From: Actinomycetota bacterium
GTDB lineage: Bacteria; Actinomycetota; Acidimicrobiia; Acidimicrobiales; RAAP-2
Direction: 5' to 3'
DNA length: 64,000 bases
NCBI GenBank assembly: GCA_026393435.1
Contig: JAPLAD010000071.1
Coordinates: 28,857 to 92,856, forward strand
Shown: piece by piece, positions 1 through 64,000 of the stretch
Numbering within the stretch: the stretch's first letter is position 1
Layout: each line of letters begins with the position of its first letter
Translations under genes and position numbers: made by a program
The notes under the pieces: model-generated
What the model was told of the DNA's origin: nothing
Database searches by the model: none
The model's input: only the letters and a program-made list of their open reading frames with translations

Positions 1-8
1 GACGATAT

Positions 9-1334
9 TCATGACCTTCCGATACTCCGAACGGTGGCTCCAGCGGCACGAGCCGCAACGAGGTCAATCACACTTCGAGCGTCGTAGATAGCCGGCTGGG
101 CCATCGTGGGCACTAGGTGGAGCCAATCGAGTGAATGGAACATGGCCCACTCGGTCAGAACTACCGCGGCATTGGCGCCGGCTAGAGCCTCTTCGAGGGT
201 GGCGCAGACTCCAAGATTGGCGATGTCCGCCGAGGAGTCGTCAATCGAGACCGTTGGATCAAAGGAGCGTAAGTGGGCCCCTGCGGCGAGCAGTAATTCG
301 GCTACTTGGAGTGCGGGCGAGTCTCGCCGATCACCGGTATTGGCCTTGAAAGTCAAGCCCAGAACGGCAATCGTCTTGCCAGAGAGAGAGCCTCCAACCA
401 TCGTCGCTACCTGAGAGACAATGTGGCGCTGTTGGGCCGCGTTGGACTCGATTGCCGCACGAACAACATCAAGCGAGAGTCCCGCGTCGGTGGCAATGGC
501 CACCAGTGCGGAGGTGTCCTTTGGGAGACATGAACCCCCCCAGCCCGGACCGGGATTTAAAAATGGAAAACCGATTCGATGGTCGCTCCCCATGCCCCGC
601 ACGAGGTCGTCGACGTCAGCGCCGAGTTGGTCACAGAGGCGCGACATCGTATTGATGAAAGACAGCTTGGTGGCCAGGAATGCGTTTGACGCATATTTGA
701 TGAGCTCGCTGGTCGTCGCATCCGTCACAACGACGGGGGCGCCAGTCGAGGCGAACAGTTCGGCCACATTCTTAGCCGCATCACGATCTGCGGCCCCCAC
801 CACAATACGGTCGGGCTTCAGGGAATCGCCCAGAGCGGTGCCCTCCCGAAGGAACTCGGGATTGGAAACGACTCGCACGCCGGGGCGATTAATAATCGAG
901 GTAACACGCTCCATGGTGCCAACGGGCACAGTGGACTTGTTCACGACAATTGCATCATCACGCAGCGCGTGAGCAATCTCATGCGCCACGGCGTCGACAA
1001 AGGAGAGGTCGGCACGACCATCGTCATCCATGGGGGTAGCGACACAGAGAAAAACGAACCTGGCTCCCGCAACAGCCTTGACCGCGTCATCGGTGACTTC
1101 GAGATGACCTGACTGCACCACCGCGGCCAGCACATCTTCTAGGCCCTCTTCCAAAATGGGAGAACGACCAGAACGAATCGATTCACGGCGAAATTCATCT
1201 CGTTCGGCAATGACCACGCTGTGGCCAAAATGGGCCAACATCACTGCCGTGGGGATTCCGACGTATCCGGCACCAATCACCGCGATGCGCTCGGGTTGAG
1301 ACACCGTTTGGTAGGTGGAATCGAGCAGGGACAT
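9..1334 (-). CDS. ugd: UDP-glucose 6-dehydrogenase
   Basis: N-terminal Rossmann IAVIGAGYVGIPTAVMLA and catalytic-Cys motif GWGGSCLPKD. I moved the start to MSLLDS (ATG at 1334); the ORF-track start at 1421 would overlap rmlD. Confidence 0.85.
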   Translation of the reverse strand: MSLLDSTYQTVSQPERIAVIGAGYVGIPTAVMLAHFGHSVVIAERDEFRRESIRSGRSPILEEGLEDVLAAVVQSGHLEVTDDAVKAVAGARFVFLCVATPMDDDGRADLSFVDAVAHEIAHALRDDAIVVNKSTVPVGTMERVTSIINRPGVRVVSNPEFLREGTALGDSLKPDRIVVGAADRDAAKNVAELFASTGAPVVVTDATTSELIKYASNAFLATKLSFINTMSRLCDQLGADVDDLVRGMGSDHRIGFPFLNPGPGWGGSCLPKDTSALVAIATDAGLSLDVVRAAIESNAAQQRHIVSQVATMVGGSLSGKTIAVLGLTFKANTGDRRDSPALQVAELLLAAGAHLRSFDPTVSIDDSSADIANLGVCATLEEALAGANAAVVLTEWAMFHSLDWLHLVPTMAQPAIYDARSVIDLVAARAAGATVRSIGRS

Positions 1335-1345
1335 GTAGGGAAACC

Positions 1346-2248
1346 TTAGTTCCGCGCTGCCGCGAAACGGGAAAGACCCGCGGTCCATTCGGGCATTGGT
1401 TCGAAACCCGCCGACTCCCACTTCTGTGTCGAGAGATCACTTCGTGGTGGGCGAGTTGCGGCGGGCGCTGGTGAAAGTTCGTCGGTCACAATTGGCCTGA
1501 CAAAACCCGCGGGGGCACCGAATTCACGTGCAGCGGTCTCGGCCACCGTAAACCACGAAGTCGTTCCCCTATTTGCAACGTGCCAGATGCCACCGAGTGG
1601 TCGGCGAGCAAACGAAGCGAGAGCCCGAGCGAGATCGGCCGCAAACGTGGGAGTACCCACCTGATCGGTCACGAAACGGACCGGTTCATTGCGAGCAACT
1701 CGATCCGCAATAACGTGCAACACATTGCGACCGCGCAGACCCATTACCCACGAAGTACGAACGATTGTGTCTTGTGGACGACAACGAAGTTCTCCAGCCA
1801 ACTTGGAGCGACCGTAGACGCCGCTGGGATTCGTAGCGTCAGACTCCACATACGTTGCACCCTTGCGCCCGTCATAGACGTAGTCCGTTGAGACGGCAAT
1901 CAGCCGTGCCCCAAACTCAAATGCGGCGTCCGAAAGATTGCCAGTGCCCACTTCGTTCACGGCAAAGCAGGTTGCGGCATCACTCTCTGCTTTGTCTACG
2001 GCGGTGTATGCCGCGAGGTGCACGATGATGTCCGGACGGACCATACCCACGGTGCGATGGACGGCTACTACATCGGTGACGTCAAGATCGTGATGAGTTA
2101 ATCCCATGACGCTGAAGTCATCCGGCGATATTGCCGACCCGTCAGGCTGAAAGGTAGGGTCACCGCCCGGTGGTATCCGACCCGCCAAAACGTCGAGCAG
2201 ATCTTGCCCTACCTGACCCGCCGCTCCGGTAACGAGAACCTTGATCAC
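1346..2248 (-). CDS. rmlD: dTDP-4-dehydrorhamnose reductase
   Basis: VLVTGAAGQVGQDL Rossmann motif and STDYVYDG motif. GTG start overlaps the birA stop (GTGA). Confidence 0.8.
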   Translation of the reverse strand: MIKVLVTGAAGQVGQDLLDVLAGRIPPGGDPTFQPDGSAISPDDFSVMGLTHHDLDVTDVVAVHRTVGMVRPDIIVHLAAYTAVDKAESDAATCFAVNEVGTGNLSDAAFEFGARLIAVSTDYVYDGRKGATYVESDATNPSGVYGRSKLAGELRCRPQDTIVRTSWVMGLRGRNVLHVIADRVARNEPVRFVTDQVGTPTFAADLARALASFARRPLGGIWHVANRGTTSWFTVAETAAREFGAPAGFVRPIVTDELSPAPAATRPPRSDLSTQKWESAGFEPMPEWTAGLSRFAAARN

Positions 2249-2985
2249 AGCGTCTCAGCCGCTCGTAGGTGCACGATGTCGCCGTACCGTACCGCTACGA
2301 CGCCGTCGGGGGTTGCCACCATCAGCGTGCCGTCACGCTCAAGCGCAATGGCGGTACCCGTGAGCGAGTCTTGGGCCCGCTCAACGCGAATCATTTGACC
2401 CAATGTCGCGAGTGCGTGCACTAACTCGTCGTGCAATTCGACTCGCCCACTCTCGGAGTCAAGCAGCGATCGACGACGTCCTATCTCACCGAGCGTGATG
2501 TCGAGCATGGCTCGAGGTTCGATCGAAACACCCATCTCATCCAACACGCAGGTACCACCGACCCCCTCGGGTCCGGGCCACTGGAGATTCACGCCAATAC
2601 CTACGACGTACCCCTCACCATCTCCGACGACCTCACTGAGCAGTCCACCGAGTTTGCGTTTACCAACGACTAAATCATTGGGCCACTTCAATTCGGGCTG
2701 GAGCCCACAGAGGCGAGTGAGGGCAGTCCGGGCCGAAAGGGCCACCGCGGCCGACACTAAGAATCGCTGCTCCGGTGGCACTGTGGGACGCAGCAGGATG
2801 GACGCCAGGAGCGAAACACCTCGTGGGGCCTCCCAGGAGCGGTCCAGCCTTCCTCGGCCGGCCGATTGAAAATCTGCCCGCGCGACGGCCCCTTCGGGCG
2901 CGCCAGATTGGGCTTCTTGGGCAAGATAGGTATTTGTTGAGTCGATTTCGGCAAATTCACGAATGTGCCAGAGAATGGAATCCAT
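2245..2985 (-). CDS. birA: biotin--[acetyl-CoA-carboxylase] ligase, no N-terminal HTH domain
   Basis: GRGRLDRSWEAP (GRGRxGRxW) and KWPNDL motifs. At 246 aa it has the catalytic and C-terminal domains only. Confidence 0.85.
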   Translation of the reverse strand: MDSILWHIREFAEIDSTNTYLAQEAQSGAPEGAVARADFQSAGRGRLDRSWEAPRGVSLLASILLRPTVPPEQRFLVSAAVALSARTALTRLCGLQPELKWPNDLVVGKRKLGGLLSEVVGDGEGYVVGIGVNLQWPGPEGVGGTCVLDEMGVSIEPRAMLDITLGEIGRRRSLLDSESGRVELHDELVHALATLGQMIRVERAQDSLTGTAIALERDGTLMVATPDGVVAVRYGDIVHLRAAETL

Positions 2986-3001
2986 AGACCAAACCTTAGA
3001 G

Positions 3002-3021
3002 TTTTACTGCCAGTGGTAAAA
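3002..3021. promoter_or_regulatory. inverted repeat TTTTAC-N8-GTAAAA in the AT-rich birA/accA divergent promoter region
   Basis: Read directly: TTTTAC at 3002-3007, 8-nt spacer, GTAAAA at 3016-3021, followed by a TATAGG -10-like box. Function unknown. Confidence 0.2.
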
Positions 3022-3050
3022 ATATAGGTCTAAGTAGGCGAGGAGAACTG

Positions 3051-4799
3051 GTGCTAAAGAAGGTCTTGATTGCCAATCGCGGAGAAATTGCTGTCCGCGT
3101 CATTCGTACGTGTCGTGAAATGGGTATCGCCACCGTGGCGGTATACAGCGAACTCGACCGAGAAGCGATGCACGTCCGCCTCGCCGATGAGGCCTACGCC
3201 CTTGGTGGTCAGACGGCTGCCGAGAGTTATCTCAACACCGAGGCCATCCTCGATGTCATTGAGCGCTCCGGTGCTGATGCCGTTCACCCCGGCTACGGCT
3301 TCTTTTCAGAAAACACCGACTTTGCGCGCGCAATCACCGCACGTGGCGTGACCTTCATAGGACCACCACCCGAAGCGATCGAAGTCATGGGCGACAAGAT
3401 TTCCTCACGTATTGCCGCACAGGCCGCCGGAGTCTCTGGCGTACCAGGTCGCAACGAGACGTTGACCAGTGGCGAGGAAGTGATCGCCTTTGGTAACGAG
3501 TTCGGTTGGCCCGTAGCTATTAAGGCTGCGTATGGCGGTGGTGGTCGTGGCATGAAGGTCGTCCACTCGGCCGACCAAGCTGCCGAATTGCTCGAGAGTG
3601 CCAAACGTGAAGCCCTGAGCTACTTCGGGCGAGACGAGTGTTACGTCGAGCGCTACCTCACGTGGCCCCGCCACGTTGAGATGCAAGTGCTCGCTGATAC
3701 ACACGGCAACGTGCTGTGGCTTGGTGAGCGCGACTGCTCCGCCCAGCGCCGTCACCAGAAGTTGATTGAGGAGTCTCCGGCGCCAAACTTCCCTGACGAT
3801 GTTCGTCGGGCCATGGGCGAGGCCGCCGTCAAGGTTTCCCGTGCCTGCGGTTACGTGAATGCCGGAACTGTCGAATTTCTCTTCCAGGATGGTGAGTTCT
3901 ATTTCCTCGAAATGAACACTCGCCTCCAGGTGGAGCACCCCGTGACTGAACTCGTCACCGGTCTCGACCTCGTCGAGTGGCAACTGCGCATCGCCGCCGG
4001 CGAAGCGATTCCTTTCGGTCAAGAAGACATTGAACGCCGGGGTCACGCCATTGAAGTTCGCATCAACGCCGAGGACCCCACCGGTGGACGGTTCACCCCC
4101 TCCCCCGGCACAATCACTCGTTTTAGCGAGCCCAGCGGCCCCGGTGTTCGTCTCGATGCCGGCTACGCCCAGGGCGACACCATCAGTCAGTACTACGACA
4201 ACCTCGTCGGCAAGCTCATTGTCTGGGGCCCCGACCGTGACCGCGCCCGCCGACGCTTACTGCGAGCCATCGAAGAAACCGTCATCGAGGGCATCGCAAC
4301 GACATTGCCGGCCGACGTGGCGATTTTGGAGCACCCCGACTTCGTCGAGGGTATTCACTCCACCAAGTGGGTTGAAGAGATCTTGGACCTTTCGGGCATC
4401 GTGGCCACTCCTAGTGCTGTCGGCGACGAAGGTGAGGCACTTGTGCGTCGCTCGGTAACGGCCGAAGTAGGCGGACGCCGTATCAACGTCAATCTGTGGC
4501 TGCCCGAAGTAGTGGGCACGGCAGCCCCTGCGGCTGCCAAGGCTTCACCTCGTCGCGGTGGTGGCGCCAGCGTGACCGGAGCAGGATCGGGTGCCGTGGT
4601 TGTTCCGATGCAAGGAACAATCGTCAAGGTTTCCGTAGCCGTAGGTGACACCGTCGAAGCGGGCCAGACCGTCGTCATTCTCGAAGCCATGAAGATGGAA
4701 AATGCCGTGAACGCTGACAAGGCCGGCGTCGTCAAAGAGGTCAAAGTGGCGGCCGGTGACGGCGTGTCCGCTGGTGACGTCGTCGTGGTTATTGAATGA
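3051..4799 (+). CDS. accA: acetyl/propionyl-CoA carboxylase alpha subunit (biotin carboxylase + BCCP)
   Basis: ATP-grasp biotin carboxylase homology along the full length and a C-terminal biotinyl motif EAMKME. GTG start preceded by GAGGAG. Confidence 0.9.
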   Translation: MLKKVLIANRGEIAVRVIRTCREMGIATVAVYSELDREAMHVRLADEAYALGGQTAAESYLNTEAILDVIERSGADAVHPGYGFFSENTDFARAITARGVTFIGPPPEAIEVMGDKISSRIAAQAAGVSGVPGRNETLTSGEEVIAFGNEFGWPVAIKAAYGGGGRGMKVVHSADQAAELLESAKREALSYFGRDECYVERYLTWPRHVEMQVLADTHGNVLWLGERDCSAQRRHQKLIEESPAPNFPDDVRRAMGEAAVKVSRACGYVNAGTVEFLFQDGEFYFLEMNTRLQVEHPVTELVTGLDLVEWQLRIAAGEAIPFGQEDIERRGHAIEVRINAEDPTGGRFTPSPGTITRFSEPSGPGVRLDAGYAQGDTISQYYDNLVGKLIVWGPDRDRARRRLLRAIEETVIEGIATTLPADVAILEHPDFVEGIHSTKWVEEILDLSGIVATPSAVGDEGEALVRRSVTAEVGGRRINVNLWLPEVVGTAAPAAAKASPRRGGGASVTGAGSGAVVVPMQGTIVKVSVAVGDTVEAGQTVVILEAMKMENAVNADKAGVVKEVKVAAGDGVSAGDVVVVIE

Positions 4800-5959
4800 G
4801 TCTCCACGATCGGATTCAGGGCTCAGTTGCTGCGGTGCGGGACCAACTCTTGGCGCTGAGTCACGATATCCACGCTCGCCCCGAAATTGGGTACGAGGAA
4901 TTTCACGCCGCGGAAGTAACAACAGCACTGCTCGCCAGTCAGGGCTTCGTTATCGAACGGCCCATTGCGGGACTCGAAACTGCCTTTCGAGCTACCAAGG
5001 GCTCGGGCGCACTCCGCATCTCGCTCTGCGCTGAGTACGACGCGCTGCCTGACGTTGGTCACGCCTGCGGTCACAACATCATCGCCTCCTCTTCCGTTGG
5101 GGCGGCGCTGGCATTGGGTGAATTAGCGGATGAAATAGACGCCACGATTGTGGTCTTTGGCACGCCAAGCGAAGAAGGTGGCGGTGGAAAAGTTGACATC
5201 ATTAACGCCGGGCTCTTTGACGATATCCACCTCTCGATGATGGTCCACCCCTGGCCCACCGAACGACTCGAAGCACAGTGCCTCGCCGTCGTAGGTTTCG
5301 AGCTGACCCTCCTCGGCAAGGAGGCTCACGCCTCGGCTGCTCCGTGGGAGGGTCGCAATACCGTTGACGCCCTGACCTTGGCTCAAGTGGCAATCGGACT
5401 CCTACGGCAACAACTCCGCCCCGGCGACCAGGTGCATCACATGGTCAAGACCGGAGGCTCATTTGCCAACATCATCCCCGCCAAGTCGGTGGCCCAGTTC
5501 ATGTGTCGCTCCATCAATATTGAACGACTGAACGAGCTGCGTACAAGAGTGGATAAGTGCTTCCAAGCAGCCACCTTGGCTACCGACACCAGTTACGAAA
5601 TCGAAGTTCTCGGCCACGAGTTCACGCACATGGTTTCCGACGGGGACATCCTCAAGCACTACCGCAGTAATGCGGAGCGCTTTGGGCGTACGTTCGAACT
5701 CGATGACGAGGGCATTACGAAGCCAACGATCTCTACCGATATGGCCAATGTCTCCCTGGTGACCCCATCGATTCACCCTCTCATCAAGATTGAGACCAAC
5801 GGAGCAACAAACCACCAGCCCGAGTTCACCGCATCGTGCATCACGGCCTCGGCCGACCAAGCCGTTCTCGAAGGGGCCATGATTCTGGCCATGACGGCAG
5901 TCGACACTGCGCTCGATGGCCCACTACGTACCCGACTCCTCGAAAGGATCGCTCGATGA
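4796..5959 (+). CDS. M20-family amidohydrolase/peptidase
   Basis: HACGHN metal-binding motif and M20D-like architecture. ATG overlaps the accA stop (ATGA). Confidence 0.8.
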   Translation: MSLHDRIQGSVAAVRDQLLALSHDIHARPEIGYEEFHAAEVTTALLASQGFVIERPIAGLETAFRATKGSGALRISLCAEYDALPDVGHACGHNIIASSSVGAALALGELADEIDATIVVFGTPSEEGGGGKVDIINAGLFDDIHLSMMVHPWPTERLEAQCLAVVGFELTLLGKEAHASAAPWEGRNTVDALTLAQVAIGLLRQQLRPGDQVHHMVKTGGSFANIIPAKSVAQFMCRSINIERLNELRTRVDKCFQAATLATDTSYEIEVLGHEFTHMVSDGDILKHYRSNAERFGRTFELDDEGITKPTISTDMANVSLVTPSIHPLIKIETNGATNHQPEFTASCITASADQAVLEGAMILAMTAVDTALDGPLRTRLLERIAR

Positions 5960-6249
5960 TTCTCGAACACGCATGGCTCACCGTTATCGAGGGCCGCGAA
6001 GCCGAATTTGAATCGGCGATGGCTAAAGCCTTCGCCATCATCGAATCAGCGCCTGGATGCCACGGTGCCGAAGTGCGCCGTGTGGTCGAGAGTCTCAATT
6101 ACGTCTTGATTGTGAAGTGGGACAGCGTCAAGGCACACATGGAGGGATTCCGTACTTCGCCTCTCTTTGAAGAGTGGCGTGCCGCAACGCATCACTTCTA
6201 CTCAGAAAAGCCGTACGTTATTCACTACAGCGAGCCAATCGCCCGCTAG
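5956..6249 (+). CDS. antibiotic-biosynthesis-monooxygenase (ABM) domain protein
   Basis: About 97 aa, with an ABM-like ferredoxin-fold sequence ([19 protein letters not shown]...[14 protein letters not shown]). Start moved to the ATG overlapping the upstream stop. Confidence 0.6.
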
Positions 6250-7780
6250 TTCCGCTCGAACCGCGGGCCGCTGTCGCCAGTTCGTCCAACGCGGCCGTCA
6301 CGGCTGCGTTGTCACGGCGGAGTTTGAGTTCACGCACTCGCTTCTCCTGAGCGCGCTGCTGCTCCACGTCAACTGGGAAGACATCGTTCTTCTGGTTCGT
6401 GGTTTCGTTGAACTTGTTAACACCAACCACCACCTTCTCACCCCGATCAACGGCTCGAGCAAAGTCGTAGGCCGCGGTTTCGATTTCGTCCTGCATGAAG
6501 CGGGCTTCGATAGCGGCTACTGCGCCACCCATCTCGTCAATTCGCTTGATGTAGTCAGTGGCGAGTTCTTCAATCTCGTCGGTGAGGGACTCAACGAAGT
6601 ATGAGCCGGCGAGGGGGTCAGCCGTATCGGCGATACCTGACTCGTAGCCAACGATTTGCTGGGTTCGCAGTGCCAACTTGGCGGCCTGTTCGGTTGGCAG
6701 ACCGAGGGCCTCGTCAAATCCATTGGTGTGCAGACTCTGAGTGCCGCCGAGGGCAGCCGCGAGGGCCTGCAGCGTAACGCGCACCACGTTGTTCTGGGGC
6801 TGCTGGGCCGTCAGGGTCGATCCACCGGTTTGGGTGTGGAATCGAAGCATGGCCGACTTAGGGTCCTGCGACTTAAAGCGTTCTGTCATGATGCGCGCCC
6901 ACAAGCGACGAGCGGCTCGGTACTTGGCAATCTCTTCAAAGAAGTTGTTGTGGGCATTGAAGAAGAAGGAGAGACGTGGCGCAAAGTCATCGAGCTTAAG
7001 TCCGGCCGCGAGCGCCGCTTCAACGTATGCGATGCCGTTCGCGAGCGTGAAGGCCACTTCTTGGGCGGCCGTCGATCCCGCTTCTCGAATGTGGTAACCG
7101 GAGATTGAAATCGTGTTCCAGTTCGGAATCTCCTTGGCGCAGTAGGCGAAGGTGTCAACGATGAGGCGCATGGAAGGCCGCGGTGGGTAGATGTACGTTC
7201 CGCGAGCAACGTACTCCTTCAAGATGTCGTTTTGAATTGTTCCGCGGAGCTTGTCGCCAGAGACACCCTGCTCTTCACCGACGAGCTGGTACATCAACAG
7301 GAGCGATGAAGCAGTGGAGTTAATCGTCATCGAGGTTGTCACTTCGTCGAGTGGTAATCCGCTCAGCAGGAGACGCATGTCTTCGAGTGACGAGATGGCG
7401 ACGCCAACTTTGCCCACTTCGCCTTCAGCTCGAACATGATCCGAGTCAAAACCCATCTGGGTCGGCAAGTCAAGGGCACACGAGAGTCCGGTCTGGCCGG
7501 CTCCGAGGAGAAATTTGAACCTTTCGTTGGTGGCTTCGGCCGTTCCGAAACCGGCGTACTGGCGCATCGTCCAGAGTCGACCGCGGTACATCGTCGGCTG
7601 CACCCCGCGGGTGTAGGGGTACGTACCGGGCGTGCCCAGGTCACTCTCTGGGGCGAAGCCCTCGAGGTCTTCGGGGCCGTAGACCGGCTTAATCTCGATA
7701 CCTGAATCCGTAAATCGTCCATTTGCGCTTGTCACAACTACCAAGGTTAGAGGTTTGCGCCGAACTTGACGATTCGACAT
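6218..7780 (-). CDS. acyl-CoA (methylmalonyl/isobutyryl-CoA type) mutase large subunit, substrate-binding barrel only
   Basis: [22 protein letters not shown] and [12 protein letters not shown] mutase motifs. At 520 aa it has no C-terminal DxHxxG B12-binding domain. Confidence 0.85.
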
Positions 7781-7794
7781 GGCACGATGTCTGG

Positions 7795-8835
7795 GTGAGT
7801 TCGACTACCCCACGGGTCCTAATGGTGCTACCCAATGACGGTACGGGTGGTATGCAGGCTCAGGTCCGCCTCATCAGCGAGGCTCTGGCCAGTTCCGGTA
7901 GTCAAGTCAGCGTTCTGATTGGCGGAGGCACCACCAAGGAATCCGTGGGAGGAGTGGCCTATCTTGTCGCCCCTCCGCTTCTCAAATGGTTCGGGATTCC
8001 CTTTCTCTATGCACTTCGTCGCCATGCTCGACTACTGCGAGCCGATGTAGTTCACGGCCACGGGCTACGCACGGGCCCCTTCGTGGCTCTCGCTCGTCGT
8101 CGGGCCAAGCGGTTCGTGACCTGCCACGGAATCGACCCGACGGCCGTTCCTAAGGGTCTTCTGCGACTTCTACGTCTCCTACCCGTCAAAGTTTTAGCCT
8201 GCGGCCCTGGACCGCAATCAGTTCTGCAGACCTTCGGCTTCACTGTTGGGCTCTTGGAAAACGCCACCCCGCCCGAATGGACTCCAAGGACTCGTTCAGA
8301 GTTCAATGAGCGGTTTGGCACAACCGACGACGACTTTGTTGCCTTGTGGCCGGCTCGGTTCTCGGCACAAAAAGATCATGGTTCACTACTCGCATTCGCT
8401 CAATGCCTACGCGATACGAACGTGGTGATGGTCTGCTGTGGCGATGGACCACTGCGAGCGCAATTTGAGTCGCGGATCATCGCTCTCGGACTCGAACGCA
8501 ACTTTCGAACGGTGGACTTTGTAAGTGACGCCGCAGCCTGGTTACCCGCAACCGATTACTTCCTTTTGCCTTCCAAATGGGAGGGACAACCGCTCGTTCT
8601 CCTTGAAGCCATGCGCGCCGGCATCCCTGCGGTGACCTGGACCACAATCGGTGCTGAACTGCTCCCCCTGTCGTCACACGTTGCGTCGCCAGAGGAAGGG
8701 GCAGCACGCGTTCTTTCGTGGATGAATGCACCGAAATCTGCGAACGTCGAGATAGAAACGCAGCGAACGATTGCCGCCGGGCATGCACTCAGTATCGCAA
8801 TTTCCTGGTATCAATCGCTTTACTATTCCTACTGA
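7795..8835 (+). CDS. GT4-family glycosyltransferase
   Basis: N-terminal [14 protein letters not shown] and C-terminal [18 protein letters not shown] (E-x7-E). Start is uncertain: GTG 7795 or ATG 7822. Confidence 0.7.
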
Positions 8836-8853
8836 ACAGACCAAGGAGCACCA

Positions 8854-9357
8854 ATGTTTTGTACCGAGTGTGGAACGCAGTATGACGGTCAGCAGTGTGG
8901 CGCCTGTACTAGCGCCTCGAGCCAACTGGAATTGGCTGGCTGGTGGAAGCGAGTCGGGGCATCGCTCGTGGACTTTCTCGTTCTTGTGCCGCTGCTGCTC
9001 GTTGTGGGTGTGGCCCTAGTCGACGCTCAACCCATTATCGCCACTCTCGTTGGCTTTGCTATTCAGTTCGCGTACCTATCGCTCATGTGGACAAAGCGCC
9101 ACGGGCAAACCGTCGGCGCCAAGGCACTCAGAATTCGCGTCGTCGCTGCCGACGGCAGCCCCATGACACCCGAGATGGCCTACCGGCGCGCCGCGGTCCT
9201 CCAGCTCCTCAATGTTGGTTCCTCCATGACCTGGGTCTTGCGACCACTAGGTCAGGTAGCATTCTTGCTCAACGTCCTCTGGCCCCTCTGGGACCCGCAG
9301 AAGCAGACTCTGCACGACAAGGCTGCTGGCACCATTGTGGTAACCGCGAAGGACTAA
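8854..9357 (+). CDS. RDD-family membrane protein with N-terminal zinc ribbon
   Basis: MFCTECG...CGAC zinc ribbon, followed by an RDD-like region (WWKRVGASLVDF) and TM segments. Confidence 0.7.
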   Translation: MFCTECGTQYDGQQCGACTSASSQLELAGWWKRVGASLVDFLVLVPLLLVVGVALVDAQPIIATLVGFAIQFAYLSLMWTKRHGQTVGAKALRIRVVAADGSPMTPEMAYRRAAVLQLLNVGSSMTWVLRPLGQVAFLLNVLWPLWDPQKQTLHDKAAGTIVVTAKD

Positions 9358-10520
9358 GCCTTCAACACCGCATGAGGCATGCAGAACTCGTCATACTCGG
9401 CAATCACAATTTCCCCAGCGTTCTCGCCACAGGCAGGGCACGCGGGGTCGCGACGGACCTTGAAGGTTCTAAATGACTGGTCGAGTGCGTCGTAGCTAAG
9501 CAGACGGCCCACCAACGGATCGCCCAAGTTCAAGATGAGCTTTAACGCTTCAAGAGCCTGGATCGAACCAATGATGCCGGGCAGCACGCCCAAAACACCG
9601 GCCTCGGCACAGCTTGGCGCGAGTTCGGCGGGCGGTGGCTCGGGAATCATGCAGCGGTAGCAAGGTCCGACGTAGGGGTTGAAGATGGTGACTTGACCCT
9701 CGAATCGAAAGATTGAACCGTGCACGACGGGAATCTTCTTTAAGAGAGCGGCATCGTTGACGAGGTAGCGCGTCGGGAAGTTGTCCGTTCCGTCGACGAT
9801 GACGTCGTAGCCATCGATGATGTCCAGGATGTTGTCGGCACCCAAGCGGGTGTCGTACGTGATCACATTCAGATCGGGATTGAGCGCTGACAACGTCGCC
9901 TTCGCGGAGTCGACTTTGCGCATTCCGACGCGGTCCATGTTGTGGAGAATCTGACGCTGAATGTTCGAAGCGTCAACCACGTCCATGTCAATGACGCCGA
10001 TTGTTCCAACACCGGCCGCGGCGAGGTACAGCGCCGAAGGCGAACCGAGTCCGCCCGCACCGAGCATTAAGACCTTGGCGTCAAGCAACTTGAGCTGACC
10101 CACTTCGCCAACTTCAGGCAGTAGTAGGTGACGCTGGTAGCGGTTGCGCTGATCGGCCGTCAGCGTCCGAGGAGTCGTCCAAGGCAGGCCGTCGTCCTTC
10201 CACTTGTTGAAACCACCGATAACCGAAACAACGTCTTGGTAGCCGAGGTCTTGCAACGTCTTGGTCGCAAAGGCCGAACGGACACCACCGGCGCAATAGA
10301 CGGCGATGTGCGCAGTCTTGTCGGGTAGACGACCTTCAATCGAGAATTCGAGCTGACCACGGGGCACGTGGACGGCGTTAGGGACGGCGCCCTGGTCGTA
10401 CTCGTCCGGTTCGCGGACGTCGAGAATGGTGAAGTGATCTAGTTGCGCCGCAACAGCCGAGGCTTCGATTTCACGAATCTCGGACTTGGCGGCGTTGAGT
10501 AAGTCGCGGGGGGTAGCCAT
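9354..10520 (-). CDS. MoeZ/MoeB-ThiF-type adenylyltransferase fused to an N-terminal rhodanese domain
   Basis: Residues ~1-115 are rhodanese (ILDVREPDEY...VYCAGGVRS...GGFNKW). The remainder is ThiF/MoeB (LMLGAGGLGSPSALYLAAAGVG, CYRC...CPAC zinc site). Confidence 0.85.
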   Translation of the reverse strand: MATPRDLLNAAKSEIREIEASAVAAQLDHFTILDVREPDEYDQGAVPNAVHVPRGQLEFSIEGRLPDKTAHIAVYCAGGVRSAFATKTLQDLGYQDVVSVIGGFNKWKDDGLPWTTPRTLTADQRNRYQRHLLLPEVGEVGQLKLLDAKVLMLGAGGLGSPSALYLAAAGVGTIGVIDMDVVDASNIQRQILHNMDRVGMRKVDSAKATLSALNPDLNVITYDTRLGADNILDIIDGYDVIVDGTDNFPTRYLVNDAALLKKIPVVHGSIFRFEGQVTIFNPYVGPCYRCMIPEPPPAELAPSCAEAGVLGVLPGIIGSIQALEALKLILNLGDPLVGRLLSYDALDQSFRTFKVRRDPACPACGENAGEIVIAEYDEFCMPHAVLKA

Positions 10521-10593
10521 AGTGAACTCCTTTAGGAGTTAAACCCTACCATTTTGGTCAGGAATAGACAACGGCGTCTTTTAGTCTGCCTAG

Positions 10594-11190
10594 GTGGAGT
10601 TCTCCGATCTCGCCCGCCGGCGCCGTATGGTCCGTTCCTTTGATGGCACGCCCGTGCCTGGCGATCTGATGGCTGCGTGGTGCGAATTGGCACTGAGTGC
10701 TCCAACGGCCGGCAATAGTGCCGGCGTCCAGTTCGTCGTGATTGAACCAATCAAGGTCGCTGCATACTTTGAGGCCGCCACCGATAAGTCGTGGCGTTCA
10801 AATGCTCGACGCGCCGATGGCCTCCTGCGTGCCGGTGGTGTAGTCCTCGCTCTTTCGAATCCCGACCTCTATACCGGGCGCTACAGCGAAGCCGACAAGG
10901 CCCAGAGCGGACTCGCCAATCAAGACGCCTGGCCCATCCCCTACTGGCACACCGACGCCGCCATGGCCACGATGCAGTTGCTCCTTGCGGTCGAAGACGA
11001 GAATTGGGCCACCTGTTTTTGGGGCAACTTTCGTCATGAAGCCGAGATCTTGTCGCTAGCCGGAGTAACCGCACCATGGCGCCTGTTCGGCAGCATTTTG
11101 ATCGGACGTCCCGACGGCAACGATGTGCGCTCGCCGTCGCTTGATCGCGATGTGCCGTCACGCACATCGCGCGTACTACGACTGTCGTGA
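10594..11190 (+). CDS. nitroreductase-family protein
   Basis: RRRRMVRSFDGTPVP N-terminal motif and nitroreductase-like length. GTG start. Confidence 0.6.
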   Translation: MEFSDLARRRRMVRSFDGTPVPGDLMAAWCELALSAPTAGNSAGVQFVVIEPIKVAAYFEAATDKSWRSNARRADGLLRAGGVVLALSNPDLYTGRYSEADKAQSGLANQDAWPIPYWHTDAAMATMQLLLAVEDENWATCFWGNFRHEAEILSLAGVTAPWRLFGSILIGRPDGNDVRSPSLDRDVPSRTSRVLRLS

Positions 11191-12675
11191 GCGCGTAATC
11201 AGATACTGCAGCAGAGTGCGAGCACCGAATGCCGTCGCGCCACGCTGGTAGTACCCGCGCGCGCTGTCCGTTCGACTTGGTCCAGCCACATCGAGGTGAG
11301 CCCACGAAATACCGTTCGTGAAGTTCCTCAGGAACAGCGCCGCGACAATCGCACCGGCGTTGCCGGGTTTACCAAGGTTCTTGAGATCAGCGACGTCAGA
11401 CTCGAGCTGAGACTCGTAGCCATCCACCAGCGGGAGCTGCCAAAAGGGTTCACCGGTTTCACTACTGGCAGCCAAGAGCTGTGAGGCCAGCACGTCATCA
11501 GTTGCAAACAGCGCACCCATGTCTTCACCGAGCGCCACAACTTGCGCACCTGTCAACGTGGCGATATCAATAATTGCGTCAGGCTGCCGCTCGGCCGCCA
11601 GACTTAGTCCGTCGGCCAAGATGATCCGACCTTCAGCATCGGGGTTGATAATTTCCACCGTCTTGCCGTTGCGAATCTTCAGCACGTCACCGGGCCTCAT
11701 CGCTGCGCCACCGATCATGTTCTCGGTGAGAGGGGCGATCGCGGTGATGCGAATCGGGAGAGCCATTTCGGCCGCAGTGGCGATGACCGAGATAACAATG
11801 GCTGCGCCCGCCATGTCCGTCTTCATCGTGGCCATACCCGCTGGCGTCTTCAGCCAAAGGCCCCCAGTATCAAAGGTGACCCCTTTGCCGACGAGTACGA
11901 CGTGGGGTGCCTCAGGATTACCGGCCGGAGCGTAGGTGGCGAGTACGAGGCGGGCAGGCTGCGACGAGCCGAGATTTACGCCCTGGAGTCCACCGAGGCC
12001 TTCTTCGGCGATCTTGGAGTCCTTCCAGATTTCCAGTTCGACATTGGGAATCCCTTCAAGACGTGCGGTGGCAAAGTTAGCGAACGCTTTGGGATGAAGA
12101 TCCATACCAGGCATATCGATGAGATGCTTGGCCCAATTCACGCTGCTCGCAACGAGCGAACCGAGGCGCACACCATCGGCCACGCTTTCGTCCAGTGACT
12201 CGGCATCAGGTCCAACCGCGATGATGCCGACTGGGGCACTCTCCGGGGCACCTTTGTAGGAATAATTTGCGAGCAGCACTCCTTCAACCAGCGCCTGGGC
12301 GATGTCAACCACAGGCCGAGTGGGCCAAATTGAGAGAATTATGGCGGTGGGCACCTTGGGCGATACTTTGGCGGCCATCGCACCAATCTGACGCCACTGT
12401 TCTCGTGAAGTACTCGCACCGTTCGTGACCACAAGCGTGACGGCGGTTCCGTCAACTGCGCGAAAGGTCACCGAAGAGCCCAATTTGGGACGAAGGCCTT
12501 GCTTCTCACACCACTCCGAAGAAATCGGCGACGGCAGGGTGACGCCATTCACGATGGCCGGCACTCCCGCGGCCACGGTGAGGGCACCATCAGTTAGGAC
12601 CAAGGGAACTACTACGGAACTGAAACTTGTGAGTTCACGAATAGATGAAACCGAAACAGTGCGAGCCATGCTCAT
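11176..12675 (-). CDS. pepA: leucyl aminopeptidase (M17)
   Basis: VGKGVTFDTGGLWLK and NPDAEGR M17 signature motifs. Confidence 0.9.
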   Translation of the reverse strand: MSMARTVSVSSIRELTSFSSVVVPLVLTDGALTVAAGVPAIVNGVTLPSPISSEWCEKQGLRPKLGSSVTFRAVDGTAVTLVVTNGASTSREQWRQIGAMAAKVSPKVPTAIILSIWPTRPVVDIAQALVEGVLLANYSYKGAPESAPVGIIAVGPDAESLDESVADGVRLGSLVASSVNWAKHLIDMPGMDLHPKAFANFATARLEGIPNVELEIWKDSKIAEEGLGGLQGVNLGSSQPARLVLATYAPAGNPEAPHVVLVGKGVTFDTGGLWLKTPAGMATMKTDMAGAAIVISVIATAAEMALPIRITAIAPLTENMIGGAAMRPGDVLKIRNGKTVEIINPDAEGRIILADGLSLAAERQPDAIIDIATLTGAQVVALGEDMGALFATDDVLASQLLAASSETGEPFWQLPLVDGYESQLESDVADLKNLGKPGNAGAIVAALFLRNFTNGISWAHLDVAGPSRTDSARGYYQRGATAFGARTLLQYLITRSRQS

Positions 12676-12687
12676 TCCCTCTTTCCT

Positions 12688-13230
12688 TTACTCGGCGGCG
12701 CGGGCCGTCGGGTGATTAGGTCCCTCTGCGAAGCGGGCCAATGTCCAAATTAGGTCACTCAATCGGTTGAGGTAAGCGATCACTTCAGAGTCGGGCAGTG
12801 GATAGGTCACCGCTATCCGCTCCGCTCGACGCACGACCGTACGAGCGACGTCTAAGGAGGCGGAGGCCTGGTTGGCACCCGGCACGATGAACTCTTTTGG
12901 TATTTCAATGAGCGCGCTATAGGCGTCAATCTGGGATTCCAACTGCGCCACCATCGCCGCAGTAACGAGAGACTTGCCTGGAGTCAACTTCGAACGATTT
13001 TCTGGCAAGGTCGCCACTTCGGCCATAAGGACCCAGAGGTCGCGCTCAATATGAATAAGCACTTTGTTGAGCTCACTGTCGGATCCCTGGAGGGCCCGGG
13101 CCCAGCCAATGGCGGCTTGGGCTTCGTCCACCGCTCCGTTAACTTCGATCGGATCAGAACTCTTCGGGACTCGACCACCAAAGTAGAGGCCGGTCGTGCC
13201 GTCGTCACCATCACGGGTATAGATCTTCAT
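12688..13230 (-). CDS. PduO-type ATP:cob(I)alamin adenosyltransferase
   Basis: MKIYTRDGDDGTTGL N-terminus typical of PduO-type enzymes. Start moved from 13329 to ATG 13230. Confidence 0.85.
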   Translation of the reverse strand: MKIYTRDGDDGTTGLYFGGRVPKSSDPIEVNGAVDEAQAAIGWARALQGSDSELNKVLIHIERDLWVLMAEVATLPENRSKLTPGKSLVTAAMVAQLESQIDAYSALIEIPKEFIVPGANQASASLDVARTVVRRAERIAVTYPLPDSEVIAYLNRLSDLIWTLARFAEGPNHPTARAAE

Positions 13231-13327
13231 CACCCAAGCGTACCGGTGGGCTCCCACTACGCTCTCGTACTCAAGACGTCGGTTCGAGGGCTCCGGAGAG
13301 GTGAAACGGTAGCCTTGAGGCATCGCC

Positions 13328-16300
13328 ATGACTACTTTGCCCCCCTTCCAACGTCCGAGTGCCAGCGACCCCTATCTCGCCGCACTGGCCAAGCGCGCAT
13401 TGATCTTTGACGGAGCCACAGGAACCAATCTCCAGTTAGAAAACCTCACGGCGGCCGATTTCGGTGGTGACGACCTCGAGGGCTGCAATGAACTCCTCGT
13501 CCTAACTCGTCCAGACGCCATTGAGCGACTACACCGGTCGTTTCTCGATGTCGGTGTGGACGTCATCGAGACCAACTCGTTTGGTTCATTCTCGGTCGTT
13601 CTCGCTGAGTACGGCATTCCCGAGCAGGCCCACGAACTCGCAATTACCTCGGCCCAAATTGCTCGGCGCGTCGCTGATGAGTACGCCACCACGACCTCAC
13701 CGAAATTCGTAGCTGGCTCCATTGGCCCCGGAACCAAGTTCCCCACCCTCGGCCAGATTTCCTACGACGAGCTCTCCGCCTCCTACGAGGAACTGGCCTA
13801 CGGACTCCTCGAAGGCGGAGTCGACCTTCTGCTCGTTGAGACCATGTTTGACCTACTCTCCGGCAAGGCAGCCATCAACGCCTGTCACCGAGCGATGGCT
13901 CGCCACGGACGTATCGTGCCGATTCAAGCCCAAGTCACCATCGAACTCACCGGACGAATGCTGCCCGGTACCGAAATTGGCTCGGCGATTACCTCACTTC
14001 TCCCACTCGGCGTTGACGTCCTAGGACTGAACTGCGCCACCGGCCCCGTCGAGATGCACGAGCCACTGCGTCAGCTTTCTGACACCGCGCCCGTGCCATT
14101 GGCCTGTTTGCCCAATGCGGGGCTGCCCAGCGTCGTCGACGGCAAGATGCACTACGACCTCACACCTGACGGCCTGGCCGAACACCTCGCTCGATTCGTG
14201 GCGGATTACGGCGTCGCAGCCGTGGGTGGTTGCTGTGGCACGACTCCCGAACACCTCGCTCGGGTCGTGGAAGAAGTGGGCAAGGTGACTCGCGCCGAGC
14301 GCACCACCGTCTTTGAGCCATCGGTCTCGTCGATTTATTCATCTACCTCGTACCACCAAGATCGCTCAGTGCTCCTGGTTGGTGAACGCACTAACGCCAA
14401 CGGTTCCAAGAAGTTCCGTGAAGCGATGCTCGAAGGCGACTGGGACACCTGCGTCGGTATGGCCCGTGATCAAATCAAAGAGGGTGCCCACATCTTGGAT
14501 GTCTGTGTGGACTACACCGGTGCAGACGGAATTGGCGATATGGATGCACTTATGTCCCGCCTCGCCACCCAGGCTTCCGTTCCCATAATGGTTGATACCA
14601 CTGAAATCGCCACCGCCCGCGCCGCGTTGACGTGGCTCGGTGGTAAGGCCATCTTGAACTCCGTCAACCTCGAAGAGGGTGAGGGTCCCGGAACTCGTTT
14701 GGATGGCTTTTTGTCACTAGCGGCCGAATTCGGTACGGCCGTGGTGGCCACCTGCATCGACGAAGTGGGCCAGGCCCGCACCGCGGAGTGGAAGGTTCGT
14801 GCCGCCACCAACATCACCAACCTCGCTGTTGAGAAATATGGACTCGACCCTCGAGATATTTTAATTGACCCCCTCGCACTCCCCCTTTCCACGGGAATGG
14901 AAGAATCTCGCCGCGACGGCATTGAGACACTCGAAGCAATTCGACGTATCAAGGCCGAACTCCCTGGTGTGCAGACCATCCTGGGCCTCTCCAACATCTC
15001 CTTCGGACTCAACCCGGCCGCCCGTCAGGCACTCAACTCGGTCTTTTTGCACGAAGCATCCGAGGCCGGTTTGGACTCCGCCATCGTGCACGCTTCCAAG
15101 ATCGTCCCCTTGGCTCGCATCGACGATGCCGTGCGCACCGCTTGCCTCGACCTCATCTACGACCGCCGTACCGAAGAGTATGACCCATTACGCAAACTGA
15201 TTGACCTCTTTGAAGGCGTCAAGGTCACCGACACGACCAAAAGCAACCTCGACGACTTGCCCTTGCGTGACCGTTTACGCCGTCGCATCATCGACGGTGT
15301 GCGTACCGGACTCGAAGCCGACCTTGATGCGGCGATGGCCGAGGGTATCAAGCCACTTGAGATTGTTAACGACATCCTGCTCGACGGCATGAAGGAAGTT
15401 GGCGAACTCTTCGCCACTGGCGAAATGCAGCTCCCGTTCGTACTCCAGAGCGCCGAGACCATGAAGTCCGCCGTGGCCCACCTCGAACCGTTCATGGAAA
15501 AGTCTGACCAGGGTGGTCGCGGCAAGGTCGTCTTGGCTACCGTCAAGGGCGACGTGCACGACATTGGCAAAAACCTGGTCGACATCATTTTGACCAATAA
15601 CGGCTACGAAGTAGTCAACCTAGGCATCAAGGTCGGCATTAACGAAATGTTGGCTGCGGTCGATGAGCACAAGGCTGATGCCCTGGGTATGAGTGGCCTC
15701 CTCGTGAAGTCGACGCTCATCATGCGCGAAAACCTTCAAGTGATGAACGAGCTGGGTTACTCAGATCTCCCCGTGCTTCTGGGAGGCGCTGCCCTCACGC
15801 GTACCTACGTCGAGCGCGACCTTCGAGAGATCTACAACGGACGTCTCTTCTACGGCAAGGATGCCTTTGAGGGGCTTCGCGTTCTCGACCGTTTGGGAGA
15901 ATTGAAGAAGACCAACGAGATAGACGACCTCTTCGGTCGCGAAATTTCGGAGCGAAAGGTTCCCCGGCGTAGTCGTGACGGGATGGCCCCGAAGCCCGAT
16001 GGGCTGCCACACCGCAGTCCCGACGTCGCTGACAATAACGAACTCTTCCCGCCACCATTCCTCGGATCACGAGTGGCCAAGGGGATGTCCATCGACGAGA
16101 TTTCAGAGTTCTTGAATCTCACCGCTCTCTTTCGGAATCAATGGGGCTTTCGCCCCGAAGGCGACGAAGACGACAACGCCTTCAAGACGCGCGTGCGGGC
16201 CACCCTGCGGGAGCAGCTCGCAATCGCCAAGGCCGAGAACTTACTCAACCCCCAAGTCGTATGGGGTCACTTTCCCGTCGCGGCCGATGGCGATGACCTA

Positions 16301-16828
16301 GTTGTCTTCACCGATGACACGCGGACGACCGAACAGACCCGCTTTGTATTTCCCCGTCAGCACCAAGAGCCGTTCATGTGTATCTCGGACTTTTTCCGCT
16401 CCGTGCAGAGTGGTGAGAAGGACTACGCCAGTTTCATGCTCGTAACGATGGGCTCACGCGTTAGTGAGCGCTGCCAGGAACTCTTCGCCGAGGATCGCTA
16501 CACCGACTACCTCATGTTGCACGGTCTCGGCGTTGAAATGGCCGAGGCACTCGCCGAACTCTGGCATAAGCGCATTCGAGAAGAGCTGGGTTTTGTTGAT
16601 CAAGATGGACCCACCCTAACTGGCCTCTTCCGTCAGCAGTATCGAGGCGGCCGCTACTCGTGGGGCTACCCCGCCTGCCCCGATCTCACCGACAACGCCA
16701 AAGTCGCCGAATTGCTGGGTGCAGGACGTATTGGCGTTGAAGTCTCTGAAGGCTTCCAGCTACACCCGGAGCAGACAACCGACGCCATCATCTGCCATCA
16801 CCCGCAGTCGAAGTACTTCGTCGCGTAG
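13328..16828 (+). CDS. metH: cobalamin-dependent methionine synthase
   Basis: 1166 aa. Hcy domain GGCCGTTPEH, pterin domain, B12 domain DVHDIGKN...SGLL, and a C-terminal activation domain. Confidence 0.95.
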   Translation: MTTLPPFQRPSASDPYLAALAKRALIFDGATGTNLQLENLTAADFGGDDLEGCNELLVLTRPDAIERLHRSFLDVGVDVIETNSFGSFSVVLAEYGIPEQAHELAITSAQIARRVADEYATTTSPKFVAGSIGPGTKFPTLGQISYDELSASYEELAYGLLEGGVDLLLVETMFDLLSGKAAINACHRAMARHGRIVPIQAQVTIELTGRMLPGTEIGSAITSLLPLGVDVLGLNCATGPVEMHEPLRQLSDTAPVPLACLPNAGLPSVVDGKMHYDLTPDGLAEHLARFVADYGVAAVGGCCGTTPEHLARVVEEVGKVTRAERTTVFEPSVSSIYSSTSYHQDRSVLLVGERTNANGSKKFREAMLEGDWDTCVGMARDQIKEGAHILDVCVDYTGADGIGDMDALMSRLATQASVPIMVDTTEIATARAALTWLGGKAILNSVNLEEGEGPGTRLDGFLSLAAEFGTAVVATCIDEVGQARTAEWKVRAATNITNLAVEKYGLDPRDILIDPLALPLSTGMEESRRDGIETLEAIRRIKAELPGVQTILGLSNISFGLNPAARQALNSVFLHEASEAGLDSAIVHASKIVPLARIDDAVRTACLDLIYDRRTEEYDPLRKLIDLFEGVKVTDTTKSNLDDLPLRDRLRRRIIDGVRTGLEADLDAAMAEGIKPLEIVNDILLDGMKEVGELFATGEMQLPFVLQSAETMKSAVAHLEPFMEKSDQGGRGKVVLATVKGDVHDIGKNLVDIILTNNGYEVVNLGIKVGINEMLAAVDEHKADALGMSGLLVKSTLIMRENLQVMNELGYSDLPVLLGGAALTRTYVERDLREIYNGRLFYGKDAFEGLRVLDRLGELKKTNEIDDLFGREISERKVPRRSRDGMAPKPDGLPHRSPDVADNNELFPPPFLGSRVAKGMSIDEISEFLNLTALFRNQWGFRPEGDEDDNAFKTRVRATLREQLAIAKAENLLNPQVVWGHFPVAADGDDLVVFTDDTRTTEQTRFVFPRQHQEPFMCISDFFRSVQSGEKDYASFMLVTMGSRVSERCQELFAEDRYTDYLMLHGLGVEMAEALAELWHKRIREELGFVDQDGPTLTGLFRQQYRGGRYSWGYPACPDLTDNAKVAELLGAGRIGVEVSEGFQLHPEQTTDAIICHHPQSKYFVA

Positions 16829-16867
16829 TCCGCGCCATTCCCCCTGCTAGCGAGGGAATTAGAGTCG

Positions 16868-17203
16868 TTAGTTGTAAGTATTTCCAGACGCAATCACAAC
16901 ACTAAGTATTAGAACTGTAATCCCGATACTGCCGAGCACGATTCCGGCAGTTGCCATTCCCTTGCCAGACTGACCCGTTACCTTGATCTGCTTGTGGGCA
17001 ACGAGTCCAAATATCAATGCCAAAATGGAGCCAATGTAAAACACCCAGACGATGCCCAGCACCAGCGAGGCGATTGCGAGTCCGTTGGTGGCAGCATTCG
17101 CAGATACTACGCCGGTGCTAGTTCCTGGCTGAAAGGTGTTAACACCACAACTTGAGCAGAATTGAGCGTTGTCGGTGTTGTTGTGTCCTGCGGTGCAGAG
17201 CAT
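16868..17203 (-). CDS. DUF4190-like small membrane protein with N-terminal zinc-ribbon-like motif
   Basis: MLCTAGH...FCSSCG followed by two or three TM helices. RBS AGGAG upstream. Confidence 0.6.
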   Translation of the reverse strand: MLCTAGHNNTDNAQFCSSCGVNTFQPGTSTGVVSANAATNGLAIASLVLGIVWVFYIGSILALIFGLVAHKQIKVTGQSGKGMATAGIVLGSIGITVLILSVVIASGNTYN

Positions 17204-17334
17204 CAGATTCTCCTGAGAAACGTTCTAACCGAAATATTAACATAAAAGCCAAAAAAACGCCGCTATAAACACTATATACCACCTCTGACAACTTGTTAAA
17301 TGCTTGGCGTAATGCCATTAAATAAAGGAGAAGA

Positions 17335-17790
17335 CTACTTATATGAAGACAAGGAAGTCGGAGACACTACGAAACCACGTTTACTGTGGTTGTAGCAAGA
17401 GACGGTGTCTGCCGTGAGATCGCATGTCAACGGACCATCAATGACGCGCGTACCGGCGCTGAGGGTGACAGTTCCCAGACCAGGATTTCCCAAGCAGCTA
17501 CCGCTCTCGCAAGTCTTGAACGTTCCATCCACTTCCATCCGCACCGAGCGATTGTGTGAGGCTGTCTGGCAGTAGGCGTACGTGCCGAGCGCCGGAGAAT
17601 GTGAGACTTCGCATTGGAGATCAGAGGCCGGGGCGAAGAATTCGTAGGCATGCTGGGAGCCGACGTACAACTGGTGCGTCGGCTGGAATCCCGTTCCCCG
17701 AGTTGCCGTAAATGTAATTGCTCCACCAATCAGCGCAACGGCCAAGGAGAAGATGACTGCACGAGATCGAATTGTGGTGAGGGCTTTCAT
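17335..17790 (-). CDS. secreted Cys-containing hypothetical protein
   Basis: N-terminal signal/TM segment (AVIFSLAVALIGGAITF) and several Cys residues. No recognised family. Confidence 0.5.
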   Translation of the reverse strand: MKALTTIRSRAVIFSLAVALIGGAITFTATRGTGFQPTHQLYVGSQHAYEFFAPASDLQCEVSHSPALGTYAYCQTASHNRSVRMEVDGTFKTCESGSCLGNPGLGTVTLSAGTRVIDGPLTCDLTADTVSCYNHSKRGFVVSPTSLSSYK

Positions 17791-17875
17791 GGGGAGACAG
17801 TAATGAAAAGTGCTCTTGCGCCACTAGGGCACAAGGGCACTTTCAACGAATTGACCGTTTACCGGAGCAAGGTGA

Positions 17876-20146
17876 TCAGCCTCCGTTGCCGGCAGCGATG
17901 TACGTACGACAGGGCTGACCACGGTTGCTCCCGCAGGCCGGCTGACTGTCGGTTGGCGTCACTGTTGACACCACCGGCAGGACAAGTGAAGAGGCACCGA
18001 AGTAGATGGTGTTCGTTACTGCACCATTAGTCACCAGACTTCCAAATTCCCACGATGGACGATCACCGCCTGGCGCACTAATCGTGATTCGAATCCGGGA
18101 GCCAGTGCGGAAGGTAAAGGCAATGGGATTGATTGGTACTCGCACATTGACCGCCGTGCCTGGGGTTAAGGCGTGAGCACTACTTGCGGTATAGAGCGGC
18201 ACTGGCGCATACTGCGTCGACGCCTTGGTATCAACAGTGCGATAACTGGCCCGGAGGAATCCGGAGGTTACGTACATTTCTTGACCACTAGCGCGCACTT
18301 CCGACACCGTCACTTGAATGTCCGTATTAGTAGCGGTCGATGCAAGGCGGAGATTCAAGCTGGCTGGGCCGACCACTGTCGTATTTTTTGTAAGTGCGCC
18401 CGAGAGAAAGCCTGCGCCGTCGGTTCCGGTCACGGCTGTCCAGTTGTAGTTCGGCTGTGCGGCCCAGGCGTTAAAACTCGATCCAGCCGACGTCGCTGGG
18501 CGGGTGGAGGCATCCGGCTTGTAGGTCGCACTACCTGACGTAGGAGCAGCGCCGAGAAGGGCACCACTGGCACCTAGGTAGTACGTCGCTGCTTTAGCCG
18601 TCGTTGGCGGGAACGCGGTGAACCCTGCTTCGTACGCCGGCGAAAGTACGCCGGCGCCGGCCGAAGAGTTTCCATTATCAAAGAGGACTCGGATGCGAGC
18701 ATCCTTTTTGAACAACGTCAAAGCGCTGGCGTAACTCGAAGCCGAGGTGAAGCGAACGGCCGGGAAAGTTGCTCCGCTCGTGGGCTGGGCGCCGGACATA
18801 AAGAGGCTCCCTAAAAACCCAATCGTGGTTGGCTTGCGTTTACCCACGAAGAGATTAAGAAACTCATGCCAACGAGTCAAAATCGCGGGTGAAAAAGAGT
18901 CGACGTGAGTTCCATTCTGCATCGTGACCCAAACATTTTTATTCTTCGAGAGTGCACTGATGATCGCGGGCCACTGAGGTCCGGTCTGCTCGTCGTTCAG
19001 TCCACCAGTCAAGAAAACGGGGACCTTAATCGAGGTCGCCCACTTCTGGGGTGATCGAACGTCGTAAAGCGATGGGGTCCGGTCGTCATGGAGGGCCAGA
19101 ATTTCATTGACGTCCTGTGCCTGTTCGTGGAACGTTTGATTACCAGCGCAGACCGTGTCGCCAGTATCGATTTCTGCTTGCGTCCAGGACTGACCTAGTG
19201 GTGCGGCCTTAGCGTCCCTAACGCGGTCCGCGATCCAACCGGCAGCGAAACCTGTGTTGCGAATGCCGCCCGGTGAACCCGTGGCAAACAAGTCGTTAGT
19301 CGGACTCATCGGAGCGATGGCGGCCAGGTGTGGTGGCTGGAGGCCAGCCACAGCGAACTGACTGATTCCCGAATACGAGATCCCGATGAGACCCACCTGA
19401 TGGTTCGAGACCCAGCTCTGACGGGCAATGCGCTCGATGGCGTCATATCCGTCGGTTGCCAGGGTCGGACCAAAGAGGTCGTAGGCGCCACCCGAGCAGC
19501 CTGATCCACGAATCTGTAATGACACCGTGGCGAATCCAACGCTGGGACCAATTAGGGAACCCAGGGCCGTCGAAGACGAAGGCAGGAGGGGGTCGTTTGC
19601 AGGGTGGCCGGCACGACCTAGATATGAGTCGATGAGTGAGTGGGGTGCAGCCGTGGTGTACCCGGAGTATTCGATAAGTGTCACGAATGGGCCGTTGGCG
19701 AGAGTCTTGCCGTCGGGCAGACGAACTGTCGCCGCCAAATTGATGCCGTCTCGCATCGTGATGTAGTTCAGTCCTTCGTGGAGCGCAGGGCCGTTATAGA
19801 GCGAAACATTTGGGGTCTTGGTATCGAGGACGGTAAAAACTGGTCGGCTGACTCCACCGACGGTGGCGTGGTAGCCCGTTCCGGGGACGATGTCATGAAA
19901 GACAAGGGCGCCGTGGGCATCGGTTACGCCCGTGCCGATCGTGGCGTTTTTAGAGTTGTAGAGCGTCACTGACACGCCGGTGGCGGCGGCGCCACTTAAC
20001 GTCGTTGACACGTACACCGCATTGACCGATCCACGCACCGAAACGGTAATAGTGCTCGCCATTGATGCGTGAGCCAGGCCCAACGTTGTAATAAGCGTGA
20101 GGGCCATAACTATGGCAATACGTGAAAAACTCTTGGTCCCCAACAT
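17876..20146 (-). CDS. CocE/NonD-family (S15 X-Pro dipeptidyl-peptidase-like) hydrolase, secreted
   Basis: GISYSG nucleophile motif, long C-terminal beta domain and a signal peptide. Start is either ATG 20146 (GGGGGGAA RBS) or 20182. Confidence 0.75.
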   Translation of the reverse strand: MLGTKSFSRIAIVMALTLITTLGLAHASMASTITVSVRGSVNAVYVSTTLSGAAATGVSVTLYNSKNATIGTGVTDAHGALVFHDIVPGTGYHATVGGVSRPVFTVLDTKTPNVSLYNGPALHEGLNYITMRDGINLAATVRLPDGKTLANGPFVTLIEYSGYTTAAPHSLIDSYLGRAGHPANDPLLPSSSTALGSLIGPSVGFATVSLQIRGSGCSGGAYDLFGPTLATDGYDAIERIARQSWVSNHQVGLIGISYSGISQFAVAGLQPPHLAAIAPMSPTNDLFATGSPGGIRNTGFAAGWIADRVRDAKAAPLGQSWTQAEIDTGDTVCAGNQTFHEQAQDVNEILALHDDRTPSLYDVRSPQKWATSIKVPVFLTGGLNDEQTGPQWPAIISALSKNKNVWVTMQNGTHVDSFSPAILTRWHEFLNLFVGKRKPTTIGFLGSLFMSGAQPTSGATFPAVRFTSASSYASALTLFKKDARIRVLFDNGNSSAGAGVLSPAYEAGFTAFPPTTAKAATYYLGASGALLGAAPTSGSATYKPDASTRPATSAGSSFNAWAAQPNYNWTAVTGTDGAGFLSGALTKNTTVVGPASLNLRLASTATNTDIQVTVSEVRASGQEMYVTSGFLRASYRTVDTKASTQYAPVPLYTASSAHALTPGTAVNVRVPINPIAFTFRTGSRIRITISAPGGDRPSWEFGSLVTNGAVTNTIYFGASSLVLPVVSTVTPTDSQPACGSNRGQPCRTYIAAGNGG

Positions 20147-20204
20147 GAATTCCCCCCAGGAAGTGCTGCCCATTCCTAGCACCGAATTCTCGAGCCCGGA
20201 GACT

Positions 20205-21833
20205 CTAGACCGTCGTGCGAATGCTGACTGGGGCGGGGGCGGCAGCGGCAGCGTCTCGAGCGTGATAGCTCGAACGCGTCAGTGGGGAACTCTGTACGTA
20301 GGCCAAACCGAGCGAGCGGCCCACGGCGGCCAGTTCGTCAAACTCGTGTGGCTCCCACCATCGAGCAACCGGCAGATGCTTGGTCGTAGGGCGCAGATAC
20401 TGACCAATGGTGGCAATCTGCACGCCGACCGCCGCCAGATCGGCGAGCGTCTCTTCAACTTCGTCGCGACGCTCACCCAGACCCACCATCAGCCCAGATT
20501 TCGTAGTCAGACCGGCCGCACGGCTTCGAGCCAGCACCGCCAAGCTCCGCAAATACCCGGCCGACGGGCGCACGGCATATTGAAGACGCGCCACCGTCTC
20601 AATGTTGTGGTTCAAGACATCAGGCTTGGCGTCAAGAATGAGCTGAAGCGAATCCAGATCCCCCTTGACATCGCTAATCAAAACTTCAACTTGGGTGTTC
20701 GGCTTGCGCTCGCGGATGGCATAAATCGTTTCGGCAATCGCGCCCGCACCACCGTCTTCAAGATCATCACGTGCAACGCACGTAATTACGGCGTGGGAAA
20801 GATTGAGGCGGACCACCGCTTCGGCCACGCGGGCCGGTTCGGTGGCATCGAGGGGCATGGGTTTGCGTGTATCGATGAGACAAAATCCGCAAGCTCGGGT
20901 ACAGCGCTCACCATTCACCATGAAGGTCGCCGTGCCATCCTGCCAGCACTCAAAAATGTTGGGGCAGCCGGCCTCTTCGCAGACGGTTACCAGGCGCAAG
21001 TCTTCGGTCAGTTTGCGCAACGAGTTGAACTCACTGCCCATATGTGCAGGAATGCGGAGCCACTCTGGCTTGCGTGCAGCGATATCAAGACCCATATCGG
21101 GGTCGACCCCGGCCTTACGGAGGCGGCGAATAAGTGGTCGTTCACTACTCGTCGATGCGGCCGAACGATCCACGGATGCCACACTCGTCGCGCCCCCGAG
21201 AGCGGTCGCCACGGCGTCGGCAATGGCCTCTTCAGCTGTATTAAACGAGGTGGCCAGACCAAGGCTCTGCAGGGAGCCAACGGGGTACTGCGATACGCCG
21301 CAGGGAACAATGGCCTCAAACGCTTCGAGGTCGACATTTACGTTGAGGGCGATGCCATGCAACGTCCGACGGCGGCCCGAGGTGTCACGCTCCGTACGAA
21401 CCCCGACTTGGCCAATCTTCACGGGTGCCGTGTCAACGTGAGCCCAAATACCAGGAAAACCGTTGAGTCGACCAACGACCCCCAAGGCACCCTGGCCATC
21501 AAGCATCTGGACCGCGGCAATTACACCGTCTTCGAGACGACCAACATGGAGTCGACCGGCCGAAGGGTCATCCGCTACCGTCACAATCGCCCAAAGGACA
21601 ACTTGGCCGGGACCGTGATACGTCACATCTCCCCCGCGATCAGCGTCGATTACTGTGGCCGACAGTGACTCGGGGGCTACGAGAAATGATTCATCACCCG
21701 CTCGAACTCCCCGCGTATAGGTCGGTGGATGCTCAAAGACCAATAAGTAGTCGTCGTGGGCTTCAAGCAGGGCGTGCTGGAAGTCGTTGACTTCCGCAAA
21801 TGCCACACGCCCGAGATGACGACGACGTAGCAC
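20205..21833 (-). CDS. lipB/lipA: fused octanoyltransferase-lipoyl synthase (LipB-LipA)
   Basis: A single uninterrupted 542-aa frame. LipB motifs: RGGDVTYHGPGQ, KIGQVGVR, PCG. LipA motifs: CEEAGCPN, CTRACGFC. GTG start overlaps the E2 stop by 1 nt. Confidence 0.85.
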   Translation of the reverse strand: MLRRRHLGRVAFAEVNDFQHALLEAHDDYLLVFEHPPTYTRGVRAGDESFLVAPESLSATVIDADRGGDVTYHGPGQVVLWAIVTVADDPSAGRLHVGRLEDGVIAAVQMLDGQGALGVVGRLNGFPGIWAHVDTAPVKIGQVGVRTERDTSGRRRTLHGIALNVNVDLEAFEAIVPCGVSQYPVGSLQSLGLATSFNTAEEAIADAVATALGGATSVASVDRSAASTSSERPLIRRLRKAGVDPDMGLDIAARKPEWLRIPAHMGSEFNSLRKLTEDLRLVTVCEEAGCPNIFECWQDGTATFMVNGERCTRACGFCLIDTRKPMPLDATEPARVAEAVVRLNLSHAVITCVARDDLEDGGAGAIAETIYAIRERKPNTQVEVLISDVKGDLDSLQLILDAKPDVLNHNIETVARLQYAVRPSAGYLRSLAVLARSRAAGLTTKSGLMVGLGERRDEVEETLADLAAVGVQIATIGQYLRPTTKHLPVARWWEPHEFDELAAVGRSLGLAYVQSSPLTRSSYHARDAAAAAPAPVSIRTTV

Positions 21834-22999
21834 TACCGCTCCGCGTGGATGTCGATGGCGGCAAGGATTTCACCCACCCGCTCGAGATACTTGGCTGCAG
21901 ATACGGGGTCCGCGACGCGATGATCGAATGAGAGTCCCAGCACCAACCGGCGTCCCGGCTCAACTACTTCCACACCGTCTCGTAGAACAATCACGGGAAC
22001 ATGACGGACGGCACCCACAGAGAGTGCGGCCACATTTGGTTGGATTAAGAGTGGTGTTGCCACCAGCGTGGAGGGAGTCGGAGCCGCGAGAAGCGAGAAG
22101 GTCCCGCCGAGAAGATCATCGGTCGTTAGCTGACGGGACTCCACGCGATCTGAGAGATCACTCAAACGTTGGGCTAACGCCCGAAGAGTGAGGCCGCCAG
22201 CGGCATGAACCACGGGCACCAGCATGCCCGCCGGCTGAAGGCTCCGCACAAACCCGAGATTGATAGTCCGGTGAACAATCAAGTCGTCACCCGCAACTGT
22301 CGCATTGAAGAAATCAAACTCAGCGAGCGCGCGTACGGCAGCGAGTGCGACCAGTGTCTCATCAGTAATAGGCGTACCGTCCGTCGTGCTACGACTTACG
22401 GCATCGAGTGTGACAAAAACCGACGCATCGACTTCGACGGCCACAAAACCGTGGGGACTCGTGCGGACGGAATCCACCATGTGCTGAGCCATACGGCGCA
22501 GCCCTGGAGTCAGGGCAATAGCTACATCGTCAGAAGGTCTCTTTGCTACGGCCGCTTCAGCATCGCGACGGGTAACCGAGCCTCCGAGACCGGTGCCTTG
22601 AATCGAGCGAGCGTCTACGCCGCCATCTTCCAGGATGCGGCGAACGACTGGGGACACCACTAGTCCCTTATCGGACTTGGATGGTGCAGTGGTGGGTGCC
22701 ACGGCGGTCGGCGTGGAACTTGGAACTTCATCTACTGGCGATGGAGGAGATGCGGGTGCACCGTCTAACTCGCCAATGACGGCAACCACGGCACCGACAC
22801 CGACGGTGTCACCTTCGTTCGCCAAGATTTTGAGCAGAACGCCCGCCGCCGGAGAGGGCAACTCGGAGTCAACTTTGTCCGTGGAAATTTCAAAGAGAGG
22901 CTCGTCGCGCCCAACGACATCACCGACGTTCTTCATCCAACGGGTGATGATGCCTTCAGTGACGGACTCACCGAGGGAAGGAAGCGTGACATCAGCCAA
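21833..22999 (-). CDS. 2-oxoacid dehydrogenase E2 (dihydrolipoamide acyltransferase)
   Basis: Lipoyl domain (EISTDKVDSELPS), E3-binding domain and catalytic domain with DHRVAD. Apparent TTG start (MADVTLPSLGESV) overlaps the lpd stop. Confidence 0.85.
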   Translation of the reverse strand: MADVTLPSLGESVTEGIITRWMKNVGDVVGRDEPLFEISTDKVDSELPSPAAGVLLKILANEGDTVGVGAVVAVIGELDGAPASPPSPVDEVPSSTPTAVAPTTAPSKSDKGLVVSPVVRRILEDGGVDARSIQGTGLGGSVTRRDAEAAVAKRPSDDVAIALTPGLRRMAQHMVDSVRTSPHGFVAVEVDASVFVTLDAVSRSTTDGTPITDETLVALAAVRALAEFDFFNATVAGDDLIVHRTINLGFVRSLQPAGMLVPVVHAAGGLTLRALAQRLSDLSDRVESRQLTTDDLLGGTFSLLAAPTPSTLVATPLLIQPNVAALSVGAVRHVPVIVLRDGVEVVEPGRRLVLGLSFDHRVADPVSAAKYLERVGEILAAIDIHAER

Positions 23000-24407
23000 C
23001 GTGGAGTCCTCGTCCGGCTAGGGCGAGGAGGGTCTCGCCAAACGTCTCCGAGAGAGACGGGTGAGGCTGAATCAAGGCTGCTGCTTCCGAGGCAGTGGCC
23101 TCCCAGTTGACGGCAAAGTAGCCCGCACCCAACTGTTCAGTGACCCACGGACCGGCCATGTGGACGCCGAGTAGCTGACCAGCGGTACCGTCGGCATTCT
23201 TCTCGGCAATGATCTTTACGACACCTTCCGTGTCGCCGATGATGCGTGCACGACCGTTGCCGGCGAAGGGATCTTTCTTCACCACGACGTTGTAACCGCG
23301 CTCCTTGGCTGCCGCTTCAGTCAGGCCGCAGAAGGCCACTTCGGGGTTCGTATAGATCGCCCACGGAACTCGGTCATAGTTAACCGGCACGGTGGCTTCA
23401 CCAAGGATGGTCTTAATAGCCACGATGGCCTCTGCAAATCCAACGTGAGCCAACTGGGGGGTTCCGGCCACAACGTCGCCTACGGCAAAGACGTTAGGAG
23501 CGGCGGTACGCATGTATTCATCGGCCACCACAAAGCCACGCTCGTCAAGTTCCACTCCGGTTGCTTCACCAAGGAGGCCCTCGGTACGGGGGCGACGGCC
23601 TACCGAGACAATGACCATGTCGACCTGCACGTCGTCCACGCCGTCGAGGTGCAACGTGGTGCCGGTCTGACCAGGTGTATGACCGGTGACCTTGGCATTG
23701 GTCACGATGTCGATACCGCGCTTCTTAAAGGAACGCTGTACGACCGATGCCACTTCAGTGTCGCATCCCGCGAGGATTGAAGGCAAGCCCTCAACGATGG
23801 TGACATTCGATCCCATGTCACTCAGCATTGAGGCGAATTCACAACCAATAGCGCCCCCGCCGATGACGGCCGCCGATGAGGGCAGTTCACTCAGAGCCAA
23901 GAATTCATCGGAGGTCAAGATGACTTCGCCGTCGACGTCGAACCCGGGCAGAGTGCGAGGAACTGAACCCGAAGCCAGAATGACGTTCTTTCCCGTCAGC
24001 GTTGTGCCGGCATCGGCGCCATCTAGAACTACGACGCTGTTGTTGGCATCGAGTAGACCGGTGCCATCGAGCACATCAATCTTGCGACCCTTCAGGAGAC
24101 CGGAGAGACCCTTGTGCAGCTGATCGACGACGTCATTTTTTCGATTCTGACTCACGGCAAAATCAACGGTTGGCGTGGAGGTGGTGAAACCAAATGCGCT
24201 GCCGTGTTGGATTGTTCGCAGCACGTGGGCCGTTTCTAAAAACTCTTTGGCGGGAATGCAGCCACGGTGCAGGCACGTGCCACCGACCTTGTCACGCTCA
24301 ATGAGAGCCACGGAGAGTCCGGCGGCGGCGGCGTAAAGAGCGGCGGCGTACCCTCCGGGGCCACCGCCGATTACGACAACATCAAACTGTTTACTCTCAG
24401 AAGCCAC
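22992..24407 (-). CDS. lpd: dihydrolipoyl dehydrogenase (E3)
   Basis: GGGPGGY FAD motif, redox disulfide GGTCLHRGCIPAK and a C-terminal dimerisation domain. Confidence 0.95.
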   Translation of the reverse strand: MASESKQFDVVVIGGGPGGYAAALYAAAAGLSVALIERDKVGGTCLHRGCIPAKEFLETAHVLRTIQHGSAFGFTTSTPTVDFAVSQNRKNDVVDQLHKGLSGLLKGRKIDVLDGTGLLDANNSVVVLDGADAGTTLTGKNVILASGSVPRTLPGFDVDGEVILTSDEFLALSELPSSAAVIGGGAIGCEFASMLSDMGSNVTIVEGLPSILAGCDTEVASVVQRSFKKRGIDIVTNAKVTGHTPGQTGTTLHLDGVDDVQVDMVIVSVGRRPRTEGLLGEATGVELDERGFVVADEYMRTAAPNVFAVGDVVAGTPQLAHVGFAEAIVAIKTILGEATVPVNYDRVPWAIYTNPEVAFCGLTEAAAKERGYNVVVKKDPFAGNGRARIIGDTEGVVKIIAEKNADGTAGQLLGVHMAGPWVTEQLGAGYFAVNWEATASEAAALIQPHPSLSETFGETLLALAGRGLHVG

Positions 24408-24473
24408 AGTGACCCTTTCTGCGCCGAAACGACGAAACTTAGGAAATTCTAGTTCCGTGGGACCCCTGTCAGT

Positions 24474-24920
24474 TCAGGGTGTTGTCGACCTTCCATGGCC
24501 CAGATCGGCCGCTTCGGTTGCCAGCCCATCAACGAAATCGTTCATCACGTCGCCGGAGTGACCTTTTACCCATCGAAATGAGATTGACCGATCCGACTCC
24601 AAAACGAGTGCAAACAGCGTTTCCCAGAGGTCACGGTTCGCCACCGCCTGGCCCTGCGAGTTCTTCCAGCCCCGCTTGAGCCAACCGGCGTACCAACGAT
24701 CGTTGAAACACTTCACAACGTAGGTTGAGTCGGAGACAATCTCAATCACGTCATCGGGCACGGAGCGGAGTGCTTCTATGACGGCGAGGAGTTCCATCCG
24801 TTGGTTCGTCGTGTGCTCGTCGAAGCCCGAGGCGAAATAGGTCGCTCCCTCGGCCCAGGCCCAGCCTCCGGGACCGGGGTTACCACGACAGGCTCCATCG
24901 GTATAGAGAATGCGACTCAC
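24474..24920 (-). CDS. rnhA: ribonuclease HI
   Basis: YTDGACRGNPGPGGWA and TNQRMELLA motifs. Confidence 0.9.
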   Translation of the reverse strand: MSRILYTDGACRGNPGPGGWAWAEGATYFASGFDEHTTNQRMELLAVIEALRSVPDDVIEIVSDSTYVVKCFNDRWYAGWLKRGWKNSQGQAVANRDLWETLFALVLESDRSISFRWVKGHSGDVMNDFVDGLATEAADLGHGRSTTP

Positions 24921-25375
24921 GGAGTGTGGGTGGTCCAGGCGTCTGGGTCTTTTGTGAATTGCGTGACCTCGAGGGGCAGTTCACCCTTGGCAACATCGGC
25001 CACGGTGACGTGTTCGAGAACTTGGCGCAAGCTGGCGCGCACCGCAATCCAGACCTCCTGCAATGAAGTAGCCACGCCGTCGTAGTGAACATCTTCGGGA
25101 CGATTGCCTCGCACACCGGCCATTGGTCCACCGACAACGCGCAGCACCTTAGCCAGCGTGATCTGATCGGCCGGTCGCGCCAAGACGTAGCCACCGGCCG
25201 CCCCTCGGTGGCTCAAAACGAGCTCCGCTCGACGGAGATCAGAAAGGATCGCTCCGAGAAACTTTGCGGGAAGGCCCTGCTCTTCGGCCAGCGCTGCGGC
25301 ACTCATTGGTTCTTCAGAACTAGCCAGTGACAGCAGGGCGCGAATGGCGTAGTCGGCCTTGGCAGGTATTTGCAT
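24917..25375 (-). CDS. Rrf2-family transcriptional regulator (no Cys cluster ligands)
   Basis: MQIPAKADYAIRALLSLA winged-helix N-terminus. No C-x(n)-C-x(n)-C Fe-S ligand motif is visible. Confidence 0.85.
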   Translation of the reverse strand: MQIPAKADYAIRALLSLASSEEPMSAAALAEEQGLPAKFLGAILSDLRRAELVLSHRGAAGGYVLARPADQITLAKVLRVVGGPMAGVRGNRPEDVHYDGVATSLQEVWIAVRASLRQVLEHVTVADVAKGELPLEVTQFTKDPDAWTTHTP

Positions 25376-25397
25376 CGTTACAGTTTGCCTTGCTGCC

Positions 25398-26102
25398 TTA
25401 CGCGTTTAGGTCAAGTGAGGTGAGGTCGGGACCCACTACGAGATTGCCGGAAAAATGCTCCTTAGCGGCGGCGGCCCACTCGGCTTCGCCCCCGGGCGGA
25501 GGTGCCGGCACGTAGTGCGTCAAAATCAAGTGCTTGATTCCGGCTCGTTGTGCCGTTTGGGCGGCCTGCTCAACCGTGGAGTGGTAATCCAAGATGTCCT
25601 GGAGGCGAGCGATCGGCACCATTTTCACGATGTCTTCGCGCAATACAGTCTGGACGTAGGCATCCGCGCCGACGAGTAATTCGTCGAGCGAGTCACAAGG
25701 AACACCGTCACCGGCCATCACTACGTCATGTACGCCATCGGAAATACGAAAGCCGACTGAGGGGTGAACCGGCCGGTGGTCAGTTTCGCCAACCTTCACC
25801 TTCATCGTTCCCACGGTAAAGACGTCACCTGGGCCCACTTCCACAACATTGAGGCGCGGCGCGGCGTTGAGGTCATCGTGATGCGAAATGCGGTAGTGGA
25901 TGTCTGCTTCCAACATTTCGAGGATGTGTTGCACCATCTTGATGGTGCCGGGTGGCCCCCAGATTGAGAGTGGCACCTCAGAGTCGGGCTGCGACATAAC
26001 CCAGTACGACGTAATGATGTCATTTAGATCACAGATGTGATCACTGTGCAGGTGCGTTAATAAGACACCAGCGAGCATGGGCGGGAAATAGCCCGCTCCC
26101 AC
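25398..26102 (-). pseudogene. MBL-fold metallo-hydrolase, 5'-truncated at the inverted-repeat junction
   Basis: The ORF starts only about 15 codons before THLHSDH, whereas MBL folds normally have about 40-60 residues upstream of it. An in-frame stop lies at 26136-26138 inside the repeat arm. Confidence 0.6.
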
Positions 26103-26395
26103 GAGTGGCGTGTTTTTCTCGGAGTTGGACGATATCTACCCCGCCACGAAGGACTGCCGGCAGAAATGTACCCATGTCGGGTCGGATCCCGACGCAGAGA
26201 TAGAGATGGCGAGAATGGAGATTCCACACGCAACCACCCTGAAGCCTCCTCCTAGGGTGGTTGCGTGTGGAATCTCCATTCTCGCCATCTCTATCTCTGC
26301 GTCGGGATCCGACCCGACATGGGTACATTTCTGCCGGCAGTCCTTCGTGGCGGGGTAGATATCGTCCAACTCCGAGAAAAACACGCCACTCGTGG
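26099..26395. repeat. perfect inverted repeat: 142-bp arms (26099-26240 / 26254-26395), 13-nt spacer GAAGCCTCCTCCT
   Basis: Arms checked block by block as exact reverse complements. ORFs 26110..26358(+) and 26136..26441(-) translate to the same peptide. Confidence 0.95.
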
Positions 26396-26888
26396 TGATG
26401 TTCAGCGAGTAGCCGCCCTCGAGATGCGTGAAATTTGCCACGCGTATGGCGTGCCTTTCATCATGAATGATGACCCCGAACTAGCCCTAGAGGTGGGGGC
26501 TGATGGGGTCCACGTGGGTCAAGACGATGCCACTGTCGAATACTGCCGGTCCGTCCTAGGCGACCAAGCCATTATTGGTATCTCTACCCATGCGGATGCG
26601 GAATTTACCGCCGCATTGTCCCTCTCCGTCTCCTATCGATCAGCCGGGCCAATTGTGGCCACACCGACTAAGAAGGAGCGAATGCCGACCGGCGTGGAGT
26701 ACGCCGTGCGGTCTCAGCTCAGTAGTAGTGATCCCGTCTTTGTGACGGGCGGCGTCGATCTTGGCACACTCCCCGACCTTCTCGGCCGGGGGCTTCGTCA
26801 CTTTGTGGTGGTTCGAGCCCTCACTGAGTCAACGGCACCCGAGGCCACGGCCCGGTCGATGGCCCAACTCATTCATTCTGCGCTTTAG
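26265..26888 (+). CDS. thiE: thiamine-phosphate synthase
   Basis: HLYLCVG...GGVDIVQLREK...FIMNDDPELALEVGADGVHVGQDD matches the ThiE pattern. The first ~43 codons lie in the right repeat arm. Confidence 0.85.
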   Translation: MWNLHSRHLYLCVGIRPDMGTFLPAVLRGGVDIVQLREKHATRGDVQRVAALEMREICHAYGVPFIMNDDPELALEVGADGVHVGQDDATVEYCRSVLGDQAIIGISTHADAEFTAALSLSVSYRSAGPIVATPTKKERMPTGVEYAVRSQLSSSDPVFVTGGVDLGTLPDLLGRGLRHFVVVRALTESTAPEATARSMAQLIHSAL

Positions 26889-27628
26889 TGGCGGTCTAGC
26901 CAACCAAGGAGTGTGGCGACCATACGCGGATCAGCCCGCAGGGTATGTCCGGCACCCTGAATAATCCGCAGTTCAGCGTGCTCTTCAGCTGCGGCGTAGA
27001 GATCTCGCGCGTGAGCGACTGGCACCTCAAGGTCTTCGGCACCGTGGCCAATAAGCAGTCGACGCGGGGGGATCTGAGCAATAGATCCCAGCGGATCGAG
27101 CTGAAGGACGTCGTGCACCAGCTCATCGGGATCGAGCAGTTGGTGGCCACCTTGCACGACGCCGGCACGATTAATCTGCGCTCGAAACTTCTCCGGCTCG
27201 CCGCACCACGCATCGAGGTGGGCTGAGGTTGCAAAGGTGGCGACGCCTCGAATGCGTTCGTCGTGAGCGGCCAGTCGCAGCGCCACGTTACCTCCCAGCC
27301 CAAAAGCGGCACAGGCGATAGGGTGCTCCTCTTCGGACAAACGGTCAACGATGGTGGTTAAGTCCGCAAGCCACTGCGTCCCAGAAAATGTTCCGGTACT
27401 GGCACCGACACCAGACATAGTTCCAGTGGCCACGAGCCATCCCGACTCATGCGCGAGGTGTTCACCTAATTCTGGCAACATGCCGGCGGCGGTGCGGCCC
27501 ATGCCGAGTGCCCGTGGCAGTCCATGAAGCAGTACGAGTGTTCGTTCTACCGGTGTTCGACTTTCGGACTGAAAGACGTGAAGATCGAGCTCTGATTCCC
27601 CGCTAGCGAGACGTTCGTGCAACTGCAC
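26885..27628 (-). CDS. alpha/beta hydrolase
   Basis: LVLLHGLP and FGLGGNVA (GxxGG nucleophile-elbow-like) motifs; alpha/beta-fold length. Confidence 0.65.
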   Translation of the reverse strand: MQLHERLASGESELDLHVFQSESRTPVERTLVLLHGLPRALGMGRTAAGMLPELGEHLAHESGWLVATGTMSGVGASTGTFSGTQWLADLTTIVDRLSEEEHPIACAAFGLGGNVALRLAAHDERIRGVATFATSAHLDAWCGEPEKFRAQINRAGVVQGGHQLLDPDELVHDVLQLDPLGSIAQIPPRRLLIGHGAEDLEVPVAHARDLYAAAEEHAELRIIQGAGHTLRADPRMVATLLGWLDRH

Positions 27629-27633
27629 GAAAC

Positions 27634-28749
27634 TCAGATTCCGAGCAGTTGCGCCAGAATCTCGCGGTGGTAAGCAGGGTCACCAAGCAACAGTTCGCTG
27701 CTCTTGGCCCGCTTGAAGTAGAGGTGCGCGTGGTGTTCCCACGTGAAACCAATACCACCGTGGATCTGAATGTTCTCGCCGGCACAGTGGAAGTAGGCCT
27801 CTGAGCAGTAGGACTTGGCCAAGCTGGCGGCAACGGCGAGGTCGTCGCTGTTCTCCTGTGAGCAGTAGGCGGCGTAGTACGCAGCCGACTTGGCGGACTC
27901 AACTTCGAGCAGCATGTCTGCCGCCTTGTGCTTGATGGCCTGGAACGAACCGATGGGACGACCAAACTGGACGCGCTCCTTGGCGTACGCCACGGCATTG
28001 TCGAGCACGCGCTGGCTTCCGCCAACCTGCTCAGCAGCCAACAGAGCGGCAGCCTTTTGCAACGCCACCTTGAGGCCAGCCTCGGCACCACCGTCGGTAC
28101 CAATGAGACGGGCGGGGGTGTTAACGAATTCGAGGCGGCTCTGCTTACGGGTCTGGTCCATGGTGGGCAGCGCGGTGGCGGTCAAACCGGCAGCATTGCT
28201 GGCGACAGCGAAGAGTGAGAGACCCTTGTCGGTCTTGGCCGAAACCAAGATTAACGAAGCGGAGCTTCCGTCGATGACGTAGTTCTTCACACCGTTAATG
28301 CTGTAGGAATCACCCGAACCACTGGCGGTGGTCGACGTGTCAGACACGGTCCAGCTACCAGCGTCGTCGGTCAAAGCCAACGTGGCGATTGTCTCGCCCG
28401 TGGCGATGCCGGGGAGGTACTCAGCCTTGGCCTTGTCGTCGCCCGACTCGAGCAACGCGTTAGCGGCGAGGGCGACAGTGGAGAAGTAGGGAGCACAGAG
28501 CAGTGCTGCGCCCATCTCTTCAAAGACGACGTACTGCTCAACGGGGCCAAAACCTTGGCCACCGAACTCTTCAGGAATACCGAGCGCCTGGAGTCCAAGC
28601 TCTTCGGCCATCTGCTTCCAAACGGACTTGTCGTAACCGTCAGCGGTCGCCATCTGCTCACGAACGGCAGTCTCGGGGGACTTGTCATCAAGGAATCGAC
28701 GGACCATCTTTCGTAGTTCGTCTTGCTCTTCGCTGAATCCAAAGTTCAT
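27634..28749 (-). CDS. acyl-CoA dehydrogenase
   Basis: MNFGFSEEQDELRKMV start and ACAD domains through the C-terminal GGIGFTWEH. Start moved from 28971 to ATG 28749. Confidence 0.85.
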   Translation of the reverse strand: MNFGFSEEQDELRKMVRRFLDDKSPETAVREQMATADGYDKSVWKQMAEELGLQALGIPEEFGGQGFGPVEQYVVFEEMGAALLCAPYFSTVALAANALLESGDDKAKAEYLPGIATGETIATLALTDDAGSWTVSDTSTTASGSGDSYSINGVKNYVIDGSSASLILVSAKTDKGLSLFAVASNAAGLTATALPTMDQTRKQSRLEFVNTPARLIGTDGGAEAGLKVALQKAAALLAAEQVGGSQRVLDNAVAYAKERVQFGRPIGSFQAIKHKAADMLLEVESAKSAAYYAAYCSQENSDDLAVAASLAKSYCSEAYFHCAGENIQIHGGIGFTWEHHAHLYFKRAKSSELLLGDPAYHREILAQLLGI

Positions 28750-28894
28750 GGCGGTTCCTTTTCCTTCGTCTTTTTCGTCACTGTGGGACTTATTGAGAAT
28801 AGCGAATCCTGAGCCACCTAAAATCGCCCCGAAAGAAGTCCTTTTTCTCAGGTTGTGCCAGTCCCCCAATGGCCCCAAGTGGCAGTCTGTACCT

Positions 28895-29512
28895 ATGGAT
28901 AATGTCGATTTGGTCTGGTCTGATACGACGGCTGAGGTGCACCGGTTTGTGGTGGGACCCGTCGAAAACAATGTCTACGTGGTGCGATGCCGCCAAACGG
29001 GCGAGGCGCTCCTTATCGATGCGGCCAATGAACATGAGCGACTACTCGATGTGGCTCGTGCTCTAGGCGTACAAAAGGTCGTAGAAACCCATGGACACTG
29101 GGACCACATTCAGGCAGTCGAGGCCGTTCGTGAGGCCGGTATTGACGTCTGGGTGCGCCACGAGGATGCGGCCATGCTGCCTAGCTACGACGCGCTCCTC
29201 GAAGACGACGACGTTTTAACCGTGGGAAAACTCCGTATGCGGACGCTGCACACCCCTGGACACACCCCCGGATCTATCTGCTTTTCATTAGAAAACACCC
29301 CCGTTCTCTTCACTGGCGACACACTCTTTCCAGGCGGGCCGGGTAACGCCACCTTCGAGGGCGGTGACTTCTCAACCATTATTCAGTCCATAGAAAATCG
29401 CATCTTTAGGGCTTTCGATGGCGAGACCTCGATTTGGCCCGGTCACGGTGCTCCAAGTACGGTCGGCGCCGAGTCACCTTCGCTGGATACTTGGGTGGCT
29501 CGAGGCTGGTAG
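28895..29512 (+). CDS. MBL-fold metallo-hydrolase (glyoxalase II-like)
   Basis: VETHGHWDHI HxHxDH motif. Start moved to ATG 28895 (MDNVDLVW). Confidence 0.8.
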   Translation: MDNVDLVWSDTTAEVHRFVVGPVENNVYVVRCRQTGEALLIDAANEHERLLDVARALGVQKVVETHGHWDHIQAVEAVREAGIDVWVRHEDAAMLPSYDALLEDDDVLTVGKLRMRTLHTPGHTPGSICFSLENTPVLFTGDTLFPGGPGNATFEGGDFSTIIQSIENRIFRAFDGETSIWPGHGAPSTVGAESPSLDTWVARGW

Positions 29513-29550
29513 CCGGAGGGGCATTTAACACACGGCGGTAGGCTTTAACC

Positions 29551-30309
29551 GTGACGACCTCCCTCTTAGAACTCCAGAATCTCCACGTTGTAGCCGAAGA
29601 TTCACAAATTCTGCGCGGAGTCAACCTCGTGATTCAAGCTGGCGAGGTCCACGCCTTGATGGGCCCCAACGGGGCCGGGAAGTCAACCCTCTCCAATGTC
29701 ATCATGGGCCACCCCGGGTACACCATCACCGAAGGAAGGGTCCTGCTCAATGGGGAGGACATCGCCACCTGGACTGCCGATGAGCGGGCCCGGGCCGGAA
29801 TCTTCTTAGCTTTCCAGTATCCAGAAGCCATCAGTGGTGTTTCGGTCATTCAGTTTCTTCGTCAAGCGGTCGGCGCCCGAAAGGGTCTCGATGAGTTGAG
29901 CGTGCTGGAGGTTCGTATGGACCTCATGGAGTGGATGGATCGACTCGGAATGGACAGCACCTTTGCGGAGCGGCATCTCAACGAAGGATTCTCCGGTGGC
30001 GAGCGCAAGCGAAACGAAGTTCTCCAGATGGCCCTCCTGGAGCCCATTGTTGCTCTGTTGGACGAGACGGACTCCGGACTCGACATCGATGCACTCCGGG
30101 TAGTGGCCAACGGTGTTCGCACCGTCAAGGCCGCTCACCCGCAAATGGGTGTCATTCTCGTAACCCACTACGTCAAACTCCTCGATGAGTTGAAGCCAGA
30201 TCACGTACACGTTTTGATTGATGGCCAGATTGTCCATTCCGGAGATGCTGCCGTGGCCGACACGATTGAGCGAGAAGGATATGAGCCCTTCCGACTGGTG
30301 AAGAGTTGA
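29551..30309 (+). CDS. sufC: Fe-S cluster assembly ATPase SufC (copy 1)
   Basis: Walker A GPNGAGKST, FSGGERKRNE signature and LDETDSGLD Walker B. GTG start. Confidence 0.9.
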   Translation: MTTSLLELQNLHVVAEDSQILRGVNLVIQAGEVHALMGPNGAGKSTLSNVIMGHPGYTITEGRVLLNGEDIATWTADERARAGIFLAFQYPEAISGVSVIQFLRQAVGARKGLDELSVLEVRMDLMEWMDRLGMDSTFAERHLNEGFSGGERKRNEVLQMALLEPIVALLDETDSGLDIDALRVVANGVRTVKAAHPQMGVILVTHYVKLLDELKPDHVHVLIDGQIVHSGDAAVADTIEREGYEPFRLVKS

Positions 30310-31541
30310 GTTTTTTTCTCCCTTCGCAAGTCCGTAGCGATATCCCGCTGCTCCATCGGGAGGTGCACGAGCGTCCCATTGTCTACCTAGACACGGCAGC
30401 TACTTCGCTAACGCCCCGCATTGTCATTGAGTCAATGCAGCGCTACTACGAGACCTATCACTCCAATGTGCACCGTGCGGTCTACGTCACCGCCGCGGAG
30501 GCCACGGAGGCCTACGAAGATGCCCGCATCGCGGTAGGGCGCTTTATTGGGGCACCCCATCCAGCCGATGAACTCATTTTCACCCACGGGACAACGGAGT
30601 CATTTAATCTTCTAGCCAAGTCGTGGGGCCGAGCCAACCTCACCGCCTCAGACGCCGTGGTCTTAACCGAGATGGAGCATCACGCCAACTTGGTGCCGTG
30701 GTTCCAACTGCGTGACGAAATTGGTTTTGAGATCCGCTTCATAAAAGTCACTGACGATTTTCGCCTCGACCTCTCCAATCTGGAGGAACTACTCCGTGGC
30801 GCCAAGCTTCTTTCGGTCACCGGCATGTCCAACGTGCTGGGAACGATCAACCCCATTGCAGCATTGGCGACGGCGGCCCATGCGGCTGGCGCCCTAATTG
30901 CTGTCGATGGCGCCCAGTCGGTAGCCCACGGCGTGACCGATGTAGCGGGACTCGACATCGACTTTCTCGCCTTTGGGGCCCACAAGATGCTGGGTCCCAC
31001 AGGTATTGGCGCGCTCTGGGTTCGGCGCTCCATTTTGGATGCAATGCCCCCATTTCTCGGTGGTGGTGGCATGATTGCCGACGTCAGTCTGAGTGGGTTT
31101 TCGCCTGCTGCTGGCATCGCCAAGTACGAAGCCGGCACACCGCCAATAGCCGAAGCCGTTGGATTTCACACCGCCGTGCACTACCTCACCAGTCTGGGCA
31201 TGGAAGATATTGCGGCTTACGAGCACCAGTTAACTGCCTCGCTGTTGGGTGCGTTGGCTACACATTTTCCGGAACGGATTCGAGTCATTGGCCCGACCAC
31301 GATGGAGATGCGCGGCAGCGTGGTCAGCTTTGACGTGGAAGGAGTGCACCCCCACGATGTCGCCCAAGTCCTCGATCAGTTCGGCGTGTGCGTTCGGCCG
31401 GGCCACCACTGCGCCAAGCCACTCATGAAGCGTTTTTCACTGGCCGCCACGGCCCGTGCCAGCTTCGGCCCCTACTCCAATGAGGAAGATATTGAGACGC
31501 TGGTGACAGCCCTCGACGAAGCCGTTAGGTTGTTTGGCTAA
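30306..31541 (+). CDS. sufS: cysteine desulfurase SufS
   Basis: VYLDTAATS, PLP-lysine HKMLGPTG and catalytic RPGHHCA. TTG start overlaps the sufC stop. Confidence 0.9.
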   Translation: MSFFLPSQVRSDIPLLHREVHERPIVYLDTAATSLTPRIVIESMQRYYETYHSNVHRAVYVTAAEATEAYEDARIAVGRFIGAPHPADELIFTHGTTESFNLLAKSWGRANLTASDAVVLTEMEHHANLVPWFQLRDEIGFEIRFIKVTDDFRLDLSNLEELLRGAKLLSVTGMSNVLGTINPIAALATAAHAAGALIAVDGAQSVAHGVTDVAGLDIDFLAFGAHKMLGPTGIGALWVRRSILDAMPPFLGGGGMIADVSLSGFSPAAGIAKYEAGTPPIAEAVGFHTAVHYLTSLGMEDIAAYEHQLTASLLGALATHFPERIRVIGPTTMEMRGSVVSFDVEGVHPHDVAQVLDQFGVCVRPGHHCAKPLMKRFSLAATARASFGPYSNEEDIETLVTALDEAVRLFG

Positions 31542-31543
31542 CG

Positions 31544-32005
31544 ATGTCAAACCTTGAAGATCTCTACCGCGAAATTATTCTGGACCATTACCGGAACCCC
31601 CGTAACCGGGGAGAGTTGGCCACGCCACCGGCCCACAAGGCCGAGGGATTCAATCCACTCTGCGGCGACGAAATAACGGTCTACCTGCACGTCGAAGGTG
31701 ACAGCCTCGTCGATATCAAGATTGCGGGCCACGGCTGCTCAATTTCGCAGTCATCAGCCTCACTCATGACGGCTGCCGTCAAGGGCAAGCCACTCGAAGC
31801 CGTTCGTGGAACAATCGACACCTTTAAGCAACTCATGACCGTTCACGAGACTTCACTCGATGCCGAATTTGATCCAGAGCCCGTAAACCTTCGAGCGCTC
31901 GGGGAGCTCGCTGCACTCCAGGGTGTCGTGAAGTTTCCCGTTCGCATCAAGTGCGCCACGCTGGCGTGGAACACGCTCACGCAAGGCCTAAACGACCTCC
32001 CATAG
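31544..32005 (+). CDS. sufU: SUF-type Fe-S scaffold SufU (NifU/IscU-like)
   Basis: NPLCGDE, GHGCSIS and IKCATLAW cysteine motifs. Confidence 0.9.
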   Translation: MSNLEDLYREIILDHYRNPRNRGELATPPAHKAEGFNPLCGDEITVYLHVEGDSLVDIKIAGHGCSISQSSASLMTAAVKGKPLEAVRGTIDTFKQLMTVHETSLDAEFDPEPVNLRALGELAALQGVVKFPVRIKCATLAWNTLTQGLNDLP

Positions 32006-32008
32006 GGC

Positions 32009-33328
32009 CTACTTCTTAACCTCGTTAGGGAAGCAGGGCTTGGGATTGAAGTAGTAGGCATTATTGGTCGGCTGCGTCGTAGTAGTCACCGGATGCTTGA
32101 TGGTTGTTCCCGTGGGCTTGACGGTCGTAGTCGTGGTTGGAAGCGGCACAAAAGGTGGTTGCGGTGTTTGTAATTGCGCATTGGGTGGTGGATTAGTTGG
32201 CTTCACTAACGACGATCCAAAAACATTGACCAACAATTGCTGAGTGGCAGGCTGGTTCACGACGAGAACGCTGCCGTAGTTACCGACGTGTCCGGGACTG
32301 ATTGTTGGCAAGGTGTACGTCAGCATTTGATTGGGATCGAAGTTGTGAAATTTCACGGCGAGCGCAATCACGTTATTGAGTGTGAACGAGTTATCAATCG
32401 TGATACCTTCGGGCAGCTTGCCCAGGACATTCATAATGGTGTTGGGGTTGTACTCCTTGCGGGCGCGCAGAATCATCGCGCGGAGGAACGCATCTTGGCG
32501 ATAGATCCGTCCGTAATCACTCGTTCCGTCGTAGTACCAATGACCGTTTTGGAACCACTCAAAGTGGCGAGACCGAGCAACGGCGAGGGAACTCATGCCA
32601 TCAATGTGCTGGCAACCCTGGGTATTTATACGCAGCCCGGAATACGCGTCTCTCGAGCGGTAGGGGAAGTTCATATAGAGGCCCCCCAGAGCAACGACTG
32701 AGTTGGCCAAGCCACCAAAGCTGACTTCCACGATGTGATTGATAGGAATGCCGAAATTGGCGGTGATAGTCCGCGCAAGCAGCTGGGGACCACTGCCGTA
32801 GTTCACATTGATTCGATTGAATTTAGAGTAGAGGTTCGTATTTTCCAGCAAAGAGACCATGGTGTCTCTCGGAATCGAAATAACAGTGATCTTCTGCGTA
32901 CCGGGGTCAACGTGAATCACTTTGACTACATCACTCCGCTGGCCGGCGACCACGCCGGCCTGTGCCGCCGCCGCCCCATGAAGACCGGCGCGTGAGTCAG
33001 AGCCCACCGAAAGAATGTTGAAAGGCTCGTCACCAATGGTGGGCAAACAGCTCTCCCCACAGGCCAAGTTGTTGATTTTTTCAAACTGAGATCGGGCCAA
33101 CCAGTAGGAGGTTCCGGCGAACCCAGTTCCAATCATGGCGACCACGAGCAGCACGATCGTAACTTTGCGTCGGGTAGAACGGCGGCCGCGAGTAGTTCGT
33201 CGCTGGGATGCTTTAGGTGTTTTACGTGTCACGCCGGAGCGGCGATCGATGGCATCGCCGAGGGCAACGAGGCGATCTTGGTTGCCAATCTTTCGATTCC
33301 GAGATCCACTTGTACGCCCGGTCGCCAT
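32009..33328 (-). CDS. LytR-CpsA-Psr (LCP) family cell-envelope phosphotransferase
   Basis: N-terminal TM segment, FNILSVGSDSR LCP motif and a Thr/Pro-rich C-terminal tail. Confidence 0.85.
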   Translation of the reverse strand: MATGRTSGSRNRKIGNQDRLVALGDAIDRRSGVTRKTPKASQRRTTRGRRSTRRKVTIVLLVVAMIGTGFAGTSYWLARSQFEKINNLACGESCLPTIGDEPFNILSVGSDSRAGLHGAAAAQAGVVAGQRSDVVKVIHVDPGTQKITVISIPRDTMVSLLENTNLYSKFNRINVNYGSGPQLLARTITANFGIPINHIVEVSFGGLANSVVALGGLYMNFPYRSRDAYSGLRINTQGCQHIDGMSSLAVARSRHFEWFQNGHWYYDGTSDYGRIYRQDAFLRAMILRARKEYNPNTIMNVLGKLPEGITIDNSFTLNNVIALAVKFHNFDPNQMLTYTLPTISPGHVGNYGSVLVVNQPATQQLLVNVFGSSLVKPTNPPPNAQLQTPQPPFVPLPTTTTTVKPTGTTIKHPVTTTTQPTNNAYYFNPKPCFPNEVKK

Positions 33329-33367
33329 TTCTTTAAATTACCAATGCTGAGCCGTCAGAGACGGTCA

Positions 33368-34090
33368 TCACGGCGATTCTTTGAATGGCTCGTAGCCATC
33401 ACGTTCAAGCACTTCGGCCAATTCCGGGCCGCCTTCGGCCACCACGCGCCCCGCGCTCATGACGTGGATTACATCAGGCGTGAGTTCTTGTAGGAGTCGG
33501 CGGAAGTGGGTAATGGCCAAAACGCCAAGTCCCCATTCCTTGGTGGCCAGCTCCAAGCGTCGGGCGACAGCGCCGAGCGCATCGACATCGAGTCCGGAGT
33601 CGATTTCGTCTAACACTGCGAAGGCCGGCTTCAAAACACCTAACTGCACAACTTCGGCACGCTTACGCTCGCCACCGCTGAGGTCGACATTGACAAAGCG
33701 CTCGAGCAACTCTGGTCGGAGGCCAACGTTGACTGCCTCGAGGGCCATAGTGGCTTCGACTTCATTGCGCTTTGCGCCCGCAGCGACCAGCATGTCGACG
33801 GGACGAACGCCGGGAACTTCCATGGGATGCTGGAGTGCTAGGAAGAGGCCCGCTCGAGTTCGTTCCGACGGAGCGAGTCCCAAGAGTTCGACACCATCAA
33901 GCGTCACCGAACCGCCGGTAACGGTGTAGCCGGGGCGACCGGTCAAAGCGTGGGCCAAGGTCGACTTGCCACATCCATTAGGCCCCATAATCACATGCAC
34001 TTCGCCACTTCGGACGGTGAGATTGACGCCTCGGAGGATTTCTTTGTCGCCAACGTTGCAGTGCAGGTCAGTTATTACGAGTTCGCTCAC
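33368..34090 (-). CDS. sufC: Fe-S cluster assembly ATPase SufC (copy 2)
   Basis: GPNGCGKST, LSGGERKRAE and LDEIDSGLD motifs. GTG start at 34090 overlaps the Rieske stop (GTGA). Confidence 0.85.
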   Translation of the reverse strand: MSELVITDLHCNVGDKEILRGVNLTVRSGEVHVIMGPNGCGKSTLAHALTGRPGYTVTGGSVTLDGVELLGLAPSERTRAGLFLALQHPMEVPGVRPVDMLVAAGAKRNEVEATMALEAVNVGLRPELLERFVNVDLSGGERKRAEVVQLGVLKPAFAVLDEIDSGLDVDALGAVARRLELATKEWGLGVLAITHFRRLLQELTPDVIHVMSAGRVVAEGGPELAEVLERDGYEPFKESP

Positions 34091-34401
34091 GGTAGATCCA
34101 CCTCTACAAATCCATTGACCTGACGTGTTGCGTAAGCCTCGACTGGCTGCGTCGCAGGAAATGTCACCGGGGCACCGGTTTCGAGAGAAAACAGCGCGCC
34201 GTGTCGCTCGCACTCGATGGTCTTATCGTCAACATCTACTTCGCCTAAAGAGAGTGAAAACTCCTCGTGCGAGCAACGATCACTCAGCACGTAGACGTCA
34301 GAACCGAGCAGTACAACGGCCAGGACGCGTCCATCAAGACGGACTTGCTGGGCCTGTCCTTCGACGAGTTCGTCCCTTGCAATCAAAGGGGTAAAGGTCA
34401 T
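34087..34401 (-). CDS. Rieske [2Fe-2S] ferredoxin-like protein
   Basis: CSHEEFSL...CERHGALF (CxH...CxxH). It sits between sufD and sufC, as in Streptomyces-type suf operons. Confidence 0.85.
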   Translation of the reverse strand: MTFTPLIARDELVEGQAQQVRLDGRVLAVVLLGSDVYVLSDRCSHEEFSLSLGEVDVDDKTIECERHGALFSLETGAPVTFPATQPVEAYATRQVNGFVEVDLP

Positions 34402-35615
34402 ACGACGACCACGCCATCTAACTGGCTAGCAATATCGGCTTCAATCACGCTTGCCACATCGCGAGGTAGAACATCGAGCATTTCGTTGAAGAAACCTTGA
34501 ATCATCAAACGTTCGGCGTCGTGACGAGAAACACCACGGGACTCCAGGTACCAGCGCTGGAGTTCATCAAGGGGACCCACTGACGAGGCGTGAGCACATG
34601 TCACGTCGTTTTCACGAATATCGAGATTCGGAACGGTGTCAGCATGGGCGTGAGGCGAAAGGAGCAAGTTGTGGTTGGTCTGGCGGGCATCGGTCCGGCG
34701 CGCACCTCGCTCGATTTCAATCAGCCCGGTGTAGATAGACCGTGACTCTTCGGCAACTGCGCCCTTCGAGAGGAGTCGCGATGCGGTACGGCCGGTGTTG
34801 TGTAACTGGTGCGAGCGAAGATCGTGGACCTGAGTACCGCGGCCGAGGTAGGTCGTCCAGAGTTCGTTCTGCGCGCCGGTTCCCTGGAACACGGCGTCGT
34901 TGCGTGCGCGGTCATACGCAGCACCCATGCCGATGACCGACTGGTGCATACGGGCATCACGACCCAGAGTAGTGGTGGTACGCGAAACGTACCAAGCACT
35001 GAGGTCGAGTCGCTGATACGTCGCCAAATTCAATGATGAGTTCTCATCCAAGTGATACTCGGATACGGGAACAACAAGAGAGTCAAGCCCTCCGGACCAA
35101 ATCTCGATGACTCGGGCCGAGGCGCTCTTACCAATAGAAATCTTCAGCCGAGGAAATGCGGCGCCCGCAGTAACCGTGTGCAGAATCACGATCGTCTCAC
35201 GAATATCCCTACCCGGCGTCACGGTGAGTTCAATTGTGCCCGGCGTCAGTGCGCCGTTCATAACTACAAAAGAATCATCCTCATAGCCAGTGATGCTGCC
35301 AGCGTGCTGGGTTGTCTCAACAGTCACACCATTGAGCTGCCCTTCCACGCCTTGGAGTACACCATTGTGAGTTCGCACAACGACAGCGCCCAGGGTGGCA
35401 ATAGAGTTTTCAAGCGCGTCGCCGGAGTGGTCCAGGAATGGTGCGTCAACCACGTACTGATCCAAATTGAAATACTCGAGAGGGGCGTAACGCCACACTT
35501 CGTCGGTGGTCTTAGGAATGCCAGTTGTCGCAAACTCGTCCAGCATGGTCCGGCGCTCGGCGGCGTCGGGCTGGCCTTCAATCCAGTGGGTAGCCGTGTC
35601 GAGAAAGTTCGTCAT
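34398..35615 (-). CDS. sufD: Fe-S cluster assembly protein SufD
   Basis: SufBD beta-helix family sequence. Overlaps the Rieske gene start. Confidence 0.85.
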   Translation of the reverse strand: MTNFLDTATHWIEGQPDAAERRTMLDEFATTGIPKTTDEVWRYAPLEYFNLDQYVVDAPFLDHSGDALENSIATLGAVVVRTHNGVLQGVEGQLNGVTVETTQHAGSITGYEDDSFVVMNGALTPGTIELTVTPGRDIRETIVILHTVTAGAAFPRLKISIGKSASARVIEIWSGGLDSLVVPVSEYHLDENSSLNLATYQRLDLSAWYVSRTTTTLGRDARMHQSVIGMGAAYDRARNDAVFQGTGAQNELWTTYLGRGTQVHDLRSHQLHNTGRTASRLLSKGAVAEESRSIYTGLIEIERGARRTDARQTNHNLLLSPHAHADTVPNLDIRENDVTCAHASSVGPLDELQRWYLESRGVSRHDAERLMIQGFFNEMLDVLPRDVASVIEADIASQLDGVVVV

Positions 35616-35635
35616 AATTAGAAATGCTTGGTAGC

Positions 35636-35649
35636 CCTAGCAGTCTAAA
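35636..35649 (-). promoter_or_regulatory. TTTAGACTGCTAGG motif upstream of sufD, related to the sufB upstream motif
   Basis: Minus-strand reading TTTAGACTGCTAGG lies 21-34 nt upstream of the sufD ATG. It contains a TAGACT -10-like hexamer. Confidence 0.2.
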
Positions 35650-35713
35650 GGCGAGGCCGGTGCTTCCACCCCGGAGGCAATAGGCTCTCGACATCTCAGA
35701 TTCGGGAGTTCCT

Positions 35714-36550
35714 ATGTCATTTGAATCACCAGTACTGACCCTCGAAGTACAGGGGCACGTCGCCACTCTCTGGCTGGACCGGGTCGAGGCCCGTAACGCC
35801 ATGGGGCGCGACTTATGGCAGGACTTGCCTCGCGCTGCCGCCGAAGTGGCCGGCAATGATGACGTCCGCGTCCTCATCATCGCGGCCCGGGGGCCTCACT
35901 TCACAGTGGGCCTCGATCTCAAGCAGATGGGCAGCAACTTTGTTGTTAGCGGCACCGACCGATCGGCCGCCCAAAAGAGTGAGTCTCTCTATCGAGATGT
36001 CCGACGGATGCAAGACGCCATCACGTGCTTTGCCGAACTCAAGGTCCCCGTCATCGCTGCGGTGCACGGATACTGCATCGGTGGTGGCATTGACCTCATC
36101 TGTGCGGCCGACGTTCGCTACGCGAGTTCTGACGCCATTTTTTCAGTACGGGAGGCCAAGGTTGCCATCGTGGCCGACCTCGGCACCTTGCAGCGACTTC
36201 CAAAAATCGTCAGTGCCGGTCACGTGGCCGAGCTGGCCTTCACCGGTAAGGACATCAGGGACATCAGTGCGGCTCGTGCCGAGCGCATCGGGCTGGTCAA
36301 TGACGTCGTGGATGGATCCGCCGACGAGGTCTACGCCAAGGCGCTGGAGCTCGCCACGGAGATTGCAGCCAACTCACCACTCGTCGTAGCGGGCACCAAG
36401 ACGGTGCTGGCCGCTAACGAAGGACGCACCGTGCAGGAGGGTCTCGAATTCGTGGCCGCCTGGAACACGATGTACATCCAGAGCAACGACCTCATCGAAG
36501 CGATGGCCGCTTTCATGGAGAAGCGTCAGCCAACGTTCCGGGGAAATTAA
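35714..36550 (+). CDS. enoyl-CoA hydratase/isomerase (crotonase) family
   Basis: AAVHGYCIGGGIDL oxyanion-hole region; crotonase length. Confidence 0.85.
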   Translation: MSFESPVLTLEVQGHVATLWLDRVEARNAMGRDLWQDLPRAAAEVAGNDDVRVLIIAARGPHFTVGLDLKQMGSNFVVSGTDRSAAQKSESLYRDVRRMQDAITCFAELKVPVIAAVHGYCIGGGIDLICAADVRYASSDAIFSVREAKVAIVADLGTLQRLPKIVSAGHVAELAFTGKDIRDISAARAERIGLVNDVVDGSADEVYAKALELATEIAANSPLVVAGTKTVLAANEGRTVQEGLEFVAAWNTMYIQSNDLIEAMAAFMEKRQPTFRGN

Positions 36551-36894
36551 CGCTTCCAGAATTTCCAGCGGCTTCGACTCTTATTTCTATCGGCCTCTAG
36601 TTGCGCTCGGCGCTCTTCAAACATCTTTGGGGCCACGGCCCCGACAATCTCGCTAGCGGCAGCCAAGACGTCCGCTCGAGAACCGGCCGTTGAATCAGGA
36701 ACCGTCGGTGTTGGCGGAGACACGAGCGATCCATGAGCCCAACCGACATCGGCGAAACGGCGCTCGAACATCACGCACGAGTCCGGGCAGGAAAATGGTT
36801 GATCCGGCGCGACCCCTAAGACGCAGAATCGAGCCGTTTCGCCATTGGCGTAGGAGCGGCTCTGGAAGTGCTTGCACTCTTGTCTCATTGCCAT
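36547..36894 (-). CDS. small Cys-rich hypothetical protein
   Basis: CKHF-x16-C-x12-CPDSC pattern (four Cys) and a basic C-terminus. Start chosen at ATG 36894 to avoid overlap with the GNAT gene. Confidence 0.45.
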   Translation of the reverse strand: MAMRQECKHFQSRSYANGETARFCVLGVAPDQPFSCPDSCVMFERRFADVGWAHGSLVSPPTPTVPDSTAGSRADVLAAASEIVGAVAPKMFEERRAQLEADRNKSRSRWKFWKR

Positions 36895-36947
36895 AGCTCC
36901 ATCGTGCCACGCCAAGGCCTTTTGGGCAAAATAGTCCTCTGATTTCC

Positions 36948-37592
36948 ATGCCTCAGTTGTATTGTTCGCCAATGGACCAATTCCGGATTGACAACAGGGC
37001 ACTCGACAGCGCGGGCATTAACGAGGTCGCCGTCGTAGCGTCACGCGCTTTTTATAGCGGCCCCTTTTTCACCTTTTTGTCGAGTCGATCAATCACTCGA
37101 TCACGCGGCCTGACGCTCTTTTTCCGTGGCAATCTTCGCCATTGGAAGACGGGACGGATTGTCACCGTTCGCGATCAAGACGATCGCATCGTGGGGGCAG
37201 CAGCCTGGCTGCCCACTGGCATGTACCCCCAGCCGATCCTCACGCAGTTGGCCCAGATTCCTGGAACTATTCGGGCTCTGTACCGCCGACCACGGTCGCT
37301 CCTAAACGGCAATACCTTCATCAACGCGATCGCCAAGAACCATCCCAAAGAACTTCACTGGTATCTCTTCTTGTTGGTCGCTGACCCTGAAGTACAGCGA
37401 CGAGGCATCGGCAAGATGTTGCTCGACGAAGCACTCACGCAGATTGACGCCGAAGGGGTGCCCACCTTTTTAGAGACACAAAAAGTTGACAACATCGCTT
37501 ACTACCGACGCTTTGGATTTGAACTTCAAAACACCCTGACGCCAGTCAAGGATGGTCCGTCGCTTTATGCCTTGTATCGACCGGCTCGCTAG
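36948..37592 (+). CDS. GNAT-family N-acetyltransferase
   Basis: [10 protein letters not shown] acetyl-CoA-binding motif. Start is either 36948 or 36972. Confidence 0.7.
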
Positions 37593-38989
37593 CCGATCGA
37601 TCCTTCCATCTGGAGTTCGATCAAGCGACTCCACTCCACGGCGTACTCCATGGGGAGTGTCCGCGTAACGGGCTCAATGAAGCCGTTCACGATCATGCCC
37701 ATGGCCTGTCCTTCGGAGAGCCCACGGCTCATGAGATAGAAGAGCTGGTCGTCACCGATCTTGGAAACCGTGGCTTCGTGACCGATTGAGGCGTCCTGCT
37801 CACCGACTTCCATGTAGGGCTTCGTTTCGGAAACAGAGTGCTCGTCGAGGATCAAGGCGTCGCAACGGACGAAGGACTTGGAGCCAGTGGCCCCTTCTTC
37901 GACCTTGACGAGACCGCGATAGGTCGTGGTGCCGCCATCCTTGGAGATGGACTTGCTAACAATCGTGGAAGTGGTCTCGGGGGCGCAGTGGACCATCTTG
38001 GCCCCAGCGTCCTGCATCTGGCCCGCTCCCGCATAGGCCACGGAGAGCACTTCACCAGAAGCCTTTGGTCCCATGAGGTACACCGAGGGGTACTTCATGG
38101 TGAGTCGAGATCCAATGTTTCCGTCAATCCATTCGACTCGGGCTTCTGCTTCCGCACGGGCCCGCTTCGTTACGAGGTTGTAGACGTTGTTCGACCAGTT
38201 CTGAATCGTCGTATAGGTAATTCGCGAACCTTCGAGTGCGACGAGCTCTACAACGGCAGAGTGGAGCGAGTCGGTTGAATAGACGGGGGCCGAACAACCT
38301 TCGACGTAGTGAACCTGGCTACCAACGTCAGCGATAATCAGCGTCCGCTCGAACTGTCCCATGTTTTCGGTGTTGATGCGAAAGTAGGCCTGCAGGGGCT
38401 GGTCGACGTTCACACCTGGTGGGACGTAGATGAAAGATCCGCCGGACCAGACGGCTGAGTTCAGCGCGGCGAACTTGTTGTCGTTCGGCGGGATGACCGT
38501 GCCGAAATACTTCATCACCAATTCGGGGTATTCACGAACGGCGGTGTCCATGTCGGTGAAGATGACGCCGAGCGACTCGAGGTCGGCTCGGTTGCGGTGA
38601 AAGACCACTTCGGATTCGTACTGGGCCGTAACGCCGGCGAGGTACTTGCGCTCCGCTTCGGGGATACCGAGCTTCTCGTAGGTCTGCTTAATGGCGTCGG
38701 GAAGGTCTTCCCAGTCGTTGACCTGATTCTCAGTCGGCTTGATGTAGTAGTAGATGTCGTTGAAGTCGAGGTCGGGCATCCGGTCGGCGAACCAGGGCAA
38801 CATGGGCTTCTTCTCGAAACGCTTCAGCGCGTTGAGGCGGAACTTCTGCATCCATTCGGCTTCGTTCTTGATGCCGGACATCTCGCGGACGATGGCTTCG
38901 TTAATACCCTTCTTGGGCTTAAAGACGACGTCGTGTTCGTCGCTCCAGCCAAGCTTGTATTTACTGAAATCTAGGTTTTCGACGGTCAC
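37589..38989 (-). CDS. sufB: Fe-S cluster assembly protein SufB
   Basis: Highly conserved SufB sequence throughout (e.g. [23 protein letters not shown]). GTG start with AAAGGGG RBS. Confidence 0.95.
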
Positions 38990-39005
38990 AATGCCCCTTT
39001 ATGGA

Positions 39006-39031
39006 GTTACCACTACCTAGATAGTACTAAC
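39006..39031. promoter_or_regulatory. imperfect 26-bp palindrome GTTACCACTACCTAGATAGTACTAAC upstream of sufB
   Basis: 10 of 13 symmetric pairs match. It lies 17-42 nt upstream of the sufB GTG. The minus strand reads TTAGTACTATCTAGG, with a TACTAT -10-like box. Confidence 0.3.
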
Positions 39032-39070
39032 CCCACCGCTCAGCCATGCACTTTTAGGTGGCAGAGTGGC

Positions 39071-41218
39071 ATGGTGACTCCAGCCCCACGTGCCCCTAAG
39101 CGTCCATTCGAAATAAAGAGGCACGGCGATACTCGTATCGACCCCTACTACTGGATTATGAATCGCGAGAGTGAAGAGGTCACCGAACTACTCACCGCTG
39201 AGAATGCATTCGTCGCGGAATCACTCGCCCACCTCAAGCCCCTCGAGGCCACCATCTTCGACGAAATCAAGGCCCGAGTCGTTGAAACCGATACTTCGGG
39301 CCCCGTCCGTCGTGACGGCTGGTGGTATTTCGATCGCACCAAGGAAGGACTCGAGTACTCGATTAGCTGCCGGGTCCCCACGGGTGACGATCTCGTCACT
39401 CCCCCCACGATCGACGCTGACTCCACGCTCGCTGGCGAGCAGATCATCCTGGACGAAAACGTCGAAGCTCAAGGTCACGACTTCCTCTCAGTCGGCATCT
39501 TGAGCGTCAGCCCTGACGACTCGTGGGTCGCCGTCGGCACCGACACCAACGGCAGCGAGCGTCATCGCGTGACCATTCGCCCGCTTGCCGGACAGGCAGC
39601 CTGCGGCGAAGTACTCACCGACGTGTACTACGGCTTCACGTGGGCGAGCGACAGCCACCACATCTTCTATACCAAGGTCGATGAGGCCATGCGTCCGTGG
39701 CAGCTCTGGCGACATGAAATTGGAACTGAACAGTCGAGCGATGCGCTCGTGCTCCAAGAAGATGACCCTCAGTACTTCGTTGGTGTCAGTCGGTCACGTG
39801 ACCGCCAAGTCATCATCGTCACGCTCTCATCCTCCATGACCTCCGAAGCCCGGTGGATTCCAGCCAACAACCCCACTGCATCACTGGCGCTCCTCGACGA
39901 GCGCCAGCACGGCATCGAATACGGCGTCGAGCACTACCAGTCGCCGTCGGGGGCGAATTTTTGGCTCAAGGTGACCAATGAGCAGGCCACCGACTTTCGC
40001 TTGATGGTCCGCGAAGAGTCTGAAAGTTCATGGCGCGAACTAATTGGTGAGCGAAGCGGTAACCGTCTGGACGGTGTTGAGGCCTACGCGAAGTACCTCG
40101 TCCTAAGCGAGAGGGTCGATGGGTGCGCTGCCGTGCGAGTCCTGCCGATACTCACCTCGGGTGACCCCTTTGGTGACGGCCTGCTCGAACGTAGCTATCT
40201 CCTCACTTCTGGTGTCTCGCCTCACACGATTGTGGCGGCAGACACACCGACCTACGACACCGAATACCTGCGCATTGTGGAGACTTCGCTCATCACGCCT
40301 CGACGAGTTGCCGATGTAAATCTCGCCACGGGCGAAATGATTACCCGCAAGCAGCAGGAGGTTCGAGGCGGATTTCAGGCCGAGAATTACGTCACGGGTC
40401 GTATTTGGGTTCCGGCTTCCGACGGACAGCTCATTCCAGTTTCCGTTGTCGCGCGCCGTGACCTCGTCACCGTTGGTGCCGACGGCCACCTCGCACCGAC
40501 CGGCGAAGCACCGATGCTCCTTGAGGGCTACGGGAGCTACGAGATTTCCTACGACCCGGCCTTCTCGGCCTTCCGTGTCTCCATGTTGGACCGCGGCGTG
40601 ATCTACGCCATCGCTCACATTCGTGGCGGTGGTGAGATGGGTCGTGCGTGGTACGAGATGGGCAAGCTGGCTCAGAAGCCGACTACATTCAGTGATTTCG
40701 TAGCCTGCGCCCGTTGGTTCGTCGAACACAAGTGGACGTCGAGTGATCGATTTGCCGCGCGTGGTGGATCGGCCGGCGGCCTCTTGATGGGTGCGGTCAT
40801 GAACCTTGACCCCACGCTGTTTACGGCCGTCGTGGCCGAAGTGCCTTTTGTCGACGCCCTCACCACAATGTTGGATGCTTCACTCCCGCTCACGACGAAC
40901 GAATGGGAGGAGTGGGGCAATCCAGATGCCGACCCACTCGCCTATCGAACAATGAAGGGCTACTCGCCCTACGACAACCTTCGCTCTGAGCGCTACCCCA
41001 CGCTGTTTGCCACGGGTGGATTAAACGACTCCCGAGTTGGTTTCTGGGAGCCCGCCAAGTGGGTGCAGGCACTTCGTGATGCCAACGAAAACAATGTGGC
41101 CTATCTCAAGATGGAGATGGGTGCCGGACACGGCGGACCATCCGGACGTTACGACGCCTGGCGTGACGAAGCGGCTGTCTACGCCTTCATTCTGAACGCC
41201 CTCGGCGTAGGCGCTTAA
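39071..41218 (+). CDS. ptrB: S9-family oligopeptidase B / prolyl oligopeptidase
   Basis: N-terminal beta-propeller and a C-terminal catalytic domain with GGSAGGLLMG. Confidence 0.9.
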   Translation: MVTPAPRAPKRPFEIKRHGDTRIDPYYWIMNRESEEVTELLTAENAFVAESLAHLKPLEATIFDEIKARVVETDTSGPVRRDGWWYFDRTKEGLEYSISCRVPTGDDLVTPPTIDADSTLAGEQIILDENVEAQGHDFLSVGILSVSPDDSWVAVGTDTNGSERHRVTIRPLAGQAACGEVLTDVYYGFTWASDSHHIFYTKVDEAMRPWQLWRHEIGTEQSSDALVLQEDDPQYFVGVSRSRDRQVIIVTLSSSMTSEARWIPANNPTASLALLDERQHGIEYGVEHYQSPSGANFWLKVTNEQATDFRLMVREESESSWRELIGERSGNRLDGVEAYAKYLVLSERVDGCAAVRVLPILTSGDPFGDGLLERSYLLTSGVSPHTIVAADTPTYDTEYLRIVETSLITPRRVADVNLATGEMITRKQQEVRGGFQAENYVTGRIWVPASDGQLIPVSVVARRDLVTVGADGHLAPTGEAPMLLEGYGSYEISYDPAFSAFRVSMLDRGVIYAIAHIRGGGEMGRAWYEMGKLAQKPTTFSDFVACARWFVEHKWTSSDRFAARGGSAGGLLMGAVMNLDPTLFTAVVAEVPFVDALTTMLDASLPLTTNEWEEWGNPDADPLAYRTMKGYSPYDNLRSERYPTLFATGGLNDSRVGFWEPAKWVQALRDANENNVAYLKMEMGAGHGGPSGRYDAWRDEAAVYAFILNALGVGA

Positions 41219-41613
41219 CGCTGCGCTAGCAGGGTGCCCGCTACGAGCAGCACCGTAATCACCACGAGCGCGAAACTGAGAATCTTCGCCGAACCTCGGG
41301 GCCATCGACTTCGTTGTCCCGACCGTTCAATCGCCCACTTCTCACGGGGTGAACGGAGGGTCGGGAAACTCGGAGGAAGATCGGAGTTGTCCCCAAAGAC
41401 GTAGTTTTTCGACTTGTCGATACTGGGTCGGTGCAATTCCATTGACGACAACTGAGGCATGTCGGTACCGACAACTCGGATCGTTGGTCGAACTTCCAGC
41501 GATGGTGTCGAGGGCGGAGTAATGAATCGCTGCGCGTCGCGCCGCAGTTTATTGACACGGAGCGCAACCAACGTGAGAGCAATCAGGCCGATAATGATGC
41601 CCGCAACAATCAT
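41215..41613 (-). CDS. hypothetical membrane protein (TM helix at each end)
   Basis: Hydrophobic N- and C-terminal segments. No recognised family. Confidence 0.5.
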   Translation of the reverse strand: MIVAGIIIGLIALTLVALRVNKLRRDAQRFITPPSTPSLEVRPTIRVVGTDMPQLSSMELHRPSIDKSKNYVFGDNSDLPPSFPTLRSPREKWAIERSGQRSRWPRGSAKILSFALVVITVLLVAGTLLAQR

Positions 41614-41649
41614 GCAATGACCCTTTGGTCATTGAAAATTTGTGATTGC

Positions 41650-42126
41650 CTACACCGCAAAGGTCCCGAATCCTCCTCGGAAGTACAGGAGCGGAGCTCC
41701 CGCGCGTGCCTCTAGTCCGGTCACCGCAGCGACGACGATGTCGTGATCACCGTGTTCACTCGAATGCTCTATGGACGCCTCAACTATTGCAATAGATCCA
41801 GCGACCTGCGGTGCGCCATTCGTTCCTGGCGACCACGCCACCGCGGCAAACTTATCAATGCCTGATGTCGCAAAGGTACGAGCGACCGACTCTTGATCTT
41901 CGCCAAGTACTGATATCGCGAGCGAACCAGCACCCTGCATGCGAGGCCATGAACTTCCTTTGCGCTGTGCGGCAAACGTCACCAAGAGAGGTTCGAGCGA
42001 GAGTCCCGCGAAGGACTGGCAGGTAAAGCCGACAGGGCCTTCGGGTGTCATAGCGGCGATAACAACGACGCCGGTGGCGAAGTGGCCGAGCACTTCGCGG
42101 TACTTCGGGATTGAAAGTTCGGTCAC
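41650..42126 (-). CDS. flavin reductase-like domain protein
   Basis: Flavin_Reduct-type sequence (REVLGHFATGVVVI...); 158 aa. GTG start. Confidence 0.75.
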   Translation of the reverse strand: MTELSIPKYREVLGHFATGVVVIAAMTPEGPVGFTCQSFAGLSLEPLLVTFAAQRKGSSWPRMQGAGSLAISVLGEDQESVARTFATSGIDKFAAVAWSPGTNGAPQVAGSIAIVEASIEHSSEHGDHDIVVAAVTGLEARAGAPLLYFRGGFGTFAV

Positions 42127-42165
42127 AGTCGCGAGGCTACAGGCATCATTGAGTACCGTGGCGGT

Positions 42166-43035
42166 ATGAGTACTTCTTCAATAGACCTCGGTGACGTCAC
42201 GATCTCCTACACATCGGCTGGCGAGCCGACCGGCCCACTCGCCGTCCTGCTCCACGGCTTTCCCGATACCAACTACACCTTTCGCTACCTCATGCCGTAT
42301 CTTGCCGGCCTGGGCTACCACGTCGTGGCACCGGCCATGCGCGGGTACGCCCCGAGTTCCATTTCGGCATCAGGTGATTATCACACGACGGCAGTGGCCC
42401 ACGACGTCAACCAACTGCATGAAGCACTCGGGGGTGGCAGTGACGCCGTCCTAATCGGACACGACTGGGGCGCCGTTGCGGCCTACGCCGCGCTGGCCTC
42501 AGCGCCGCAGCGCTGGCGCAAGGGGGTCACTATGTCCGTACCCCCTACCCCACTAATGGCGCAGGCCTTTATGACCTATGACCAACTTCGCCTCAGTTGG
42601 TACATGTTCTTCTTCCAGTCACCACTCGCTGACATTGTGGTCTCTCTCAATGAGCTTTCGTTTATTGACCAACTCTGGAATGACTGGTCACCCGGGTACG
42701 CCCACGAAGAAGATTTTGCGTCGGTACGCACCGCACTTGGCACACCTGAGAATCTCGGCGCCGCACTGGGCTACTACCGCGCCATGTTTACGCCGCCCCA
42801 GCCCAAGGAGGAGTTGCAGTACATGCGCGACTCCTTTAACAAAGTTCCAGACATGCCGGTTCTCTATCTCCACGGAGAGAACGATGGTTGCATCGCCCCG
42901 TCGGTTACTGACGGCACGTTGCAGTTCCTCGCGACTGGCTCAGAAATGGAGATTCTCCCCGGGCTTGGTCACTTCCTGCACCTCGAAGATCCCGATACGG
43001 TGCATCACTTAATCGGTGAATTTCTCGGTCGTTAA
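42166..43035 (+). CDS. alpha/beta hydrolase (epoxide hydrolase-like)
   Basis: LLHGFPD and LIGHDWGA motifs. Confidence 0.8.
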   Translation: MSTSSIDLGDVTISYTSAGEPTGPLAVLLHGFPDTNYTFRYLMPYLAGLGYHVVAPAMRGYAPSSISASGDYHTTAVAHDVNQLHEALGGGSDAVLIGHDWGAVAAYAALASAPQRWRKGVTMSVPPTPLMAQAFMTYDQLRLSWYMFFFQSPLADIVVSLNELSFIDQLWNDWSPGYAHEEDFASVRTALGTPENLGAALGYYRAMFTPPQPKEELQYMRDSFNKVPDMPVLYLHGENDGCIAPSVTDGTLQFLATGSEMEILPGLGHFLHLEDPDTVHHLIGEFLGR

Positions 43036-43907
43036 TCCCCCGGCAGGCAGTACGAATACTTCCTGCGCTCCACGAGGCCATCACTCACGAGGCCATCCAA
43101 TACTTCTGACAACCGGACGGAATCGATGCCGGCTTGTCGTTCGAGCACTACTCGACTCATCGGGGTCGACCCCAGGCAGCGTAACACCAAGCCCCGCTGT
43201 TGGCGGAGCGATCCGGCAAAGCGTGTTTGCGGCGTGGAGACGCCACCCGAGCGAACAGCGGGATCTGGGCCGCCCGCACGACGCCACGCACAGGCTGAGG
43301 CCACGGGACAGGTCTCACACAGTGGCGTAGCCCGACAGAACTGCGCGCCGAGATCAAGCATCAACTGATTCCACTGGGCCGAATCAGTAGTTCCGAGCAG
43401 CTCGGTGGCCACTTCTTGGGCCCGCTTCGCAGTGAGCGTCTCATTGGCAATGGCACGAGCGACGACGCGTCCGACATTGGTATCGAGCACCGCTACTGGT
43501 TCACGGAAGGCAAAGCTGGCCACCGCGTGGGCGGTGTATGCGCCAACCCCGGGCAAGGAGCGTAGATCCGCCGGTGTTGATGGAACGACGCCTTCAAAGT
43601 CATTCACGATGACCTGGGCGGCCAATTGAAGGTTTCGTGCTCGTCGCGCAAAACCCATCCCCTGCCACGCCCGCAGAATGTCAGCCAGCGGCGCGGCGGC
43701 GCAGACCTGTGGCGTAGGGAACAGATCGAGGAAGGTCAGCCACGCAGGAATCACCCGAGCAACTTGCGTCTGCTGCAGCATGACCTCACTGACCAGAATC
43801 GCCCAGGGGTCACTCACGCTCGACCACGGCAACGCCCGATGGAGTTGTGGCGCGGCTGCTAAGAGTGTTTTTTGGAACGCGCGAATGGCGTTAGGCCCAG
43901 ACATCAC
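43032..43907 (-). CDS. mutY: A/G-specific adenine DNA glycosylase
   Basis: HhH-GPD region and the 4Fe-4S loop CRATPLCETCPVASAC. Confidence 0.8.
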   Translation of the reverse strand: MMSGPNAIRAFQKTLLAAAPQLHRALPWSSVSDPWAILVSEVMLQQTQVARVIPAWLTFLDLFPTPQVCAAAPLADILRAWQGMGFARRARNLQLAAQVIVNDFEGVVPSTPADLRSLPGVGAYTAHAVASFAFREPVAVLDTNVGRVVARAIANETLTAKRAQEVATELLGTTDSAQWNQLMLDLGAQFCRATPLCETCPVASACAWRRAGGPDPAVRSGGVSTPQTRFAGSLRQQRGLVLRCLGSTPMSRVVLERQAGIDSVRLSEVLDGLVSDGLVERRKYSYCLPGD

Positions 43908-44403
43908 CGGAGTAGGGGCGCTGGCGGACCGGAGCGAACTCCTTCTTCCAGACCATTACCTTGCGTCGGAAGTAGCAGACCTCAAGGCCGTCCTGGTTGA
44001 AACCCTTGGTCTCAACCTTCACGATGCCGCGGTCGTTCTTGGAACTTGACTCGGTCTTGTCCAAAACGCGTGTCTCGGCGTAGATGGTGTCTCCGTGGAA
44101 CGTGGGGTTCTTGTGGAGCAACGACTCAATTTCGAGGTTGGCAATGGCGGCGCCGGAAATATCGGGGACCGACATTCCGAGAACGAGCGAGTAGACCAAG
44201 TTGCCGACAACGACGTTGCGCTTCTGAACACTCTCGTGCTCGGCGAAGTAGACATTGGTGTGCAGCGGGTGGTGGTTCATGGTCATCATGCAGAACAGGT
44301 GATCATCGAACTCGGTGATGGTTTTGCCGGGCCAGTGCTTAAACGTGTCACCGGGCTCAAAATCTTCGAAGTAGCGGCCAAAGGGGCGGTCGTGGGTGGT
44401 CAT
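43891..44403 (-). CDS. MaoC-like (R)-specific enoyl-CoA hydratase/dehydratase
   Basis: Hot-dog fold MaoC sequence (FEDFEPGD...HPLHTN). Start moved to ATG 44403. Confidence 0.8.
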   Translation of the reverse strand: MTTHDRPFGRYFEDFEPGDTFKHWPGKTITEFDDHLFCMMTMNHHPLHTNVYFAEHESVQKRNVVVGNLVYSLVLGMSVPDISGAAIANLEIESLLHKNPTFHGDTIYAETRVLDKTESSSKNDRGIVKVETKGFNQDGLEVCYFRRKVMVWKKEFAPVRQRPYSGDVWA

Positions 44404-44422
44404 ATCAGATACCTTTCTTTTT

Positions 44423-44857
44423 TTACATCGAATCGGGAATAGCGCTACGGGTTGAAAAACCAAGGGCGCCACCACTGGGGGTGTCGCCATCAATCACCAA
44501 ACGCCAGGTGTATCGGGCGCCGGGCATCAAAGGTAGTGGTCCAAAATTAATGGCAATCGGGAGGTCAACGGGAGCGCCTTCGGGAACCCCCACGGGCTCC
44601 CCGGCCTCAAATTCACCACGGACCTCTACGGTTTGCGATCCTTCAGGCGTGTCCAGAACGACGGGTTGTCCATCGGCATCCTCGAGAAATAACTCCCAAT
44701 AGTGGCTTTTCCCGGTCTCGTGGCGGTCAATCTCCAGTTTGATAACGACGGCCGAGGGGGTGGGATCAGGACCAGTAACGGACCAGCCGCCGCCCAGGAT
44801 GTAGAGCTTTCCGTCGGCCACATGGGCCGCATCGGCCAGCATCATTGTTACGCGCAT
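44423..44857 (-). CDS. hypothetical protein
   Basis: 144 aa, codon usage looks coding, no family recognised. Start moved to ATG 44857. Confidence 0.5.
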   Translation of the reverse strand: MRVTMMLADAAHVADGKLYILGGGWSVTGPDPTPSAVVIKLEIDRHETGKSHYWELFLEDADGQPVVLDTPEGSQTVEVRGEFEAGEPVGVPEGAPVDLPIAINFGPLPLMPGARYTWRLVIDGDTPSGGALGFSTRSAIPDSM

Positions 44858-44912
44858 ACCCCAGAGCCTAGGACTGTCCGATGAGGGCGGCTTCACCGGT
44901 AAATTCGAGTCC

Positions 44913-46523
44913 ATGACTGCTCCCGCCCTTGACCTCTCCAACGCTGCCGAACTCATCGCGGCCGCCCAACGCCTGCTCGATGGAGCGGTGGATCAACTCG
45001 CCGCGCGCGGTGGGATTGATGAGAACCAGACGTTGGCCTACGACATTGCGCACGCGTCGAGTGCCATTGCCACCGCTCGGTTCAACCTCGACTACGCCGC
45101 CAAGGGTTCCACGGAATCCAATCTCACGGCCGCCTTCTTGGCCGGAGCCATCACCGACCTGGCCGGTCGCGTCATCGGCCGTGAATCAACGTGGGGCTTC
45201 GCCGCCGACTGGTACGCCCCGTTTGCTGCATTCGTCGAGACTTACCGTGACCCCAAGTTCTTGGGCAGCCTCGCCGACAAGCCGGGTGCTCGTCACCTCG
45301 ACGAAGCATTCCAGATGGTGGGAGACACCTTCCACCGTTTCGCCGAACAAGAAGTACGCCCCCACGCCGAGCACATTCACCGCACCAACGGCGACATCCC
45401 TGAGTCAATCATCAGCGGGCTCGCCGAAGTCGGTGGCTTTGGCCTTTCAGTACCAGAGGAGTACGGCGGCTTCGCTGACGGCTCTGAGAGCGACTACCTC
45501 GGCATGGTCGTTGCAACCGAAGAGCTCACCTGGGGTGGACTCGGCATCGGTGGATCACTCATCACCCGTCCCGAAATCCTGACCCGCGCTCTTGTCAGTG
45601 GTGGCACCGAAGAGCAGAAGGAAAAGTGGTTGCCCAAGCTCGCCACTGCCGAAGTGCTTGCGGCCGTGGCCGTTACCGAGCCCGACTACGGCAGTGACGT
45701 CGCTGGAATCACGACCATGGCCACCAAGACCGAAGGCGGCTGGTTGGTCAACGGAACTAAGACGTGGTGCACCTTTGGCGCCCGCGCCAATGTCCTCATG
45801 CTCCTCGCCCGCACCGACCCGGACCGCAGCAAGACCCACCGTGGTCTTTCGCTCTTCCTAGTGGAAAAGCCCATCGCCGATGGTCACGGCTTCCTCTTCA
45901 CCCAGGACGCCTCTTCAGAAGGTCGTCATGACTCCAATGGCCGTCTCGAAGGTCGCCCCATTGACACGCTGGGCTACCGCGGCATGCACTCCTACGAAAT
46001 CAACTTCGACAACTGGTTCGTGCCAGACGCCAACCTCGTTGGTGGCGAAGCCGGTCTCGGTAAGGGCTTCTACTTCCAGATGGCCGGCTTTGAGAACGGT
46101 CGGATCCAGACTGCCGCTCGCGCCGTTGGTCTCATGCAGGCCGCCTACGAAGCGGCCTACGAGTACGCCCAGAACCGCGTCGTCTTCGGTGAGCCCATTG
46201 CGAACTACGAACTCACCAAGGTGAAGCTCGGCACGATGGCCGCCATTATTCAGTCGACTCGCCAGTATTCACTGGCTGTGGCACGTTTGATGGCCAAGGG
46301 TGAAGGCACCCTGGAAGCTTCGATGGCCAAGGCTTACGTATGCCGTGCTGCCGAGTGGGTTACCCGCGAAGCACTGCAGATCCACGGTGGTATGGGCTAC
46401 GCCGAGGAGTATGCCGTGAGCCGTTATTACGTGGACGCTCGTGTGCTGTCGATCTTTGAAGGCGCTGACGAGACGCTCTGCCTCAAGGTGATTGCTCGTC
46501 GACTACTGGACCAGCGAGGCTAA
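44913..46523 (+). CDS. acyl-CoA dehydrogenase with N-terminal extension
   Basis: ACAD middle and C-terminal domains (IHGGMGYAEEY). A roughly 150-aa N-terminal helical extension precedes them. Confidence 0.85.
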   Translation: MTAPALDLSNAAELIAAAQRLLDGAVDQLAARGGIDENQTLAYDIAHASSAIATARFNLDYAAKGSTESNLTAAFLAGAITDLAGRVIGRESTWGFAADWYAPFAAFVETYRDPKFLGSLADKPGARHLDEAFQMVGDTFHRFAEQEVRPHAEHIHRTNGDIPESIISGLAEVGGFGLSVPEEYGGFADGSESDYLGMVVATEELTWGGLGIGGSLITRPEILTRALVSGGTEEQKEKWLPKLATAEVLAAVAVTEPDYGSDVAGITTMATKTEGGWLVNGTKTWCTFGARANVLMLLARTDPDRSKTHRGLSLFLVEKPIADGHGFLFTQDASSEGRHDSNGRLEGRPIDTLGYRGMHSYEINFDNWFVPDANLVGGEAGLGKGFYFQMAGFENGRIQTAARAVGLMQAAYEAAYEYAQNRVVFGEPIANYELTKVKLGTMAAIIQSTRQYSLAVARLMAKGEGTLEASMAKAYVCRAAEWVTREALQIHGGMGYAEEYAVSRYYVDARVLSIFEGADETLCLKVIARRLLDQRG

Positions 46524-46535
46524 CGAGCCTCTAAA

Positions 46536-46568
46536 CAAAAAAGGCCAGACTCGCGTCTGGCCTTTTTT
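46536..46568. terminator. bidirectional rho-independent terminator
   Basis: CAAAAAA-GGCCAGAC-TCGC-GTCTGGCC-TTTTTT sits between the convergent ACAD (+) and NiCoT (-) genes. Confidence 0.75.
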
Positions 46569-46580
46569 GCTGTTTACTAA

Positions 46581-47777
46581 CTATTCGTCAATAGTGAAGG
46601 GTTCGTGCACCGCACCCAGCGTGATGCCGGCCGAGTGACGATCAGGCAATTCGCCGCGAGCAAGCTGTGCACGGATGGCAGCAGCCTCCCAACGACTCTC
46701 GACTTTGCCGTAGCGCCAGAGAGCCAGGGCCCCGACCCAGATGACAATGAACATCATGACCACGACGAAGCCGGCCTTATTGATGTTGAAGTTGCCGGCG
46801 TAGTCCCAAAGGCCACCCGTGAGCTTCAACTGGTTGGCCAGCACCTGCAGTAGTTCCAGTGTGCCGATGTAGAGAGCCACGGCAACGGAGAGTCCCGTGA
46901 TGGTGATGTTGTAATAGACCTTGCGCACGGGCTTCGAAAAGGCCCAGCCGTAGGCGAAGTTCATGAAGGATCCGTCAATCGTGTCAAGCAAGCTCATGCC
47001 GGCTGCAAAGAGAATTGGCAGGCTGAGTAGTGCCCAGATTGGAAGTCCGGCCGCTACTGATGTTCCGGCCAGCACCATGAAGGCAATCTCCGTGGCCGTG
47101 TCGAAGCCCAGACCAAAGAGCAGTCCCAAGGGGTACATCTTCCATGGCTCATCGATAGAGCGGGCGATAGGTCCGAAGAAGCGCATCAGTAGTCCGCGAG
47201 AGTTCAGGTGCTTTTCGAGCTCCGAGTCATCAAAACGACCTTGACGCATCTGAACAAAGAGGCGAACGATACCGACCAGAATGATTACGTTCAAAATGGC
47301 GATTAGGTAGAGGAACGACCCTGAGACAATCGTTCCCACCAGGGACCCGTAGTGGTGGAGCGAGGAGTCGTCATCAGTGATCTGAACTCCAAGTGTCTTC
47401 ACGCCAATCCCCAACAGCAGAGTCAAGGCAAAGACAATGCTGGAGTGGCCCAGCGAGAAGTAAAAACCGACCGACATAGGGCGGCGACCTTCGGCCATCA
47501 TCTTTCGAGTGGTGTTGTCAATCGCCGCAATGTGGTCGGCGTCAAAGGCGTGACGCATACCGAGGGTGTAGGCCAGAACACCGGTTCCGATACCGAGTAC
47601 CTCACCCTTACCGACGCCGTAGTGGTGTCCGGCCGCTAGAGCAAGGAGACCCCAACCCAAGATGTGCAAGAAGGCAATGAAGCCGAACATGGCGAATAGG
47701 CGGCGCCACTCATCTCGACTGAATGAGCCTCGCAGTCTCCGACCAAGCGTCGCAGGCTTGGATTCAGTTGTGGTCAC
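46581..47777 (-). CDS. HoxN/HupN/NixA-family nickel/cobalt transporter (NiCoT)
   Basis: Signature HAFDADHIAAIDNTTRK in TM2; polytopic membrane protein. Confidence 0.9.
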   Translation of the reverse strand: MTTTESKPATLGRRLRGSFSRDEWRRLFAMFGFIAFLHILGWGLLALAAGHHYGVGKGEVLGIGTGVLAYTLGMRHAFDADHIAAIDNTTRKMMAEGRRPMSVGFYFSLGHSSIVFALTLLLGIGVKTLGVQITDDDSSLHHYGSLVGTIVSGSFLYLIAILNVIILVGIVRLFVQMRQGRFDDSELEKHLNSRGLLMRFFGPIARSIDEPWKMYPLGLLFGLGFDTATEIAFMVLAGTSVAAGLPIWALLSLPILFAAGMSLLDTIDGSFMNFAYGWAFSKPVRKVYYNITITGLSVAVALYIGTLELLQVLANQLKLTGGLWDYAGNFNINKAGFVVVMMFIVIWVGALALWRYGKVESRWEAAAIRAQLARGELPDRHSAGITLGAVHEPFTIDE

Positions 47778-47814
47778 AGTCGCAAACTAATGGTGAAACA
47801 ATTTCTAGGAGTAC

Positions 47815-48753
47815 TTACTCAGCCGAACGAGTAAGTCCCGCACGCTCACCACGCGACAGGAACTTCAGAGCAATCTTTCGACTCGCTTCGTCGATCATCT
47901 CGTTACCGAACATGACCGCACCCGTGTGATCCTGCTCGGTGGCCTTATTGTAGGCCTCCAAGATGTCATAAGCGCGGTCGAACTGCTCTTGCGTGGGGCT
48001 GTAGACCTCGTTGAGGACAGCAGCTTGGTCGGGCGTCAGGGCCCACTTACCGTCGTACCCGAGCATGCGGGTACGCATGGCGTAGTCGCGGAGCAAGTCG
48101 TTATCACGTACGTAGAGAAACGGTCCGTCGATGACCTGAAGGCCATTAGCACGGCCGGCCATCAAAATACGAGAAAAGACGTAGTTGAAGTGGTCGCCGG
48201 GGTACTCGGGGATGGCCACGCCACCGGTCAGTACTGGCATTTCGATGGAGGCCGCAAAGTCGGCGGGACCAAAGATGATGGTCTCCAGGCGAGGTGAGGC
48301 GGCACAGATTTCATCGACGTTGATCAAGCCACGAGCCGTTTCAATCTGAGCCTCGATACCGATGTGACCGACGGGAAGACCGGCGTTCTTTTCCACCTGC
48401 GTCAAGAGCAAGTCCATGGCGATGACTTCGGCCGCTGACTGGACCTTGGGCAACATGATCTCGTCGAGACGAGGACCGGCGTTACCCACAACTTCGAGAA
48501 TGTCGCCTACGGTCCACGCGGTGTCCCATGCGTTCACTCGCACACACAGAACGCGGTCGTCCCATGGCAAGTTTTTGATGGCGTTCACGACCTTGGCGCG
48601 GGCGGCCACCTTTTCGTTAGGGGCGACTGAGTCTTCGAGGTCGAGGAAGGTCATGTCGGCCGAGACCGTGGGGGCCTTGGCGAGGAATCGATCTGAAGAC
48701 CCGGGGGTCGAAAGACATGAACGGCGGGGCAGGTTACGTGAGCGTGCAGACAT
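47815..48753 (-). CDS. HpcH/HpaI-CitE family acyl-CoA lyase (citrate lyase beta / malyl-CoA lyase-like)
   Basis: RRSCLSTPGS and LDLEDSV motifs. Start moved to ATG 48753. Confidence 0.8.
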   Translation of the reverse strand: MSARSRNLPRRSCLSTPGSSDRFLAKAPTVSADMTFLDLEDSVAPNEKVAARAKVVNAIKNLPWDDRVLCVRVNAWDTAWTVGDILEVVGNAGPRLDEIMLPKVQSAAEVIAMDLLLTQVEKNAGLPVGHIGIEAQIETARGLINVDEICAASPRLETIIFGPADFAASIEMPVLTGGVAIPEYPGDHFNYVFSRILMAGRANGLQVIDGPFLYVRDNDLLRDYAMRTRMLGYDGKWALTPDQAAVLNEVYSPTQEQFDRAYDILEAYNKATEQDHTGAVMFGNEMIDEASRKIALKFLSRGERAGLTRSAE

Positions 48754-48891
48754 GTCCGCCAGCCTATTAGCGAGAAACAGCCACTTCGACCTCTCTGCCC
48801 CTTTGCTCACTCGTGAAATTGGAATTTAGGGCCCAAATAACAGGTATCGAAGCGGCTGTCTTTTGGCGCCCCGTCCTAGTAGCGTTGTTTT

Positions 48892-49998
48892 GTGACCAAC
48901 GTCGGGCGCGTGAAGCGCCTTTCGACGCAGTGGCCAAACCGAAAGCTCAGTCGTAGCGGACTGTTTCTTTGCAGCCTGGCCTTAGTCGCAGTGTGTTCGA
49001 GCGCTGTGATGATTTCGCCACGCCCTGCTGGCGCTACAAATCTGAAAACGGAGCGGGCTAAAGCCAATGCCCTGTACATCCAAGTAAAGAAGCTGAACTC
49101 CCAGGTGGACACTCTCGGTCAAAAATACAATTTGACTCAGATCAAGCTTCAGCAGCTCAATCACCTGATCACCAACAGCCGCCAAGCGGTCATAGATGCC
49201 CAACGGCAAGTAACGGTGAACCGGGCGGGGCTGCGGCAAGCGGCGATTAACGCCTACATCAATGCCGGGGCTCAGATGATGTCCAACCCCCTCTTCAGTA
49301 CCGATGCGGCCAGCAACGGAGCTCGAACCGTCTACAACAACATCGCCGAAGGCGACCTCTCCACTTCTGTCTCCTCACTACAGCTCTCAACCGTTCGGCT
49401 GACTTCGCAACGCCAAATACTCCGCGACCAGCAAGCAGCGGCACAGCACGCCCGTGATGAAGCGGCCAATATCTACAAGCAGGCGTTAGGTGCTCAGCAA
49501 CAGGCTCAACGCCTCCTCAACGGTGCCCGCGGCAGGATTGCCTACTACCTCCGCCAGGCCCAACTCAAAGCTGAAGCGGCCGCTCGAGCCGCATGGGCCA
49601 AGAAGCACCCCGGCAATCACCATGGGTATCCACCACAGCCAAACACCCGAGCCGGACGGGCCGTGTCGTTCGCCTACAGCATGATCGGTGTTCCTTATGT
49701 GTGGGCGGGAACCTCACGCCGAGGTGTCGACTGTTCCGGGCTGACCATGCTCGCCTGGCAGGCTGCTGGCGTGAGCCTTCCCCACTACTCGGGATCGCAG
49801 ATGTCTTCAACTATTCGCATCCCGCTCTATGCCCTGAAGCCAGGTGACCTCTTGTTCTACGGACGAGGCGGCGGTTCGCACGTAACGATGTACATTGGCA
49901 ATCGCCGCATGATTGAAGCGGCCTCGGCTGGGACGCGAGTGCACATTTCCCCAATTCGTTACAGCGGCCTGGCGGGCGCCGGTCGCCCTCGCGGCTAG
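48892..49998 (+). CDS. NlpC/P60 peptidoglycan endopeptidase with coiled-coil N-terminal region (RipA-like)
   Basis: Signal sequence, long Q/A-rich helical region and a C-terminal DCSGLTMLAW...HVTMYIG catalytic Cys/His pair. Confidence 0.85.
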   Translation: MTNVGRVKRLSTQWPNRKLSRSGLFLCSLALVAVCSSAVMISPRPAGATNLKTERAKANALYIQVKKLNSQVDTLGQKYNLTQIKLQQLNHLITNSRQAVIDAQRQVTVNRAGLRQAAINAYINAGAQMMSNPLFSTDAASNGARTVYNNIAEGDLSTSVSSLQLSTVRLTSQRQILRDQQAAAQHARDEAANIYKQALGAQQQAQRLLNGARGRIAYYLRQAQLKAEAAARAAWAKKHPGNHHGYPPQPNTRAGRAVSFAYSMIGVPYVWAGTSRRGVDCSGLTMLAWQAAGVSLPHYSGSQMSSTIRIPLYALKPGDLLFYGRGGGSHVTMYIGNRRMIEAASAGTRVHISPIRYSGLAGAGRPRG

Positions 49999-50000
49999 AT

Positions 50001-50765
50001 GTGATCAATGCAGTTCCAACCGCAATAGCCGTAGGGCCCTTTACTTTTTACCTCTACGGCCTAGGTCTGGCCACAGCGACCTGGATCACATACCGGGCCA
50101 TCCAGCGCCGACTTTCCTCGCGGGCACTCCCAACTGAACAGTGGGCCTACTTTGCGGCCGCCACTATCGGCAGTGGCCTGCTCGGAGCGCGAGCCGCGCA
50201 CGTGGCGACAAACTGGTCCTACTACCGCAATCACGTCGCTTCGGTGGCATCCCTCTGGGAAGGTGGACTGGCCAGCTTCGGTGGCCTCGCCCTCGCCACA
50301 CCCGTGGCACTCGTGCTCGCTCGTCGGTGGTGGCCCCAGCGCACGTTGCTCGAATTCGCCGACATCGTGATACCGGCGATTGTGGCGGGCTGGGCCGTCG
50401 GTCGCGCCTTGGGCCCACAGTTCATGTACGCCGGTGGTGGACATGAGACGCACCAGTGGTTTGGCATGACCTACGCCGGTCAAGTCGGACGTCGAGTACC
50501 GGTGCCGCTCATTCAGGCGGTGGGAGACGGACTCCTCTGGCTCCTGCTGCTCCGCGTTGAGCGCCGGCAGACCCCACCGGGCACGGTGACCGGTATCGCG
50601 ATGGTCGTCTGGGGCGTAGTGCGCTTCCTTGACGAGTACTACCTGCTCGGCGAGCAGGGGCACAATGGCTCACTTGCCGTGCAGGGAGCGTCGCTAGCCC
50701 TCGCCGTTGGTGGACTTCTCCTGCTTGGTCGGGCCTGGCGACAACGTCGGAACCTGCCACAATGA
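50001..50765 (+). CDS. lgt: prolipoprotein diacylglyceryl transferase-like protein
   Basis: Polytopic, with LWEGGLASFGG and RVPVPLIQA regions resembling Lgt motifs. Somewhat divergent. Confidence 0.6.
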   Translation: MINAVPTAIAVGPFTFYLYGLGLATATWITYRAIQRRLSSRALPTEQWAYFAAATIGSGLLGARAAHVATNWSYYRNHVASVASLWEGGLASFGGLALATPVALVLARRWWPQRTLLEFADIVIPAIVAGWAVGRALGPQFMYAGGGHETHQWFGMTYAGQVGRRVPVPLIQAVGDGLLWLLLLRVERRQTPPGTVTGIAMVVWGVVRFLDEYYLLGEQGHNGSLAVQGASLALAVGGLLLLGRAWRQRRNLPQ

Positions 50766-52351
50766 AGTTGATGAAGCGAGTTCGTGAACCCATTGCCCAG
50801 TGGCTCTCGGATCCCCACGAGCGGCGTTATGCGGCCGTCCTCGGACTCATTGTTGGCATCGGCACGTGGCTGCGAGCGGGCGGCCTTTCGACGGGAACCC
50901 TCTTTCGCGATGACGCCTGGGTCGCACTCACCGCACACTTTCCCCTGGGCACGGCCGCCAAGATGGTCGGAACGGCACCAGGCTTCGTACTCCTCGAGCG
51001 ATCGTGGATCCAACTAGCTGAACCACACCTCTGGCTGATGCAGCTCCCCACATTTTGTGTCTCCGTGCTGGGCATGTTTCTCGTGGCGGCCGTGGTGCGG
51101 TTTCTGGGACTACCTCGAACGGCCTCACTGTTCGCCGTTGCGCTGGTCGCCTTCTCTCGTATCGACATCACCTACGCCACTCACCTCAAGCCTTACACCC
51201 ACGACATCGTGGCCGCCTCGTTACTCTTGGCCGCCGCCCACTGGTTCCGCCGTGGGGGCCACGCCGGGTGGTTCGCGGGCATTGCCACCATCAGTCTGGT
51301 GACGTCCTTCTCAATACTCCCCCTCGTCATTGGACTCAGTGTGTGGATTGGCGTCATCGCACTTCGCACCCAGCGCACTTCGGCGCTACTCGCCCCCGGC
51401 GCGGCCGCGATCGCTGTCGTTTCAGTCGTGGCGTATTTCGTGCGCAACGGCATCTCCCCCAGACTCGATACGTCGTGGCAGGCCTCCTACCTCGATACTC
51501 ATTCGCTGGGGGCATTTCTCTCGTCCTTCTGGTCGATAACGACGAGCCTGCTCTGGGGACTGGGTGATACCGCACCTGGACTGCACGTCCCGTATCTCGG
51601 ACGGCTTATTCAGTTCGCCATGTTGTTACTCATCGTGCTCTCGCTACGTCGATGGCGGCAGTCTTCAATCGCCTGGGCGGGAATCTTTGGGGCCTACGCC
51701 GCCGCACTAGTGCACCTCGCTCCGCTCGGCACCGGGCGCACTGATGCCTACCTCCACCCCGCACTGGCCATCCTCCTCGTCATCGGTGGACTCGAGTTGT
51801 GCGCCATTGCCCGGAGTTACGACCCCCAGCGCGCCATCTTTACCGTCGCCTGCTTTGCGCTCGTGGTGAGCCTCACCGGTGTCGATCGCCTCTTGCACCG
51901 GGAGCCCTACGCCGGCGGGAACTTTCAGGCGGTCCTCCAAGAGGCCACCGACACGTTGCAGCACGGCGGCACCGTGCTGGTCGAAGGCAGTGCCCGATGG
52001 CCGTGGGCCTTCTATGGAGCGCGGCAGCTTTCGCTCCAGTTCTCGGATCAGTACAACACGGGCTTCGCTCCCGTCACCACCGATCCCCACGTGGTCCTGA
52101 TGCCGGGCTCGATCATCGAGGGTGGCTACAACGCCAACGTCACAATTCGACATTTGGCCAAGGCGCCTTACGTCCTCTACATCCAGAGCGACGACTGGCC
52201 CTCAATGGGTTACCCTCTGCACGCGGCCGCGCTGGGGAGCTGCTACAAACCTTCAGCCAAGGGATTTATCCACATTCCCGGGTACTACATCCAACACTGG
52301 ACCCGTTACTGCACGTATCAGCCAGGGTTAGATTTGGACCGACAACCGTAG
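50762..52351 (+). CDS. large polytopic membrane protein, possible GT-C-type glycosyltransferase
   Basis: About 10 or more TM segments followed by a soluble C-terminal domain. The assignment rests on architecture only. Confidence 0.4.
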   Translation: MKLMKRVREPIAQWLSDPHERRYAAVLGLIVGIGTWLRAGGLSTGTLFRDDAWVALTAHFPLGTAAKMVGTAPGFVLLERSWIQLAEPHLWLMQLPTFCVSVLGMFLVAAVVRFLGLPRTASLFAVALVAFSRIDITYATHLKPYTHDIVAASLLLAAAHWFRRGGHAGWFAGIATISLVTSFSILPLVIGLSVWIGVIALRTQRTSALLAPGAAAIAVVSVVAYFVRNGISPRLDTSWQASYLDTHSLGAFLSSFWSITTSLLWGLGDTAPGLHVPYLGRLIQFAMLLLIVLSLRRWRQSSIAWAGIFGAYAAALVHLAPLGTGRTDAYLHPALAILLVIGGLELCAIARSYDPQRAIFTVACFALVVSLTGVDRLLHREPYAGGNFQAVLQEATDTLQHGGTVLVEGSARWPWAFYGARQLSLQFSDQYNTGFAPVTTDPHVVLMPGSIIEGGYNANVTIRHLAKAPYVLYIQSDDWPSMGYPLHAAALGSCYKPSAKGFIHIPGYYIQHWTRYCTYQPGLDLDRQP

Positions 52352-52777
52352 TTCCGGTCGCTCTTCGAGCAGGCGCTCGCAGTGGGGTGCCGCGGGGAAT
52401 GATTCGGCAATGACGTGACCCAAGACGGCTCGCACTTCCAGCGCATCGGCACCATTGGTGAGTCGCTGGTCCACGGCTGACGCCAACTGATCGAAGGTCG
52501 GCTGGGACGCGTGCTCCCCCAAGAGCTCAATAACATGGTTGAGTTCATCGTGGCCGATGATCTCCAAGAGGAGGGAGGCCGTGGCTAACGGAGCAGACTT
52601 CACGAATGTCGCCACGTCTCGGCGCTGCTTCAGACTCCGCAGCGGTACCAAGAGAACGGGTGAACTACCGGGCGTGGGTCGAAGGTCCAGTTGGTCGACG
52701 AGGTTCAGGAGGTCGTTCGCGGGCACTGAGGCCAAAATCTTGCGGGCTACTTCAGTGGCATTCGACTTCGTACTCAT
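52328..52777 (-). CDS. hypothetical protein
   Basis: 149-aa ORF with no recognised motifs. Overlaps the end of the convergent upstream gene. Confidence 0.4.
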   Translation of the reverse strand: MSTKSNATEVARKILASVPANDLLNLVDQLDLRPTPGSSPVLLVPLRSLKQRRDVATFVKSAPLATASLLLEIIGHDELNHVIELLGEHASQPTFDQLASAVDQRLTNGADALEVRAVLGHVIAESFPAAPHCERLLEERPELRLSVQI

Positions 52778-52855
52778 CGCTGTCCTTCGTATCGTGGCCC
52801 TGCCGCGCCTAAAGGAGAATTCTACGCTATCGATGAGGCGTGGGCCGAATCGGAT

Positions 52856-53590
52856 CTAACTGACTGTCGTCGTAGTCACCGCCGGCACCGTCGTTACGGT
52901 TGTAGAGGTGGTGGGATGGACGGGCACACTCGGCATTTGGATGTAGCCCGTGAGATAGGTCCCCGAAGGTTTTCCGGTATTGGTAACCATATTGGGGTAG
53001 GTGTAGACCCCATCGGGGAAATTGCCGTGCGTCGAAATAGTTGATCGCCCTGAACCCCCGACGTAAATGGCGATGTGACTACTCCCGTACACCATCAGAT
53101 CTCCGGGTTGAGGATGAAAGTTCGGCGATGTGAACGTGCCCAGTATGACGGGATGCCAGAGGTGCCGAGCCGGACTCTTCGACCACACGGCCCACGGTGC
53201 AACGCTGCCGTATGAAGGGTGAGGCACCCCACTAGTGCTCCAGACATAGTCCACGAAGTCGGCGCACCACGGCTGGCATGAACCTCGGTGGACACTTTGA
53301 GTGAAGCGATTACATACCGGATATCCCGATGCCCCGCGCCAACCGTAGGCCCGATACTTAGTGTGAAACTGATCGAACGATTGAGCCAGCTTGACGACTT
53401 TCGAACGTGTTTCGCCAGTTGATTCGCTAGCTTGAGCTGAGGGCGTACCGAGTGAAAGACCGAGCGCTACGAGAGCAAGCAGGCTTACGCCGCCCTTCGC
53501 CACTTTGACAGCCGACTCGTGACGGCGCGTTCCTATTTTCTGGGCGCTGAATGAACGTGTGCTCGCCACTAGCCGCTCCATCCCCATCAA
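52856..53590 (-). CDS. secreted CHAP/NlpC-P60-like amidase domain protein
   Basis: Signal peptide, CQPWCADFVDYVW (Cys nucleophile region), HIAIYVG and a Thr-rich tail. Confidence 0.65.
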   Translation of the reverse strand: MMGMERLVASTRSFSAQKIGTRRHESAVKVAKGGVSLLALVALGLSLGTPSAQASESTGETRSKVVKLAQSFDQFHTKYRAYGWRGASGYPVCNRFTQSVHRGSCQPWCADFVDYVWSTSGVPHPSYGSVAPWAVWSKSPARHLWHPVILGTFTSPNFHPQPGDLMVYGSSHIAIYVGGSGRSTISTHGNFPDGVYTYPNMVTNTGKPSGTYLTGYIQMPSVPVHPTTSTTVTTVPAVTTTTVS

Positions 53591-53672
53591 TGAAGCCTAG
53601 GTCAGTATTACGCCGAGCCACAATGGTGTTTTATTGCAGCGAAAGTGACGATTGTCGCCCCCGAAGCGTCTG

Positions 53673-54815
53673 CTACTTGAGCAGGTGCTTCGAAATCACC
53701 ACGCGCTGAACTTGGTTGGTGCCTTCGTAGATCTGGGTGATCTTGGCGTCACGCATAAAGCGCTCAACTGGGAAGTCCTTGGTGAAGCCGTAGCCACCGA
53801 GGAGCTGCACCGCGTCGGTAGTGACACTCATCGCCGTGTCAGACGCGAACGACTTTGCAACGGCACCCATGTAGGTCAACGTACCCTCCGGGTCACCTTC
53901 ATCGATTTGGTTACAGGCGCGATAGACCATGGCCCTTGCGGCCTCGGTGCGAATTGCCATGTCGGCCAACATGAATCGAAGGCCCTGAAGCTCACTGATG
54001 GCCTTGCCGAATGCTTGACGCTGCTTCATGTAGCCAGCGGCGTAGTCAATACCGGCCTGGGCTATACCCACGGCCTGGGCACCGATGGTGGGACGACTGC
54101 GGTCAAGCGTGTGCATCGCGATCTTGAAACCTTCGCCCTCTTCACCGATGCGGTGAGAGATGGGGACACGGACATTGTCAAAGATCACTTCAGCCGTTGG
54201 CGAAGCGCGAAGTCCCATCTTGTCTTCACCATCTCCGAACTTGACGCCCCAGTCCTTCTCCACGAGGAAGCAACTAACCCCACGAGCACCAGTACCGGGC
54301 GCCGTCGTAGCAAAGACCGTGTAGGTGTCGGAAATTCCGGCGTTAGTAATCCAGTACTTCGAACCGTTCAAGATGTACTCGTCACCGTCACGCACGGCGT
54401 TGCAACGCATCGCGGCCACGTCCGAACCGGCGTCGGCCTCTGAGAGGCAGTAACTCGACTGAATCTCTCCACTGGCGACACGCGGCAGGTAGGCCTGCTT
54501 GATCTCTTCGGAGGCAAAGTTCATGACCGGCAGCATGCCGAGCTTGGAAATCAGCATGGTAACTGAGGTCGAGGCACAGCCACGGGCGAGCTCTTCGGCC
54601 ATGATGGCCTGAGTCACCATGTCGGCTCCCGCGCCACCGTAGGCCTCGGGGATTCCGAGAGCTGGCAACTCGATCTCCTTGCACGCTTCGAACGACTTCC
54701 AGGGATACTCCTGGCTCTTGTCGTACTCGGCGGCGTGCGGTGCCACGCGGGCGTCTACGAAGGACCGCATCATGTCGCGAAAAGCGCGCTGTTCAGTCGT
54801 TAAGTCAAAGCTCAT
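53673..54815 (-). CDS. acyl-CoA dehydrogenase (short/branched-chain type)
   Basis: Full-length ACAD homology (EAYGGAGAD..., YEGTNQVQR). Confidence 0.9.
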   Translation of the reverse strand: MSFDLTTEQRAFRDMMRSFVDARVAPHAAEYDKSQEYPWKSFEACKEIELPALGIPEAYGGAGADMVTQAIMAEELARGCASTSVTMLISKLGMLPVMNFASEEIKQAYLPRVASGEIQSSYCLSEADAGSDVAAMRCNAVRDGDEYILNGSKYWITNAGISDTYTVFATTAPGTGARGVSCFLVEKDWGVKFGDGEDKMGLRASPTAEVIFDNVRVPISHRIGEEGEGFKIAMHTLDRSRPTIGAQAVGIAQAGIDYAAGYMKQRQAFGKAISELQGLRFMLADMAIRTEAARAMVYRACNQIDEGDPEGTLTYMGAVAKSFASDTAMSVTTDAVQLLGGYGFTKDFPVERFMRDAKITQIYEGTNQVQRVVISKHLLK

Positions 54816-54835
54816 CGTGATCCTTTCGAGATCCG

Positions 54836-55324
54836 TTAGTGCGAGGCGATGGGTGTTTCGGCGACCGTACCGCGGAGCAGGTCGACATCGACCCCGTCAA
54901 CAAAGTCACGCAGCAGGAAGTAGCTGTGACCCACACCACGGAGTTTGGTAGCGAAGGAAGGCGAGACGACGCCGGTGCCGTTGGTAATGCCAGCCAATTC
55001 AAAGGCGAAGCGAACATCGCTCATTGATGGTCCGCGTCCGTACAGCCCGGCCCGCTTGCTCGCGAGCGCCGCCATGGCGACCTCGAGGTCGTGATGATTC
55101 ACTTCGGCCGTGTCGACAATGTGGTGCTGATGAAGATATTCGTGGGTCAACGTCAAGGCGTAACCAGCATCGGGGGTCGCGGTTCCGCGACCAACACCGG
55201 AACCGTGGTTCGGTCCACCGAGCAGACCGGCCTTCTTGGCGCGACCAATTTCTGGAGTCGCCGTGGTCATCGTGGCACGCACGATGGCACTGTCGGGAAC
55301 GGGAACGAAGTTCGGCTGAGTCAC
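54836..55324 (-). CDS. conserved hypothetical protein
   Basis: 162-aa ORF with coding-like codon usage. No family recognised. Confidence 0.5.
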   Translation of the reverse strand: MTQPNFVPVPDSAIVRATMTTATPEIGRAKKAGLLGGPNHGSGVGRGTATPDAGYALTLTHEYLHQHHIVDTAEVNHHDLEVAMAALASKRAGLYGRGPSMSDVRFAFELAGITNGTGVVSPSFATKLRGVGHSYFLLRDFVDGVDVDLLRGTVAETPIASH

Positions 55325-55367
55325 GCTTTGAGATTAGTGGCGCGAGGCAGCGTCACCGGTGGTCTGC

Positions 55368-56294
55368 CTAACAGACAGTGAGCCAGTGCTCGTACGCCGG
55401 AAGTTCCCCACGGACGATCTTGAAGTAGTTCGACTGGAGCTGCGAGGTGATGGGTCCGGGCTTGCCGTTGCCGACAACACGATCATCCACGGAGCTAATC
55501 GGCACCACTTCGGCGGCCGTTCCGGTCAGGAAGGCCTCGTCGGCCAAGTACAGGTCGGTCCGAACCATGGCCTCGAAACGCACTTCGTAACCGAGGTCGT
55601 TCGCGAGAGTCACGATGGAGGCCTGCGTAATACCGGCCAGTGCACCCGCCTCGGAAGATGGGGGCGTGACGATGACTCCGTCGCGCACAATGAAGAGGTT
55701 CTCGCCGGAGCACTCCGAGAGACGGCCGTCAGGGCCGAGCAGGATGGCCTCGTCGTAGCCGGCCTTCAGGGCCTCGACCTTGGCCAGACCGGAGTTCAGG
55801 TACATGCCTGTGCCCTTAGCGGCCGTCGGCATGGCGTTGGGGTCGTGGCGGTGCCATGAGGAGATTTTCATGCGCACACCGTTGTTGTGTCCGTCGTCGC
55901 CGAGGTAGGCGCCCCAGGGCCAGCAGGCGATCGAGACGTTGACGGGAGCGGGCAGTGGGTTGACGCCCATTTCGCCGTAACCGAGGTAGACGAGGGGACG
56001 AATGTAGGCACCATTGGTCATGCCATTAACGCGAACAACTTCCACGGTGGCGTCGCAGAGCTCGTCGAGCGTGAAAGGAACTTCCAGCATGAGGATCTTG
56101 GCGGAGTTCAACAACCGCTGCATGTGCTCGCGGAGGCGGAAGATGGCTGGACCCTTTGACGTGGGGTAGGCCCGCACGCCTTCGAAGGCACCGTAGCCGT
56201 AGTGGAGTCCGTGGGACAGCACGTGGACCTTGGCGTCGTCCCAGTTGACGAACTGGCCGTCCATCCAGATTTTGGCGGTAGGGGTAATGGGCAT
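55368..56294 (-). CDS. ilvE: branched-chain amino acid aminotransferase (class IV)
   Basis: Class IV aminotransferase sequence (YGYGAFEGVRAY...). Directly abuts leuB. Confidence 0.9.
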   Translation of the reverse strand: MPITPTAKIWMDGQFVNWDDAKVHVLSHGLHYGYGAFEGVRAYPTSKGPAIFRLREHMQRLLNSAKILMLEVPFTLDELCDATVEVVRVNGMTNGAYIRPLVYLGYGEMGVNPLPAPVNVSIACWPWGAYLGDDGHNNGVRMKISSWHRHDPNAMPTAAKGTGMYLNSGLAKVEALKAGYDEAILLGPDGRLSECSGENLFIVRDGVIVTPPSSEAGALAGITQASIVTLANDLGYEVRFEAMVRTDLYLADEAFLTGTAAEVVPISSVDDRVVGNGKPGPITSQLQSNYFKIVRGELPAYEHWLTVC

Positions 56295-57317
56295 TTAAAT
56301 CCTCCGAAGAATTTCTTTTGTGATTCCCGTTGTTCCGAGTGCGACGGTATCTCCGTCAAAGTCTGCCACCGCGGTGCGGATGCGCCGTGCAGCCTCATTT
56401 TCACCGAGGTGCTCCAGCATCAGAACCGAAGAAACGATGGCGGCCAGCGGATTGGCTCGATTGGTTCCCACAATGTCGTGGGCGGCGCCGTGGACGGGCT
56501 CAAAGAGCGAAGCATTAACGCGCGGTGGATTCAGATTGGCCGAGGCCGCGTAGCCAATACCACCGGTTACGGCTCCCGCGAGGTCGGAGAGGATGTCACC
56601 GAAGAGGTTGTCCGTCACCAAGATGCCGTAGCGCTGGGGATCTTCAACTAGGTAGATGCAGGCGGCATCCACGTGCTGGTAATCGACTTCCACCGTGGGG
56701 TACTCGCTCGACACTTCGGCCATCACGCGTCGCCACAGATCACCGGCAAACGTCAAGACGTTGGTCTTGTGAACCAGCGTGACTTTGGGGCGGGGCAAGT
56801 TGATGGCGCGCTCAAAGGCGTAGCGAATACAACGCTCCACACCAAAGCGAGTGTTGACCGAACCCTGCGTAGCGATTTCCTGAGGTGTGCCGTAGCGCAG
56901 GACGCCACCTTCACCGGCGTAGGGGCCTTCGGTGTTTTCACGGACTATCGCGAACTCACATCCTTCGGCCAGCGAACCGGGCGTGGCGCGGAAGGGTCGG
57001 TAGTTGATATAGAGATCAAGGCCGAATCGGATGCGCAGCAGAAGTCCCCGCTCCAGCAGCCCGCCGGGAATCCGCGTGTCGCCAATGGCGGGACCAATCG
57101 CGCCCAGCAAGATGGCGTCGTGGCTTCCGAGTGCGCTCAGCGTGGCGTCATCGAGAACAAAACCATCGCGCAGGTAGCGGGCGGCGCCGAGATCAAACTC
57201 TGTCGTTTCAAGGGCTACGCCGGTCGCCGCTACCACTTCGAGGGCCGCCGCGGTGACTTCGGGTCCGATCCCGTCACCACCAATGACGGCAATGCGATGT
57301 GCTGTGTGCTGCGACAT
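56295..57317 (-). CDS. leuB: 3-isopropylmalate dehydrogenase
   Basis: NLFGDILSD signature; isocitrate/IPM dehydrogenase family length. Confidence 0.95.
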   Translation of the reverse strand: MSQHTAHRIAVIGGDGIGPEVTAAALEVVAATGVALETTEFDLGAARYLRDGFVLDDATLSALGSHDAILLGAIGPAIGDTRIPGGLLERGLLLRIRFGLDLYINYRPFRATPGSLAEGCEFAIVRENTEGPYAGEGGVLRYGTPQEIATQGSVNTRFGVERCIRYAFERAINLPRPKVTLVHKTNVLTFAGDLWRRVMAEVSSEYPTVEVDYQHVDAACIYLVEDPQRYGILVTDNLFGDILSDLAGAVTGGIGYAASANLNPPRVNASLFEPVHGAAHDIVGTNRANPLAAIVSSVLMLEHLGENEAARRIRTAVADFDGDTVALGTTGITKEILRRI

Positions 57318-57383
57318 GTTGCGTACCTTGCCTTTTGAGTTCCTCTAGTCTCGCCCACCAGGTGGAGTCGTGGCAAACCAGCC

Positions 57384-57413
57384 TTGAGCGGGATTCCCCC
57401 GTTTCGGTAGAAT
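57384..57413 (+). promoter_or_regulatory. candidate housekeeping-sigma promoter for greA (TTGAGC-N18-TAGAAT)
   Basis: Hexamers read directly in the leuB/greA divergent region. Not validated. Confidence 0.35.
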
Positions 57414-57433
57414 TGAGGCCTAGCCGCTATGAG

Positions 57434-57922
57434 GTGACTGCTGTGTCTGGCCAAATCCAACGTATTACCCAAGCCACGTTGCACAAATTGCAACAAGAAG
57501 TCGAGCACCTGAGCACGGTCGGCCGTGTCGAAATTGCCCGCATCATCGAGGCGGCCCGCATGCTGGGCGACCTTTCAGAGAACGGCGACTACCACGCCGC
57601 CAAGGATGAACAGGGCAAAATGGAGTCTCGGATTCGCCAAATCGAGCACATCATTCGCAATCACGAACTCGTGGAACGCGACGAAAATGCCGAAGCAGTC
57701 GGTCACGCCTCGATTGTGTCGGTGGCCTACGACGGCGAGTCCGACGACGAAGCGCAAGAGTTCTTTATTGGCTCAATTGAAGAGAAGCCTGAGGGCATGC
57801 TGACGGCATCCCCCGCCTCGCCCCTGGGCGAAGCACTCCTGGGCAAGAAGCTTGGCGAAGATGTGATCTACTCCGCACCTAACGGCAACCAGCTGAAGTG
57901 CCGAATCATCGGAATCCGTTAG
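57434..57922 (+). CDS. greA: transcription elongation factor GreA
   Basis: [13 protein letters not shown] motif plus the C-terminal globular domain. Start is GTG 57434 or GTG 57443; the ORF-track start at 57299 was rejected. Confidence 0.9.
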
Positions 57923-57924
57923 AC

Positions 57925-59328
57925 GTGGCCGCGCGGACGCTCTTCGAAAAGATTTGGGATCGCCACGTCGTCACGGAAGGCGTGGGTGAGCCCACGCTCA
58001 TCTACATCGATCTGCACCTAGTTCACGAAGTGACGAGTCCTCAGGCCTTCGATGGTCTTCGAATTAACAATCGACGCGTTCGTCGACCTGATCGCACGTT
58101 GGCTACGGCCGACCACAATGTGCCGACCGATCCTCCCGGAACACCCATTGCCGACCCCATCTCCAAGAAGCAGCTCGAAGCCCTCTCGTCTAACTGTGAC
58201 GAGTTCGGGATCACGCTCTTTCCGATGGGCCATGAGAACCAGGGCATCGTTCACGTCATTGGGCCCGAGCTCGGCGTTAGTCAGCCCGGCATGACCATCG
58301 TTTGTGGCGACTCGCACACTTCGACTCACGGAGCCCTCGGTGCCCTCGCCTTTGGTATTGGCACCAGCGAAGTGGAACACGTGTTGGCTACCCAGACCTT
58401 GCCCCAACAAAAGCCCAAGACCATGTCGGTCACCGTCACGGGACCTGTCCCCCTCGGCGTCACCGCAAAGGACATCGCCCTTTCGATTATCAATCGACTC
58501 GGCACCGGTGGTGGTGCGGGCTACGTCGTGGAGTATCGCGGTCGGGCCATTAGTGATCTCAGCATGGAAGGTCGCATGACCCTCTGCAACATGAGTATCG
58601 AAGCGGGCGCGCGGGCCGGCATCGTGGCCGTCGACGACAAGACGATCGAATACTTACGCGGTCGGGCCGGGGTGCCCTCCGGCGAGGCTTTTGAAGCAAC
58701 GGCGTCCGATTGGCGCACTCTGGTCTCTGACGACGGGGCGAGCTTTGACGCAACGGTCGAGATCGACGGCACCCAACTCTCCCCCGCCATTACCTGGGGA
58801 ACCAACCCCTCGCAGGTGGTCGCCATCGATGGGGTGATTCCTGACCCGGAGGAGTTCACCGACAGCGCCGAGCGCAATGCGGCCGAGCGCGCACTGGAGT
58901 ACATGGGACTCACGGCCGGCACTCCAGTTACGGCCATCCCCGTCGACGTCGTCTTTATTGGATCGTGCACGAACTCTCGCATCGAGGACTTGCGTGCCGC
59001 GGCGGCCGTGATTCAAGGTCGCACGGTGGCCTCCAGTGTTCGGGCTCTCGTCGTGCCCGGCTCGCACCGTGTGAAGACGCAGGCCGAAAGCGAAGGGCTC
59101 GACCGACTCTTTACAAACGCCGGCTTCGAATGGCGCGAACCGGGGTGCTCAATGTGCCTCGGCATGAATCCTGACCAGTTGACTCCCGGCCAGCGGAGCG
59201 CCTCTACGTCGAACAGAAACTTTGAAGGACGTCAGGGACGTGGTGGTCGGACTCACCTCGTCTCACCAGCCGTCGCAGCCGCTACAGCGATTGCCGGCCA
59301 CTTTGCCGCACCCGAGGTTGGCGCATGA
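57925..59328 (+). CDS. leuC: 3-isopropylmalate dehydratase large subunit
   Basis: VCGDSHT, GSCTNSR and CSMCLGMN cluster ligands. GTG start ([11 protein letters not shown]) lies 2 nt after the greA stop. Confidence 0.95.
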
Positions 59329-59954
59329 AGGCCGTTCACGTGATTCAGGGTCGTGCCGTACCTCTCGAACGTTCCGATGTCGATACCGATCAGATCATTC
59401 CCTCAGACTGGTTGAAGCGAGTCGAGCGGACTGGGTTCGGTCGCGGCCTCTTTAGCCAATGGCGAGATGAGAAGTCGTTCGTCTTAAATCAGCCAGAGTT
59501 TGTCGGAGCTTCCATTCTCATTGCCGGTCCGCGCTTTGGTACGGGATCATCCCGTGAGCACGCCGTATGGGCCCTCATGGACTACGGCTTTGAGGCCATC
59601 ATCGCCTCGTCGTACGGCGACATCTTTAAAAACAACTCCTCTAAACAAGGTTTAGTCATTGTTGAACTTCCCCAAGAGGCCGTGAGTGAACTCATGGCGC
59701 TGGTTAAGACAGACCCCCACCTCGAGATAACTGTTGATGTGGCCGGTATGACTGTTGAAATAGCGGAGAAAAACTGGCGCCAGCCCTTCACTCTCGACCC
59801 CATCACCCGCGAGAGACTCCTGAACGGGTGGGACGACATTGGCATCTCCCTCCTACGGGAAACGGACATTACGGCCTTTGAGGAGACCCACCGAGCGGGA
59901 TCGCTTCGAGGAGTCTTCGACGGCGAAGGTCGTGTCGTACACTCAAACGAATAA
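59325..59954 (+). CDS. leuD: 3-isopropylmalate dehydratase small subunit
   Basis: [13 protein letters not shown] motif. Overlaps the leuC stop (ATGA). Confidence 0.95.
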
Positions 59955-59966
59955 GAGAGGACGCTC

Positions 59967-60704
59967 ATGGCTGATTTCAACTCTGTTTTTACCTCGCTAG
60001 CAAACGTCAACGGCTGGATGACCCGAGACCAGGCGCAACGCCTGTGGGATCGCGCCGGTGAACTGCCCGCCGGGAGCACGGTCGTGGAGATTGGATCCTT
60101 TCAGGGCCGCTCCATGTGCGTTTTGGCCAGTTCGGCAGCGCCGGGCGTCACCCTGTACGCGATTGACCCTCACGGCGGTAACGACCGTGGTCCTCAAGAG
60201 CTTGACGGCTTCGCCGAGGAAGCCGAAAGTGACCACCAGATTTTCCTCGCCAACCTCGCCAACGCCGGTGTGCGAGACCGTGTCACCTACTTGCGCAAGT
60301 ACGCCAATGACGCCACCAACGACGTAACTAGCCAACTCGACCTCCTTTACGTCGATGGCGCCCACCGATTCAAGCCCGCCTCACAAGACATCCGTCAATG
60401 GGGTGCCCGCGTCAAAGACGGTGGCCGTCTCTTGGTCCACGACTCATTTTCATCAATCGGAGTCACGCTGGCCCTCGTGGTCTTGACGTTCTTCTCGTCC
60501 CAGTGGATTTACGAAGGGCGGAGCCAGTCGATGGCCCAGTTCCGTCGGGGACCTAATACCTTGGCGGCTCGTTGTGGTTCACTGGCGCGCCAGCTGGCCC
60601 AACTCCCCTACTTTGCCCTGAACCTCGTCTACAAAGTTCTCTTGGCCGTCAAGTTGAAGCCCATCGCCAAGGCGTTGGGCTCAACTGGCGAGTGGCCCTA
60701 CTGA
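59967..60704 (+). CDS. class I SAM-dependent methyltransferase
   Basis: VVEIGSFQGRS motif I and LLYVDGAH, resembling the Methyltransf_24 type. Confidence 0.7.
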   Translation: MADFNSVFTSLANVNGWMTRDQAQRLWDRAGELPAGSTVVEIGSFQGRSMCVLASSAAPGVTLYAIDPHGGNDRGPQELDGFAEEAESDHQIFLANLANAGVRDRVTYLRKYANDATNDVTSQLDLLYVDGAHRFKPASQDIRQWGARVKDGGRLLVHDSFSSIGVTLALVVLTFFSSQWIYEGRSQSMAQFRRGPNTLAARCGSLARQLAQLPYFALNLVYKVLLAVKLKPIAKALGSTGEWPY

Positions 60705-61307
60705 TTCTGCTTGACGAACTTGGCGTCGTTGCTGGTGACGCCACGAAGCAAGTATCACGATGACGAGGTTTCCGAGGGCAGCGGCCACGCAGGACAGGAG
60801 TGGTGCCCACTGATTGTTCTCTGAGTAGTAGACGGCCCAGAGGAACAACGAGACCAAGCCCATAGACCACGAGGCCACCGACACGCCATCGACATCCGCA
60901 GTCTTGATTAGGGTGCGAATCTGGGGCCAGCGGTTCAGCATCATGAGGACGCCGGCGCCATAACAGCCACCGGGCCACCCCCAGACGAGGGTCGGAATGC
61001 CGCACGTCACAAAAACAAAGGCTGCGGACGACAAGATTGTCTTCATCTCGCCCTTGCGCTCAATACGCGCAATCACGGCCAGCTGAATCGGGAAGATGAC
61101 GAGGCTGCTCCAGAGAACTACGGGGTCACCTAGGGATACTCCGTACCAAATCCAGAAAATTGTGGCGAAAAGAAAGGTCGACCAAGTGGCCAGAGCGATG
61201 CCGTCGGTCGAAACGACCCACGCCCGACGCAATTGCACGCCCGTGAGAAACCAGCCCATCGCGGTTGCTACCCACCCAATAGTTAGAAACAGGGTGTGGG
61301 AACTCAT
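60681..61307 (-). CDS. polytopic membrane protein with two PQ-loop-like repeats (SWEET/SemiSWEET superfamily-like)
   Basis: Second repeat is LNRWPQIRTLIKTADVDGVSVASW...WAVYY; first repeat is degenerate (TGVQLRRAWVVSTDGIALATW...WIWYG). About 7 hydrophobic segments. Confidence 0.6.
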   Translation of the reverse strand: MSSHTLFLTIGWVATAMGWFLTGVQLRRAWVVSTDGIALATWSTFLFATIFWIWYGVSLGDPVVLWSSLVIFPIQLAVIARIERKGEMKTILSSAAFVFVTCGIPTLVWGWPGGCYGAGVLMMLNRWPQIRTLIKTADVDGVSVASWSMGLVSLFLWAVYYSENNQWAPLLSCVAAALGNLVIVILASWRHQQRRQVRQAESVGPLAS

Positions 61308-61355
61308 CGCGTCAGATTAGTTGTGCCACACACCATCTAACAGGTACCGCCGTGA

Positions 61356-63035
61356 TTAGAGGTGACGACGGTTGGCGGCTGACACGACTGCCTCTAGTGA
61401 GGCGTCGAGGATTGAGGGGTTGATGCCCACGCCCCACCACGTCTCGCCCGACTCTGATTCCGCCTCCACGTAGGCCACGGCCGAGGCTTCCGATCCGCTC
61501 GTCAGGGCGTGCTCGCTGTAGTCACGAATTGAGAACTCCACGCCAATCTCGTTGCGCAGGGCCGACATCATGGCGTCAATAGGGCCGTTACCTTCGCCCG
61601 AGATTGTCCGGTGCTCGCCATTGACCAAGATCTGTGCGGACAGACGAGTCTTGTTGTTACCCGTGTGCACTTCACTAGAGAGCAGACGCAGCGAACCCTC
61701 TTCGCTGAGATAGGTCTCGGTGAAGATTTCCATAATCCCTGCGGAAGAAATCTCGGTGCCACTCACCTCAACGGCCTCTTGCACGTGCTTGGAAAACTCC
61801 ACCTGCATGGCACGTGGCAGATCGAGGCCGAATTCGGTATCGAGGATGTAGGCCACGCCGCCCTTGCCCGACTGGCTGTTGACACGAATAATCGCCTCGT
61901 AGGAACGTCCCGTGTGCTTGGGGTCGATGGGCAGGTAGGGGACTTCCCAGACGTCATACTCTTCACCAATGGCCGTCATGCCCTTCTTGATGGCGTCTTG
62001 GTGCGAGCCAGAGAAGGCCGTGTAGACGAGCTCGCCGACGTAGGGGTGGCGAGGGTGAATCGGCAGACGGTTGGCGTACTCCGCCACGTGGCGAACCTTG
62101 TCGATGTCACGAATGTCGAGTTCGGGATCGACGCCCTGCGCAAAGAGATTCATCGCCAACGTCACTACGTCGACGTTGCCAGTTCGCTCACCATTACCAA
62201 AGAGGGTGCCTTCGACGCGGTCGGCTCCGGCGAGGACGCCGAGTTCAGCGGCGGCTACGGCCGTGCCGCGGTCATTGTGAGGGTGGAGCGACAGGACGAC
62301 GCTCTCTCGTTCATTGATGTGACGCAAGAACCATTCGATGGCGTCGGCATAGAGGTTGGGGGTGTACATCTCGACAGTCGCGGGAAGATTCAAGATGAGC
62401 GGCCACTCCTTAGAGGGCTGAATAGCGTCAATAACGGCGTTACAAATCTCCACCGCGTACTCGAGTTCAGTACCCGTGAAGGACTCGGGCGAGTATTCGT
62501 AACGAAACGCAGTCGTTGGCGACGTCGACTCCAGAGAACGACAGAGGTGAGCCGCTTCAACGGCAATCTTGGTGATGCCCTCCTTGTCGAGGCCAAAGAC
62601 GACCCGGCGCTGCAGAATCGATGTGGAGTTATAAAAATGCACGATGGCGTTGCGGGACCCGTGAATCGATTCGTACGTGCGGCGAATCAAATCTTCCCGG
62701 CACTGCGTCAGCACCTGGATCGTTACGTCTTCGGGAATGAGGTCTTCTTCAATGATGTGGCGAACGAAATCAAAATCGGGCTGTGACGCTGATGGGAAGC
62801 CCACTTCTATCTCTTTAAAGCCCATGGCGACCAACTGCTTAAACATGGCCAACTTGCGCTCGGGGTCCATGGGGTCGATCAACGCCTGATTGCCATCGCG
62901 AAGGTCCACGCTGCACCAGAGGGGGGCCTGCTCTAGACGTCGATTAGGCCACGTGCGATCGGACAGCTCTACGGGTACGAAGGCGCGATATTTGTGAAAT
63001 GCCATTGGGCTGGACTGCTGGGGGTGGGGCGCCAT
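61356..63035 (-). CDS. leuA: 2-isopropylmalate synthase (long actinobacterial type)
   Basis: VDLRDGNQ, HPHNDRGTAVA and a C-terminal LeuA regulatory domain. Confidence 0.95.
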   Translation of the reverse strand: MAPHPQQSSPMAFHKYRAFVPVELSDRTWPNRRLEQAPLWCSVDLRDGNQALIDPMDPERKLAMFKQLVAMGFKEIEVGFPSASQPDFDFVRHIIEEDLIPEDVTIQVLTQCREDLIRRTYESIHGSRNAIVHFYNSTSILQRRVVFGLDKEGITKIAVEAAHLCRSLESTSPTTAFRYEYSPESFTGTELEYAVEICNAVIDAIQPSKEWPLILNLPATVEMYTPNLYADAIEWFLRHINERESVVLSLHPHNDRGTAVAAAELGVLAGADRVEGTLFGNGERTGNVDVVTLAMNLFAQGVDPELDIRDIDKVRHVAEYANRLPIHPRHPYVGELVYTAFSGSHQDAIKKGMTAIGEEYDVWEVPYLPIDPKHTGRSYEAIIRVNSQSGKGGVAYILDTEFGLDLPRAMQVEFSKHVQEAVEVSGTEISSAGIMEIFTETYLSEEGSLRLLSSEVHTGNNKTRLSAQILVNGEHRTISGEGNGPIDAMMSALRNEIGVEFSIRDYSEHALTSGSEASAVAYVEAESESGETWWGVGINPSILDASLEAVVSAANRRHL

Positions 63036-63066
63036 GGTGTCTTCTCTAATCCTGCTCCCGAACTCT

Positions 63067-63100
63067 TAAAACGAAAAACCTCCCGCTGGGCGGGAGGTTT
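63067..63100 (-). terminator. leader (attenuator) terminator upstream of leuA
   Basis: Minus strand reads AAACCTCCCGC-CCA-GCGGGAGGTTTTTCGTTTTA. This GC stem plus U-tract ends about 30 nt before the leuA ATG. Confidence 0.7.
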
Positions 63101-63124
63101 CGGCGAGCGCGTTGTCGCGCCCGC

Positions 63125-63172
63125 CTATCGAAGAAGAAGTCCGGAAAACGTAGCTTGTTGCATTGATTTCAT
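63125..63172 (-). CDS. leuA leader peptide MKSMQQATFSGLLLR (three consecutive CTT Leu codons)
   Basis: Translated by hand: ATG AAA TCA ATG CAA CAA GCT ACG TTT TCC GGA CTT CTT CTT CGA TAG. The internal ATG at 63163 could be a leaderless start just downstream of a TACAAT box. Confidence 0.6.
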   Translation of the reverse strand: MKSMQQATFSGLLLR

Positions 63173-63299
63173 TGTATCTCGCCGGCGCAAAAAATGAAAG
63201 GGCGGACTAGTCTGCCTTCGTGCGACTTCTCAAGATTTCAACCCTTTCTTATGACTCCTGGCCCACCGTGCCTCGTAAGCCCGCCGTCAATGGAGCCGC

Positions 63300-63542
63300 G
63301 TGACCGGCCGCGCCGATCAACCCACCCACTTTTCAGCATCTCAATCTCGTGAAATTGGCGAGCTCCTAACTGCCGGGGTGGCCATGCTCCAGTGCGAGGA
63401 TGCCTACCACGTGGGACTGCTCACCCATCACCACGACAGCGACGAAGTGAAGGAGCTCGGCGAACTCCGCCGGGTCGCCCGTGATCGCTTTCACCAAATT
63501 CTCAATGCCGTCGGAGACACCTTCGACACATTGACGTCATAA
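63300..63542 (+). CDS. hypothetical small protein
   Basis: 80-aa ORF with a GTG start. Third-position GC looks coding-like in the distal part. No family recognised. Confidence 0.3.
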
Positions 63543-63562
63543 CCGAATCAAAGGAGAAATTA

Positions 63563-64000
63563 ATGAAAATGGAATATCGTCGCCTCGGTCAATCCGGACT
63601 CAAGGTCAGCGTGCTGTCCTTCGGCTCGTGGGTGACCTTCGCCAACAAGGATCAAATTGCTCAGGCCGCTGAAGCAGCCGAGTGCCTCAGCGCCGCTAAG
63701 GATGCCGGAGTCAACTTCTTCGACAACGCCGAGGGCTACGCCTCCGGTGCGTCCGAGAGCGTCATGGGTGAAGCGTTCCGCCAACTGGGTTGGAAGCGTC
63801 ACGAGTATGTCGTTTCGACCAAGCTCTTCTGGGGTCTGCACGACGTTCCCAACATGAAGAACACCCTGAACCGCAAGTACCTGAGCCAGGCTATCGATGG
63901 CTCACTCGAGCGCTTCGGTCTCGACTTCGTCGACCTGGTCTTCTGTCACCGCCCCGACGCCAACACCCCTATCGAAGAGACCGTCTGGGCCATGAGCGAC
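63563..64000 (+). CDS. aldo/keto reductase (Kv-beta-like), 3'-partial at the window edge
   Basis: AAAGGAG RBS then [26 protein letters not shown]...[11 protein letters not shown] is a typical AKR N-terminus. The frame is open to the window end. Confidence 0.85.

Follow-up and report, generated by a model that had tools for sequence, protein, structure and literature searches.

A long perfect palindrome at the thiE start of a freshwater Acidimicrobiia contig, probably a non-native chimera of two polymerase template switches

Inverted copies of neighbouring sequence have been described both among amplification products and among the products of DNA repair. Of MDA chimeras, 85% comprise an inverted segment with an intervening deletion and show junction complementarity of 2–21 nt (PMC1855051), and they occur at a frequency of about one per 10–20 kb of product (Lasken & Stockwell 2007, PMC1855051). 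Snap-back MMEJ by the bacterial G2L4 RT is reported in a preprint (10.1101/2022.03.14.484287). A further comparison is offered by interrupted palindromes, a class reported to form lagging-strand hairpins that are cleaved by SbcCD (PMC4245961, PMC3315005).

The locus described here lies in a window of 64,000 nucleotides, the whole stretch of DNA that was analysed, and is made up of two 142-nt arms that are 100% complementary and flank a 13-nt spacer (Table 1). The repeat search thus reproduced the exact reverse-complement arms of the original prediction. The palindrome is the sole inverted repeat of at least 30 nt above ~75% identity in the window, and the next-best inverted repeats are 30–43 nt long with 72–74% identity. 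The chance probability of one specific perfect arm pair of this length is ~10^-85, and as single-stranded DNA the palindrome has a predicted fold of -211 kcal/mol (z = -40 against shuffles). The right arm consists of 11 nt of leader and 131 nt of coding sequence (43.7 codons). It had been taken for the genuine start of thiE, and rightly so: it is collinear with native thiE in all references, the N-terminus that it encodes (MWNLHSRHLYLCVG) is conserved in relatives, and GTG 26265 opens a 207-aa ThiE (Pfam TMP-TENI, 3.7e-44; TIGR00693 above cut-off). The left arm, which had been read as an inverted copy of the thiE 5' end, indeed carries the same leader and codons, and it aligns in inverted orientation to positions 4959–5099 of the native locus L003 (a stretch of GCA_009726065.1, WLNA01000002.1), with the same result for seven references. 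In the native arrangement the spacer corresponds to L003:5100-5112, in a region that is conserved across five species. Two antisense ORFs (26110-26358, plus strand, and 26136-26441, minus strand) run through the palindrome; they had been said to translate to the same peptide, which is true of the sequence that they share but not of four spacer-encoded residues (KPPP versus GGGF) and an N-terminal extension.

Table 1. Features of the palindrome locus, with positions counted from the first nucleotide of the window.
Feature	Position	Strand	Description
Truncated RNase Z-like MBL-fold gene	25398..26102	-	234/277 codons left; Pfam Lactamase_B_2
Private SNV	26072	-	27 nt outside left arm; MBL Thr->Ala; T in 7/7 references
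Left arm	26099..26240	.	Non-native inverted copy of thiE 5' end (11-nt leader and codons 1-43.7)
Outer junction J1	26100..26112	.	13-nt microhomology, CACGAGTgGCGTG versus native MBL CACGAGTcGCGTG, 12/13
Fold-back junction J2	26240..26241	.	Join of …CCACCCT and GAAGCC…; native …GGTTAGGC before GAAGCC
Spacer GAAGCCTCCTCCT	26241..26253	+	Native thiE-upstream sequence, contiguous with right arm; fold-back loop
Right arm	26254..26395	+	Genuine thiE leader and start, GTG at 26265
thiE (thiamine phosphate synthase)	26265..26888	+	Coding sequence intact; three private amino-acid changes
Private 3-nt duplication CTCGTG-GTG-ATG	26392..26397	+	Adds Gly44 to ThiE; at right arm outer end
Two private SNVs	26419, 26446	+	24 and 51 nt outside right arm; ThiE R52L and F61Y

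The native form of the locus was obtained from conspecific assemblies, which were found via a neighbouring Rrf2 protein and an alpha/beta-hydrolase whose sequences recur unchanged on many public contigs. The sources were several ENA metagenome assemblies, the NCBI MAG GCA_009726065.1 and Logan assemblies; nine references were available with DNA (L001-L006, L008, L104 and L105) and the tenth as a gene table only. The conspecific population is one of freshwater Acidimicrobiia, known only from MAGs. All ten independent conspecific assemblies spanning the junction have the native layout of a 277-aa MBL gene, 56 bp and a divergent thiE, and the window is 99.7–100% identical to the conspecific references outside the palindrome. 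The palindrome itself is carried by none of the ten, which derive from other samples or other assemblies, and by none of four related species (0/4). In these four closest species (MBL identity 94, 94, 70 and 68%) thiE is likewise divergent, across a gap of 53–56 bp, and each of 80 related species (80 of 80) has an MBL match that begins at or close to residue 1, so that the full N-terminus is retained. Synteny in related genomes had been named as a check on the original prediction, and the conventional MBL-intergenic-thiE order is what the ten conspecific assemblies and the four related species display. Exact look-ups in an index of 153 billion genes returned neither the ThiE of 207 or 189 aa nor the MBL protein of 234 aa nor a mutase of 520 aa. 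Furthermore, a 37-nt pattern common to the native and rearranged forms had no match in JGI metagenome contigs, a ThiE protein scan of metagenome contigs gave only ~60%-identical relatives, and a first thiE scan of genome contigs gave no match.

The anatomy of the REARRANGEMENT is given in window orientation, with the native sequence as reference. Native sequence extends to 26112 and resumes at 26241, from where it takes in the spacer, thiE and all that follows. Absent are 151 native bp (L003:5113-5263), of which 119 nt form the start of the MBL gene and 32 nt come from the 56-nt intergenic region; this native-only stretch includes …GGTTAGGCGAAGCC… / …GACGAGGTTAGGCGAAGCC… and the MBL start ATGAAAATTACACTGCTGGG / ATGAAAATTACACTGCTGGGAACC. 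The place of the 151 bp is taken by a 128-nt reverse complement of the thiE 5' end, and the junction product links MBL nt 119/132 to thiE nt 131 in reverse complement. The native and rearranged forms differ in length by only 20 bp.

The outer junction J1, which is spanned by …GCCCGCTCCCACGAGTGGCGTGTTTTTCTCGG… (within 26095-26115), has a perfect run of 7–8 nt within its 12/13 match, and position 26107 carries the thiE-type G (C->G versus native MBL). The two partner sequences exist in the native locus as an A/A' pair (L003 4959-4971 / 5264-5276), which is 92% complementary, lies 292 nt apart in the MBL gene and thiE, and is the best inverted repeat of the native 750-bp neighbourhood. Since J1 coincides with this best inverted repeat, whose one mismatch has become the thiE base in the window, its position is, judging from the sequence, directed by strand annealing and not by chance. 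The 2-bp CC/GG microhomology that had been assigned to the outer junction must therefore be replaced by one of 13 nt (12/13) that pre-existed in the native locus. The inner CC/GG pair (26100/26394) falls inside these 13 nt, and the outer pair (26099/26395) is complementary only because of the private GTG duplication in thiE. At the fold-back junction J2, spanned by …CAACCACCCTGAAGCCTCCTCC… (within 26235-26246), comparison with the native sequence revealed no microhomology on either strand, and no base pairing that could prime a fold-back is possible between the loop ends on either strand.

The MBL gene has lost its promoter region, its ribosome-binding site GAGGAG (Shine-Dalgarno), its start codon and its first 43 codons, in agreement with the earlier view that its 5' end is missing (277 aa in native copies versus 234 aa in the window). 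The remaining ORF (25398-26102, minus strand) starts 15 codons ahead of THLHSDH, and CTA at 26136-26138 is an in-frame TAG for this ORF; both had been predicted. Aligned over residues 2–275 with positions 3–276 of the 280-position NCBIfam ribonuclease Z profile NF000806, the native 277-aa protein scores 329.7 bits, below the cut-off of 363, and it is best described as RNase Z-like. The window was also searched for tRNA genes to gauge RNase Z dependence, and none was found.

The earlier statement that the native upstream region of thiE is absent holds for 32 of the 56 intergenic nt, and 24 nt are retained. Within the retained part, 6 nt ahead of the GTG, lies a TAGGGT hexamer that is conserved in all five species aligned, and thiE has no Shine-Dalgarno sequence. 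Actinobacterial promoters in general provide part of the grounds for reading such a hexamer as a -10 element of a leaderless transcript. These features suggest that the thiE mRNA is leaderless, starting at 26265 within the right arm and excluding the left arm. The earlier idea that the hairpin would bury the thiE ribosome-binding site is therefore doubtful, given that thiE lacks a Shine-Dalgarno sequence and that the conserved TAGGGT fits a leaderless mRNA without the left arm. A scan with the E. coli-type sigma-70 consensus found no promoter in the native or the rearranged intergenic region, and an Rfam search of the whole window and of the native locus L003 gave no matches at gathering score, TPP riboswitch included.

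Private changes, scored at the 42,630 positions with at least two references, cluster around the arms. The GTG duplication is missing from seven conspecific references and four related species; in every relative examined, ThiE position 61 is Phe and Gly44 is absent. All three private SNVs near the arms are non-synonymous, and together with the 3-nt duplication they lie no more than 55 nt outside the arms. The background is seven scattered private SNVs in 31 kb, where the references are ~99.9% identical, or ~1 per 4.4 kb, and at this rate the probability of at least three private SNVs in 120 nt is 3e-6. The 284 nt of the arms contain no changes, and ~80 nt of flank contain four. Templating of the flanking SNVs by nearby sequence was considered and rejected, the longest matches being 7–9 nt and equal to those of random substitutions. 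Import from a divergent strain was also rejected, as the variant residues occur in no relative and the arms are without differences. The flanking changes thus look like copying or consensus errors tied to the rearrangement and not like polymorphism, since they are neither alleles of relatives nor templated. As for the duplication, a nascent-strand hairpin would form behind the polymerase copying the second arm and would be completed at the outer end of that arm, which may have led to slippage there; this account would hold in vivo just as it would in vitro.

The contig carries another private lesion. A deletion at 6253|6254 has taken from the window 101 bp that four independent references retain, and with them the 3' end and the stop of a methylmalonyl-CoA-mutase-domain gene, whose product is shortened from 542 aa to 520 aa. 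The junction of this deletion is blunt, with no microhomology. Three of the four references are mutually identical over 8.4 kb, where the window has five private SNVs in addition to the deletion. No further structural differences were seen in the remaining compared parts of the window, for which fewer or less similar references were available. In ~43 kb of comparable sequence, two disruptive private lesions are far more than expected, and implausible for a viable free-living streamlined bacterium.

The palindrome is probably a non-native chimera of two polymerase template switches that arose outside the living population, at the stage of amplification or assembly. The anatomy of the locus, the two junctions, the error cluster beside the arms and the lack of the palindrome elsewhere are established by the sequence comparisons; that polymerase switching is the cause, and that it took place in vitro, we infer. 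A minus strand synthesised leftward would copy thiE and the 13-nt spacer and would then turn back onto the strand just made (J2). After 141 nt, the new 3' end CACGCCACTCGTG would anneal to the complementary site in the MBL gene (J1), where synthesis would continue. By this path 128–141 nt of the thiE 5' end would be copied in inverted orientation and 151 native bp replaced. The chimeric molecule, MDA-like or formed in the library, would have come to dominate the locus in the source data, or the region may have been mis-assembled or mis-polished. If the palindrome is such a chimera, the true genome has the conventional arrangement of the MBL gene, 56 bp and thiE. The original prediction had left open a fold-back or template-switch duplication on the one hand and an amplification or assembly chimera on the other, and both survive the comparison with native loci.

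The principal competitor, which we regard as possible but distinctly less probable than a chimera, is that the palindrome is a genuine and very recent scar of a double-strand break or stalled fork in vivo, which knocked out the RNase Z-like gene. On one such route, proposed tentatively, an intergenic double-strand break would be followed by the snapping back of the thiE-side 3' overhang with a 13-nt loop and its extension by ~141 nt to CACGCCACTCGTG. The extended end might then pair with the site of 12/13 complementarity in the resected end on the MBL side, after which the break would be sealed; this would amount to synthesis-dependent MMEJ. An equivalent route would have a stalled replication fork make the same two template switches. 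On either route, error-prone fill-in or perturbed synthesis would leave the flanking changes, and thiE would probably still be expressed from the retained -10-like TAGGGT. The position of J1 on the best native inverted microhomology, with 26107 converted, indicates annealing-primed copying in the case of a chimera and is also the classic mismatch correction of a quasi-palindrome in vivo. The three non-synonymous private SNVs and the 3-nt duplication by the arms (P = 3e-6) count towards a chimera, as apparent copying or consensus errors. However, mutation clusters beside breakpoints also mark error-prone replicative repair in vivo, of which they are a recognised signature in the MMBIR literature. 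The private cluster here does adjoin the breakpoints, and the duplication lies exactly where a nascent-strand hairpin would be completed, if that link is right. The absence of mutations from the 284 nt of the arms, beside four in ~80 nt of flank, speaks against a scar and against a chimera alike. The want of microhomology at J2 also weighs on both readings: a fold-back in vivo would have to proceed without a priming microhomology, and at least 2 bp are found in 93.5% of proximal inverted MDA junctions (PMC1855051). An inverted segment with an intervening deletion is the dominant form of MDA chimera (PMC1855051), but two switches 141 nt apart in one molecule are unusual in vitro. The locus matches snap-back templated inverted insertions, with deletion and microhomology rejoining, as known from repair studies (PMC2943611, PMC5728401, PMC11724301), although its insert of 128–141 nt is much longer than typical yeast snap-back insertions, which are reported to be mostly ~5–34 bp (PMC11724301). 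In favour of a chimera, all ten conspecific assemblies are native, the full MBL N-terminus is kept in 80 of 80 related species, none of the variant products of the window occurs in the 153-billion-gene index, and a conserved housekeeping gene, the RNase Z-like one, would be inactivated by the event. The same counts speak against a scar, which is carried by 0/10 conspecific assemblies and would have destroyed a gene that is full length in all 80 relatives. Neither arm has departed from perfect complementarity or from the native allele, which leaves no evolutionary time since the event. The private gene-truncating lesion ~20 kb away (6253|6254) supports a chimera too and makes a generally error-laden source more economical than a scar. 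In E. coli, moreover, SbcCD cuts interrupted palindromes about as long as this one or longer at every round of replication (PMC4245961), and such cleavage is reported in a second study (PMC3315005). Since palindromes cleaved in this way can be repaired (PMC4245961), the allele would be costly but not impossible.

Read support argues on the other side. Junction k-mers cannot be made up by a de Bruijn assembler, and good coverage is implied by a contig that reaches at least 64 kb. It is therefore probable that most of the library at this locus carried the rearranged allele, as with a real allele, and strong read support of this kind would be expected of a scar. The junction k-mers also bear on a purely computational artefact (graph traversal, a contig-end hairpin, scaffolding, gap-closing or polishing) with no physical molecule behind it, which we judge improbable. 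Those spanning J2 are absent from the native sequence and must derive from reads, and the 12/13 match over 13 nt at J1 indicates strand annealing, 13 nt being shorter than any usual k. Nevertheless, the local cluster resembles consensus errors, and the arm length is 141 nt by native identity (142 with the extra pair), which equals the default maximum k of MEGAHIT or k+1; this assembler produced several related assemblies (contig names k141_*). No mechanism was found by which a de Bruijn graph at k = 141 would yield arms of 141/142 nt, and the agreement was set aside as a coincidence. A computational origin is also favoured by a Logan contig (L105, sample SRR20698642) that ends 3 nt into the J1 microhomology. 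An explanation of this end as a k = 31 branch against the rearranged allele was rejected, the predicted break lying ~33 nt further on. It is scarcely credible that the palindrome is a functional element, be it a regulatory hairpin or attenuator of thiE, a bidirectional terminator, a site of recombination or resolution or a substitute for a riboswitch. Such a role would be suggested by the great strength of the predicted hairpin and by the thiE start inside it, but the palindrome is found in 0/10 conspecific assemblies and 0/4 related-species loci, one arm merely copies coding sequence, a conserved gene is truncated, and neither the window nor the native locus has an Rfam match. On these grounds, a conserved or functional element is effectively excluded.

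The palindrome is most probably an assembly-private chimera or scar of a well-known kind and not part of the real genome. Its recognition is of value for curation: without it, annotation of this genome would yield a truncated RNase Z-like pseudogene, a ThiE in which three residues are unusual and two antisense ORFs that are spurious. Annotators also need to be warned of at least one further private lesion of the contig, the 101-bp deletion at 6253. If the allele were real, it would be a rare and fully resolved case of error-prone fold-back repair together with a tolerated long palindrome in a wild bacterium, of moderate interest to DNA-repair specialists and not a new kind of system. As a true scar, it would be a snapshot of long snap-back synthesis and microhomology rejoining in uncultivated freshwater Acidimicrobiia, in which repair had left a palindrome, a corrected quasi-palindrome, a cluster of point mutations in the flanks and, at the base of the hairpin, a duplication by slippage.

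Among the described systems, MDA inverted chimeras are approached in that the locus joins inverted segments a few hundred bp apart, with a deletion (PMC1855051), in that the complementarity of 13 nt (12/13) at J1 lies within the priming range of 2–21 nt, and in that a second lesion 20 kb away is compatible with their frequency (PMC1855051). Unlike in such chimeras, two junctions occur here 141 nt apart, the sequence returns to the forward strand, and J2 has a complementarity of 0 nt. Snap-back SD-MMEJ shares with the locus a deletion combined with inverted copying of the sequence immediately next to it, a short loop (13 nt here) and rejoining at a microhomology made or exposed by the new synthesis (PMC2943611, PMC5728401, PMC11724301; 10.1101/2022.03.14.484287). 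The inserts described for it comprise a few to tens of nt, in contrast to 128–141 nt here, and the fold-back at this locus has no priming repeat. Furthermore, the organisms in which these snap-back and fold-back systems were described are flies, yeast and Pseudomonas, and not Acidimicrobiia. As in quasi-palindrome mutagenesis, a native imperfect inverted repeat (92%) has been made perfect (26107 C->G), whereas classical events of that type alter a few stem bases and here 128 nt were copied and 151 nt lost. Point changes and a small indel clustered near the breakpoints recall MMBIR/FoSTeS-type rearrangements. Finally, in overall form the palindrome resembles the engineered chromosomal palindromes of E. 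coli from the Leach laboratory, which are described as a few hundred bp long and interrupted by a short spacer (PMC4245961, PMC3315005); unlike the palindrome reported here, those are deliberate constructs, and they serve as a yardstick of stability in E. coli.

The 101-bp deletion private to the window, by which a gene encoding a methylmalonyl-CoA mutase domain loses its 3' end together with its stop codon, is a second sign of non-native lesions in the contig. The deletion junction is blunt (…GCTAGTTCC joined to GCTCGAACC…), and the window ORF encodes a product of 520 aa, compared with 542 aa in four independent references. No record of the shortened 520-aa product was found elsewhere.

Coordinates of the features discussed, in the window and in reference contigs
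Feature	Window	Reference
101-bp deletion	6253/6254	L011:14268-14368
Mutase-domain ORF	6218-7780(-)	
Scattered private SNVs	5255, 7474, 7653, 29873; also 8523, 18497, 9262	
Region containing the L010 patch	4082-12442	
Contig L007, 100% identity	20958-25469	
Variant shared with L007	22820	
MBL gene	25398-26102	L003:5145-5978
Palindrome	26099-26395	
rnz-like/thiE intergenic region, native		L003:5089-5144
Retained part of the intergenic region	26241-26264	
End of contig L105		L003:5266
L001/L006 divergent patch	27633-28440	
Enoyl-CoA hydratase-like gene	35714-36550	
9-nt tandem duplication	36241-36258	

Inside an enoyl-CoA hydratase-like gene, GGACATCAG occurs twice in tandem, a 9-nt duplication that gives a product of 278 aa, as against 275 aa. 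The duplication is absent from the references covering the site; as these represent a more divergent strain (~98.5-98.9%), it could be natural. Most of the scattered private SNVs change an amino acid (S->P, F->L, V->A and A->G), two being synonymous and one intergenic. This share of non-synonymous changes is close to the neutral expectation, and the pattern is compatible with mutations of very recent origin or with errors in the sequence. The conspecific assemblies L001 and L006 differ from the window by 60-88 positions in a dense patch inside an acyl-CoA dehydrogenase gene with near-identical surroundings, which suggests that divergent DNA was imported by recombination in the population. A comparable patch of 107 private SNVs is seen in L010.

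Two contigs from the Logan run SRR20698642 bear on the strain and on the palindrome. L007 matches the window without a difference and includes a variant that is otherwise window-only, and the run may contain the window's strain or be its source. L105, which has the native arrangement, terminates 3 nt into the 13-nt microhomology at the outer palindrome junction (J1), a position for which a simple k = 31 branch does not account. Counting only identity with native sequence, the palindrome arms measure 141 nt; an extra G:C pair from the GTG duplication brings them to 142 nt. These lengths equal the default maximum k of MEGAHIT (141) or k+1. Several related contigs were assembled by MEGAHIT (names k141_*); no mechanism was found linking arm length to k, and the match is taken as coincidence.

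The native intergenic region between the rnz-like gene and thiE comprises 56 bp (…CCACCCTAGGAG.AGGCTTCGCCTAACCTC…), part of which the window keeps, and among the five species compared it is better conserved than the coding sequence on either side. TAGGGT lies in it 6 nt before the thiE GTG, and the opposite strand carries TAACCT upstream of the Shine-Dalgarno sequence of the MBL gene. The two motifs are possible -10 boxes placed back to back, with a putatively leaderless thiE.

The protein encoded by the native MBL gene is RNase Z-like; its score of 329.7 bits falls just short of the 363 bits set as cut-off for the NCBIfam equivalog. Anti-Pycsar_Apyc1 (PF23023) is also listed for it in the precomputed Pfam table and, given this listing and the score below the cut-off, its candidate substrates are tRNA 3' ends or cyclic nucleotides.
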